Shown: positions 1-64,000 of the stretch, one piece after another | Layout: every line of letters begins with the position of its first letter | Position numbering within the stretch: the stretch's first letter is position 1 | Source of the DNA: Podospora anserina | Lineage: Eukaryota | Direction: 5' to 3' | NCBI GenBank assembly: GCA_017654855.1 | Contig: CM030337.1 | Location: 2,108,001-2,172,000, forward strand | DNA length: 64,000 nucleotides | The notes under the pieces: model-generated | What the model was told of the DNA's origin: nothing | What the model saw: only the letters and a program-made list of their open reading frames with translations | Databases searched by the model: none | Position numbers and translations under genes: made by a program

Positions 1-1185
1 TACCCGGGACATGGACGCCCCGGACGCACGATGCTGGCGGATATACTCTCTCATGGGAACCATGGCGGCGTCGCGGCACGCTTCCTTGAGATCGCTTCCA
101 GACATGCCCGCCGTGACCTTGGCAATATATTCAACATCAAAGTCCGGATCACGCTTGGTATTCCCGAGGATCAATTCGAGAATGCGACGACGCTGCTCAG
201 TTCCCGGAAGAGAAACAGGGAATTTCTTGGGCATTCTCCTGAGAATGGCCTCGTCGATGGCGTTTATCCTGTTGGTGGCACCGAGCACAACAATGCGTGC
301 AGGAACACCGGCGGCGTTGGACGAGGTGAGACCATCCCATAGCGTCATGAATCTGGGCAAGGTCAGGAATAAGACGATATCAAACGGCAACAGGGGCCAC
401 TTACTCAGCCTTGACCATGCCACTGGCTTCGTGCTCGCCATTGTGTCGTTGCCCCAGCACAGCGTCAATCTCATCGATGAAGATGATGGCGGGCTCAAGC
501 TTGCGCGCCAGAGAGAAGACGGCACGGACCAGCTTGTTGGAGTCGCCATACCATTTTTCCGTAAGTGTCGAGATGTGAAGGTTGATGAACGAGGCACCGC
601 TCTCGTGTGCCACAGCCTTTGCCAGCATCGTCTTGCCACAGCCTGGTGGGCCGTACAGCAGCACGCCAGATGGTGCAGCCAGGAGAGACCCACCATGCTG
701 GTACAAATGTGGCATCGTTAATGGGTAGATGATAGCCTCCTTCACTTCTTCAATGATTTCCTCCAATCCTCCAATGTCGTCAAAGCCAACCGGGATGTCC
801 TCTGGCGCGACGACCTCCAGTGCTACCTGGTTTTCGTACTCGTTCAGAATCAAGTCCTCAACGCTGGTCTTTTGTGATGCATCTGTGTTGGCTGCGTCAT
901 TTGCGCTGTTCTCGGCAATCTTCTTTCGTATCCTTTGCAGGTTCGCCTGTGCCCTTTTTCGTGTCGCTTCGTTCTTCTCGTGGTCTGGGTCGACTACCCG
1001 CGCAAAGTAGGGGGCGACGACATCTTTGAGTAGCAGGTACGCGGTTAGGGCCTGGGGGACGGAGTCAGCAAACACAAGATCACATATGCGCACGTAGGGG
1101 ACAGCATAGTCCGTACACCAGCTGCAAGGAGCATGCCCGAGGTCAAGCCCGCCCCCAGATCTCTTAAGCGCTTGTTGTCGCTCAT
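1..1185 (-). CDS. MSP1: Msp1/ATAD1-type membrane-anchored AAA+ ATPase (3' end runs off window); exons 1117-1185, 405-1051, <1-352
   Basis: Walker A GPPGCGKT, Walker B IIFIDEID, pore loop KWYG, SRH GATNR after splicing; N-terminal hydrophobic anchor; two GT-AG introns restore the frame (KAE/FMTLWDGL). Confidence 0.93.
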
Positions 1186-1817
1186 GCTGTCAGCGCAGCG
1201 GTGCGAGATGTCGCACAGCTGCTAGGTGTCGGTTCAACCAGAAGTGGGGTTTGAGGATTCCTGGCAGGTCAGACAAGGTGATAGCAATGGGTTTACAGGG
1301 TCGTTTATATAGGAGTGCCAATGGGTGATGTGTCGTGGCGAGGGGGAGTTGAATGCACCGAGGAGCAATGGCAGGTGTGCCGACAGCCAGCCCGCCAGCG
1401 GCATGACCCGACCGACGACCATGTGCAAGCGCCACTCAGTGGCTGAAAGACCAGGGGGTTTGTGCGACACTGAGTGGGCCTGGGCCACGTAGCTGGGTGC
1501 TCTAACCGTATCTGTAGTAGTTGCTACCAAGCGGTGGCCCATGCACAATGCCCCTCCTGCGCCAAAGTAAACAAACTGCAAGGGCAACGCGAGCTGAGAG
1601 AGCCGCAAACCTTCCCCCTAACGCGTCGCTACTCAGGGCACTGCGCATCGCCACACTTTTTTTTTTTTTTTTTTTGTTGCGACTGCTGCTTGTAATTATT
1701 GCGTAAGGCTCAGGTGAAAACGGACGCACGGGACTCTTTGTGTCTCGAGCTATTCAACTTTTGGCATTTTTGTTTGAATCCATAAACGTCAAGGAATCCC
1801 AGGCAGGGGTTTGCTCG

Positions 1818-3341
1818 ATGCTAAGAACGAAGATCCGCTCTCAGCTGCTGGAGCTGGTGGATTCGGATTCAGAAGACGGACTGGGTGGAATCGCGCGCAC
1901 ATCATCATCATCATCATCATCAACCTCAACTGCCGCTGCCAACATTGGAAGACCGCGCAAACTAAACTCCAAGAAAACAACCACATCCGCCATCATGCCG
2001 CCAAAGAAGAGAGGAGCTGCCGCAAAGGCAACCGCCGCGTCAAAAGTCACCAAGCCAGAACCAAAGAACACCGCCACGACGCGTCGCGCTGCCGGGAGAG
2101 TCGCGGCAGCAGTAGAGAAGGAAGTCCTAGGAGATGCGCCAGCTGAGAACGCGCCGGCCGAGAAGCCAGCAGGAAGAGGAAGAGGGAGACGCGCCGTTGC
2201 GGCTACTACACCAGTCGAGGAAGAAGAAGACACAGAAATGGCCGACACCACCACCACGTCAGAAACCACCAAAACCACCCGCGGCCGTCCCAAGAAGACT
2301 GTCGCAGGTAGGAAAACCTCCGCCTCCTCCTCCCCAGACGAAACGGTCGAAATCCCAGAAACTCAACCCTCCGCCCTCGAGCCCGGAACGCCCATTTCCG
2401 ACGACACAGCAGCCCCCACCATCGCACCTCCCCAACCGCGCTCCTTTTCCGTCAGCCCCCAGAAGAAACGCCCATCCGTCACCACAACCACCTCCTCTTC
2501 CGAAGCAGACCTCCGCCGCCGCCTAGGCGACCTAACCAAATCCCACTCGGCCCTCGAATCCAAATACAACGCCCTCCGCGACACCACCGTCCCCCAAGCC
2601 GAAAAAACCTTTGACTCGTACCGGAAAACATCCGAGTCCAAATCCAAGCTCGCGGACCAGCTGATTGCCTCTTTAAAAGCCGAGCTTTCCACCGCTAAAC
2701 AATCCAGCGCTGTCATCCCCTCCCTCCAATCAGACCTGTCAACCGCCCAGGCTCAAATCGCGAAATTTGAGGCTCAGGTTGCGGAGCTGAACAAGACGAT
2801 TGCGGAGCAAAAGACGGAGATCAAGGCGCTGAATATGAAGTTGGCTGCTGCGAGGAATGCGGAAGCGGCGGCGAATAGCAGGAGTGTGACGGCGCAGGTG
2901 CCGGGGAGTGCGATGAAAAAGACGTTGGGGGTTGGTGGGGTGAGGGGGACGGGGATACAGGTGCAGGAGGCTACTTTGGCCGCGCAGAGGAAGGAGGATC
3001 TGTATGCGGATTTGACGGGGTTGATCGTCAGGGGGGTGAATGTGGGGGGGGAGGGGGTCGAGTTTGATTGTTTGCAGACTGGGAGGAATGGGAGTAAGTT
3101 TTCCTGTGACGGCGGAGAGAAAACGGTGGCTAATATGATGGCAGCATTACATTTTAAACTCACAATGTCGTCTGGGGATGGGGATGAGTCGCAGTGCGAG
3201 TATAACCCCATGTTGGATACCAATAGGGACAGGGCGCTGATTGATGTGCTGCCGGAGTTTTTGGTGGATGAGATTGCTTTTCCTAGGGCGCAGGCGGGGA
3301 AGTTTTATCAGAGGATCATGAGGGCTTTGAATGAGTCTTGA
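1818..3341 (+). CDS. CSM1: Monopolin subunit Csm1/Pcs1-like protein (disordered N-terminus, coiled coil, C-terminal RWD-like domain); intron 3094-3144
   Basis: KEDLYADLTGLIVR and, after splicing, FDCLQTGRNGTLHFKL...LPEFLVDEIAFP match the Csm1/Pcs1 C-terminal pattern. Start codon uncertain (1818 or a downstream ATG). Confidence 0.8.
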   Translation: MLRTKIRSQLLELVDSDSEDGLGGIARTSSSSSSSTSTAAANIGRPRKLNSKKTTTSAIMPPKKRGAAAKATAASKVTKPEPKNTATTRRAAGRVAAAVEKEVLGDAPAENAPAEKPAGRGRGRRAVAATTPVEEEEDTEMADTTTTSETTKTTRGRPKKTVAGRKTSASSSPDETVEIPETQPSALEPGTPISDDTAAPTIAPPQPRSFSVSPQKKRPSVTTTTSSSEADLRRRLGDLTKSHSALESKYNALRDTTVPQAEKTFDSYRKTSESKSKLADQLIASLKAELSTAKQSSAVIPSLQSDLSTAQAQIAKFEAQVAELNKTIAEQKTEIKALNMKLAAARNAEAAANSRSVTAQVPGSAMKKTLGVGGVRGTGIQVQEATLAAQRKEDLYADLTGLIVRGVNVGGEGVEFDCLQTGRNGSKFSCDGGEKTVANMMAALHFKLTMSSGDGDESQCEYNPMLDTNRDRALIDVLPEFLVDEIAFPRAQAGKFYQRIMRALNES

Positions 3342-4271
3342 TGTGTATATACCGTAGACTGTAGGATAACCTTGGACAGGACATGGGTGCTTGTGGGATT
3401 ATCATCATTTGGTGGGTTTTCTATCCTGTAACTTGTTGACATTATTCACGGCATGGTGGGAGAGCATGGTTTGCTTTTTTCGGAGTGGTGGGTAGGATAT
3501 TGGCGGTTGGAGTTTGGGCGCGTTTTTCCTCAATCGAGAAGTCATCACTTGAAACAGTACTCGCACGTCTCCAGTCACCATCAGTGTGTGCGGTGAGAGG
3601 CATGCGTTTTAGGTCGGATGGTCAAGTGTTAGAAGACGGCTGGGCTCGACAACAAGCTTGTCATCTAAGTGACAGACAATGTTTCTGTTTCATCTCGTGT
3701 TGATCATATGTTGAGCTCAGAAATTCGGATCCAGGAGCAGCCGCAGAGGACGTTCACTCCCACCCCCCTCCCCCTCGGGTTTTCGTAACCGGCCACCCAG
3801 CCCGGGGGTTGGCCGGTGAGCTTTTTGCTGTTTTTCGACTTTTTTTCTTGTTCCATACGTCAAGGGTGATATAATAAATTATTGTTTTGACAGGCAGGTC
3901 TGTTTTCTTTCTTTCCCATCTAACAAGATGGATCATTATCTAGCAGCAAGGCTTTCCCAAACCACAACAAGTAAGGTCGTGCCCCTTCTACCGCTCCAGC
4001 AAACCTCTGTCCTGATGGAGGTTTCGATTTAGAGCAAACATAACATCGTTTCACTTGACGTTATCGACGGTGGAAAAAGTAAATATACCCATCCCTTTCA
4101 TGTGACCAAGGCCATCAGAGATACTAGATACAGAAAGACATGTATAACATTCCCCCCTTCCCCCCCCAAACCTGTTCATTCACATAGGTATTCATACATC
4201 CCATCCCAAACCCATCCCTCTATCCCCCCCTCCAATTAAGAAAACCCAACCCATCATCCCACCCCCCATCC

Positions 4272-6316
4272 CTACTCGTTCAAAACCGAATACCTACTCC
4301 TCATGGCAGCCACATGCCCCCCCTTCACCTCCCCATTCCCCTTCTTTTTCTTAATCTCCAAAGGAGGAGGCGTAACCCCCGCCCTCCCCTCCTCCGCCTC
4401 CCGCCCGCTAACATGCCTCATCCTCACCCCCACCCCCACCGGCCCACCATCAAAATCATTCCCACTGCTCACCTGCCTCATATTATTCCTCGTCTCCTCC
4501 TCCTCCACAACCTCACCAAGCCCCAAACTCCCCACGATAACCGGCGGCGTCCTCGCCCTCAAATCCCCATACGGCTTGGAATAAAAACTCGAATCCGCCT
4601 GGATGGAACTCTGTCTATTCAGCTGTTTCCGAGCAGGCGTCTTCATCTCTGTTATGTCGCCAGACACGCGGCGGTCATTGGGGCTGACCTCCCCCAGGAT
4701 TGAATCCCTCAGCCTTGAAAAGGGGGTGGAATGCCTCTTTGGTGGCGGGGACGGGGAGCGTGGGGGGTGGGAACCAAGCGGGTTGGGATGGGCCGGTGAG
4801 GGTCCGAGATTAGTCCTGTAGTTGAAATCATTTTCATCATTGTCCGAAGACTCGGAGTCGGGGTCGAGGGTTTGGTACTGCGGGTTTCGCTGCGCGGTGC
4901 GGCTGACCAGGCTGGGGGTTGTGTACCATGCCTCTGTGAACCTCGCTGTCCTCGGCTGCTGGACTTGCGACGGGGAAACCGGGGTGGGGTGGTGGGATTT
5001 AACAGCCGAAGTCTGAGGGTGGTCGTCATCGTCGTCGGAAAAGGTGGTTGGGGGGTTGAACATTGACCTTGGCCGGGGGGCGCCGAGATCCGTCTCTCCG
5101 AGTGGGAGCTCGGTGTAGGAAGCGCGGGATTTGGTTGGGGAAGATTGCCCGCTGGAATGGGCGGGAACAGGAGGAGGGGCGGACATGCGCTGAAAGTCCT
5201 GGGCTGTGCCGGAGGAGCGGTTGGAGTGGGGGATTTGGTATTGTCTCGACGGGAGGCCCTTCCTTGAGTCCTGGGAGTCATACGAGCTTTGACGGGTGTG
5301 CATGAAAGGAACGGAAGGGGGGCGGGAGGTTTCCGGGTCGTAGGCTGGGATGCTGTCACGGATGCGGTCCGAGAGGGTGCTGACGCGCTTTTCAGAGTCC
5401 GAGTAGCTGGTGGTGGTGGTGGTGGTAACGATGGAGGACTTGTTGCGCTTGTGGGCGCGGGAGGTGAAGCGGTTCTCGAGGGGATTCATGTCTGGGGGCA
5501 TCATGGAGATGCGGCGGAACACGACGCCGAGCCAGAGGGAGATGGCGAGGGAGACGAGATGCAGCCCAGCAGCGCCCATGAGACCGTAGTAGAGGGAGGG
5601 GACAAAGTACTTCTGGACAAGATCTTGGTTGGTGAGAAGAGTGGACCACTTGTCAGCCTGGTTGCGGCATGAAAAGATGCCGTAGGTGTAGAGCGGGAGG
5701 ACAGCAAGGTCGGAGATACCGCCAAAGACTTGGTAGGCTGCTGATGAGCCGGGGGTCTTGCCGGATGCTGGCTTGGAGTGGTGGTAGATGGAGTAGATGC
5801 AGTGGATGATCACGACACCAAACTAGCAGAGTGTTAGACCATGTGACTGAGAGTCGATATTCCACACGCAAGGACTCACGGTGACGCGCATAACCCATCC
5901 TGTTAGTTCCTCAAACCCCTTCAAGAGAATGCACAGAGTCAGAAAACCAAGGGCGGCAATCAACTCGAGCACACGCAAACACAGCTGCACAGCTCTCATC
6001 CCCTTGATCCAGCTCTTGGTCGAGGCACCCAGGGTCCTAAAGTTGGTCCGGCCTGTCGGGACGACATGGGCACTATGGTCAATGTTAGTACCTGGTTCCT
6101 GCATAAGACTGGAATGCAGAAATGCAGAAAAAGGTGTGGAGTTGCATACTCTGGATGGCGGTTGATCGAGACAAGCGGGCCGTTCGGCTTCGGCTTCGGC
6201 TTTTTCTTCTCATAACTCGCCCGAGTGACGGCCTTGGGGTCAAACACGGGAACAGGGAAGCGTTCGTCGTCCTTCAAGACTGGCTCGTACATGTACGGTT
6301 GGTTGGAGCCCCCCAT
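4272..6316 (-). CDS. Membrane protein with about four TM segments and a long disordered C-terminal tail, resembling Neurospora HAM-8 (hyphal fusion); exons 6150-6316, 5880-6072, 4272-5822
   Basis: Spliced ORF MGGSNQPYMYE...FDPKAVTRAS...NRHPD, hydrophobic segments, FRRISMMPPDMNPLE motif after the last TM, S/P/R-rich tail. Gene model is solid; the ham-8 identity is recalled similarity only. Confidence 0.7.
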
Positions 6317-7036
6317 GTTTGCGACCGGCGCCTTACAACGCTGTGGTTCTCTGGAGGTGGTGATAATTGGAGGAGTGCGGTATGCAAAAAAACACACAAG
6401 AGAGGGCCCCGCGGGATCAAAAAGGACGTCAATGCCGGAGCTGTTCAGCTTGTGGTGCAGTTGATCCTCTTTTGACAAGCGTTGACGGGGCAACCATGCA
6501 AGCGCTGTCAGCTCTGCCCTGTTCGAGCTGTGCCAGCCATCCCGAGACGGGAAGGGGGAGCAAACGCCGCGGGACTTGACTGGATGAAACATGGTTGTAT
6601 TTTGTTCCGAGTGTCACACCGCCTCGGTCGTCGCACTCATAATTATCGCCATGATCTGTGGTCTGTCAGCCATGCCTTGACGTTGTTTTTGAAGTGATGC
6701 TCGGGCGGGGCTGTGATCACTGATGCCCTTGTTTCGGGGTGGGGTTTTTGCGATCCAAGCTCCAAGCTTCCCTTGTCGGCTGCGACATCACTGGGCTGAC
6801 CCCGCTATCTCCGGCCATGCCCCCACTAAAACATCCGAACTGTAGGGCCGACAACGCCGTTAGCAGCGCCGGAGCCGGGCCCCGAACCCTGAATTTTGCA
6901 CTGTGACTCGGTCCGTGAGCCGCATTAATTATTACATGTGGCTGGTGGCTGCAGTCTTCTTCTTTGTGCGTGAACCTCTCTACTCTAAACTGATATCAGC
7001 TCACCACCAGTGGGCTCGGCACCCGCTCTATTCCTC

Positions 7037-8788
7037 ATGGCCACCATCGCCCAGGCAAGGCCGAGGGCTTTTCAACAATGGACTCGACAACTCGCCTTGG
7101 CATACACAAACCAGGTCCGGAGGGCCTCCACCACCGTTGAGCCGTTCCGGCTAGCAATCATCGGCTCCGGTCCGGCTGGTTTCTACACGGCGTACCGTTT
7201 CATGAAGAACAATGAACACGCCAAGGTGGACATGTATGAGTCCTTGCCGGTTCCTTATGGGCTTGTGAGATTTGGCGTTGCTCCAGACCATGCTGAAGTG
7301 AAAGTAGGTATACATGATGCTGTCGCCCTTGTAAAAGCAAAAGCATAATCACTGACAAGTTGCCAGAACTGTCGAGAGAAATTTGAAGAGGTAGCCGCTT
7401 CCCCTGACTTCACTTTCATCGGCAATGTCACCGTCGGTGCTTCTAGTGACCACCCAGACGGCGCCACCGTCCCCCTATCCAGCATTCTCCGCCACTACCA
7501 CGCCGTAGTCTTTTCCTATGGCTCCTCCGAAGACAGGAAGCTCGGCATTCCAGGGGAAGAACTCAAAGGAGTCTTTTCAGCCCGTGAGTTTGTCGGGTGG
7601 TACAACGGCCTCCCAGAATATGCCGACCTCAACCCAGACCTTAGCCTAGGGGCGCATGGTGACACCCTCATCATCGGCAACGGCAACGTAGCCATGGACG
7701 TTGCCCGTATTCTCCTCAAATCCCCAGAAGAACTCGCCAAAACAGACATCGCCGCCCACGCCCTTGACGCCCTCTCCAAAAGCAAAACCCACAACATCCG
7801 CATCATCGGTCGACGCGGGCCCATCCAAGCAGCCTTCACGACCAAAGAACTCCGCGCCCTCTACAAACTCCCGGGTGTCGAGGTCCGTCCTTATGAACTC
7901 GAACACCCCACAGCCTACGACGTCCTCCCCCCACCAATAAAGCGACGAACGGAGCTCCTCAGCAAGGGCTCTTCCCTCCCACCAAACCCGTCAAACCCCT
8001 ACCCCTCCGTCACCTTTGACTTCTGTCTCTCCCCTCTCGAATTCGACCACAAGCCTGAACAGCCCTCCTCCACCCCCCCAAACTGGGTCACCTCCGCCAC
8101 CTTTGGCAAAACCGTCCTCCAAAACCCACACCAGCACCACCCCTCCACCGACTACGAAACAAACAACCACAGGGAATACTACAACCAAAAAGCCACCGCC
8201 CGCCTCCCCCCCCAGCCCAAAACCGTCACCTTCAACACAAGGTACGTTTTCAAATCCATCGGGTACAAGTCCACACCCCTCCCCGAATTCTCTCCCCTGG
8301 GCATACCATTCAACACCGCCACCGGCGTGATACCAAACGACGGCATCGGCCGCGTCCTCACCAAACTCCACCGCCCGCATCAACTCCCCTCTTCTTCCCA
8401 CCCTGCTCACCATCAGCCACATATCGAGCTGCCGCATCACTTCAAGGGGCTGTACTGTTCCGGCTGGGTGAAACGTGGTCCTCAGGGGGTGATTGCCGAG
8501 ACGATGATGGATGCTTTCACCACGGCGGATGCCATCACCGAGGATTTGACCAAAATGGAAAAGTTTCTGCCGGAGGGGGAGTGGGGGCAGGATGGGAAGG
8601 GGTGGGAGGCTGTCAAGGCGGAGGCTTTGAAGGGGAATAGCAATGCGAGGGTGGTTAGCTGGGAGGATTGGAAGGCGATTGACAGGGCCGAGATTGAGAG
8701 GGGGCAGAAGGCCGGGACGGGGAAGGAGAGAGAGAAGTTTGTGAGGAGGGAGGATATGTTGGCTGTTTTGGGGGATGGGGCGAGGTGA
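7037..8788 (+). CDS. ARH1: Mitochondrial NADPH:adrenodoxin (ferredoxin) reductase; intron 7304-7366
   Basis: R-rich presequence, GSGPAG FAD motif, PYGLVRFGVAPDH, IIGNGNVAMDVAR NADPH motif, GWVKRGPQGVI. Confidence 0.94.
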
Positions 8789-8964
8789 GCGTGAATGGTG
8801 TTTGCACGATGCGTAGCAAAGACATGTAAGGACCAAGCAGTAGGAGCCATGTTTGTATCAAAAAACAGATCAGATTCATCCAAAAAAAAGGTCGCTGTGG
8901 CCGGCCGGCTCACGGCTGGATATTTGTACATCTAACTAGTACATCTAACAAGAAATCAAATCCT

Positions 8965-10017
8965 CTACGCCCTCAGCTTCTCCGTCAACTCAGGCACCTT
9001 CTCGAACAAATCCCCCACCAACCCAACATCCGCCACCTGAAAAATTGGCGCATCACCATCCTTGTTAATCGCCGCAATCACCTTGCTATCCTTCATGCCA
9101 GCCAAATGCTGAATAGCCCCCGAAATCCCCACCGCCAAATACAACTGCGGCGCCACCACCTTGCCAGTCTGTCCCACCTGCAGACTGTTGTCCGCGTACC
9201 CGCTATCCACCGCCGCACGGGAAGCACCGACCGCCGCTCCCAGCGTATCCGCCAACGGGAGCATAATCCTGTCAAACTCCTCCTTCGACTTCAACCCCCT
9301 CCCCCCACTGACAACCTTGGGCGCGGTCGCAAGGTCAGGCCTGTCTGACTTGGCGAGATCCTCCCCAACCCACTCGGTAGCGCTCTCAACCTTGGGGTCA
9401 ACCCCCTCCTCCACTGCCGCTGTCCCATCAGCCGGCTCTGCAGCGGGGAATGCAGTCCCACGGATGGTGATAATCCTCACCTCGTCCGAGCTCTCAACGG
9501 TAGCAATCGCGTTTCCGGCGTAAATCGGCCGGACAAAAGTCTTGTCGTTTTCAATGGCGGTGATGTCCGAGATTTGCTGGACGTCCAGGAGGGCGGCTAC
9601 GCGGGGGAGGAGGTTCTTGCCGAATGCGGTGTGCCCGGCGATGACGTGGGTGTAACCCCCCTTTTTGATGTTTTCCACCAGCAAGGGAGCGTAGTTCTCC
9701 GGGAGGCCCTTGTCGTAGGCGGCGTTGTCGACGGCGATGATTTTTTCTACGCCGGGGACTTTGGCGGCTTGTTCGGCGACGGGCTTGATGGAGCTGCCGG
9801 CGAGGAAGGCGTGGATAGTGCCGCCGAGTTTTTGGGCGGCGGTGATGGCGGAGAGGGAGCCTGTGTTGAGCTTGCCGTCGCGTTGTTCGAGGACGGCGAG
9901 GGCGGAGAGAAGGCGGTGGAGGGCGGCGGGAGTAGAGCGGAGGGGAGAGAGGGTTGCGGATTGGAGGCTTGGACGGGTGAGGGCCGAGAAGGCTCGGCGG
10001 GTGGTGGTGGAGAGCAT
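8965..10017 (-). CDS. ETFA: Electron transfer flavoprotein alpha subunit, mitochondrial; intronless
   Basis: Presequence MLSTTTRRAFSALTR; VVSGGRG, GASRAAVD, QVGQTGK, GISGAIQHLAGM signature motifs. Confidence 0.96.
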   Translation of the reverse strand: MLSTTTRRAFSALTRPSLQSATLSPLRSTPAALHRLLSALAVLEQRDGKLNTGSLSAITAAQKLGGTIHAFLAGSSIKPVAEQAAKVPGVEKIIAVDNAAYDKGLPENYAPLLVENIKKGGYTHVIAGHTAFGKNLLPRVAALLDVQQISDITAIENDKTFVRPIYAGNAIATVESSDEVRIITIRGTAFPAAEPADGTAAVEEGVDPKVESATEWVGEDLAKSDRPDLATAPKVVSGGRGLKSKEEFDRIMLPLADTLGAAVGASRAAVDSGYADNSLQVGQTGKVVAPQLYLAVGISGAIQHLAGMKDSKVIAAINKDGDAPIFQVADVGLVGDLFEKVPELTEKLRA

Positions 10018-10794
10018 CGTGATAGCAGAACTGGGGATCTGTTGAAGTGGTGCAAACTCGGAGGCCGGCTGCCGAAGAAGGGGGAGAGGTTCAATCGGTG
10101 AAAATCCGGAGCCGAGTCGTGGCCGGAGTTGGGAATGCCCAAGGGGGAGCAGCAGATGCAGACAGATGCGCAGAATCAATCACACAACTGTCGATGACGG
10201 GTTGCGGCGGCCCGAGGTTAGCTTCTGATTGACGACCTTGCGATTGAGCGCATGGGGGGGGAAGACCGTGGGACCGTGGGACCGTAGTAAAAGTGGGGCA
10301 TTTTCCCAGAACCGGAGGGGTTGCTTAGCATTGTGGCTTGTAGCATCTGACACTTATGGCTGGTGCGTGCTTTGGACAATATGAGTGGCTGGTGGGCTGT
10401 GTCCCACGTGACACGGGCGTTGCTTGGTGGTGGGTGCAGTGCTTGGCAGTTGCAGCAGGCTGAGCTGAGAACTGGCAAAAGCGGGCTCCTTCCCTCACCG
10501 TGGTCTGGCGCGCGAACAACATTTTCTCCAACGCGACTGACGGATCACGAACTCCCCGAAGCTGCGACCCCCATCGCGACCGCAAACATCTTGGATTTTT
10601 GACAGCCCACTTCGAATCAAGATCCCACCGGTTGCACTTAGCATTTGGATCATCCACTTCTTGCCAGCTGCCTTTTGCTTGCATTGGGCTGCGCTCCTTG
10701 GCCTGCAGACTCAACATCGTCGCCCTTTTTTTATTGATTTCATTAGCCCCGTCTTGGTTTTGCGTCTATCATCGCCACTGTCGCCGCCGTCACA

Positions 10795-13029
10795 ATGGAT
10801 GAGAGCATGGTTAGCTACGGGACACCCACCAACGGTGCATCCCCTGGCGCAAACCCAATTCTTTCGCAACCCCCTCTCCCGGATGTCAATGACCAGAACG
10901 AAGGTTTGTAGATTGTTGTCTTGTCTTGTCTTGTCTTGTCTTGTCTTGTCTTGTCTTGGCCGCCCAGTCCCGGGCTAACGTGTTTTCGCCATGTGTAGAT
11001 GTACAGATGGGTGATGGCCCAGAGCCAACAATCAAACAGGACAGCACCACGCCTGCACCAGGCGCCTCATCCGATAATCCCTTGGACGCGCCTGATCGTC
11101 CCCCTGCGGAATCGACAGCCCGCGAAGATGAAGAGATGGGCGACGCCTCTAAGAGCAGCGCTGACCAAGCCGATGGCGCTGCCGGGAACGAGGGGACCGG
11201 TGAGGTCAAGACCAAGGAGTCCGTCGAGAATGCCGCCAGAGAACATCTGATTTCGCAAACCCATGCCATCGTCCTCCCCAGCTACAGCGCCTGGTTCGAC
11301 ATGAACACCATCCACAGCATTGAGAGGAAAGCGCTGCCCGAGTTCTTCAACAACAGAAATCGAAGCAAGACACCGGCTGTCTACAAGGATTACCGTGATT
11401 TTATGATCAATGCCTACAGGTTAAACCCAGTCGAGTATCTCACCATCACTGCCTGCCGTCGCAACCTGGCCGGTGATGTCTGCGCCATCATGAGAGTCCA
11501 CTCTTTCCTCGAGCAGTGGGGGTTGATCAACTACCAGGTACTTTTCGCTTGGCGCGATGTTATATGCTCTACAAAAACAAAGAAAAAAAACAAAAAAGTA
11601 CTGACTTTAGCCACAGGTCGACACAGAACAGCGCCCATCGCACGTTGGACCACCGTTCACTGGCCACTTCAAGATCATCTGCGATACTCCTCGCGGCCTT
11701 CAGCCATGGCAACCCGCCGCAGACCCTGCCACCGTTGAGGGGCGGCCTAACAAGGACACAGAAGTCAAGGCGAGCGCTACACCCGCGCCAAAGTCTGAGC
11801 TCAACCTGGAAGTCGGCCGCAATATCTACGAGGCCAACGCTAAGAACACCAAGCTCACCAAGACCGAGAGCAAGACCAATGGAGAGACCCCAGTGACCAA
11901 CGGTGTATCCGGGACCGACGAGCTCACCAAGACGCCCATCATCAGAGTCAACTGCTACAACTGCGGCACCGACTGCACGCGCATCTACTACCACAGCTCC
12001 CAGGCCGATCCCAATTCGAAGGCCAAGTACGACCTTTGCCCTAGCTGTTACCTCGAGGGCCGCCTCCCAGGAAATCAAACCAGTGCCCACTACACCCGGA
12101 TGGAGAACCCAACATACTCTTCTATTCTCGACAGGGACGCACCATGGAGCGATGCTGAGACACTCAGGCTGTTGGAGGGTCTTGAGAGGTTCGACGACGA
12201 CTGGGGTGAGATCGCTGACTATGTTGGGACACGGACCAGGGAGGAGTGCGTGCTCAAGTTCCTCCAGCTTGATATCGAGGACAAGTACTTGGAGTCGGAG
12301 AAGGTGGATGCACCGGTTGGCCTGCAAATGCTGGGCAGTCATGGCGGTCAGCTACCATTCAGCCAGACCGACAACCCGGTCATGTCGGTGGTGGGCTTCC
12401 TGGCCAGCCTTGCGGACCCGGCCAGCACTGCGGCTGCTGCTGGCAAGTCGGCCGAACTGCTGAAGCAGAATCTTCGCAGCAAGCTCGATGCCGTTCCCGA
12501 GGATGCCGAGGCCAATGGCAAGGGCAAGGAGAAGGAGGGCGAGTCGATGGAGCTGGATATCAGGCAAGAGGTTACCACCACCACCACCACGACAACGACC
12601 ACAACCACCAAGACCAGCGCGCTGGCCAACATTCCTCTTGCGGCCATTGGTGCCAGAGCCGGCGGTCTTGCGTCGCACGAGGAGCGGGAGATGACCCGTC
12701 TCGTCTCCGCTTGCGTGAACATCACGCTGGAAAAGGACGAGCTCAAGCTCAAGTACTTTGACGAGATGGAGTCGATCCTGCAGTCGGAAAGACGTGAGCT
12801 GGAGAGGGCGAGGCAGCAACTGTTCCTCGATAGACTCTCGCTCAAGCGCCGCGTCCGCGAGGTTGAGCAGGGGCTCAAGGAGGCTGTTGCCACGGGGGGT
12901 GAGCAGGGCATCCGCATGGTGCAAGAGCTGGGGCTTGATGGGGAACGGGTGACGTTTGACGCGCCGGCGCCGGCTGGGTCGGTGCAGCCGCTTAGTGCTG
13001 ACGGGCAGCTCAAGAGATATGAGTCTTAG
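10795..13029 (+). CDS. RSC8: SWI/SNF-RSC subunit Swi3/Rsc8/Ssr2 (SWIRM, ZZ zinc finger, SANT, coiled coil); exons 10795-10903, 10999-11537, 11617-13029
   Basis: SWIRM ([14 protein letters not shown]...[11 protein letters not shown]), CxxC...CxxC finger, SANT ([13 protein letters not shown]...VGTRTREEC), ASHEEREM coiled coil. Confidence 0.93.
10918..10957. repeat. (TCTTG)n pentanucleotide microsatellite in RSC8 intron 1
   Basis: About 8 tandem units visible. Confidence 0.9.
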
Positions 13030-14301
13030 TATGGCGATTTGGTTGCTGAGGAGGAGGGTTACGGTTCGGGAGTGGAGTTTCGCAGTGAGGAATCTGAGTC
13101 TGGGCAGGAGGAGGAAGAAGGGACTCCAAGACCTTGGGGTTTCTGAGATGCAGAAACGCGTTACTTGTGGTATGCGCGGGGGCCAAGTAGCTCGGCCAGG
13201 AGGTGGTTACAAGGTGTGCACCCTTTACAAATACTTCCTTTTTCTTCTTTTTATTTTCTGTTCATTGGCGTCAAGGGTCGGTGCTCTGTGCAGGGGAGGG
13301 ATGGATGAATGGTTTTTATGGGAGCTCTGGGAAGCAAATGGTGTCGTCAAATGCTATGCGTGGGCGTATGAAAAGAAAGACACTGGGCACCTTTTTGTTA
13401 TGGCTTTACTATTTCTGTATCAAAATACCTACCTATCTTATTACAATGCAGCGGTTAGTGAGGGGTGAGGCGAGGTCTTGATGGCTCTGGGGAGGATATT
13501 TTTTGAGAAAAGGTCTGCAAGTTACGTTAGATGAGGTAGTGATTGGTGTAATCGGTGTTTTGGCGTATTGTTTATATTCAATCTCACAACGTGAGGCTGT
13601 GATAGGGGTACCGCTAACAGTAAGTAGTAGGCCGAGGTTGTTTCTTGCAGGTGGGACGGAGATAAATACCTAGCCTTGTGACCACCGGACTTGTCGATGA
13701 CCCGGGAATGCTGTAGGTAGTTCGTCGGATTGGGTTTACATATATGATCATGGTCGTACGGGTTGGGCCTACTATCTCCGGTCTTCAGGGTCTTTGGTCA
13801 TGATGAGTGTACAGGTACAAGGTGCATAATTGACATCTGCCCCGGGCAAAGCTTATTCACTCACTCATCGGCGCGCATTATTTACAAGAGGTGCGATTGG
13901 AGGAGGAGAGGGTATCAATATGCATAAGGTTTTCCGCTGGCATGTGAATTCCCTGTTTCGGCTTCCTCCGCTAGGCCGTAACGAGCCGGTGGAAGGGAGG
14001 GACGAAAGCGACGTCAGGCTCAGCGCGGCATCCGTCACAGAACAGCAGGGAAGGCCCTTCACACGCCAACGGCATGGTCACAAGGGGCGGCCCCGCTGAC
14101 TCGGTAACCCCACGGCCAGCTTGCAGCGTTGGAAGACTGAATGACGGCAAATAGCCTCGGCTTCAGGGGTCGTTCGGACAAGCGCACCCTGATGCACCTG
14201 CTTTTTTTCCAAGTGCCCCCCCAGGGCAAGAGGGATCAGACGAGACGAGGCACGCACGCAAGAGGGAGATGTGTGTTGGGCGCGCGGGGGGGGGGGCTTA
14301 A

Positions 14302-14343
14302 TACATACATACATACATACATACATACATACATACATACATA
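14302..14343. repeat. (TACA)n microsatellite upstream of CAT2
   Basis: About 10 tandem units visible. Confidence 0.9.
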
Positions 14344-14687
14344 ACTGTGAAGGCCAGTATAACCGATGCCGATGTCACCCCGGACCCCCGAACCTGTGTA
14401 TCCTTTTACCTAGGCTCGCGGAGAAAGCGGAAAGCATCACGCAAAGAAAGGGCCGACCCTGCTTCGGTCAATCGTCCCGCGGCTACTCTTCTCTCTACTA
14501 CTACTACATACCACTCTGTACTATCGTAAATTCACAAGGGTCACCTACTACCCAACCTACTATCCTCTCCTTGACGTCTTTCATTTTCTTCCCAGCCCCC
14601 AAACAAATCTTTTGCTGTCTGTCCGTTGCCTCCTTAATTCCCCCCCTTCCCCGGCTTTTTAGCTCCACTTGCCTAGGAGAAGTTGGG

Positions 14688-16777
14688 ATGTTTGCCGCGA
14701 TCGCAAGGACCGCAAGGACAGAGGCTCGGTCGCCCGCTCTTAGGAATATCATTCCCAAACAAACCCAGACGCCACTGGTTCGTGTTCTCTCAAACCTTTC
14801 TTTTTCTTCCGCGCATACAGCTAACACAGTCGGCAACCCCAAAACAGAGATTGGCAACAATGGCTTCTAGAAGGAACAACTCCTCCCTGCCCGCCGGCTA
14901 CGTCGAGGACAAGTCCAAGGGCCCAATGCTCCGCTTCCAAGACTCTCTCCCCAAGCTCCCCGTCCCAACCCTCGAAGAGACCGCGGCCCGCTACCTCAAG
15001 TCCCTCAAGCCTCTCCTCTCCCCCGCCGAGCTCGAGAAGAGCACAAAGGCGGTCCAGGAGTTCATCGCCCCCAACGGCCCCGGCCGCAAGCTCCAGGAGA
15101 AGCTCCTCGCCCGCCGCGAGGACCCCAAGCACAAGAACTGGATCTACGAGTGGTGGAACGACGCCGCTTACCTCTCCTACCGCGACCCCGTCGTCCCTTA
15201 TGTCAGCTACTTTTACTCTCACCGCGATGACAAGCGCCGCCGTGACCCTGCCAAGCGCGCGGCGGCCATCACCACCGCCGCGCTCGAGTTCAAGAAGCAG
15301 GTTGACACGGGCACGCTGGAGCCCGAGTACATGAAGAAGCTGCCGATTTGCATGGATAGCTACAAGTGGATGTTCAACTGCAGCCGTGTGGCTGCCAAGC
15401 CGGCGGATTACCCCGTCAAGTTTGACCCGGCGCAGAACAAGCACATTTTGGTGATCCGCAAGAACCAGTTCTTCAAGGTCGCGCACGAGGTCAACGGGCA
15501 GCAGCTTAATACCTCTGAGCTGGAGCAGGCGTTCCGTCGGGTTTATGAGCTCGCCGGGCAGCGGGTTCCTGCTGTTGGCGCCCTGACGTCGGAGAACAGA
15601 GATGTCTGGACCGACGCGCGCGCGAAGCTCTTGTCTGCCGACCCCAAGAACGCCCAGTCCCTCGAGGCGATTGAGTCGGCTTCGTTTGTCGTCTGCCTTG
15701 ACGATGCGGCTCCTGTGACGCTTGAGGAGCGCGCGCATGCTTACTGGCATGGTGACGGGCAGAACAGGTGGTATGACAAGCCGCTTCAGTTCATTGTCAA
15801 CGACAATGGCACGTCGGGTTTCATGGGGGAGCACTCCATGATGGACGGCACGCCCACCCACAGGCTGAATGACTTTGTCAACGACGTCATTTTCAACAAC
15901 AAGCTCGACTTTGCCGACCCGACTGTCCGGAGCAATCTGCCCGAGCCTCAGGTTGTCAAGTTTGTCGTCAACAAGGAGGTGCAGTCCGAAATCGACAGGG
16001 CCATCACCGACTTCAACAACGTCATTGGCCAGCACCAGCTCGCGGTGCAGGCGTACCAGGGATACGGCAAGGGGCTGATCAAGAAGTTCAAGTGCAGCCC
16101 CGACGCGTACGTGCAGATGATCATCCAGCTGGCGTATTTCAAGATGTACGGCAAGAACAGGCCTACGTATGAGTCTGCCGCTACCAGACGCTTCCAACAA
16201 GGCCGTACCGAGACTTGCAGGACTGTTTCCGAGGAGTCAGCGAACTGGTGCAAGAGCATGGCTGATCCTGCCATTCCCGACTCTGAAAAGGTGACCCTGT
16301 TCAGAAAGGCGATTGATGGGCACTTGGAGTACATCTCTGCCGCGAGCGACGGCAAGGGCGTGGACAGGCATTTGTTTGGGCTGAAGAGGTTGTTGGGCAA
16401 GGGGGAGGAGGTGCCGGCTCTGTATCAGGATCCGGCGTATGGGTATTCTAGCTCGTGGTATCTCAGCACCAGCCAGCTGTCGAGTGAGTTTTTTAACGGG
16501 TACGGGTGGAGTCAGGTTATTGATGAGGGGTTTGGGATTGCGTATATGATTAATGAGAATAGGTAGGTTTTTTCTTTTTTTTTTTGGTTTTTTTCCTGGG
16601 CAGGTGTGGTGGGATAGGGTGAACAAGATTACTGACTGATTGGTGTGCAGCTTGAACTTCAACATTGTCAGCAAGGGCCTCGGGAGCGAAAAGATGAGCT
16701 ACTACCTCAGCGAGGCGGCCGGCGAGATGAGGGACTTGTTGATTCCTACTCTTGAGGCGCCCAAGGCCAAGATCTGA
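14688..16777 (+). CDS. CAT2: Carnitine O-acetyltransferase, mitochondrial/peroxisomal; exons 14688-14777, 14830-16562, 16651-16777
   Basis: LPKLPVPTLEET, catalytic EHSMMDG, TYESA...GRTET, LSTSQ motifs; N-terminal presequence exon; C-terminal AKI tripeptide. Confidence 0.96.
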
Positions 16778-17040
16778 GCTCACGGTTGAGGGATCTAACG
16801 GGGGGGCTGCAAAAGGTGGACGAATATAGAAAGACAGAAGATCAACATTTACAACAGACAGACAGAGACCGAGAGAAGAAGAAGGGCCAAAACACAGTGC
16901 ACGGGGGTTTCATAGTGTTTTTATTTTGGCTGTTTAGGAGAGAGGAGAGAGAAGGAAAGAAAGAAAGGCATATATAGCATTTACAGCTGGTTTGCTGGTT
17001 TGATTTGTTGGCTTCTTACACATAGACCACTGCAGCTCGC

Positions 17041-17043
<3 letters not shown>

Positions 17044-17074
<31 letters not shown>
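17044..17074. repeat. (CCTG)n microsatellite between convergent CAT2 and BRO1
   Basis: About 7-8 tandem units visible. Confidence 0.85.
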
Positions 17075-17303
17075 CTTGTTTTTGTTGTTGTTGGATAGGT
17101 TCCGTCCCTTTTTAACTAGCTTGGCTTGAGTGTTTTGTATTGTATCATTGCATTTTCAATTCTCAGTTATTGTCTCCATCTCCAACAGGACACTTTTCAA
17201 GTGTGTGATATGAATATATATTTTGATATCTTAACTCCACTTCTCTCCTCTCTTCCTACCCCCTTACCCCGTATCAATCTTTCCATCCCTTCCCCCCCAC
17301 CCC

Positions 17304-20300
17304 TTATTTCCACGCATTCAACCCAGCCCAAGGATCCTGCCCAGCACCACCCCCCTGATTGGGATTCGGATATCCCACCTGTCCCTGATACAACTGATGT
17401 TGCTGTTGCTGTTGCTGCTGGTGCTGGTGCTGGTGCTGGTGCTGGTGCTGGTGCTGCGAAGCCGACCCCGGTCTCGGCGGCGCATTCGGGTTATAATACC
17501 CATCCCCATAGTTGATCATCTGCTGCGGCCCCAGCGGTGGCGGTCCAGGTGGTGGTGGCGGAGGCACAAAGTTAGGCGGTACATACCCACCACCACCAGC
17601 TTGCTGCTGCTGCTGAGGAGGTGGTTGCTGATAGCCTTGTGGTGGTGCGTTGGGATTCCCATACGTGTTGTGGCCAAACGAAGTCTGGTTCGGTGGCGGG
17701 GAAGCCGGTCCGCGCATGTGTCCCCCAAGATTGAAAGTCGACTGTGTTGCCGGAGGAGACGCCGGGCCGGGGATGCGGCCGTGAGAGCTAGGGTTGTAGA
17801 TGGTGTTGAACCCCGACTGGCTCGACTGTTGCTGGTGATGCCCGTAGGTGGTCTGGGTCGGGGGTGGAGAGCTGGGGAGTGTATGCTGCCCGGAGGAGTA
17901 GCTGCTCTTGTGATACGCCGGCCCGGTGTTGAAGGTGAGCGGTGCCGGCGCCGGTCTCGACTGCTTGGGAGGTGAGGGTGGTTGTTCCATCGACATGCGC
18001 TCCATCAAACCCCTTAACCGCTCCTGCTCCAACGCAGCCTGTGAGCTCTTGCTTGCTGCCCGGGCCTGTTCGATTTGGTTGAGCAACTGCGCTCCTTCAG
18101 ACCGCCGGTTGTTGACAAACGTGTCAACATTCTTCTCCATGCTCTCCACCGTTTCCCTCATCTCCTTGTACCAATTCTTGGCGCTCTGGAGACCAGCCTC
18201 CAAGTCCAGGAACTCCTGATATGCCCGCTTGTATCTGCCGATGACGGAAGCTCTCGTCCTCTGAATTGATTCGTATTTGCTCTGCTCCGCGCGGACCCGC
18301 TTATCCTGAAGGAGGTTGTTGAACGTTACTGTCAACTCCCGCATCATCGCCGCCTGCTTGTGAGTAGCTTGAACGAGACGGGTCTGGTAAGGCCTGAACT
18401 TCTCGAGCTCCTGTTGAAACAGCTGCTGCTCGTGCTTGACAATGCTCTTCTTGTTCAAAATCAAGATTTGAGAGATGTCATCATTGTGCGCCTGTGTCTG
18501 TTAGCAAACGCTCTCATACTGCCCCCATGAGTTCCTGGTAGACAACCCACCTTCTCCTTCAAGTCCTTGAGCACTTGGGTGCGTTCCCTTTTGATCAGAT
18601 TCAGCTTCTTGAGGATATCCTCCACCTTGGTAATCTGCTCAACAACGCTCGGTCCCCCATCATCAAAATCGGCATCCAAAAGATTGGGTTCAGTCGACGG
18701 GCTATTCGTATTGCTGGCTTTGCGCCCTTTATTAACCGCCCTCTGGAACAACGCATCCACCTCGCCAGTCTCCGCAGCAAGACGCATCTCGTCAAACTCG
18801 TTCTGGTTTTGCCGCAACTTGGTGAACAGTTGTTGATCGCTCCGTGCTGCCTCGTCCAAAGCTTCCCGATAGCCTCGAATATCACTCCGTAGAGTCGTAG
18901 TAAGTCGCGAGCTTGGCTGCTGGGTCCACTCGCTATCATATTTCGACCTCATCTTTTCACACACGCTTTCCTCCATATCTAGTTGTTTTGCGCTCCTGTC
19001 CAAAACAGTCATGATGGCCTGTTTCTGACCATGCAAAGAGTCGAATATCGTCCCGGGATTCTCGTGGTCCGCAACGTCCACACACCATGTCCTGAAATCT
19101 TCATCGGGAAGAATTTCCTGATCAAAGCCACCCTTCAGAACTTGGAGAGCACCTGGCAGCCTCAAATAATCCAAACTCGCAGCCATCTCGCTGTTAGCTT
19201 GATCAACCCGCTCTGTCTCAGCTCTGACCAACTTCGCCTTTTCTTCGTCGTACAAGCTGGCCGACTCAGTGACCGCCAACGGCACAATTTTGGCAAACAG
19301 ATCTGGCCCGGTAATTCGGGAGATGTCTTGCCCAGCGTAGAGCTCGCTCACTGGGATAGGCTTCGCAGCAGGCAGCTTGGCCACAGGTGGGACACCTGCT
19401 TCGGCAGGTACTGGCTGATGGTAGATGAAATCGTTGTCCTTGTTAAGCTCACGTAGCTTGTCCTGAACCGCCACCCAGTGCCTCTTGGTGATTTCCTGCA
19501 ATATGTAAGGCGCATCCGCGTTCAAGTTTGCGTTTGGAGGCAACGTCCCCGGGAAACTGTGAGAGATTTTGTTCGCATCACGTGCAAGTGCCTCCGCCAC
19601 CTGTAGACGTGCAATAGCCATACCGTGCGAGTTCGCATCGTCGTCCGCCAAGGCCTGGAAGTATTGCGCCATCGATGTCATGAGGTTGTACTTGGCTTGC
19701 ACCATCTGAAGCCAGACCTTTTCGAAAATGGCCCTGTTGACATTGTCCTGGACACCCTCGGCTGCTTGTCCGTACAGAGTAGCTGCTTGACTCGCGAGCT
19801 TGGCCAATAACCCAACCTTTTTCTGGTCTGTGATCTGTTTCTCGAGGAACACCTCCTGCGCCTGTGCCAGCATGATATTGATCAGGGTTTTGACCGTTTC
19901 CCGACTCAGGTCTGCCGATGGCGCATGGAGGAAGTTTTCGTTGATATAAGTAAACATGCCAGCCGAGGCCTGGAAAGAATGGTAGGCGGTTTTCAGGCCG
20001 GATTCTTCGGTTCGAGTCTGATGGGCAGCATGGCAGGAGAGTACGGCCGAGATATTGAAGATGATAGAGGCCTTCTCAAACGCCAGTGAGTGTTGCGAAG
20101 TGGGCTTGTGCGTGAAGGCATCGAACCTGGATCAACCGAGGTTAGAAGGACATCTCAACAAGCCGGGACATGATGAGCATATGTTACCATGTAAAGGAGA
20201 TCTTGATGTGCTGCTCGTCAACCGGGAAACGGAGGTCCAGAAGCTCTAACTGGCCATAATACCGGTACAACAGGTCCCTGCCAGCGGTGCTGTCCTTACC

Positions 20301-20465
20301 AGCACCACGCATGTCCTGGCGTAACCGGTTGATGGCGGCGCATTCTTCTGCGTAGCGCTCCGGGTCATCGCCGTAGGTATTCTGGATATACGACTTGAGG
20401 GGCGAGATCCAGTCGATCTCGTTTGTGGCCTTGAGAGGCACGGCGATCATGGGCGCTTGTGCCAT
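17304..20465 (-). CDS. BRO1: ESCRT-associated protein Bro1 (BRO1 domain, V domain, proline-rich tail); exons 20188-20465, 18551-20126, 17304-18491
   Basis: RLRQDMRGAG...YYGQLELLDLRFP, SLAFEKASIIFN, ESASLYDEEKAKLVR, Pro/Gln-rich C-terminus ending DPWAGLNAWK. Confidence 0.94.
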
Positions 20466-21786
20466 GCTGGGCACTTGCTGGGTGTGGTGTTCAGTTCAGT
20501 CGACCGTTGCGCAAACCAGAGACGGGCTCGTTGACGTTGAGGGTGGTTTTTAATTCTCGGCACGGCATTCATAAACCCAAGGCTTCCCGATGGGGTCGCA
20601 TACGACGCGGCCAGTCGACGTACGTGTGGTGGCGTGAACGGTATTGCTTACAGCTGGGAGTGAAGACGCAGTGCACGGCCCGGGTTAGGTTAGGTTAGGT
20701 GAAGGTTGACAGGGCGGGGTTGGCAGAGAGAGGGCAGGTAAGGCAAGGTTAGGTAGGCAAGTGGCGTGGTGGAGTAGTGAGAGGTTAGCGGAATAAGGTG
20801 CCGTCGGTAGTGGGCTTCCGCGAGATTCCTGTCTGCAGTGAGACGGAGATGTAAAAGGTCAAGCCAGGCATTGGGTGAGCAAAGAACAAGGTCCGAGGTG
20901 AGGTGGGATGAGTGGATGGAGAGCAGCAGTTCACAGCGAACATGGGATACCTACCTAAGCAAGGTGTTGATAGCGGCGGCAGGCGGCACACCCCTTGGCG
21001 GCTAATAGGGCGGGGAGAACCCGCAATGACGCTGAGCTGCCCCTCCTTCAACCTACACCAGAGGGGCTTGATCCTTGTTCCTCTTTTTGGGCCTCAATGA
21101 CATGCCTGATATGTGGATGTTATCTCTCAGACAACCGAAATGGGGTTGTATATATTAACAAGAGAATATAGCAGAACGGCGCGCCATTAAACAGACACTC
21201 GAGTCTCATCCAATAGCTCATCATCTCTCAGTTGGAGTTAGCCGCGCAATGCACACCTCTGCATCTCTAGCGGCCTAGGCCTCTCATCCGAGTCCCCACC
21301 CACCGTGCTCCGGCATTCAGGGACCACAAGAAGTGTCTTTTTCCCAACACCGTCATCTCGCGATGCAGCTGACGCCACAACAACTGCACCACCAACACGC
21401 ATTGCCCATGTCAGATAGACTTTAAGCATTGTGAGATAGCCGCCGGGTGTCCTCCTTCTTTTCTTCCATGACCTTGGTTCTGCTGCGTCCAGTTCTCAGC
21501 CAGTGTGCCAGTTCATATCACCGCAGTCTTTGAGACTCCTAGCTTGGACACTGAAGATCCGGTGTGACAAGTTGCGTTCCAGCACACTATCACCTGCCTA
21601 AGCTTAGTCTCGTCAAATGAGTAAATCATAGGCATCCACCCAAAGTCCCATCCACCGCTGATTGGCATACGCAGACCGCCACGCAATATCGTCGTCGTCT
21701 TAATTTATCGTTGGTAGTCGCCCTCACCACAAAATAGTTGAACACACAAAAGTAGGTTAACCCGTACTATACTGTGAACTACCTTA

Positions 21787-21930
21787 TGCCTTAAGAGTAA
21801 ATTGATAGGCCTTTAAACGATGTTTCAAGGCCTCTTAACTATCTTTGAAGGCCTTTAAACTATCTTTGAAGGCCTATGGACTATTTTTAAAGGCCTATGG
21901 ACTGTCCTTCAAGGCATGTAAACATACTTT
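21787..21930 (-). pseudogene. Degenerate 21-bp tandem repeat, probably a RIP-mutated heptad/coiled-coil coding relic
   Basis: 6-7 units with an AGGCCT core every 21 bp; minus frame reads ALKDSP*AFKNSP*AFKDSLKAFKDS*EALKHRLKA, with TAG/TAA stops. Confidence 0.55.
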
Positions 21931-23339
21931 AATATCTCAATTGTTTTGTGGGCAGGGTGACTGTCAAGACACCCCCAAGCTCCTCGAACAGTTAATTACA
22001 AAAACGAATAACGGAATACAATGCCAAAAAGCAGCATAACCAGAGCGTGCTAGCGAGTATCATCGGCGGTCCAATCGTGGGCGGGGGAGGGGGGGTTTTC
22101 TATGCCCTCAAGGGGTCTCGGCAGGGAGTCTAGGGTACTACTACAGTGGAATGGAGAAACAAGGTTGATTATAAGCTCCAAGCTATTATTAAATAACAGC
22201 AAGATCCCGGATATAAATTGGTGCTGGACTGTTGTTGGAACGAAGGCTTTGGGTTCAAAACGATGGTTTCGACACGGCGGGTTAGTCTTGAACAGTTCAG
22301 GGGTTGAAAAGGGGCAACGGGATGACGAGCTGGGAAGCCTCAGACATTTATGCTCTTGCACAGATTTGTGGTGGGCGACTGGTGGGAACATTTATCGCCT
22401 TTTTGAAGCTGTGAGAGACTATCACACTATGTGTATTTATTACAAAAGAAGAGCCCCAGAGGTACCGCTGCGTGTTCCTCTTCGCTAGACTACTCAAACC
22501 ACTGCTACTGACTCGCAATATGATAGTACTTCATAATCATCTGCTCATCTGCATTCTGCCCGGATTCCTCTTCCAAGGTTTCTGATACCTCGTCAAGCCT
22601 CTCAAGCTACCGAATCTGAGAGGGAACAGTCTTCATCCAAATGCTCCGGAGAAATTCGAGAGATAGTCGAATGAGCGCCGAGAAAAGCTGGAAGGGCGGA
22701 AGTATAAAATCCAATTTACTTAGCGCAGTCTGTTCAATTATCTGAAAACTGACAAACCTTCCACAAATTGCTGACAGAGATGGTCCTGACTCCGCAAATC
22801 GAGCGTGAACGGTGTGCTGCGGGGCAGCGGTCACGTCCAGAGCTCCGCAAACCCCCCGCTGCGGGGAGATTGTGGAGTTCTCCGGTCCGGCGTTGAACAG
22901 TGAGGGGCAATCCAGTTGCGTTGTTCAGACGAACAGCCCCAAGCACAGCATAGAATGCCATGCAGCAGAAGGGTTCCTGCTACTTTGCTTCTCGTTATCC
23001 GGAATGTGCGTTTCATGGGGGGACACGGGGGGATTCTGGCCAACAAGAGGGGCCGGAAATAGGCTGATTCAAGGCCGATCTCACAAACCGATCCCTCCCC
23101 TTCGCCCTACCGTACAAGACGTCAAGAAGCGAAGCTAGGGGTTCCTAGATGACAGCGGCGCTACCTATTAGTGATGCCCGGCGTCGATATTTAAGTCCCG
23201 AAGTCCCATCCCGATCTGACGTGCTCAGGTTACTTTCTCGGGTTATTTGCTGCTCTCCCTCTCAATCTTTTCTGTCTTGTGACAATCGTGGTAACCAGAG
23301 CTTCTACTACTCTACCCAGGAAGAATCAGAACAGCAACA

Positions 23340-24328
23340 ATGGCTTTTGAGCGTAAGATGCTGCTTTCCCGAGATGCGGGGGAAGCTCCTGAACTGACAC
23401 ACGCATCCAGGTCTCGTCAGATTTGTGCCCAAGGGCGACACCAGTAAGGTCCTGGTCGGAGAACCAGTAGACAGCTCTGTCGATGTCGGTCTCGCTGTCT
23501 ACAAGGGAGAGGAGGTCCAGGTCAAGGTTTACAGCGGAAGCTCCGTTCTCGATGCCGGCTCACCAACGGGCGAGACCGCCGTCATCGGCCAGATCCTCTC
23601 GCCCGTAACGGCCAACGAGGCCGGCACAATCCGCTGCATCGGGTTGAACGTAAGTTCTTAGTAGCAGCCTGAAGGAGACTCGGGAACGTGACTAACAACT
23701 TCAACAGTACAAGCGCCACGCCGAGGAGGCCAAGATGAGCATCCCCGATATCCCGACCCTCTTCCTGAAGCCCCCTACCTGCCTTGCCGGCCCCTACCCA
23801 GAACCCACCATCATCCCCAAGCACACCATCGCCTCCGACTCGGCCGACTACGAGTCCGAGCTCGCCATCATCCTCGGCAAGGAGGCCAAGAACGTCTCCG
23901 AGGCCGACGCTCTCGACTACGTTCTCGGATACACAGCCTGCAACGACATCTCCTCCCGTGCCTCGCAGTTTGCCCAGACGCAGTGGTGCTACTCCAAGGG
24001 TTTCGACGGCGCCTGCCCTATCGGCCCCGTGTTGGTCTCCAAGGATGTTATCAAGGATGTCGGCAAGCTCAGACTCAGAGGGTTGAAGAACGGAAAGGCA
24101 GTTCAGGACAGCCCGCTCACTGATCTCATCTTCTCCGTCGAGCAGATCGTCAGCTTTGTGTCACAAGGCACGACTCTGCCCAAGGGCACAGTCATCATCA
24201 CTGGCACCCCCGCTGGTGTCGGCTTTGCTCACAAGCCTCAGGAGCTTCTCCATGACGGTGACGAGTTTATTGTTGAGATTCAGCCACATATCGGCAGCTT
24301 GGTGAACAAGCTGCAGAACGAGAAATAG
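23340..24328 (+). CDS. Fumarylacetoacetate hydrolase (FAH) family protein; exons 23340-23352, 23411-23649, 23708-24328
   Basis: Spliced MAFERLVRF..., CIGLNY, FLKP, DYESELAII, GYTACNDISSR, KGFD, IITGTPAGVG motifs. Confidence 0.93.
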
Positions 24329-24657
24329 TATGGTTAGGGAATGGGAGGGGTTAGACTTTGAAGAGGTGGTGGTGGCCGCACTCGGAAAAAGCGAGGATGG
24401 TTATAGATAGAGTTTACAGCATCACTTATCACCAACCCAAAAAAAAGGAAATTTCCAACATCAGAATGCAAATTAGCTACCATGGAATAAACTTCGGGAT
24501 AGAAGCAGACTTTTGTTTACAGAAATGGCGGCTTCTGATATTACAAAGTCAAAACATATATAAGTTTCTGTTTTAAAGAGCATCCATCTTCTTGACATCT
24601 CTTTCACTCTTCCAGACTCGACTTCCAAATCCCGCAATTAAAAACCTTTTTTCCAAA

Positions 24658-24757
24658 CCATCCATCCATCCATCCATCCATCTATCCATCTATCCATCTA
24701 TCCATCTATCCATCTATCCATCTATCCATCTATCCATCTATCCATCTATCCATCTAT
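24658..24757. repeat. Compound (ATCC)/(ATCT) microsatellite, about 100 bp
   Basis: Alternating ATCC/ATCT units visible. Confidence 0.9.
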
Positions 24758-24807
24758 CCTACCATCACACTCACTCTTTTTTTCTCTTCCCAACACTAAT
24801 AACCATT

Positions 24808-25625
24808 ATGACCTCCAAACACACACCGCTCCCGGCCGCCGCCCTCCCTTCTCGTTCGCCCATCACGAACAAAAAATCTCCAAGCATTGCCTGCTCGCGG
24901 TGGAAGAACACCGCCACCAAGCCAAAAACACCCCCGTCGTCGACTGCTCACGGAGAAAAAAAACGGGCACTCAAGCTGGAAAAGCAGCAGCCTCGAGGTG
25001 GGAATAGAGCGTCAAAAAATTTGAAAAGAGGGCCCGCCGAGCAGAAAAGTCGAGTCTTGGATTGGAGAGGGAGCGCTACAAGAATAAGAATATTAAGCTC
25101 AAGCACAAGATTTTGAGGGCTGAAAGGGATAATAAAGAGAGGGAGGGGGTTAGGATTGTTGAGGAAATTGCCAGGGCGAGAATGGAGAGGGTGAGGTTGG
25201 AGGAGGAGGTTACCACCATAAGGATGGAGAGGGAGGTTAGGAGGGTCAAGTTGAACGAGGAGATTACTAAGATGAGGATGGAGAGGGTCAAGTTGGAGGG
25301 GGAGGTTCTCGCGAACCTGATGGAGGCGCAGGTTCTCGCCCGGGGGAGGGATAATAAAGGTGTGGAGGGGGTTAGGTTGGAAAGGGAGGCTGATAAGATT
25401 ATGATGGAGGCGCGGGTTTTGGCCCAGGAGAATGTTGATAGAGTTGCCGAGGGGCAGAGGTTGATGGAGGAGGTTGATAGAGTCCGGGCGGAAAAGGAGA
25501 TCCTGGAGATGGTGAGGCAGGAGCATGGTTTGAGGTGGGAGAAGATGGTGAGGCAGGAGCATCGTTTGAGGTGGGAGAAGATGGTGAGGCTGCGGCAAGA
25601 GGAGATGATGGGGGTTTGGGGGTAG
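24808..25625 (+). pseudogene. Disrupted (or N-terminally truncated) orphan coiled-coil protein gene
   Basis: The frame from ATG 24808 needs a -1 shift near 24955-24985 and passage of TAG 25005-25007 to join an E/R/M-rich helical frame (25008-25625); 36-bp tandem duplication at 25507-25590. Confidence 0.5.
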
Positions 25626-25725
25626 GGGGTAGGAGGTGGCATCCCATGGTTATTTTCGTCTCATATAAGCTCTTGCTTGTACTCTCTATCAGTCTATACC
25701 CCTGATAGCATCCAATCGAGCAAAT

Positions 25726-26190
25726 CTACTCAAGCAAACCAGGCAAATTCTCCTTGATGTACTTCACCACCGCGTCAGGCCCCTTGTCCACCTGCAACCC
25801 CTGAGGCAGGGAGAAAGTCTTGAGGTCTGGGACGATTTCTTTGGCGATGGCGATGATCTCGGCTGCTTGCTCGGGGGTCCACATGGAGGCAGTGAACTAC
25901 TTCCTGTTAGACTTATGGTTTGGAGAGTAAGGCTGAAGGGGCATACCAGGACGTTGGGCTGAGCTGCCTCGACAGTTTCTTTTACTTTGTCAATGCCTAT
26001 TATGTATGTTAGCTCGGGTACTTTAGAGTTCATAAGGGGGTATAAAGGGGTGCTTACTCTCTGCATTGCCAGCGTGGATGATGGTGTACTTGTCCTTGAC
26101 ATCCTCCACAACCCGGCCGATGAGCCGATAGGCGCGCTCGGGGGCCGTGTTGACGGTGACGAGCTTGAAGGGGCCGAGTGGTTGAGACAT
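25726..26190 (-). CDS. 117-aa small alpha/beta protein of unknown function; exons 26058-26190, 25947-25996, 25726-25896
   Basis: Two canonical introns (GTAAGC..CTAAC..TAG; GTATGC..CTAAC..TAG) give an uninterrupted ORF MSQPLGPFKLVTVNTAPERAYRLIGR...VKYIKENLPGLLE*; CACAATG start context. Confidence 0.88.
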
Positions 26191-29100
26191 TGTGCTTGTT
26201 GTATCTGGACAAGACTCGGTATGTTTGCTTGGTTAAAGGGGTTGATGTGTTACACAGTCAAGAGCGATAGACAAGAACGAGTGGGTGAGACTACATCCCC
26301 GTCAACGGGAAAAGATATGCCGTCATTTCGCGGGCGAAATGGAACAATACAAACCCCCTATTACTACCTGATTCGAGACTAGCAGCCATTTATTTGTCCA
26401 TAGAAGAGGAGGCATCGCTGTGATGGTGTAACCTTGCACCATATGCTCTTGGCAACTTGAGGAGTTCAATCTAGGTCCAAAGATGGGTGATAGTTGTCCC
26501 GTAAGCAACGCTGAAGCTGTCAAAAGAAAACCCCGCTGGAGTGGGCGAGTTTAAACCCGAGAACCGAGCGATTGGAAAGCGCGGAGTCCAAATGTAATAG
26601 CCGGCGTGGTATGGGGGTTCGGGTTAGGGTTTGTAGCGTCGTTTGCGGAGGTCTATATGGCGTAGCTACGTTCACGAAGTTTGGCCATCGGGCTGCTCAT
26701 GGTGATATGTACCATAACCTTTTTCTCAGGAGGAGAAATGAAGCCGAAGCAATCTTTGGAGAAGTCAAGCTTCTGTAGGGGCTGATGGTCGACGCCGGAG
26801 TCTGTGCGTCTGGAACCAGGCATATCCCCAACCCTATTATAGTCAAGTACAATACCGTTTGTTCAAGGAAATGACGACACTCAAATCTTTCAATCTTGTT
26901 CTCAACAAACTTCTTCGACATCTCATGGGTTTATTCAGCCCGACTCTAACATACTGCCCCTTTTTTCGACCACAACTCTCGCTATGAGATTGGCTGGACA
27001 CCTCGCACGGCTTCCACTCCCGTCTTTCCACCAACGGTGTCAGCCCGCATATCGCGTCCATCCCCTCGGGTCTAGACCATCCAGTCAGCTTCACGAGAGA
27101 AGGCCGCAGAGCTGGAACAAGACTTCTGCCACGCACGTGGGTGGAGTCCCTTGCATTTTGTCTCCCACTAATCCTTTGATGTTCAAGCACGATGCTTGCG
27201 ACATCGGATTGCAGCTGGCTGTTGGACGTTGGGGGCTCACGATGGTGCAAGCGCTGACGGTGTGCATCTTGTCACCCAAACAATTCGAAGCGAGCCGAGG
27301 CCAAGTGGGCTTCTTGACTATGGCTAGAGCACCCTATTCGTTCGGCGATGAACAAGGAAGGTATCACGAAAAGCGTCGGTGTGCTATCCATCCCATCCTG
27401 ATATGCCTGACCGAGCTAGGTTTCACCTGCCATACATGAGAAGAGAAAAACTATGAACTAACTGAAATGACATAGCCAACTTGGTAATAAGCACCACGAG
27501 AATTTCCTGATGTCGAATAAAGACGTGCTCGTCCGCAGCCACTCATGAGCATCAGCCTTATCTCCGGCACATGTCTGGACCCCCACGAATGATCCAGATT
27601 TGGCAGACCCTATTTCGACTACTATGGAAGGGATCCGAGTGAGCACCCACTGCCCGCTCCGAGTTGGGAAGGCGGCCGAAGAGGTTATCGTGACCTCCAG
27701 CCGTCAGTTGGTGACTTGCGGGATTTCATTCTCGCTCTCACAGCATTTACCAAAGGTCAGCAAGGGCAGCGGCTACCGACATCGGTCCGCCAATAAACAT
27801 ATGCAGTTCAACCCACGGGATTGGGTCTTGCAAGAAGGCCGACGGTGCTCCCGCTTCCGATGGACTCGGGCATGCGGACAGCTAGGTTGGGCACGCCCGG
27901 CCAACGACATCAGCTAGAAGGCCAGTGGATCACCAACATCCCAAGGGCCGTAAGGTTAACTAGGCTCGCGCGGCACTTGGATTTTCGTACGACTATGACG
28001 TCTCTGATTGGATCCAACGGCATCCTTCTGGAAGTTTTCTACTGCTGGACAGGTTGAACACCCCCGACTGACCCTTTTATGACTTGCCGATATGCTGTGT
28101 TACCCAACCTCGCCAGCAAAAGTTCATGTCATCGACAGCAAGTCTTGAAGAATCAGCTGCTCGTTTGCCGAGATGCGTACAGTTTCCAATGATATGACTG
28201 ATATCTGGAAGATGTGCGTTGCAGAGAGGGGTTTGGCGAGACCAATGGAGCCGCGGCCAAAGTGGGTAATCCGCCAGGATGGAATATCACGGAGCGCTCT
28301 ATCCTGACCAAAAAGAATGAGGGCAGGTGACCGAGTTTCATCAATCACGATCGGGCGGATCCGGTCAAGAAGCGACTCGGAAGCGGGGACAGAGATGGAA
28401 AATTGATAGTAGCGATGGTAAGGTAGGTTCTCCCCCCACGCTCGGCGATATTGGCATCCCATATGTATGCCAATGGATACCGCGGGTGAAACCCAAAGTT
28501 GGGCCTTCCAACTTTTCCCTTTTACGGCTCAACTGAGGCTATCGTGAACTGGCTGCGGCACATGCATTGTGTAGCACTTGTCCCCAGCCCGTGCCACCAC
28601 CACCGCTCCTCAAGCGTTCAGGGCGTTGACAGGTTCCCGACAGAGGGGCCGAGTAGCTGCCGTGCAGGTCTTCAAAGACGACACCGAGCCAATGGAGGAC
28701 GCAGTACAAGGCAGGCGCCAAAGCGCCGTGTCGGATGCCGGTGGTGTTGAAGGTCTCTCGGACTGTGAAACATGAAGATTGGGCTGGGTTGGCCATTGAG
28801 GTCGCTTGGCGGACAGGCTCTCATTGGTGCCCTATTCCCAGCAAGCTCGCCAGGGCATGGAACAGACGTCACCAAACACAAGCCCTGATCACCCCGCAGT
28901 CGCACCCGGAGGACGGGATTGCGGACATGTCCTTTTGATGGAACCGTGATGGCATGATACCCCAGGACACAAGTCCCGCAGGTGTCAGCCGGATTGCCGC
29001 TGATGGGGATGCCCTCTCGAGGACAAGAGGGGACCTGTTGCTGAAGAGCGGTGTGCTATGTGCTCTTTTGGACTGATGGACGCCTTCCAGCGGCTGATGG

Positions 29101-30180
29101 CAGCATTGCGCGGCTGCCGACGGGCGTTGAAGACATTGCCCGGGGCTGTGTCCGTTCTCTTACTCACTGCCCATACGGATATGTAAGGTAAGGTCAGCAA
29201 GCAGCGGATCAGCACATGCGCCAGAAGGAATACACCAACTTCGTGATCCAGCGGCGTGCCTCTACACAAAGCGTCGTTGATATGTACCACCAGCCTCACG
29301 TTCTGTGTTGTGTGCAGCAGGGTCCTGAGTCCTGACCGAGTGATCTCATGGCTTGCTGAAGAAAAAGCTGGGTGTCATCGCCCATTGGGTGTTTTCAGTC
29401 TCCCTCGGGTGTGACAGGAACATGGTACGGCAACGATGCTGAGAGGTCAATTGGACGGATATCTCGGTGGGACTGGAATGGAGTGGTGGACTTGGAAAAA
29501 CCCAAATCAAAAAAAATGAGAGCCCAATTTGTTTTCCCAAGGTTTGGAATGCCTCGTGACCCTTTCTAATCATGCCACACCGCCGCATTATCCGCTGCAT
29601 CTCTTTTTTTTCTTTCTCTTGTCCCCTGTGGTCGCCTTGTTGCTGCTCGACGACGCCTTCGGGTCACTTCTTTGGGTCTTTTCTTGGCTCTCTTTTCGAA
29701 GCGCCCCAAGAGAAGGAAGGTAGTCTTGGGAGGCGGCTCACAGAGTCCCCAGACTTTTTTTTTCTTTCTCTTTCCGTTGATGCAAGCCAAATCATTTTCG
29801 CATACTGTGTCGAGAGAGGAGTAATAGTACCTGGTGACATCAAAAGTACCCGAGTGGGTTTCTTGGGTTGTATAGGAACAAAGAGTAGATAGCCATGCAA
29901 TTGCAGGTATCTCCCATGTCTTGCTGCAAAGCCCGTGCCCAGCTTGGGTTGATGGATGCCGTTTGTCGAGGGGGGTTCTCTTTTATGCTTTTTTTTTGTA
30001 GTTTCCCCAAACTACCCCCAACCTTGTAGTGTGTGTGCGTGCCTGTGCGCTGCTGCCGGAGTGACTGTGCCCCCCTTTTTTTTTTCTTTCCTTTTTTTTT
30101 GTGCATTTCCTTATTTGGGAGGGGAGGGACTGGGATCTTTAAACCTGGCTCTTGTGCCCGAGGAATTAGGGATTGGAAGA

Positions 30181-30187
30181 TATAAAG
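30181..30187 (+). promoter_or_regulatory. Putative TATA box (TATAAAG) of the Cys-rich peptide gene
   Basis: TATAAA followed by an ATG-free, C/A-rich leader ending at the 30493 start codon. Confidence 0.55.
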
Positions 30188-30413
30188 GGTAGACACCTCC
30201 CACACTTTTCCCTTTGGCCTTTGGGCAGAAGCATCATCATCTCTTCAAGCCTTACCAAACGTTGTCATTGTCAACTCTTTCAAAGCTGCCATTAAGCTAT
30301 ACCTACACCATCCATCTACCTATTTCACCAGCCATAGCACTCAGCTGTTGACTCACCACTTACACACACTTGTGTCCACCTCTATACACACACATACCTA
30401 CCACACCATACCA

Positions 30414-30438
30414 CACAACAGCAACCACAACAGCAACC

Positions 30439-30486
<48 letters not shown>
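30414..30486 (+). repeat. (CAA)n tract immediately 5' of the small Cys-rich ORF
   Basis: About 15 perfect CAA units preceded by CAACAGCAACCA variants. Confidence 0.9.
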
Positions 30487-30492
30487 TCAAAA

Positions 30493-30618
30493 ATGGCCGC
30501 TGTCGAATACCAAGAACTCGTCAACAACTGCTGCTCCTTCTGCTGCAAGGCCATCGACTTTGGCACCCACGACTACTGCCCGGCCAGCGAGCACCCTTAC
30601 AAGGGGTGCCCTTATTGA
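30493..30618 (+). CDS. 41-aa Cys/His-rich peptide MAAVEYQELVNNCCSFCCKAIDFGTHDYCPASEHPYKGCPY
   Basis: Strong start context CATCAAAAATGGCC; 27 of 40 non-start codons end in C and all six Cys are TGC; upstream TATA and ATG-free leader; G/T-rich 3'UTR-like tail. Confidence 0.75.
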   Translation: MAAVEYQELVNNCCSFCCKAIDFGTHDYCPASEHPYKGCPY

Positions 30619-33230
30619 AAGAGCAGAGGGCACAATGCAGATCCATTGTATACAAAGCCCCGCCCGATTGGGATGGCTGCAGTGAAGCGAGACAGCATAT
30701 GCACACCCTTCCTCCTTCGGCACGCTTGGCTCAGGAACAGGGGGGGATTGACGGCATCTACCGTCCCCCCCTCGGAGTTGGGAGTTGGGGTTGTCTCGGT
30801 GAATTGGTGATCCCCATATTTTTCATCGGGGAGATAATTCCCGGATCGACGATGGAGAGAGGAGGGGAGAGGAGGGGAGGATGTCACTCGCAATGGATGC
30901 AAGGCCGAGGGCGTCAGTTTCATGATTCCCTTTCGGTGGAGAGGCACTGTTGATGAGACATGGGGCGGGTCAATCCCTTTTTGCACTTTCGTTTTTTGGG
31001 AGCACAGACATGGATGAGAAGGAAACAAGTGATTTTATGGTGTATAGGGGGCATGGGATATGGAGTCACTCTCTGGGACTGTTCTGGGCGTGTGGGCATT
31101 TTGTTTTTCTTTTTGGCAGATACCCACTTGATAGCCAGTTTTTTGTTCAATCCTGTAACAACTCGGTTGTATTCTATTTTTTGCAACTTTTCGTGTGAAT
31201 AACTAGCTTATGATACCATCTTTGCAAACACATCTGAACGTCCTACCCGCCCAATGGTCATGCACGCATACCTGCAACCGACTGCTTCCGTCCAGAAAAT
31301 AGATCGATATCTTGACCCTACCTACCCTTGACCGACCATCGTGAAGACAACAGTAGCAACAGCAACCGTGCGCAAGTGACCCTGCCTGCCTACCCTGCCT
31401 GCTCGGTTGCTTGCCGCCCGGCGCTTGCCCGCCCACTGCCACGGCGATGCATGAAATGTTTATGTAGGACGCCACGGCTAGGGGAGTGTTTTTTGTTCGG
31501 TGTTCTCTTTTGGGTTGTTTATACATGATATTAGCCTAGTTGAAGAATGCCTTAGGTGGTAGCTGGCCCGGCCTGGCAATATGCGGCCCATCATGGGACG
31601 CACGAGACAGGAAAATAGAGTGATGTTGCTCTCGAGCGGCCGCCTCGGTTGGGGTTTGTGAGGGGTGTAATGAAATCCTATTTCACTTGATATCGAGAGG
31701 GGAGACTGACGTGGCTACCTATCGTGAACCCCTGATCTACAACTAACTGGGGGAAAGCTGGACTGTGCGTTACCAGCCGTTTCCCGCTACCTACCGTTGA
31801 ATGTAACCCCTGAAGAAACGGGTCAAGGCACAACAACCCCCGCCTTGAGCACAACCTCCGCTTTATACTACGCTGTGGTTTGTTAGACGATGATACGATG
31901 ATTCAATCTTTGACTGTTAGAGGTTGTTATGCAGGTGAGTGGAATGGGGTATACAATTGTTGTGTTATATATATCTTACTCCACCTCAGACAAAATGAAA
32001 ATGTGATTGCGAATTTATTGTTGGGGAGATGAGGATGGTGGATGATATTCCGTCAATAACTGATCACCAGTTATCGTGAAACTGTGAAAGAAAGGCGGGG
32101 GATCAACCATCCATCCATTTCCATCTCATCCGGAGTCCGAGCTGGTTCAACTCCCGCAACCAGAATATCTCCAACCATGGTCTATGGCTCGAGTTTATGT
32201 GAGCCAGACTTATATCATCTTTGGGTTTGGGATAGATCACGTAGTACAAGAAGCTCTAGTACTGCCAACAAGGCTGTATGTCAGAGCAGGTAATAAGCTG
32301 ACTATTATCAACCTCCAACAACAACATACATTTCGTGACCATCAAGGATCATGAACCCCAACTTCCAACAAACCCCCCCTCCCCCCTTCCCCCCAGGGTC
32401 AAGATTACGAAAGCACTACACCCCATCCAGCATAGACCAACTAACTTCCTCCTCAAATCCCTACATCCCAACAACCGGGAAACATCTCGCAAGCTATCCC
32501 TCCATTCGATTTAGCTCGAAATATCAGATCATATCCCGTTTCCACCTCCATCATAAGCCTCGAAAACCAAGAAAAAAGCAACCCCTTCTCAGCAGTGATC
32601 TTCTATTCCCCCCCTCAAGGGCTTACAACAACCCGGAGAAGCAAACCTCTAAGCCTACGACGATGCACTTATGCACGTAACCCACACCGAGAAGACTCCA
32701 AAAAAGCAACGAGCATCGCATCAACTCCCGATCCCCGTGTAGTGTACCCCCCGGTCTGCAAGGGCTAGGTACCTATGTAGGTGGCATGGGTTCGAATTGT
32801 TGCGCTGTCGGGGCTGCAGTTTGCCTACCGCTGACCAGGCACTCTCAAAAAGTCGAAACAGCAGGTAGCAACCACCACCACGACCTGCCTTAAACCCAAA
32901 TCACAGACCGGTGTGGGTAAATCCCAGCTGCGCAACAATATCTCAGCCTGCGTAAGATCTACTCTTGAAAAAAGCACAATATACCCCCAATGAAGATACA
33001 CTAGCAAAGCAGGGCAACAAACAGGCTAGTAATCAATAAGGCAGCTCACAAGAAATCCTGCCCCACCCCCCCTAGCATGACGCAAAGGTGGTCTGATATT
33101 CCTTGCTTTCTTCTTCTCAAAAATTCCAATCAATTCCCACATGCCAATGTCAATAATCCCATACCTTGAATCCCAAAACCCATCATCATCCGCTCCCCCC
33201 TTTCATTACCATTATACTCCAACGAAAAAA

Positions 33231-35229
33231 CTAATACAACCCCTGAAAAACAGCCGCAATCCCCCCCTTATCCCACTTAACCCTCCCCTGCCCTCCCTTC
33301 TTCCCCTTGTCAATCTCATGATACCGGTCCCAAAACCGACAGTACAGCGGCTCAATCATGTTCTGCATGTCCTTCGCAAACTGCCCCCTCACCTCCTTCT
33401 CCATGCTATAACTCTTGTGCTTCTGCACCATGTCCTCAAACCCAGCATTAAACAACTGAAACTTCTCCTTGATCTCCGCCTTGTCCTTGCTCCCCAACCC
33501 CTTCATGATGCTGGCACTATCCACCGCCCCTTGCCCGCTCGTCGGTCTCCCACCACCCGACCTGCCACCTTGCCCAGTCTTGATCATGTCGAACAAATGC
33601 ACCGACACATCCTTGCAAGCTTCCATGTAGAGCGAGGTGGCCTTCTTTCTCCAGGCTTCGAGCACACCCAACCGGCCTTGGAGGAGAGGTCCAAGGTCAG
33701 ATTGGAGAATCATCCTCTCGATGATGACGACGCTGTTGGCTAAAAAGACGCCCATGACAGGTTTCTTTTGGAGGATCAACCGTGCCCGGCCGTCGAGGGA
33801 CATCATCAACGCTTCGATGGTGTCAGTGCAGTAGTGCGCAAAGATTTCCTTGCCATCGGCCCCGACGTCGAAAGACGCAAGACTAGGGATGGCGTCCCCT
33901 ACTGCCCCGCTTCTCGAGGCGCTGACAGACTTCCAGTTCCCATCTCCCAACGAAACCATAATGCTCGATATTGGGCGGAGAAATTCCACCATTGTCTGTA
34001 GTCTCTGCATGGTTTCCGAAATGATTGGTATTGGCGCGCCGTCCTGGGGCAGTGTCTGTAAAGAGTTGACCCGCCGCTTTGTGTCCTCCAACAGCTCGGC
34101 AAGGGAAGACTTGGCGGTTTCCCGGACTGGTTTGAGAGAGGCGGCCAGTGAGCTCTTGAGCTCGCCTGTCTTGGCCTCGAGGTTGTTGGAGAGTGCTGAG
34201 ATAATCTCGACGATCTCGTAGGCGAGGTAGCAGTCTGTGTTCATGTGCTGTTTGATGTGACCGTTCAGTTCTCGCAGTGTCCTTCCCAGCTCTACCAGGG
34301 CCGGCTGGCAGGTTGCTTGAAAGACGGAACCCCAGTCTTCTCTCGTGAAAATGTTGCAGATGTTTTCGTACTCGGAGAGGAACAGTCCCTCCATCGCCTG
34401 CGCGTAGGTGCCTATTCCGTTGGTGCCCGCCCGGTAGATTGCGTCTGGGTTCTTCTTCTTTGCCGTGTTGCTGCTGGCCGCGGCCATGTTTACTAGTGAC
34501 GAAGAGAGGTATTGCGATCTTATTTCGGCGTAGATCTTTGCTACTGGTGATTCTTGTGGTGGATTAGCCCCTGCAGTTTGCTGATTTACAAATGAGTTCA
34601 TCAGGCCGAGTTTGTTGAACTTGTCTTGTGACAACACTGGGAACGCCTTGTTCTTCGTGATGAAGTGTAGTGGTTCGATCATTCTTGGTGTTTCGCTTCG
34701 TAATAGTTTGTCGAAAGCATTCTCGAGTTGGGAGTTGCCGAGCTTAACCAGGCGCTGGAGTTCGGCGACGGTCTGTTGGGTTGATCGTAGGTTGGAGGCC
34801 TTCATGTCGTCGAGGGCCTTGTTAAGACGCTTGATTGAACCAAGGTAGTTGGAGAGGCCGGCCTTGTCGGGGCCCATTCGGATAATCTGTTCTTCGTCAT
34901 TCTTGCTGTCTGCTGGCTGTCGTAGACGTTCAATAGCTGCAATGACGGAATCGATGTCTGAGAAAGAGTGGCACGTCAGCTCCGGTTGCGGATGAGCTGG
35001 CAGCTGGTGGCTACACACTATTGCCGAGTATCTGTAGTCTTCTTGTCTCGCCGTTGAGAGGTCCGGCGACATCACGAACGCTCTTCCCTGTAGCTTCTAG
35101 TCTTCCCAAGCAAGCTTGGATCTTCTTGGTCAACTGGGTGGTCTTTTCGAGGCGCGAGTTGAGAACGTCGACCTCGGCGCGGGCTTCTTCGTCGGCGGCC
35201 GGTCGGCCATTGGCAAGCCCGACAGCCAT
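33231..35229 (-). CDS. EXO70: Exocyst subunit Exo70; intron 34958-35018
   Basis: EEARAEVDVLNSRLEKT N-terminus, IEPLHFITK, FLANS, IKEKFQLFNAGFEDMV...EPLYCRFWDRY C-terminus. Confidence 0.94.
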
Positions 35230-35838
35230 CCTGTGGCGATTCGGTCGTCAGTCGGGGGAAGCAATGTGCGCTCGGGTTGTCGAGGTGCGAGTTGGAAGGT
35301 GTTTGCGATTGTGAATTGATGGATCTTGGACCAAGTTGGTTCAGGAACCCCAGGCTTGGCCCAGGCGCGGACATCCGCTGAACAGCTGCCAGGGTCCCTG
35401 GTGATTGCCCGCTATTTGTGGGGCATGTGGTGGCCAATCAGATCTCATAGTTCTTTAACCTCACTTACACGACTTACACCATGAAACACTTCCCAAACCA
35501 GCAACGGAACAGAGGTGTTGAAGATATCTTGCAGAGTATCGAGCATTGAGATTCTCAAGGATTAAATTGAGGTATTGCAACCACGTATCCTATATCATCT
35601 CCATGGTCCTTTCCGCAGAATAGTAGAGCAGTATCTGAAACTGGAAGGAGTGGAAGCACCGAATTGGGCCACCTGCAGGCACAGCTCACTTGTTCATGCT
35701 TTGGGCGCACAAAAAAAAAAGAAATGATGGGAATTTTCTCATAACAAAGGAGTCGTGTCCAGCACATTGCTCCATTCTTCTGCAATACAAGTCTTCCGCT
35801 CAAGCAGAAAATCAGATCCCCGCCCCCGTCAAACGACT

Positions 35839-37414
35839 TCAAACTTGAAGCGTTGCAAAGTAGTCGTCTACCAGCCTGCCAACTGTCTCCACAATCCACT
35901 CAACATCCTCTTTCCGAATATTGAAGGCCGGCGAGATTATGATATGGTCCCCCAGACGCCCGTCCGCCGAGCCTGCTCCAGGATATACATTGATGCCATA
36001 TTTGGGGTCCAATCCAAGCTTGCTGATGACCATGGCTACATGAACTTCTTCCGGGAATGGTGTCGAGCTTTTCTTGTCCGAAACAAACTCGATTCCCCAG
36101 AACAGACCACGACCTCGAATATCAGCGACATTCGGGTGGTTGCCAATACGCCCTTTCAGCCCTTGAGATAGCAAGCGGCCCATGTTAGCGACATTTGCCA
36201 CGAGGCTTTCTTCTTGGATGATGCGCTGGACTTCGAGGGCAGCCGCACAGCAAGCTGGATGGCCTTGGTAGGTGTGACCGTGAACGAATACACTAGGCTA
36301 ACAGTTAGCAGATTACTCGAACAATCGGCCATCACCACATACGAGCTTCCTTTCGCGATTCCATCAATGACCTTGTGGTTGGCCAACAGCCCAGCTATTG
36401 GTTGATAGCCACCACCAAGCGCCTTTCCGATGGTTTGGATATCTGGAACGACACCCTCCTGTTGCCATGCGTGCAAGGTACCACTGCGGCCCATGCCACA
36501 CATCACTTCGTCGAAAATCAGAAGTGCCCCATATTTGTCACACACGGCTTTCATAGCCTTGAAGTATCCCGGGACCGACGGCACACAGCCTTGAGCCTAA
36601 CGGAACAAATATTAGCACACTGCTGGATGATCCTAGGCTCAGTCAAGACATACTGCACCGACGATAGGCTCGGCAACAAAAGCGCAGACAGTCTCGGGCC
36701 CAACCTTCCGGAACTCCTCATCGAGCTCTTGCGCCAGCTCCGCGACATATTCCTCGTTGGTCTTTGTGGGAGCTTTGAACCGGGATTCGTTGCATGGAGA
36801 GACCTGGGAAACGTTTTTCATCAAGAGTGGTTCAAACTTTTCGCGTCTGTACATGTGACCACCCATGGCCAACGCCCCAAGGGTGATGCCGTGGTAGGAC
36901 TGTCTCCGTGAGATAAAGCGAGTCCTCTGCGGCTGTGATGGTTTGACCTCGATAAAGTATTGCCTCGCGAGCTTGATAGCCGCCTCCATTGCTTCGGAGC
37001 CTGCTTCTGGTCAGCTTGGGAGCAAGAGGATACAACGTGACGAAAGAACTTCCCTGAGTTGACGATGTAGGCCCGCGCCATCTGTCCTCCTGTCGAATCG
37101 ACCAAGAAGCGACAGAGCTCTTCCTGTACTTTGGTGGTGTAGAAGACGGTACTGCAGTACGGGGCATCAAGGATCTGCCGATAAGCAGCGTCGGCCACTC
37201 TCTTGTTACGATAGCCTATACAGCTGACTGCGGCGCCTCCGGAGGCATCGAACACACGCCGACCATCTTCGAGGATTAGGTAGTTGCCTTCGCTTTTGGA
37301 AAGGACGAGGAAGTCTTCGGAAAGGTGTCTGTGCAACACAGCCGAGCTGCCGACTGCCTGGGCCCCGTCGGTGCCTTTCATTTCGGCCTGGGGATCAAGC
37401 TTGATCAACACCAT
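35839..37414 (-). CDS. PLP-dependent class III aminotransferase; exons 37054-37414, 36654-37000, 36343-36596, 35839-36292 (first donor non-canonical, may be inactivated)
   Basis: DASGGAAVSCIG, NSGSEAMEAAIKLARQY, SYHG, FVAEPIVG, IFDEVMCGMGRSG, GKALGGGY (PLP lysine), HGHTYQGHP, RGRGLFWG. Confidence 0.9.
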
Positions 37415-40400
37415 GGTGACGAACAGTATGGGCTTGTGTTGAGTTCACTTGGGTTTGACGGAGACCGCTTGCCCGGGGAGAGCATACATACTGGCTTATT
37501 TGTATGCGGAACATCGCTCCCCATCTCAACAGTCCACGGGCGAGCACACTACAACCTTGTCCTGACCAAGGGACAAGAGCGCGGAATTCCTGGCCAATCC
37601 TACCACCGCGGACCATTTTCCAGCACATACATGCGGGGCAGCCCACCGACATACCCGTCAACATGCTGGAAGTATATGGGATGGAGACTCTTTGTCTGGG
37701 TCGTGGACAAGTGGACCTCCGGGTGCTGGCATGATTCGCCGACCTCCACGACCAGCACTGCACAATCCACTAGTCTAGCTCCTACTTGTCTAGGAGGGGC
37801 CCTGGAGCATCGATAACAAACCTTCTCAGCTTCCATTTTGGACGACACGAACAAAACACGCAATGGAGACAGCTTCAAGAGAGCACCAGAGGTCATATGT
37901 CAGGCACACCCTTAGGAACGGTTACAAGGGGTACCACATGTCACACGTGCAACAAACGACCTGCACTCTGCCGCCTTCAAACCGCCCTCGAGGTGGTTGT
38001 TGCTGCTGTGCGACCATGGACTTCAAAGCCCCCTTCGGCAGCCACACGTCCACACGGCGGAAGCTTGGGTGTGAGGGGTAAAAAGCCAAGGGGTCTAATT
38101 CGGCATGCCGATTTCGGCCCAAGTTGTCGATTATCACCCGCAGCCACCCTGGTCCTGTCTCTACCAAACAACGCAGGATCATCAGGAAATCCTCCCGCTT
38201 CACACCAACAGACTGCTTGACGCCAGCTCTCCATGTCGTACCAGAGCTCAGCTTACCACATAGATTCGTTGACATTTCCCTTCCTGGACATCCTTTGGCC
38301 CGCTGACAATGGCTATCGACGGGCGACTTGGTCCTCGTTCGGTCCCTTCGGGATGGCACCCCCAGCTTACTCGGCAGGCCGAGGGGAGCCGCACGGGCCT
38401 TCGGCACGTCTCTTGCCGAAGATAAAGAGCGACCACTCAGCCTCGCCGGACCTCCATCCCGATACCACAGTCCGAGGCCTGATGGTGATGATATGACACA
38501 TACGTCGAGACCTATAGAGGTGCTTTCACCATACCATTCAATGCGACGTCCAACCTTTGAAGGTTTATGCCGCTGACACACACCGCTTGTTTTGTGCTAT
38601 CGAGACCGTTGGTCTTCGCGATGGACCGTCTCCTATCTCGGGAGCATGGCCCCGTCATCAGTGTGACCACTGGCCTTCAGCCTTTGAATCATACAACCGG
38701 TATTGTATCTGTCAGCCAGGTTGGCATCAATCATACGAGTACGGCGCCTTCGGTGTGACTGTTTACCTGCTGAGTGGGATCTGCGTCTGAGGTGCTCCTC
38801 CGGCATTCCCTTTTCATATGACAGGGCCAACTAACACCGTCTCTCCTTGACGATTACTGGTCAAGTTCCCCGCATGCAGTCCGTTTTCTGGCGTCTACAT
38901 TTCGCACAGGGCGAGTGCCGGATCGTGGCTTTTGCATGGTCATACTACTGCGGAATGTGATACCGGTACCCCCTCCGCTAGAGGTCGGTAGCCATATAAT
39001 TTGTCTTTCCAACTCACGAGTTCTGATCAAAGTTGAAGCAGCATTGCAGCACGCATGATCTTGAGACGCGGTTCTAGAAAGTCCTGTTTCAGCCGCCAAA
39101 CTCCTGAAGACTTCAATGCCGTACTTTTTCCACACCTTTGCCCCTGATCATCTTGGTGGGATGAAGCCCAGATTCTTCCATCAACGTCAACATTGGCAGC
39201 ATTCGCGGCTTGCCGTGAGAAGGTCTTAATTTGCGGGCTGGCTGCATCTGGTTCCGAGACAAGGGCATGCTTTCGGTGAGCCTTGAGGTTCACGGGACGA
39301 GCAATGCTGGTCTGTACTGATGCCGCTATGCTTCTAGCCATTGAGCGATAAACAGCCACCTCGACTGGCAGTACTCCCTGGACTGTTCAGTTGAGGAGCG
39401 GGATGTGGGAGACCAGGATAACCGTTGGCCAGGATTCACCCGCTCCCGTCACGAGAATAAGGGCGGCCACGTCAACTTCCTGAACTTGACCTGGGGAGCC
39501 CAGCCTCCTTCCCGACAGTTCGGTAACCAATTAGATATATCTCTCGACGCTCGTATTGACAAGGATATCCATGGCTTGTTATGGTGCTGTCTGCATATCA
39601 AAGCACTCGGGTCTCGGTTGAGCCAGTTGAAAAACAAAGCACCCGTCTAGAAGGTGCTTGGATGGTGGTATCGTAGGAAAAGGAGGTGGCGAGCCCTGCT
39701 ACATACCTACGGGGGCCTCTGTTTGGCTTTATCTACCCCAATCTCGAACCAATGACACTACTCAGACTCTCGATAGACAAAAGACACCAAGCCTTGGTGT
39801 CATAGCAGAGGGCGTTGCGCAACATTGGACCGCATGATACCGAGACCCAATGCGGGAAAGCCCCTCAAGCACACATTGGAGGGAAGAAGGCGAGACAACA
39901 ACAATAGCGGCCCGCCAGAAGCCGCGAGGCTCGCACGGAAGGAAGGAAGCAGGATGTTGATTCTCGTATTGGTTCGTGAATCATGGAAGAACCCAGGCGG
40001 ACTGCTGCCTTCAGTGGGCAAGAATGGGACAGCGGGACAGACAGTGTGTTCATGGTCATGGGGACTTGGTTTTTCTCTTCTTCATGATGATGTGCAGGAA
40101 ACACAGTCTGCCGACGTGCCCAAGTTCGCGCTGCTTGATAGGCACATCGTCGAGCTCGGGGAGGTTACGCTGTGTGTATATGTGCTGGCCTACCTACCTA
40201 CCGGGCGGGCTCCTCCGATTTGTTGGAGGGTCGCTTGGTCTTTCAACCAGTAGTTACTCTACCTTGGGGTTGTTTTGGTGCTGTGGCTTGATAGTTTGAT
40301 GCCCTGGGTTGTTGGAGGGTTGCAATATGACTAATGATAAGTTTTCTTGGGCAGGGGCAAGAAACTGTTGGTATCATGCTCTCCGTGGATAGAGAGGTTT

Positions 40401-40518
40401 ATCTGCCCATCCGTGGTGATATTCTGGCTTCCTGTGTGAATCGAAGTGTGTAGGTGTTGATACCAGTTAACGAAATCTTTCAGCTGCTTCAAAAGCCACA
40501 AGTCTGGCGCAGACTGTC

Positions 40519-40637
40519 ACATACGACCATAGCCAGCTAAAAATACGGCATCCCGTCCGCTCTGCCCTCGTCAAATAGCTGTGCGCCGAACTAGTACTCA
40601 GGTGGGTGACCACTGGGGAATCCTCGGTGTTGTATGT
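40519..40637 (+). rRNA. Dispersed 5S rRNA gene (divergent variant)
   Basis: 119 nt starting ACATACGACCATA and ending GGTGTTGTATGT; conserved ATCCCGTCCGCTCT, CTAGTA, GGTGAC and GAATCC blocks; helices can pair. Confidence 0.93.
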
Positions 40638-40641
40638 TTTT
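40637..40641 (+). terminator. RNA polymerase III terminator (T5) of the 5S gene
   Basis: TTTTT directly at the 3' end of the 5S sequence. Confidence 0.8.
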
Positions 40642-41083
40642 GCTTATTGCTCATTGTTTTTTGCTCATTGCTCATTGCAGTGAATGAGCTCTTTCATATT
40701 TGAAGCATGGCTTTAATCAGTCTAACCAGGTATCTAGCCTATGGATAAAGAGGGCTATAAGGCTTTGCTATATTTTTTTGGAGCTTGATCGAAAGGGGTT
40801 CGTTCACCCTTGAGATTTCGCCTTCGGCCATGCTGTAAGCTTCTTTTGCTCTGAAACTGTCAAACATGTACTTTTGATGAATAGGAGGAAGACAGAGCAT
40901 AATGACAAGTCCTCCATCTCCTTTGAGTTATGAGAACGGCACAAAGGAGGTATTCCTACACACCGAGAGTTGACCTGGGTGAGAAGGTCAAGGTCAACAC
41001 TGGCCGTGCACTGGCTGGGCAACCGTAAGGGAGCCCCGCAGTTGCCATTGGACCTGAATCAATTAAAACCCCTGTCAGGGGCG

Positions 41084-41120
41084 ACGCGCAGCAAACGCGA
41101 AACCGCGACGGGACGCGCGC
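41084..41120. promoter_or_regulatory. Cluster of MCB/SCB-like CGCG elements upstream of MCM3
   Basis: ACGCGC, ACGCGAAA, CCGCGA and ACGCGC within 37 bp, about 200-240 bp before the ATG. Confidence 0.65.
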
Positions 41121-41248
41121 TGGAGTCTGCTTTGCGAATGAATTCTCCCCACTCTCGCCGGTCAGGCATTGCCAGAGAAAGAACGCCGCTTTCTGCCACT
41201 GTCCACAACACAAACAACACCCACCCACCTTGACACATTGTGTCTTCT

Positions 41249-41278
41249 TCACCACCACCACCACCACCACCACCACCA
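41249..41278. repeat. (CAC)n microsatellite in the MCM3 5' region
   Basis: About 9-10 tandem units visible. Confidence 0.85.
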
Positions 41279-41321
41279 AATCCAATTCCCATTTTGATAC
41301 CCGGTGAACACATACGACAAG

Positions 41322-44110
<2,789 letters not shown>

Positions 44111-44303
44111 GGGGTGGTTTGTGGGCATCATAGCACATGGGCTGGTTTATGGCTGTAGAACTGAAAGTAGAAAGCAAGCATGATGGATGGTCTTGTCATT
44201 TTTCCATGAGAAACCCAACCGTGATTCGAATTCAACGCCATGCCTACCCCGCAACCCGCCAAAACAACACGAGATAAGAGAGATCTATGATATCATCTCG
44301 GTA

Positions 44304-45681
44304 TTACTTCCCCTCTCCCTCCCCCAACCCAACCCTCTCCATAAAGCTCTTCAACCTCTCCCCCACCCGCTCCCCGTTCCACCTCTCCTCCTCCCCTTCC
44401 CCTTTCAACTCGGGCATACCAACCTGCTCAATAGCAAAACTCGCCGCCACGGCCCCCCACCCAACCGCCTCCTCAATCCCCTTCCCCCTCGCCAGCGCAA
44501 CCCCCAACCCACCCAAGAAGGTATTCCCTCCCCCAGTCGCATCTTTCACCTTCTCCCTCCCCTTCTCCCCCGTCCAGTAAGCCGGCAACCACCTCTCAAC
44601 CCCCTCGTCAACCTCAATCTCCTCCCTCGCCACCACCCCCTCCTCCTCTCCCACCCCCATCACCAACCCCCTAAACAGCTCCTCCATATCCGTCTCTTTC
44701 GTCAAACCCCCCCTGTGACCCACTACCTTCTTCATCGTCCTCTTCCTCCCCCCATTCCGCGCAATGTACGCCCCCTTTTCCCCCGCCCTAACAACCAGGG
44801 TATATGACTGCAGCGGCATGCTTGCCAAAAGCTGCTCACACCCCTTCTCCACCGCTAGGGCATCAACCCCCCCATCCTCCAACACCCCTGTCCCCCCAAG
44901 AAAGCCAGCAAGCTCGGCGTGGTTGGGAGAGCAAACGTCCACCATCGGGAGGGTGTTTGTGCAATTGAGCAACTCTTCCGGTGTGCACAAATCCGGGACT
45001 GGCTCCCAGATTATAACTGGGCGGGTGTGCTCCTCTGATGGGCGTTGATGACTGTAGTACCTCTTTCTGGCTGAGAGGAAGGTGGTTACCAGTTCTTGGC
45101 AGCGGAGGGGGGAGCAGATGAGGTGGAGGGACTTGGTTGTTAGTAACACTGGGGAGAGGGAGGCAAGGTCGTCGGTTGTGAGGCGGCGTTTGGGGGTTAG
45201 GTAGCGGAAGGCGCGGTGGGAGGGGTCGAGGGGGTTGGAGTAGCCGTTGTAGCCTTTTGTTGTGAGCCGGTCGGCGTTGTGGCGGAAAACGGCCGAGGTT
45301 TGCCAAGAGGAGAGGTGGGCTGATAGGGAGGGCGGGAAGTCTGAGCCGCAGTCGATTATCATGGATGTTGTTGATGACAGAAGGGGAGGGGGGGAGAAGA
45401 GGCGGGCGCCGAGGAGGGAGTATGTTCCTGCTCCGCCGGGGATGTTCAAACTGGGGGGGAGGGAGAGGGAGGGGGGATGGTGAATTTCATCTTGACAAGA
45501 CAGTTAGTGATATGTTGGGGATATAAAGAGGGGGTGGGAGAGGGGTACCAATTATGAACATCCCCAAGGTAACAAAATCTATCTCTTGAGTGGGGGGGAT
45601 TTCGTTCCACGATTCGAGTACTTCTTCCTCACCGGCGACGGCGTCTGTTGGGTCTGGCTCCGGCGGCGGCGGCGGTGTCAT
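44304..45681 (-). CDS. PfkB/ribokinase-family protein (Mak32-like); intron 45491-45548
   Basis: FVTLGMFIIDEI start, PGGAGTY, WEPVP, SPNHAEL, DATGGGNTFLGG, ASFAIEQVGMP. Confidence 0.88.
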
Positions 45682-46575
45682 GATGTCGGTTGCTTGCTTG
45701 CTTGGCAATCGGGGTTCAAGACCGAACTGTTGTGTGACGCCTATTTCCCAAACAAAAGAATCACAAATATCTCGTGCCCTTTTGGTAACAAAAACGAGTG
45801 TGTCTGTGTGAAGGTCGATGAAATGAGCGAGTGGTGAGTCCTCAGTCGAACCACATCCCACTCCCACTCTCCGGTGGTCCACGCCCGGCTGAACCGCGAT
45901 TGGAAGGCAACAACTCCCAAGATCCCAACCAAACAGCTGCCAACGTGGTGACTGGTTCAGGGCGAAGGTGCGGCCCAATTAGGTGACTTGCAGCAGCAGC
46001 TTCCAGCTCTTAAAAGCTTGCAGTTAAGCTCACCTAACCTACCACTTAAGCAAAAAGTGGGGCTGGTGCCAGCTATGCTATGCCATGCTACGCCCACCTA
46101 CATATACATATATATTTATATATATATATACGTGTCATTCTACATCCATCTCAAGGCACCACCCCATTTCACATCTGAGATATGATATTCGACTATGCCA
46201 TCATGCGAGTACATTCGTCTCTCATCAACTCCTACAACAACCGATCAAACAAACCCATCATGTTACACAATACACCCTCTCCCAGCCTAACCACGCTCAA
46301 CATTCCCTATTCCATACATACCAAACGTCCAAAACTTCCAAAAAACATTCAAATAAAAATCCCATTTTGTCCCGCAAACAAAAATCCCCAAAAATCCCCA
46401 AACCCCCATATCAAGTACCTAAACTAAAAACCCAGGCTTTCCCATAACCCCATATCCCATGAAGCGAAATAATAAACACAGACACCACAAAAACGTATCA
46501 TGCCAACATATCCCTCCAACTATTTCTCTATGTGTTTTCATCATTGCCCGTCCTGCCGCAAGCGTGTGAAAGAGC

Positions 46576-49398
46576 CTACATCATATTCCCTAACCCAGCC
46601 GCCGCAGCTACATTATCAAACCCAAGCCCGTGCTGGGCCTCGCCGTTGATCCCAAAGAATTGAAACCTGTCCCTCCCATGTCAGCCAGTCATTCATACTG
46701 TAAAAAAAAAACGATGAAAAAAACAATAAAAAACAATAAAAAAAACAATAAAAAAACAATTAAAAAAAAAGAGAACTCACCAGTCTTCCACATTCATCGT
46801 CGAGGGAAGCGGCTGCCCCTGCACCGAGCTCGTGCTCCAGCTGTCGCTCGGGCTGTTGCCATCCACCATCTGGCTGTCAAAGTTCGTCTGCCAGATATTC
46901 GCCCCCTGGTTCCCCGGGAACCCAGCCATCCCCGGCTGGAGCAGTCCGTTCTTGTTGCTGTTGTTGTTCGTGTTTTGCATCGGGCTACCTGCTAATCCTC
47001 TATTGGTTGGCAAAGCTTGTCCAAACTGATGTTGTCCGTCCACGGGGGCGGGCCCACCTTGCATGTTCTGGTTCTGCATCTGAGCCATGACCGAGGCGTC
47101 CATGTTCTGATGGTGCTGGTGCGGCGAAAACTGCCCCTGGAACGGCGCTTGGACACCCTCGGGGAACAACTGATCCGGTTGAAAGTTTTCCCAGATGGAC
47201 TGCGACAGGTTAGGTGAGTTTCTCGTGACCAGATAGAGGTCCGGCGGCGTGGCTGGAACAGAGAACGAAGGGTTAAATGGCGTTGCCGGTCGGGTGTGCG
47301 GGCGTGAGGCGGTCCCGCCCATGAACGCGTCGCCGTTGTTGCGGGTGTGAGGCGGCGGTGAGGTCGTGGCTGTGGCGGTGGCGGTGGGGGGAGGCATCGC
47401 GTTTGGATTCTGCTCCTTGTTCAGGAAACTGGGCGTTTGTGGCCGGGACCGTTCATAAGACTCCTGGTGCTGTGGCTGTGGCGTGTTAACCGAGAAATCG
47501 ATCGCCATCTCGTCGTATTTGCGCTTCTCTTGCATCCGCTGATGCTGTTCCAGCTGAGAAAGGCTCTGCTGCGCCTTGCGGTGTCTCTTGCCAGCCGCCT
47601 TCTGCAGCCTCTCCTCAAGCACCTTGTTTCCGAGAATCGACTCGAAAAGGGTGTGTACCATCTTGCCCACCAGCCAGACTTTGGACACATCCTTAAGAGC
47701 ATCCATGCAAGTGCGGATCCGATCCTGCGTAACCTGTCGAATGGACTGCACCGGTGACCTGAGCTGGTAGACGTGCATGATGAGCGCCGAGAACAAGCTG
47801 TACACCACGTACGCCGGGCAGTAGCGGAGCTCCCCGTGAGCTGTGAGGTTCTCAATAATCGAGGTAATCATGGCCGCCGCCTGGAAAGCAATGTTGCGTG
47901 ATGGGTAGGCCGAGTCTTCTGGGAACCTGTGGGAGCCACTCGGAGGCATGTGGGCGCGGTGAAGCAGGCAGAGTGTGGTGTAGTAGTTGGAATGAAGCAG
48001 TGCAGACCAGAAGTGATGCCTCGGCATCTCCCAGTACACAATCTTGGGGCAGTTCTGAAGCCAGTCCGCAAGCGCCATGTCGCTGTGTGTGAGGTCGATG
48101 GCGTTCTGCCGCCTGCCCTTGGCCGCCACCGAGTACTGCTGCGACAACACCAAGCCCATAATCTCACAGAGCTTGACATACTGCAAGAAGAACTGAACGT
48201 GAATGGGATCTGGCGGGTGTTCGCCAGTAGGGTGGTCGGTATCGTCCTCGATGAAGTCATCCTCGGTCAACATCTCCACGTCCGAATCATCGAGGTTGAT
48301 GTGACAAGGCCGCCCAAGCGCAACCGCCACTGACCGATCCCTAGTGAACAGTGTCCACCAGATGCGCTTCCATAACCTCTTGTCAGACCTGCTGAGCTGT
48401 GACCCCTCCACACTCCGGTGCATGCCCGAGCCCTGGGCGACGATGGTGGCGACACGGGTCCAGTAAAACACATTCTTGGTGACGTCCTCGGGACCTTCCC
48501 AGTACCACCCCATCAACAAAAGGGACTGGACAATGGTCACCCGATCATCCTCATAGTTGGCATCGTACAGAGCCTTGGCTCTCTTGTAGAAAGTCAAGGC
48601 TGCCGGCGTCGAAGAGCCGTTGGCGTCCATCAGCTGAGAATTGGTACACACCCGTGACCCTGCCAACAGCATGGCTTGTAGCAGAAGCAGAGACGGCGGG
48701 TTCTTGGGGTCCTTGTACCGGCGCATGAACTTGGTCTTGTTGATCACAGGGACGACGGGATGGATCCATCTGAAGTATGAGTCGATCAGCTCGTCGCAGA
48801 GGGACCTTGGCGGGAGCAGGAAGGCTCCTCGCTGGTGCAGGATTTCAATCTCGACATTGTCCAGCTCTGTCAGTCGTGCCCTGGATCCCTTGATATTCTC
48901 TGGCAGCGGGTAGTGGACGACATCTGCCGAGCTCTGACGGTCGTGAACAAGCAGCGTCAGGTTGGAAGACTCTCCAAGGTAGGCCACCCTGCCGGCCTCG
49001 GTGATGGGGGCCCGCGTAAACTTGGGCTTCATGACCAGATTCATATAGTTGGCCAAGGTGGCATTATCAAACTCCTCCTTCTTCTGTTGCTCCTCGGTAG
49101 GGGCGGTCAAGGGGGTAGCTTCGTGGGTGTGATAGACAGCAGGAGGTCGGGTGCCACTGGGAAAAGTGCTGGACCCGGGAGGAAGTGATGATGATCGATC
49201 GTCGACCTCGCCTCGTTCACTACAGCCGCCGCGTCAGCATCCAACTATCAGACCGAACAAGCATATAAACTTTGAGCTATCAAGCACAGCACAGCAAGCG
49301 CACAGACGAGAACCCCGAGTGCCTGGGCGAACCCGTGGAGAGCGAGGGCCTGCCACGCTATTTGTCGCAAAGCAAATAGATCAGGAGACAAAAGATAT

Positions 49399-49442
<44 letters not shown>

Positions 49443-50146
49443 TGGTGTCATTTACCTATCAGAATCCTTGGACTGGGCGATGCTGCTAGCCACCTTTTTG
49501 CGCTTCGGGGTAGGGATGCGGCATTCGATCTGAAAGGCGACGCAGTTGGTACACGGCACGCCGAGGCTGGCGGCATCGCATCGAACCTGCAACACTTGAC
49601 GTGAGCAAAACAATACGATAAGACGAGAGATGGCATGTTCGTACTTTGCGTGCGTGGCATGTCTGTCGGGAATGACTGGTCAGCTTTCGAGGTCCCCAAT
49701 GATAACCAACAGCTTGGGGGGAGGGGGGTACGGATGAGCCGAGGCACGAGATAGGCGAGGTATCGCGAATCGCCGAGGGGCAGGTCAGGCCGCGGGTTGT
49801 CACCAAAAGATAACCCACCAGCCAAGGCTGCTGAAATATGGGACGTGATATAACAGTAAACTACTCACCTCGCATGCTCTTGAGGCTCGTTGTCTGTTTC
49901 AATGGCAACAAGACAAAGTCAGCGCAAACCGCTCCACACCCTCAACTCCCCCGCATGGCGCAACGCCGCAGCGGCCGCACCGGGAACCCACCTCCTGAAG
50001 CTCAATCCACCGGCCGTGTTGGTTGTGGATGTTGTGCCTGCCGCTGACGGGGCGGCAGATGGCGATACCGACTGTTGCGGAGATGTGGACGTTTGCTTGT
50101 TGGATGCCGGCGCGGGGGCTGCCGGAGGCGTTGAATCGATGTCCAT
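46576..50146 (-). CDS. CTF1A: Zn2Cys6 transcription factor CTF1-alpha/FarA (fatty acid and cutin utilisation); exons 49992-50146, 49869-49893, 49645-49662, 49456-49586, 46781-49219, 46576-46666
   Basis: Spliced zinc cluster RASRACETCHARKVRCDAASLGVPCTNCVAFQIECRIP; MKPKFTRAPITEAGRVAYLGESSNL; fungal TF middle domain; C-terminal NVEDWFQFFGING. Confidence 0.93.
46701..46770. repeat. A-rich (AAAAAACAAT)-like degenerate repeat in the last CTF1-alpha intron
   Basis: Repeated AAAAAACAAT units visible on the + strand. Confidence 0.75.
49399..49444. repeat. (GT)n microsatellite in CTF1-alpha intron 4
   Basis: About 20 GT units. Confidence 0.9.
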
Positions 50147-52327
50147 CTTTGACTGGACAAGGTTCGCTGGACGTCGGTCGGTGTATATGGACGAGGCAAA
50201 GTATATCGCGTGCGTGTTTGAGACGGTGGGCTGTCGAGAGGAATCCGAACTGCGAGCGGTGGGATGAGTTAAGGTATGCTGTGCTTGGAAAATCCCGCGA
50301 TCTAATTCGAGCCGGTGCTGTTGTTCGATGAGGCGAAGGTCTGGTCTGTATCCGGAGCTGCGTGGAATCTGGGAGACTAATTGGAACCTCCTTGGCTAGC
50401 TAGCTATCTGCCTGCAGACATTGAAGGGCAATCTGATTGTAAAATGGCGAGAAATGGTGCTTCGAAGGGGAAATGAGGTGGTGAAAGACAAAGCACCGGC
50501 TTAACGAAGACACGGAAGTCCAGGAGATCCAAGAGGTCGTGCGATGATTGATGCTCGTTGCCCTTTGAGGGTTTGAAGGGGGGTGGGCCGAGAGCGAGAT
50601 GGGGGAGAGCGAGATGGGGAACAGCCTAAGAACGGTCGATCCACCGCTCACAGAGCAGCGCAGGTGCAGCCTGCCAGCGCCTTTAGTGCAAAACGGTTTG
50701 TCTTGGCCGAGCGTGCGGCCAGCCTCCGTCACAGGTGCAGCCACCAGGCTAGACAGGAATACCAAGAACGCCCTTTTCTTGTGCGCCCCTCAAATTGACA
50801 GTTCGTCTCGTCGTGATGGATCGTGCTTGCTGGAGCGTTTGTGAGTGCTTGCATATAGCGCAGGACCCCACTCACCTCAGCTGGGAACGGGAAGATGCGG
50901 ATGCGGGACGGGGTTGCCTGGCATGTGAGAGAGGGAGAATAGAAAGAGGGGGGAGCTGTTTCGTTTTCCAGAAATCCAGCAGAGGCAGCACCGATGAGTG
51001 TAACAACTTCTGGCCAACCGAGATTTATCACGCGGCTTCTCCTCCCCTTTCAGGAAGTCATCACCGGCCCTACTGTACACCACAAAATCCGGGGATTCTT
51101 GGCCTTGAAACTTCCACTTTGCGCTGCCCCTGTCCACACCTCTCCACTTCGCGCTGTGCACTTATCATGGAGTTGCCTGCCACAGACTTGACAAACTGCG
51201 CGCAATACGATCGATACCTTCGCCGTTTCCGGATCGTTACTCTCAACGTCAGGTCACCACTCAGCCCATTGGATTTCCCGCGCATCCCGGTGATCCAGAT
51301 ATGTACTGCTGCGGTGGACAGCTTCCAAAGCAGCGGACATCGCCAATGACCGCCAGGCGGGGGGGGGAATGGGTGCTCCAGCAGAGCAGCAGCAGTAAGT
51401 ATCCAGTGTGGCAAGCAGTAGTCATAAACGTTGTCCTTTGTTGATTTGTAAGAGGATTGCCAAAGTTTATCCTTCAACTATAAGGTAAAACGACTAATAA
51501 AATAACTGACAGTCAACTGATCTTTTTCCTAAGCTAGGAAAACGAATTCCTCGTTGATGTTTTGCTACAACCAACCACTCATCTAATATCACCAATTAGA
51601 GAATCATGCACCTTATGCAGTCCGTCCTGCATATACTCACCAACCTATGTAAAAACCCCTTTCCTACACCAACCGCAACTAGCACCTCCAAATGCCCCCG
51701 AAACACAACCCAGCAGATTGGCACCCCGAAACAAGGCCAATTTTTGTTTAAACTAATAGCCAAGCTTTTACAAACTCGTCCCTTTCCTCCTCTCCCAGGT
51801 AGGTTCTAGCCCACGAACGGGTATCATCCCCGATAGGTGGTTTGGCATACACACACACACCCACCCACCCGGGAGGGAGGTTTGGCACCACGACCGGTCC
51901 CCGTTCTCTTTAGCGTTAGATTGCCCTGTGCCTGTCACATGCTTCCGGACTTCCCCTCTGACTTTTTTTCCTCAGAGAAAAAGACCTGGAGTAAGAAATC
52001 GGTCATGAGGGGAAGGAAGAAGAAAGGTCTCCCCCGCACAGAGTCCATAGGGCTGGACTAAGGAGTAAACGGCCAGGAACCTACCTTTGTTGTTAGCTCG
52101 TGACTTCTGTGCATAGGTATGGGTTTTCAGACGAATATTGATATCCTACCTGGCATTTGAGATGGCACATGTAACCCCGAGTTTCCTGAGCCAAATGCAA
52201 TACACCAACAGATGATTCTCTACTAACGCTAAACACCTGTTCAAACTCCCCGCCCCTGATTACATGACTTCCACTCACCAACACCCCCCTTCCCCCCCTT
52301 ACCATCCCAACCACTCCCACCCCCTAC

Positions 52328-54134
52328 CTAGCCAGCATGACTAACAATCTCGTTCACCATCTCCCCTTTCTCCTCATCATAATACGAACAAATCTGATTC
52401 GGCAGCGGCAGCTCCTTGTAGTCATCATCCTCCCCAATCACATTCACATTCACCCCCGTGCTCTTGCTCGTGAAAACCCTCGTGCTCTTGCTCTCCTTAC
52501 TAAAGTAAATCTGCGCACCATCCACCTGATCCAACAGCACCGTCGGAATCTTCCCCATGACCTGCAGCGCCAAGTTCTGCGACTTGACCGCGTCAATGGT
52601 GGAGACCAAATCATCCACAACAAGAGACAATCTCGTCGTGTTTTCAATCGTGACAGCGTTCGCCTTGCCCTTGAGGACGATGGTGGTTTTGGTGCACTTG
52701 GAGATGAGGAGGGAGTGGCTCATTTCGACTTCAATCTCGATGGGTTCGTCTTGGCTGTCGTAGTTTTCCTGGAAGAAAGTCATTAGCTTGGTTTGCGATA
52801 AAACCAAGACCGCAAGCACCTACAATGGTCCACTTGTTTCCTTCAAGCACCTTCTTGGGCGGCTTCTTAACCCGCATGCTCTCCGGCTTGGGCTTCTTCC
52901 CCGGAGCCGGGCTCTTCCCGCGAGCAGAAGAGCCCTCAGACGACACCACCGAGCTCGCGCGGAGCGACGGGTTCTTATGCGTCATCTCAGACTTGTCGAC
53001 CTTCCTAAGACCCTTGGTCACCGCCTCGCCCTGGTTCAACTCCGAGAAAACAGCGCCAAACCCGCCGGCCGGAGCAGGCTCCGCCTTTTGCTCGTTAATC
53101 CTAAGAACCGGTGGAGGACCGGGAGGGGGAGGGGGGGGAGGAGGAGGAGCACCACCCGCTGGTGGCGCCGGAGCCGCAGGAGCACCAGCAGAAGGAGCAT
53201 TTTCCAGAGCCTTTGCCACCTCGGAGGCATGCTGACCGTTGGGATTCCACGTGAGTCCATCAGGGAATCTGTCCTTGACGTATTCGATCAGTGCGGGAAA
53301 GATGTTGTAATAGGCCTTGATCCATTCAAGGTGCTTCGCATCGCCACTATTCACCGTTAGATCCTACCATCCACCAACCACGCAGTCCACCAGCCAATCT
53401 CACCTCTCCTTATTAGCCGTGATGACCTTGTTTCCAAAGAACTGCGCCGAGTCCCTAGCCTCCTGAACGTGCTTGTACGGCTTGGTGGGAATGGTAGGCC
53501 AGGCCAGCACAATGATGCTGTCGGCAACAGCCGAGACATGATTGAAGAAAGGATCCGACCTATGTGCCTTGTCCTTAATGGCATTGACGGCCTTGATAAC
53601 GTCGGCAATCGGCTCAATCAACTTCTGGTACACAGGGGCATCAGCACCCTTAAGGTCGGGTCGCTTGGATTTGGTCGAAAGGTGGATGAACTTGGAGATC
53701 TCCGTGTACCCCTTCAGGGCCAGCCTGGCCTGCTCGGCGACAGGGCCACCAATCTCCTCGCTGAGTTTAACCCATTTCTCGACATGGTTGGCGATGAATG
53801 CGTTGAAATCTTCCACTTGCTCGGGGAGCTCTTCTTTCACAGGCGCAGCGGGCTTCGGGGCTGGTGGCGGCGGAGGAGGGGGTGCGAGGGCTCTGATCAA
53901 GGGAGCAGGGGTGGAACTCTGGGGAGTGGTGGTGGACGATGGGCCCTGGGGTGTCTGGGCGGCGGCGGATTCGAGATCGATTGCTGACTGCGCGATGTCC
54001 TCCAGGCGCGAAGTTGCGGCTTCCAGTCTGCGCAACAACACCGTTAGGGGGGTTCAATCGCTGTGGAGGCCGGCGTGGGTGGCATACCTCTTGATAAGAG
54101 TCGTAAAGTTATGCATGGTGCTATGGGTCGCCAT
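52328..54134 (-). CDS. SRV2: Adenylyl cyclase-associated protein (CAP); exons 54088-54134, 53404-54027, 52824-53346, 52328-52768
   Basis: LIKRLEAATSRLEDI (RLE motif), polyproline stretches, WH2-like GLRKVDKSEMTHKNP, C-terminal CARP domain ending VSHAG. Confidence 0.95.
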
Positions 54135-54222
54135 GGTGGGCGACAGGTGTGTGCCTAAGCAAAGGAGATGATGCGTACAAGTGTTTTGTTTTGTTGTTGT
54201 TGTTGTTGTTGTAGGTAAGTTG

Positions 54223-54224
<2 letters not shown>

Positions 54225-54287
<63 letters not shown>
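54225..54287. repeat. (GA)n microsatellite upstream of CAP
   Basis: About 31 units. Confidence 0.95.
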
Positions 54288-54290
<3 letters not shown>

Positions 54291-54645
54291 GATAAGTGTA
54301 CTTACAACAAGCAGGTTCCAGGTTGTTGGGGGCGTTCGTAACTGAGCTGCCTCATCCTTGTGTCAAGCTAAGCTCCTGGCTCCAAGGGGAGGTGGGGTTG
54401 CTTGGAGCTCCACCCGCCGTGTCCAATGATATCCATGTGTTTCTTACAGCCTCGTTGTTGCAAAGCCACCGCACTATGTCGGCTTAGAGGATCAAAACTT
54501 CTGCCTATGTCAGGATCATGATATATGTATTCTTTTATGTCACCTCCCTACCCAATACCTCACTATATAGGTACTGCCCATCATTTTATATATACCTTCC
54601 TTTTTAGTATCCACATGACACCCCCCACATTCCACATACTCCCCA

Positions 54646-57600
54646 TCATATCCTCCCGTCAGCCTTCCCATCGCCCACCACCCCATTTTTCTTCTCCCCA
54701 TTTCCAACAACCTTCTCCTCCCTCTCAACCTCCACCCCCGAGATAAACACCCCGCTAACCGGCTCCAAAGCCGCCACAAACACACACAACAAGCTCGCAA
54801 TCACAAAGTGGCTGATCGTGCTCCCAATCTCAAGCCACGACCCTTCATCCTTGACCACCCAAAAGAAATAGAGCGTCAACACGTCACTGACCGCCATAAC
54901 CGTCATAAACAGCGCCGAGGGCGCAACCCCCAGCCTCTTGTTCAGAATCCCAAGATTGGCCGAAATCAGAGCAAATGGAATCATCAACTTCAAGATCAAC
55001 AGAGCGCCTTGCGAAAAGGGGTCAAAGATGGGAATGAGCCGCAGCACCGACTCGAGAGAGAAGGAAGAGACAGAGGCGACGTTTCCGGTGGAGAAGAATG
55101 CTGACTGGATGAGCACTAGGAAGAACAGCGAGGTGCGGAGGTCGGGAAGAGTCAGAGGGCGGTGGTCGATGCCCTCGGGAGATGGTGGTGGAGGGGGCGA
55201 AGCGCGGTAGATGGCGTGCTCGAGTCTCACCCAGCTGACCAGCACCGCAGAGAAAGCCACGTAGAAGAGGCCTTCATACGAGATGGTCAAGATGACAAAG
55301 GTCGGGGCGCAGGTGAGGAAGATGATGAGCAGCCGATGGAGGTAGTGCGTGTTCGACTCATTGCTGGGTACAAGCTTATAGGCCAGAGGCATCAGAAGAG
55401 ACAGCACCAGGACAACCCAGCCTATGATTTGGTTGCCTCGAGGAAGGCCTTGTTTGGCCTGCAGCGAGAGTGCGCTGGAGCGCGTGACAACCATGGCCAA
55501 GGCTGTGAGGCCAATTTGGACGCCCACAAGGGTGCGGGAGAAGTGATTTTGCGTTGGCGAGGCTTGTTCGGTAGGGCGGGAGAAGTCGGCGAGGATATAG
55601 TCTTCAAACATCAGATAAACAAGGCCGATAAGAACCATAATACCGCCACCGCCAACACTGATGAAGGGTCAGTATCGCTCAAGAAGTGGCTGGAGGGAGG
55701 GATACGAACATTTGATTAACATCCTCGGTCTTCATGGCCGGGAGTAATGTGAATGTGCTCATGGCCAGGCATGAGAGGAACCATGTGGCGGACAGAGCAG
55801 CATGCTCTCGCAGGAAAGAAAATCCATAGGCGATAGGCCAGAAAGCGCCAATTGCATAGAGACCAGTCAAGATCTCACGGTGAATGTATCCCAGCGCCTA
55901 TATGAGTTAGCATCAGGATGATTTGGGTGAGGGAAGACCGAGAAACATACCAGTGATACGATGATTGCAATGTAAATTGCCGTGTTGAACAAAAGCGAAA
56001 CAACACTTGCGCCCGACTTTACGTGGCCGAACAGTTGCTTGCCCCCCGCTGCAATACTTTCCCGTCGAGCATAGACCCCCTCCCAGAAGAATACTGGGAA
56101 GAAAGCATAGAGATAGTAGGTAGGGGGCGACTTGGAGATGACGAAGGAGGCGTAAAGAGCAACCAGGATAGACGAGGCGACGACAGTGCCACCCAGTGTT
56201 CTGGAAGGCTTCACCTTTCCGTGCAAGACATGCAAATCAATGACAGTCGTCAGAGCATATGCCATCCAGCCAAAGTACCCGATGGTGATCAAAGCTCGCA
56301 AGAACAGCCAGTCATATCTCTGGAGGTATTTGAGACCACCGAGCCCGATTTTCATCAGGGCGGCAGATTCCTCAATCGCCTCCTCATAATTTCCACTCCT
56401 AATAAGCTTCTTGACGTCGGCAACGCGACGTTCAGCCGTAAGACCGTTCTCGCTCAGCGGCTTATAAGGTCTGTACCTGAGCTCGGTAGCCATTTTCTGT
56501 TCCTCCTTGACGCGATACTGCTCCAGGACACCCTGAGCATTAACAAGCGATGCCTTGGCCTTTTCTTTCAAATCGGCCGCAAGGAAAGGTAACGGCAACT
56601 CGCCCACCGAGTTTGCGGGAAACTCGACCCCAATAAGATAAGCCATGAGCGCAGCAACGTCCGCCTGCGCAACATCGTGCCTCCTGACGTGGTCGAGATT
56701 CCAGTCCGAAGAGTACTCGTCATGTCCAGGGGCCACCCCTCCAGGGTACAGCTCAGGCTTGGCAACCCCTGAGCCCCAAGAAATCAAGGGAGTTCGCGTG
56801 TTGTCCGGATGGCCGTCGCCGTGGCTTCCCCAGTCACTCATACCATGGTCGGCCGTGAACACAAATGCCGTCCTGCCGTCGCGATAGAAATCTTCGATCA
56901 ACTCGGTAATTTCCTTTACGCCTTGGTCCACCACCTTGATATTATTCAGGTACTCCTTGGAATACGGACGGTGGAAGTGACCGGTGGTATCCAATCCCAA
57001 AAGATGCAGGAAGAAGACAATCCTGTCTTGTCGCAGCGCATCACCGAGCGTCTTGTTCGTCTTGGCCTCGGCGAACAGCTCCTTAACATGGTCGAATACC
57101 CAAAGATCCAAAACAAGAGCATCGCTCGAAAAGTCCTCCATTTCATGGCCGTACATGTAAGCATCAACCCTCCCAGGAACAGCACCGTGCTCAAACATTG
57201 GCAAAATATCGGGACTACCCCAACTCCAAGTATGTCTGCTGCGGTTGAACACGCTGTCAAAGTTGACCGGGTTCATCTTCCAGCCGGTGGTGACAGCCGA
57301 GACATCTTCGTAGAGACCTGCAATAAGCGCAACATGGCCTGGTCTGGATTCGGTGGGAACGCGTGTGTGGGAAACACCAAACGTGCCTTTCTCGAGGATC
57401 TTGGATCGCAGAAAAGGGGCCAGGGGTCTTGGCACAAGGTCGTTGTCGGATTTCGGGTAGGGCTCGGGGTGGGACTGAAATGCTTTGTCGGCGCGCAATC
57501 CGTCTCCTAGAAAGTACACATTGTGTAAGTTGAGAGACTTGACAAGAAAGGGGCCAGTCGAGTGTACGTACCCACAAACAAAACTAGACGATCCGCAGGC

Positions 57601-57749
57601 GCTCGCTGCGATGGTGGCCTTTCGACTTCGAACAGGCGCATTCCCGAGACGATGGGACTGACGAAGTAAATGTCGAAAATAGAGTAAATGTAGGCAAGGT
57701 GAAAAATGACGGCAATTGCTAAAAACCGAAACCGTGGAAACGAAGCCAT
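54646..57749 (-). CDS. MCD4: GPI ethanolamine phosphate transferase 1 (PIG-N); exons 57572-57749, 55951-57506, 55710-55897, 54646-55657
   Basis: SIFDIYFVSPIV, LFVGDGLRAD, PTESRPGHVALIAG, FTADHGMSDWGSHGDG, FFSTGNVAS, EGSWLEIG; many TM segments. Confidence 0.96.
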
Positions 57750-58208
57750 ACTGGTACACGGTGGTGGCCGGGTGCGCCGACCTCGAAAGATGCAAGCTCT
57801 GGTAAATTGTTGCAACGAGAGTCGCGAAGCAAAAGAAGGATTAGATCAAAGTGGGCAAAACGATTGAGTACTGGCGCAACATGGCGCAACAACAACAACA
57901 ACAACAACAACAACAGTCAAAACAGGCGCGATGGAATATGTTGGAGGGGGAAAAATGGGTTCACGGTGGAGGACACTCAACGGTGAACCGTGATGGCTGA
58001 AGTCCCCAGGATCAGGTAAGCTTTTGGATGCCGACTGGTGGGTACACCAAACGTTTTCTCGCGCCTCGTTGCATCGGACCGGCTGTCATCTGGACAGGGG
58101 TCTTTCAGGGGCTGCAGGCCAGTCAACTGTGGGCAGTGGCTTTATAGTGGATAACGTGACTTCGCGGCACCACTTTACGCTTTCCACAGGAGCAAAAGTC
58201 GCGACTTG

Positions 58209-58214
58209 ACGCGT
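58209..58214. promoter_or_regulatory. MCB element (ACGCGT) about 90 bp upstream of POL32, with neighbouring CGCG cores
   Basis: Perfect ACGCGT plus adjacent GTCGCGAC in the promoter of a replication gene. Confidence 0.6.
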
Positions 58215-58303
58215 TCCCATCCGGCACCTCATTCACTCCCATCCAACTGCCTCGCCCTTGGATTCATCAGTTTGAATGAAAACAATCACACCAGTCAATC
58301 ATC

Positions 58304-59843
58304 ATGGACACATATCTCAAATATCTGTCTGAGACCGTTCTCGCGGAGGAAAAGGTGGTATGCACAGGGCATTTCCGGGCTGTTATGGCATTTGACACTT
58401 GCTAACATGGACAGGTCGATTATGTTCTGTTGAGCCAGACTCTCCAAGTGCCGGTCAACATTGCCAAGCAGTACGTTTCCCACTCAAGGTTCATTCAGGA
58501 AAACTCTACTGATTTGTTGCGACAGGATGCTCTATGAGTTTCACCGGACTCAAAATGCGAAGCGCCCTGGAAGTGTACATGCCACTTATCTCATCTATGG
58601 AGTGAAGTACAACACCAATTCTGAGAATGGAGGAGACGAGGACATGCCCGATGCGGACTCGGTGACCGACGTTGTTCCTGTCTACCATCTTCACCTGGTC
58701 ACAGAGGAGAAGCTCAGAGGTGAGTTTCCAAGCTCCAGCCCGGTGTCACATTCAAGGGCATGTGCTTATTGTCTGTAAGATGTTCTGGCGGAATATGAAG
58801 AGGTTGCGACAATTCACGTCTACAGCGTCTCTCCACAACCCGTCAAGGTTTGTTGCTGATTCATCGATGCTCCGAACCAGGACCAAGCTGACACTCTTCT
58901 CAGGACATGGCCTTGCTGGCAGATCTCGCGCAAGAGGTCCGCAAAAGTGACAAACAGGTCCCAGTCAGCATAACCAACCCCAATGTGCGCACTCGGGAGC
59001 GAAAGGGCCTTGGTCCCAAAGCCGCCACTGCTGTCACGGCTGCTGTCAAGCAACAACCAAAAGCCACTTCAACGGTCAAGGAGGAACCCAAGGTCGCTGT
59101 GGAAACCAAGCCAGCTGAGCAAACCAAGCCAGCTGTAAAGACCGAGAAACCTGCAAAGGCCGCAACTTCAGCCCCGGCCAAGAAGCCAGCACCTGCCAGG
59201 AGCTCTGGTATCATGGCTGCCTTTTCCAAGGCGACAGCACTGCCCAAGAAAGAAAAATCATCAAAGCCGGCGTCACCAGCTGTCACGGAGACGAACACGC
59301 CGGCACTGTCTGACGAAGATGACGACGAAGAGGAGATGCCCCAGCCAAAGGCTCGTCCCAAGCCCGGATCCAAGACCAAGAAACAGAGGGAGGAGGATTT
59401 GCGGCGCATGATGGAAGAGGACGATAACGAGGAGGCGCCGGCTTCAGAGAGAGCTGAGTCTCCCGAAGAGCCTGAGCCTGAGCCGATGGAAGCAGAGGAA
59501 GAGGCGCCAGAACCTGTCGAGGAAGAGAAGGAGGTTGTTGAAACAACGAGCAACGGGCGCCGGCGTGGTAGGAGAAGAGTGATGCGAAAGAAGCAGATTA
59601 TGGATGAGCAAGGATACCTTGGTAAGTCCCTACGATCAGTTCTCAACTATCACGAGACTAACAATCTGCCCAGTTACCATCCAAGAACCTGGGTGGGAGT
59701 CTTTCTCGGAAGATGAAGCTCCTCCGCCGCCCAAGGTCGTCAAGACCACCAGCTCTGCTTCTTCAACCCAGGGTTCCAAGGCGAAGAAGCCGGCGGCCAA
59801 AGGTCAAGGCAGCATTATGTCTTTCTTTTCCAAGAAGGCTTGA
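58304..59843 (+). CDS. POL32: DNA polymerase delta subunit 3 (Pol32/Cdc27); exons 58304-58357, 58415-58470, 58526-58719, 58780-58847, 58904-59621, 59674-59843
   Basis: VNIAKQMLYEFH, VHATYLIYG, DEQGYLVT, WESFSEDE and C-terminal PIP box QGSIMSFF. Confidence 0.93.
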
Positions 59844-60325
59844 ATGTGTTTCTAGTAGATGTAACCACGCTTGTCTTAAAAGACGGCCAAATGATTTAAT
59901 ATTCATGAGCATGAACCATACAAATTGACACATGAGATCTCATGTTCAGATGTCAGAAGTGAAGGCTGCATGGGTTCCTGGCTCCGACGACGGTCAGGGG
60001 CTCTTCCCCGCATTTGCCGGGATTCCTAGCTCGCCAAGCCTAGGGCTGCAGGAGAGCTGTTTGTTATCTTATCCGGTGTCAGCACAACGTTAACTTCCCC
60101 AAGGAATGGTCTCCAAGTCTTGTGCCCGCTGCTCAATTGACACCTTGACAACAACCCTCCGAGTAATTTCCATATCGGAGGTCATCTTTTTGCCTTCTCG
60201 TTCTTATAAAAGCATGTGGAGTGTGTTATGATGCGTTGCGATTGTCCCTGAGCCAGCCCGTCATCGGTTTCACCCCACCATAAACCCCGATTGTTCACAG
60301 AAGCGCAAGAGTGCGCGCGGCAACG

Positions 60326-62064
60326 ATGGCTCAACTTCGATGGAGCTATCTCTTGCTGCCGTTGCTGGCATTTGACTATGCGCCAGCATCGGCAACAGTT
60401 GGAGATTACGCGAACCAAGAGCCGCTGACGCACAAGTTTGACAAGTCGGCTTGTCCAGACTACGCCCACTACGCTACCTATCCCCAGTAAGGCAATTTCT
60501 CAGCAGCTCCATGATTGCTTGGACACAGGTAGAAACTAAGCATTCCCACCACAGCGGACCATACTCCAAAGGACCCCTCGAACTCCCCTTCCAAAGACCC
60601 GACCCACGATGCCGAACATTCCAGTCCGACGCAATCGAAAAGGTCATCAAGGACGTCACCTCTCGGATGAAAGACCCAGACCTTGCGCGCCTGTTTGAGA
60701 ACGCTTTCCCTTCCACGACAGACACGACGGTCAGGTTCCATACAGACGGAAAAGACGAAAAGATCAAGAAGAAGCTCCAGGAGAGAGAAAAGGGGAACAG
60801 CTTCCGGGAGGATGGCGAGTGGGAAGGGCCGCAGTCGTTCATCATCACGGGGGATATCATTGCTGAGTGGTTGCGGGATAGCACCAACCAGCTTAAGCCG
60901 TATCAACCCCTTGCGCTGAAGGATCCGGCGATCTACACTCTGATTCTGGGGGCGATCAACACCCAGAGCGAATATGTCATCCAGAGCCCTTACTGCAACG
61001 CGTTTCAACCACCGCCTATTTCGGGACTGCCGGTGAGCATGAACGGCCAGGACGACACGGTTCACCCGGTATATGAACCGAACGTTGTGTTTGAGTGCAA
61101 ATACGAGCTTGACTCTGTCGCGCACTTTTTGGCGTTGGGCAATGAGTTTCATAAGCAGACGAATAGCAAGGAGTTCATCAACCCCCGCTGGCGGAAGGCT
61201 GTGAGGAACGTTCTGAGGGTGTTGGAGTCGCAGAGCCAGCCGACGTTTGATTCTGCCACGGGGGGGTACAGGTTGAACGAGTATACTTTCCAACGGAGGA
61301 CCAATACCGGGACGGAGACGCTTAATCTTCAGGGTGTGGGGAATCCGCTGAATAATGGGACTGGGCTGGTGAGGTCTGCGTTCCGGCCCAGTGATGATGC
61401 GACGATTTTTGGGTTTTTCATCCCGGCTAATGCGCAGATGAGTGTTGAGCTCGGGCGGGCGGCGGCTGTGCTGAGGAAGACGGGGGATGGGGGTGATAGG
61501 CTGCTTGCGGAGGAGATGGAGGGGTACAGCAAGAGGATGAGGGAGGGAATTTGGGAGCATGGGGTTGTTACGCATAGGAAGTATGGCAGGGTTTTTGCTT
61601 ATGAGGTTGACGGGTTTGGGAGTGCGTTGATGATGGATGATGCGAATTACCCGTCGCTTTTGGCGCTGCCGTTGATGGGGTTTGTTGGGGTGGAGGATGA
61701 GGTGTATCAGAATACGAGGAGGATGTTGCTGGAGAAGGAGGGGAATCCGTATTATTTGAAGGGGAGGGACTTTAGGGGGATTGGGGGGCCGCACATTGGG
61801 TTGCAGAACGCGTGGCCGATGAGCTTGTTGGTTCAGGCGAGGACGAGTGGGGATGATGAGGAGATTAGGGAGTGTCTTGGGTTGGTGCTGAGGGGGAGTC
61901 GGTTGGGGTTGGTGCATGAGAGTGTTGATGTTAATTGGGTGACCAGTTATACGAGGAGTTGGTTTGCGTGGGCTAATGGGGTGTTTGCCGAGACGGTTTT
62001 GGATCTGGCGAGGAGGAAGCCCGAGTTGATTTTTGAGGATGGGAGGCCGTATGAAATATCGTGA
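60326..62064 (+). CDS. Secreted glycoside hydrolase family 125 (DUF1237, exo-alpha-1,6-mannosidase-like); intron 60487-60554
   Basis: Signal-peptide-like N-terminus, CPDY, ITGDIIAEWLRDS, ECKYELDS, SAFRPSDD, MDDANYPSLL, RSWFAWAN. Confidence 0.9.
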
Positions 62065-62569
62065 GGGTGGCTTCTGGGGTTTGATTCGGCTTGGTTATCT
62101 CTCTTGTTCTTCTTCTTTTCGGATAGCATTGGGCATTGGTGACTGGTTATCATATCATTCAGAGGCAGCTGTGATGGCTGGAGTCTTGTATACCTTGGCT
62201 ACTTTCTCGACTCGTAAGAAATGACGATATTATTCTCCCGACGCACAACAGCAGGGTTATGGAATTCAGCGGTACGTTGGAAACAAATTCGAGCTGGCGT
62301 CTGCCGTTTGCGACCATGAGAGGGGCTGAAGGAAAGCTGATGGTCATGTCAGATCACCTCGGTCAGCCTGACCATCAAGGTACCCATGAAGAAGAGGGAA
62401 ATGTGCTCGGGAACGACAACAGAAGCCGCTGCCAACATGTATTCGCGGGCAGTGTGATGAGTTGGTGAGAAAAACAAAGTAATTAATTTTACTGTTCGTT
62501 TATCATTACTCCTCCCTGTTCCCTTTCCACTCAGACAAGCCTTCATCAATTCAGCGTAACGCCCCCCTT

Positions 62570-63154
62570 CTAGCCCGTCATATCAACATCCCCATCATCA
62601 TTCCCCCCCCTCCTCGCAACAACCGCCTCCGCCTCAGCCTCCAACTGCGCATTCGGATCCCCAGCATCACTCATGCTCAAAATCCTGCTCCGTTGAACTC
62701 CCCCATCCGGCGAACTCCCAGCCCCATTGGCAGCGACCTTGTGTTTCTTCCCATTGGGCATCCCCCCCTCAGGCTGATCCCCACTCGGTTTATCCCCGCC
62801 CTTGACCCTCGTTCTGGCAGCAGCGGCTTTGCCTTTGACGTCCTTGTAGGAGGTCGTCTTGGGGACCACGTCCTCGAGGAATTCCAAGTTGTCCTGGTGG
62901 GCGACGGCGTTGGCAATGTCTTTGTACTGGATGTTTCGGCGGGGTTTCCGTTCGAGTTTTGTTTTCTCCTGGGCTTGTTCGGCGAGGTACTGGACGAACA
63001 TTTCGGTCGCGAGGGTGATGACGAAGGCTGCGTTGTTGGAGCAGACTTGGATGTCGGGGTCTTGGGCGATGATTTTTTTGACGCGGGTGAGGGGGAGCTG
63101 GGTTTGGCCGGTGACTTCCTTGCGGGGGGGGATGGCGGTGGTGTTGTAGGGCAT
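62570..63154 (-). CDS. DPB3: H2A-like histone-fold protein, Pol epsilon/CHRAC subunit Dpb3/Dls1-like; intronless
   Basis: LPLTRVKKIIAQDPDI...ATEMFVQYLA...IQYKDIANAV...LEFLEDVVP histone fold; exact paralogue assignment is tentative. Confidence 0.78.
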   Translation of the reverse strand: MPYNTTAIPPRKEVTGQTQLPLTRVKKIIAQDPDIQVCSNNAAFVITLATEMFVQYLAEQAQEKTKLERKPRRNIQYKDIANAVAHQDNLEFLEDVVPKTTSYKDVKGKAAAARTRVKGGDKPSGDQPEGGMPNGKKHKVAANGAGSSPDGGVQRSRILSMSDAGDPNAQLEAEAEAVVARRGGNDDGDVDMTG

Positions 63155-63655
63155 CTTGATGAGATGGGGAGTGAGGGTTGGCGAGATGGAGGATTCGGTG
63201 TGGTGAGGGTGGTTACTTCTCTTGAACTGTGTCTCTGAAAAGAAGCATTGGCGCTTCGGGTGAAGCTGGTATGAATCGGCCGTCGTTGCTGATCAGACTG
63301 ATACCTGATGATGTGAATGAGGCTGTCGTCAAGTCAAAAGATCAAGACACGGCGCGTGAGACGCGATCAAAGGGTCCATGGCGCGCGCATCCAATCAAAT
63401 CCACAGGCCTCAAAGAGAGGCGTCGTTGAGAACCCCACCGAAAGCTGCCAGGGACGAACGAGTTGAATTAGCGGCTGAGCCAAGCCTTTTTCCAGGCGGG
63501 GGGGACCCCTCTGATTGAGAGCCGCCGAGTCCACCACACCACATGTCATCAGCCTTGTAGCGACGCAATCGCGATCACCAGCCTCCTCTTGATTTCCAAG
63601 TCAACCACCTAATGACCCAAAGACCGCCAGCGACAAACAGGTGGCCCGGGGCGCC

Positions 63656-64000
63656 ATGAATCCGCAATCACGATCGACGTCCTACTCGTCGACCCTAGCA
63701 CCACGAGCAGTGCGACGCCCGTCCGTCAGCTCGAGACTGTCCTTTGCGGTTTCCAACGCCGAGAGGGGGGAGAACAGTAATGGCCAGGGGATGGCGGTGC
63801 AACACCAGATAGAGGAGGAGATAGCAAAGATCAAGCGCTACGAGGTTGGTGGTCCTCTCCTCGTTCACGTTCGTGGACCATTAGCTAACATCTTCTTGTG
63901 TGCTTAGGATTTCACAACCATCGGTATGCTCCTCCCAACCCTCATGACCATGGGCGCATTGCCAGCACTGACCAAACTCGGAAAACAGACTGGGTGCAAG
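63656..64000 (+). CDS. 5' end of CLC chloride channel/transporter (Gef1-like); exons 63656-63844, 63908-63923, 63989->64000
   Basis: Splicing gives IEEEIAKIKRYEDFTTIDWVQ, the characteristic N-terminal motif of fungal CLC-3/Gef1-type proteins. Confidence 0.85.

Follow-up and report, generated by a model that had tools for sequence, protein, structure and literature searches.

Does a frame of 41 codons, standing alone in a gene-poor part of the Podospora anserina genome, encode a real protein, and what could such a short peptide do? Few microproteins of some 40 residues have been characterised, and the initial annotation of the 64,000-nucleotide stretch of contig CM030337.1 analysed here (the window) proposed one from the letters alone: a real microprotein, rich in Cys and His, with a transcription unit of its own. 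Comparison with relatives bears this out. The same frame is intact, as an ORF of 37-65 aa, in 42 of 43 related metagenome loci, a feature far beyond chance, and the locus is a stand-alone, intronless coding unit.

The reading frame and its transcript

The ORF occupies positions 30493-30618 of the forward strand (41 codons plus a TGA stop), is the orthologue of Neurospora crassa NCU08013, and encodes MAAVEYQELVNNCCSFCCKAIDFGTHDYCPASEHPYKGCPY, a peptide of 4.5 kDa when intact and unmodified. The start codon sits in the good context that had been claimed for it (AACATCAAAAATGGCCG), and the reported bias towards C-ending codons is seen in 27 of the 40 sense codons after Met and in all six Cys codons, which are TGC. 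Third positions of the ORF are C at a fraction of 0.68; the two alternative frames give 0.17 and 0.20, and the exon of nearby Exo70 gives 0.33. Conservation and dN/dS had been named as checks on the proposal. The frame is kept in relatives, and purifying selection on it is strong: across 322 pairs dN/dS has a median of 0.09 and a maximum of 0.435, values for the window against its relatives range from 0.10 to 0.37, frame +0 is open in all 27 distinct ORFs, and variation is concentrated at the third codon position (column entropy 0.33, 0.26 and 0.81 at positions 1, 2 and 3). A selenocysteine or read-through gene is rejected, since the stop codon varies (TGA in 38 of 43 sequences, TAG or TAA in the other 5); the in-frame extension past the stop varies from 0 to 206 codons among relatives, and a conserved motif in the 3'UTR sits in differing frames among them, which also argues against read-through.

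Upstream, the TATAAAG box of the initial annotation can be read directly from the sequence at 30181-30187 on the forward strand, 312 nt before the ATG. The 5' leader (30208-30492, forward strand) is C/A-rich, G-poor, free of ATG and weakly structured, and ends in a CAA/ACA tract at 30415-30490. Its description as C/A-rich agrees with the composition (A109 C108 G26 T62 in 305 nt), and the terminal CAA tract is a perfect (CAA)15 at 30440-30484 within that 3-nt repeat. The proposed absence of ATG holds from the most upstream contig start (30147) to 30492. Taken alone it is unremarkable, since ATG is also lacking in 680 of 5000 mononucleotide shuffles of the leader sequence. Two relatives (L002 and L008) carry TATATAAAG about 215 nt before their ATG. 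Random segments of the window (n=300) have a median minimum free energy (MFE) of -84.1 kcal/mol; the 285-nt leader has -30.9, with just 5 of those segments less stable, and in relatives (n=29) the median is -22.3 for the 200 nt upstream versus -68.6 downstream. Promoter k-mer footprinting returned only unspecific words (C-rich/STRE-like and poly-T), none of them a metal-response element, an Rfam search gave only a chance CrcZ match on the CAA tract, and tblastx recovered the micro-ORF and the 3'UTR motif alone, with no conserved downstream ORF that would make the frame a uORF.

The locus is contained in 22 sequencing runs, of which none is labelled RNA and 16 are guessed to be RNA. In runs of the latter kind contigs start at 30208, 30239 and, in one case, 30147, and contigs of the runs X1, X3 and X6 extend without joints from 30497 to 31201, 31228 and 31405. 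The interval from 30.15 to 31.2 or 31.4 kb is thus covered without joints by contigs from three runs in three studies, the continuity of leader and ORF being inferred because no single contig spans the CAA repeat (30396-30496). Contig ends serve here as a weak hint to transcript ends, contig depths were not used to rank expression, and gaps in the cover of X1, X3 and X6 (e.g. 29406-29858 and 31520-31972) were not counted as evidence. On the same footing, from contig ends of runs guessed to be RNA, the 3'UTR would be about 0.6 kb long (30619-31228, possibly to 31405, forward strand); the G/T-rich character ascribed to this region holds over 583 nt past the stop (G178 T162 A126 C117).

The gene is thus covered by transcript-like contigs in the window, and it is measured by RNA-seq in N. 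crassa. The suggestion that it is highly expressed finds no support there, as NCU08013 reaches only about 0.6-4.3 FPKM in mycelium. Tight regulation fares better in part: expression rises about 10-fold at 96-120 h of perithecial development (LOX values 2.19 at BC, 1.48 at 2 h, 1.61 at 24 h, 1 at 48 h, 2.58 at 72 h, 9.61 at 96 h, 11.03 at 120 h and 5.66 at 144 h), and in mycelium, where expression is low, there is no significant regulation by light. A lead to ccg-6 was dropped, its product being an unrelated SED1/SPI1-like wall protein.

An unnamed Sordariomycete family

The peptide had been supposed to escape normal annotation cut-offs. In fact a protein with exactly these 41 aa is already present in NCBI, UniRef and nr (6 contigs), and orthologues of it, NCU08013 among them, carry the annotation 'hypothetical protein'. 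The frame of about 40 codons is shared by about 40 database proteins and by 42 metagenome loci. A profile search returned 41 proteins at E<=1, all named ones hypothetical or uncharacterised, and in an all-against-all search of representatives 18 of 21 matches are true relatives, the remaining three (P0007, P0021 and P0024) being repeat proteins judged spurious. A protein of 453 aa from the same 90% cluster (P0006), which we take to be SelA-like, looked unrelated by eye and was dropped as a clustering error. Close relatives of 40-41 aa (P0003-P0005, P0027 and P0028) are 68-78% identical to the window protein, equal to it in length and alike in the CC-x2-CC...GTHDYC core. More widely, the family includes members from Thermothelomyces, Madurella, Cercophora, Apiospora, Xylaria, Daldinia, Trichoderma and Fusarium poae; it reaches all three Sordariomycete subclasses (Sordariomycetidae, Xylariomycetidae and Hypocreomycetidae) and, as far as sampled, is confined to this class. 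A profile search for longer family proteins gave nothing but artefacts (TGA taken for W in a gene call, an extension upstream, a run-on), and since neither the representative search nor the profile searches of longer proteins found fused forms, the product probably acts as a free peptide.

Gene order supports the orthology. The only identified neighbour in the window is an Exo70 gene, outside the unit on the reverse strand (33231-35096; Pfam Exo70_C 4.5e-97, Exo70_N 1.4e-21), and NCU08012, an exocyst component (EXO70), directly precedes NCU08013 in two N. crassa tables. The window gene is the positional orthologue of NCU08013, sharing with it both the family and the adjoining Exo70; the 3-kb flanks of metagenome loci showed no Exo70.

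Is the family already known under another description? A match to a characterised family, the check proposed against novelty, was found neither in Pfam nor in the PDB. The window protein has no Pfam match at E<=10, 22 family members have none beyond one chance match (E 0.096), a PDB profile search at E<=10 gave no sequence match to a solved structure, and neither resource connects the peptide to known zinc-finger families (LIM, RING, zinc ribbon). The ESM Atlas contains the window sequence, with nearest clusters that are unnamed 'hypothetical' and score 0.88-0.90, within the chance range. AlphaFold2 gives no confident fold (mean pLDDT 53.3 and 54.3 with alignments of 27 and 46 rows), although a metal-dependent fold would give low values too. 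No open-access full text naming NCU08013 was found, a search for published work on fungal CCXXCC peptides, small ORFs or metallothioneins gave nothing relevant, and the gene is absent from the 8 supplementary files of an N. crassa knockout-phenotype compendium (PMC7607824). The family is already in databases as 'hypothetical', and has no family name and no described function.

The pattern CC-x2-CC-x7-H-x2-C-x4-H-x4-C read from the window peptide is correct. The family-wide core is CC-x2-CC-x3-D-x-G-x-HDYC together with a distal Cys, and an eighth ligand shifts in position among members. Invariant in 46 sequences are M1, C13, C14, C17, C18, D22, G24, H26, D27, Y28, C29 and C38, and the window protein, a free ORF of about 40 aa, matches all invariant columns (alignments A3 and A5). 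The non-ligand residues A20, D22, G24, T25, D27 and Y28 are as conserved as the ligands. After C29 the arrangement is C29-x(4-6)-CxxC in 34 of 46 members and C29-x2-C-x(4-6)-C in 10. The spacing C-x2-C...H-x2-C plus CxxC is, we presume, zinc-finger-like. Core Cys number seven in 40 sequences, eight in 5 and six in 1; the last is the window copy, which alone lacks the seventh core Cys present in 45 of 46. Its His34 occupies the position neighbouring the missing Cys, within a C-terminal part one residue longer (EHPYKGCPY versus xHCxxCPY), so that either the full set of ligands need not be occupied or His34 takes the place of the Cys. In three Hypocreales-type members (P0045, P0049 and P0051) the Cys cluster opens the protein (MCC...) and a long tail rich in K, D and E comes after it.

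Possible functions of the peptide

What would this arrangement do? The reading we favour, on which our judgement is evenly poised, is that the stand-alone, intronless gene makes a cytosolic 41-aa peptide that acts as a metal-dependent mini-domain of an uncharacterised Sordariomycete family. The peptide would have no stable fold of its own and would fold around metal. Its invariant ligands would be C13, C14, C17, C18, H26, C29 and C39, joined by a floating eighth (putatively Cys35 in most members, Cys32 in the Hypocreales-type forms and His34 in the window copy). Eight ligands could build two tetrahedral sites, most likely for 2 Zn(II) and less likely for a small Cu(I)-thiolate cluster. A rigid mini-domain and not a bulk metal store is expected, because non-ligand residues are conserved like ligands; it might dock on a conserved partner or act as a switch of metal or thiol state. 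The unstructured, ATG-free leader and good start context should favour efficient initiation, the long 3'UTR with its conserved motif is a candidate site of post-transcriptional control, and expression, judging by the N. crassa gene, would be turned up late in fruiting-body development. A more specific model is tentative and rather unlikely as a whole, whereby a free-standing two-metal Cys7His mini-domain, of a kind not described before, serves as a dedicated metal/thiol-state switch or chaperone in Sordariomycete ascus and ascospore development, with its mRNA controlled through leader and 3'UTR motif, and the window species carries a natural Cys-to-His ligand swap.

Could the Cys cluster be a lipid anchor instead? 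CYSTM/PLAC8-type proteins and peptides with N-terminal dual-Cys acylation motifs are lipidated or membrane microproteins with Cys clusters. The four clustered Cys of CC-x2-CC, the most conserved feature of the family, could by S-acylation (palmitoylation) tether a short signalling or scaffolding peptide to the membrane, and the cluster is N-terminal in P0045, P0049 and P0051, whose MCC... presumably resembles a dual-Cys acylation motif. This is nonetheless unlikely, as lipidation leaves unexplained the invariant H26, D22, D27, Y28, C29 and distal Cys as well as the floating eighth ligand. Unlike CYSTM/PLAC8-type proteins, the family has neither a transmembrane or hydrophobic segment nor a Pfam match to those families, and its 40-aa forms lack a hydrophobic or basic membrane-proximal patch.

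A bulk metallothionein-like buffer for Cu/Zn detoxification or storage, which would make the finding an ordinary one, is less plausible again. Fungal copper metallothioneins are small, Cys-rich and cytosolic, without a signal peptide; metallothioneins have CxC/CxxC runs, a very high Cys content, few or no aromatics or His, and non-ligand residues less conserved than the ligands. The window peptide is likewise small, Cys-rich and, as initially noted, without a signal peptide, its N-terminus (MAAVEYQELVNN) being polar. The initial annotation had nonetheless not recognised in it a classical fungal Cu-metallothionein, which the comparison supports: it has no CxC runs and a lower Cys fraction (6 of 41 here, 7 of 40 typically), with six aromatics and 2 His, and the family has an invariant His and Asp, non-ligand residues conserved like the ligands, and no Pfam match. 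N. crassa has a copper metallothionein named CMT/ccg-12 in PMC7081547, and the main text of an N. crassa Cu/Zn preprint (PMC13692017) does not mention NCU08013.

A short Cys-rich ORF with a variable C-terminal region might also encode a disulfide/redox peptide or the precursor of a modified, RiPP-like peptide. Secreted Cys-rich and dikaritin-type RiPP precursors have a signal peptide and repeated cores with Kex2 sites. The polar N-terminus and the lack of Kex2-type repeats in the window peptide do not fit them, the number of core Cys is odd (7) in 40 of 46 members, conservation spans the whole 40 aa and not a short core, and in the gene-poor surroundings Exo70 is accompanied by no tailoring enzymes, which together make this reading very improbable. 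A CAAX pheromone had been discounted at the outset, and the window protein indeed finishes ...GCPY; relatives end in CPY, CPN, CPD, CPS or long tails, at odds with a CAAX end.

The 3'UTR motif raises the question of whether the RNA itself could be the product. The motif, CCGCCCGATTGGGATGGCTGCA (30660-30681, forward strand), begins a conserved block that extends to about 30760; the 64-kb window has a single match to its IUPAC pattern, with 0.02 expected, and in 32 of the 41 related loci with at least 71 nt of downstream sequence a loose form lies 18-94 nt past the stop. RNAalifold finds only 3 pairs in the block (-0.71 kcal/mol). Of the cells in two helices drawn by hand, 79% are paired, versus 24-45% when the helices are slid, but shuffles equal them in 122 of 500 cases with covariation of 0.054 vs 0.059, so no structure is claimed. 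That the transcript works mainly as RNA, the ORF being incidental, is scarcely credible: only about 12% of a transcript of about 1 kb is coding and the block is conserved and locally self-complementary, but the low dN/dS and third-position variation speak for the protein, and the motif is missing from more distant loci that keep the ORF, lacks covariation support and belongs to no Rfam family.

Relation to two-zinc domains and the Neurospora orthologue

The proposed metal-dependent mini-domain can be set beside known two-zinc mini-domains, among them the LIM half-site (C-x2-C-x(n)-H-x2-C) and the RING-type cross-brace. Like these, the family places eight Cys/His ligands in about 26 residues, in the order C-x2-C...H-x2-C...C-x2-C, and keeps aromatic or Gly residues between ligands. 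Unlike them, its spacers are much shorter (8 residues from the first knuckle to the His), its Cys pairs are doubled (CC-x2-CC), and it is free-standing, with no profile or structure match. No catalogued zinc finger or metallothionein has this ligand arrangement, which occurs in a microprotein under strong purifying selection across a class that includes plant pathogens, Trichoderma and Thermothelomyces of industrial use, and, as genetic models, Neurospora and Podospora-like fungi. Gene-replacement deletion is routine in N. crassa, and since the orthologue there is already numbered, the function is directly testable. Compared with NCU08013-type orthologues the window copy has a C-terminal part longer by one residue and only six core Cys, and the floating eighth ligand of the family constitutes a natural experiment in metal-site plasticity.

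A conserved microprotein gene beside Exo70

The 41-codon open reading frame (ORF) on the forward strand at 30493-30618 is a gene that the databases already contain, with no family, fold or function assigned to it. The initial annotation had argued for a real microprotein here, and this is borne out by relatives in protein and metagenome searches, by low dN/dS and by third-position variation. A word-index search located the exact protein in NCBI, UniRef and nr, on 6 contigs, along with a "hypothetical protein" of Thermothelomyces myriococcoides at 73% identity. Exhaustive phmmer scanning of 1.84 billion representatives (E<=0.001) returned 21 matches, 18 of which are relatives; the other three are repeat proteins and were discarded. 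A profile search at E<=1 yielded 41 proteins, and all the named ones, including the 40-residue Neurospora crassa NCU08013, are labelled "hypothetical" or "uncharacterized". Scanning metagenomes for the word D[FL]GTHDYC gave 43 loci, with an intact ORF of 37-65 aa in 42 and one interrupted by the contig end. No genuine fused form was found among the relatives in the representative and profile searches.

For 27 distinct 40-codon ORFs the median Nei-Gojobori dN/dS is 0.09 and the maximum 0.435 (322 of 351 pairs, those with finite dS>0.1); comparing the first 33 codons of the window copy with its relatives yields 0.10-0.37. The three codon positions have column entropies of 0.33, 0.26 and 0.81 in order, and frame +0 is the only frame open in all 27. 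TGA terminates 38 of 43 ORFs (the window, at 30616-30618, plus metagenome loci L001-L042), or 29 of 34 distinct sequences, with TAG and TAA confined to more divergent loci, and no conserved read-through frame continues past the stop across this set.

Spurious extensions at the N- or C-terminus are frequent in public gene models of the relatives, an indication that ORFs of this kind are hard to call. The errors are upstream extensions of 30-110 aa and translations that run on into a presumed intron or the 3'UTR, and the models concerned are protein-search matches P0006, P0008, P0010, P0013, P0017-P0019, P0030, P0053 and P0054; one 374-aa gene call translates the TGA stop as Trp. P0006 (453 aa) shares a 90% cluster with 40-aa peptides; it looked unrelated by eye and is possibly SelA-like.

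The next gene downstream is Exo70 (33231-35096, reverse strand). In the accessible parts of N. crassa expression tables (PMC6437048 among the sources), NCU08012 (exocyst/EXO70) stands immediately before NCU08013. Since Exo70 adjoins the gene in both species, the window gene is the positional orthologue of NCU08013. Named relatives span Sordariomycetidae, Xylariomycetidae and Hypocreomycetidae, a placement checked for four taxa. No relative beyond the Sordariomycetes appeared among the matches from the protein and metagenome collections searched. The name NCU08013 is absent from about 8.4 million searchable full texts, and it does not occur in the accessible main text of PMC13692017.

Transcript architecture and expression

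Direct reading placed every sequence feature of the initial annotation at its original coordinates. A TATAAAG box (30181-30187) precedes a 305-nt leader (A109 C108 G26 T62) that is free of ATG back to 30147 at least, the ORF's own start codon being the first ATG in the unit. This is unremarkable by itself because the sequence is so G-poor, 680 of 5000 shuffles being likewise ATG-free. A (CAA)15 run (30440-30484) lies within a 3-nt repeat (30415-30490). The ORF begins in the context AACATCAAAAATGGCCG; C is the last base in 27 of its 40 sense codons, all six Cys codons are TGC, and G/T-rich sequence lies downstream. The leader is unusually unstructured: the minimum free energy of its 285 nt is -30.9 kcal/mol, compared with a median of -84.1 in 300 segments drawn at random from the window, only 5 of which are less stable. 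Among relatives the medians are -22.3 upstream versus -68.6 downstream (n=29), most leaders are 5-19% G, 29 of 42 have no ATG within up to 300 nt, and a CAxxATGGCC-like start context is shared.

A block at 30660-30760 in the 3'UTR is common to the window and Sordariales-type loci and absent from distant ones. It starts 18-94 nt past the stop and opens with CCGCC-N3-TYGGG-N2-GRCYGCA, with further words in relatives (ATGCA, CTGCAGC-like, CACCGGTC-like and GGAGAT..GATCGA-like). The motif CCGCCCGATTGGGATGGCTGCA (30660-30681) has a single match in the window versus 0.02 expected; a loose pattern, devised after the alignment was inspected, matches, besides the window, 32 of the 41 loci having enough downstream sequence, with no match in more distant loci. 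The block is locally self-complementary, but RNAalifold, a pair-count test and covariation gave no support for a conserved structure; its reading frame differs between loci, and Rfam has no match for it. We regard it as a candidate element that would act through protein binding or at the DNA level.

Three runs from three studies (18-24 Mb of contigs), whose RNA status is a guess rather than on record, cover the unit from 30147, 30208 or 30239 to 30395 and from 30497 to 31201, 31228 or 31405. These contigs have no joints over the unit, so no intron is indicated, and no one of them crosses the CAA repeat; a 36-Mb DNA-like run spans the whole 4.5 kb. Contig ends give a weak hint of transcript ends, and contig depth is unsuited to ranking expression. 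Position 30770 is C in the window and the DNA-like run (X17) and T in all three RNA-guessed sets (X1, X3, X6), where one contig per set covers it, most simply a strain polymorphism, though it may be an RNA-level change.

RNA-seq support independent of these contigs exists for NCU08013. In the accessible portion of PMC4203796, its LOX values are 2.19 (BC), 1.48 (2 h), 1.61 (24 h), 1 (48 h), 2.58 (72 h), 9.61 (96 h), 11.03 (120 h) and 5.66 (144 h), a roughly 10-fold rise that coincides with visible asci holding developing ascospores. As far as the accessible tables go, values across four conidial germination stages are 1.11, 1, 2.99 and 2.84 (PMC6437048); those in PMC4169166 (1.69, 4.26, 1.69, 1.29 and 0.61, not significant) correspond to 0, 15, 60, 120 and 240 min light, going by the abstract's design. 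By tab count, the gene belongs to a "salmon" co-expression module in PMC7084071, where two differential-expression rows give it a log2FC of -1.62 (baseMean 238) and -2.03 (baseMean 402).

A fumarylacetoacetate-hydrolase-family exon (23696-24325, forward strand; Pfam FAA_hydrolase, 3.4e-56) bounds the gene-poor stretch on its upstream side. Pfam recognised no ORF in that stretch, 26843-27439 and 28985-29374 giving no family. At 28500-29329, 29890-30123 and 32005-32302 the RNA-guessed runs have short contigs of low depth, which may represent transcripts that are unannotated or non-coding, or else carried-over DNA. Also observed were a (ATCCATCT)12.5 microsatellite (24660-24759) and a 36-nt tandem repeat (25507-25590) of 2.3 copies with 97% matches. 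The repeat falls within an open frame of 205 codons (25008-25625), whose Glu/Arg-rich, repetitive product has no convincing Pfam family.

Ligand architecture and possible function

In 46 aligned sequences M1, C13, C14, C17, C18, D22, G24, H26, D27, Y28, C29 and a distal Cys are invariant, and V10, A20 and T25 reach 90% conservation or more. Sordariales/Xylariales-type 40-aa forms (34 of 46) have C29-x(4-6)-CxxC and end in CPY, CPN, CPD or CPS; Hypocreales-type forms (10 of 46) have C29-x2-C-x(4-6)-C with K/D/E-rich tails, a few with MCC at the very start; one sequence combines both arrangements. The window copy is alone among the 46 in having six core Cys, and it retains His34, at a position where His is common. 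The ligand set predicted from this alignment is seven fixed plus one moving. As first proposed, there is no signal peptide and no CAAX end, and a hydrophobic segment is absent too. Neither a family nor a fold emerged from Pfam, from profile searching of the PDB, from the ESM Atlas or from two AlphaFold2 runs (pLDDT 53-54).

Eight potential Cys/His ligands packed into about 26 residues, together with CxxC-type knuckles, H-x2-C and no predicted metal-free fold, point to a putative metal-dependent mini-domain with a defined partner-binding or switch surface, a reading we hold at roughly even confidence. Two Zn(II) would be the preferred metal content, ahead of a Cu(I) cluster. That the peptide is instead S-acylated is unlikely, and a bulk metallothionein is less probable again, given that non-ligand residues are as conserved as the ligands. 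Slightly more doubtful still is a redox or RiPP-like peptide, and a function mainly as RNA is very improbable. For the favoured mini-domain, that equal conservation argues for a defined surface, which would bind a partner or serve as a switch, over a metallothionein-like buffer.
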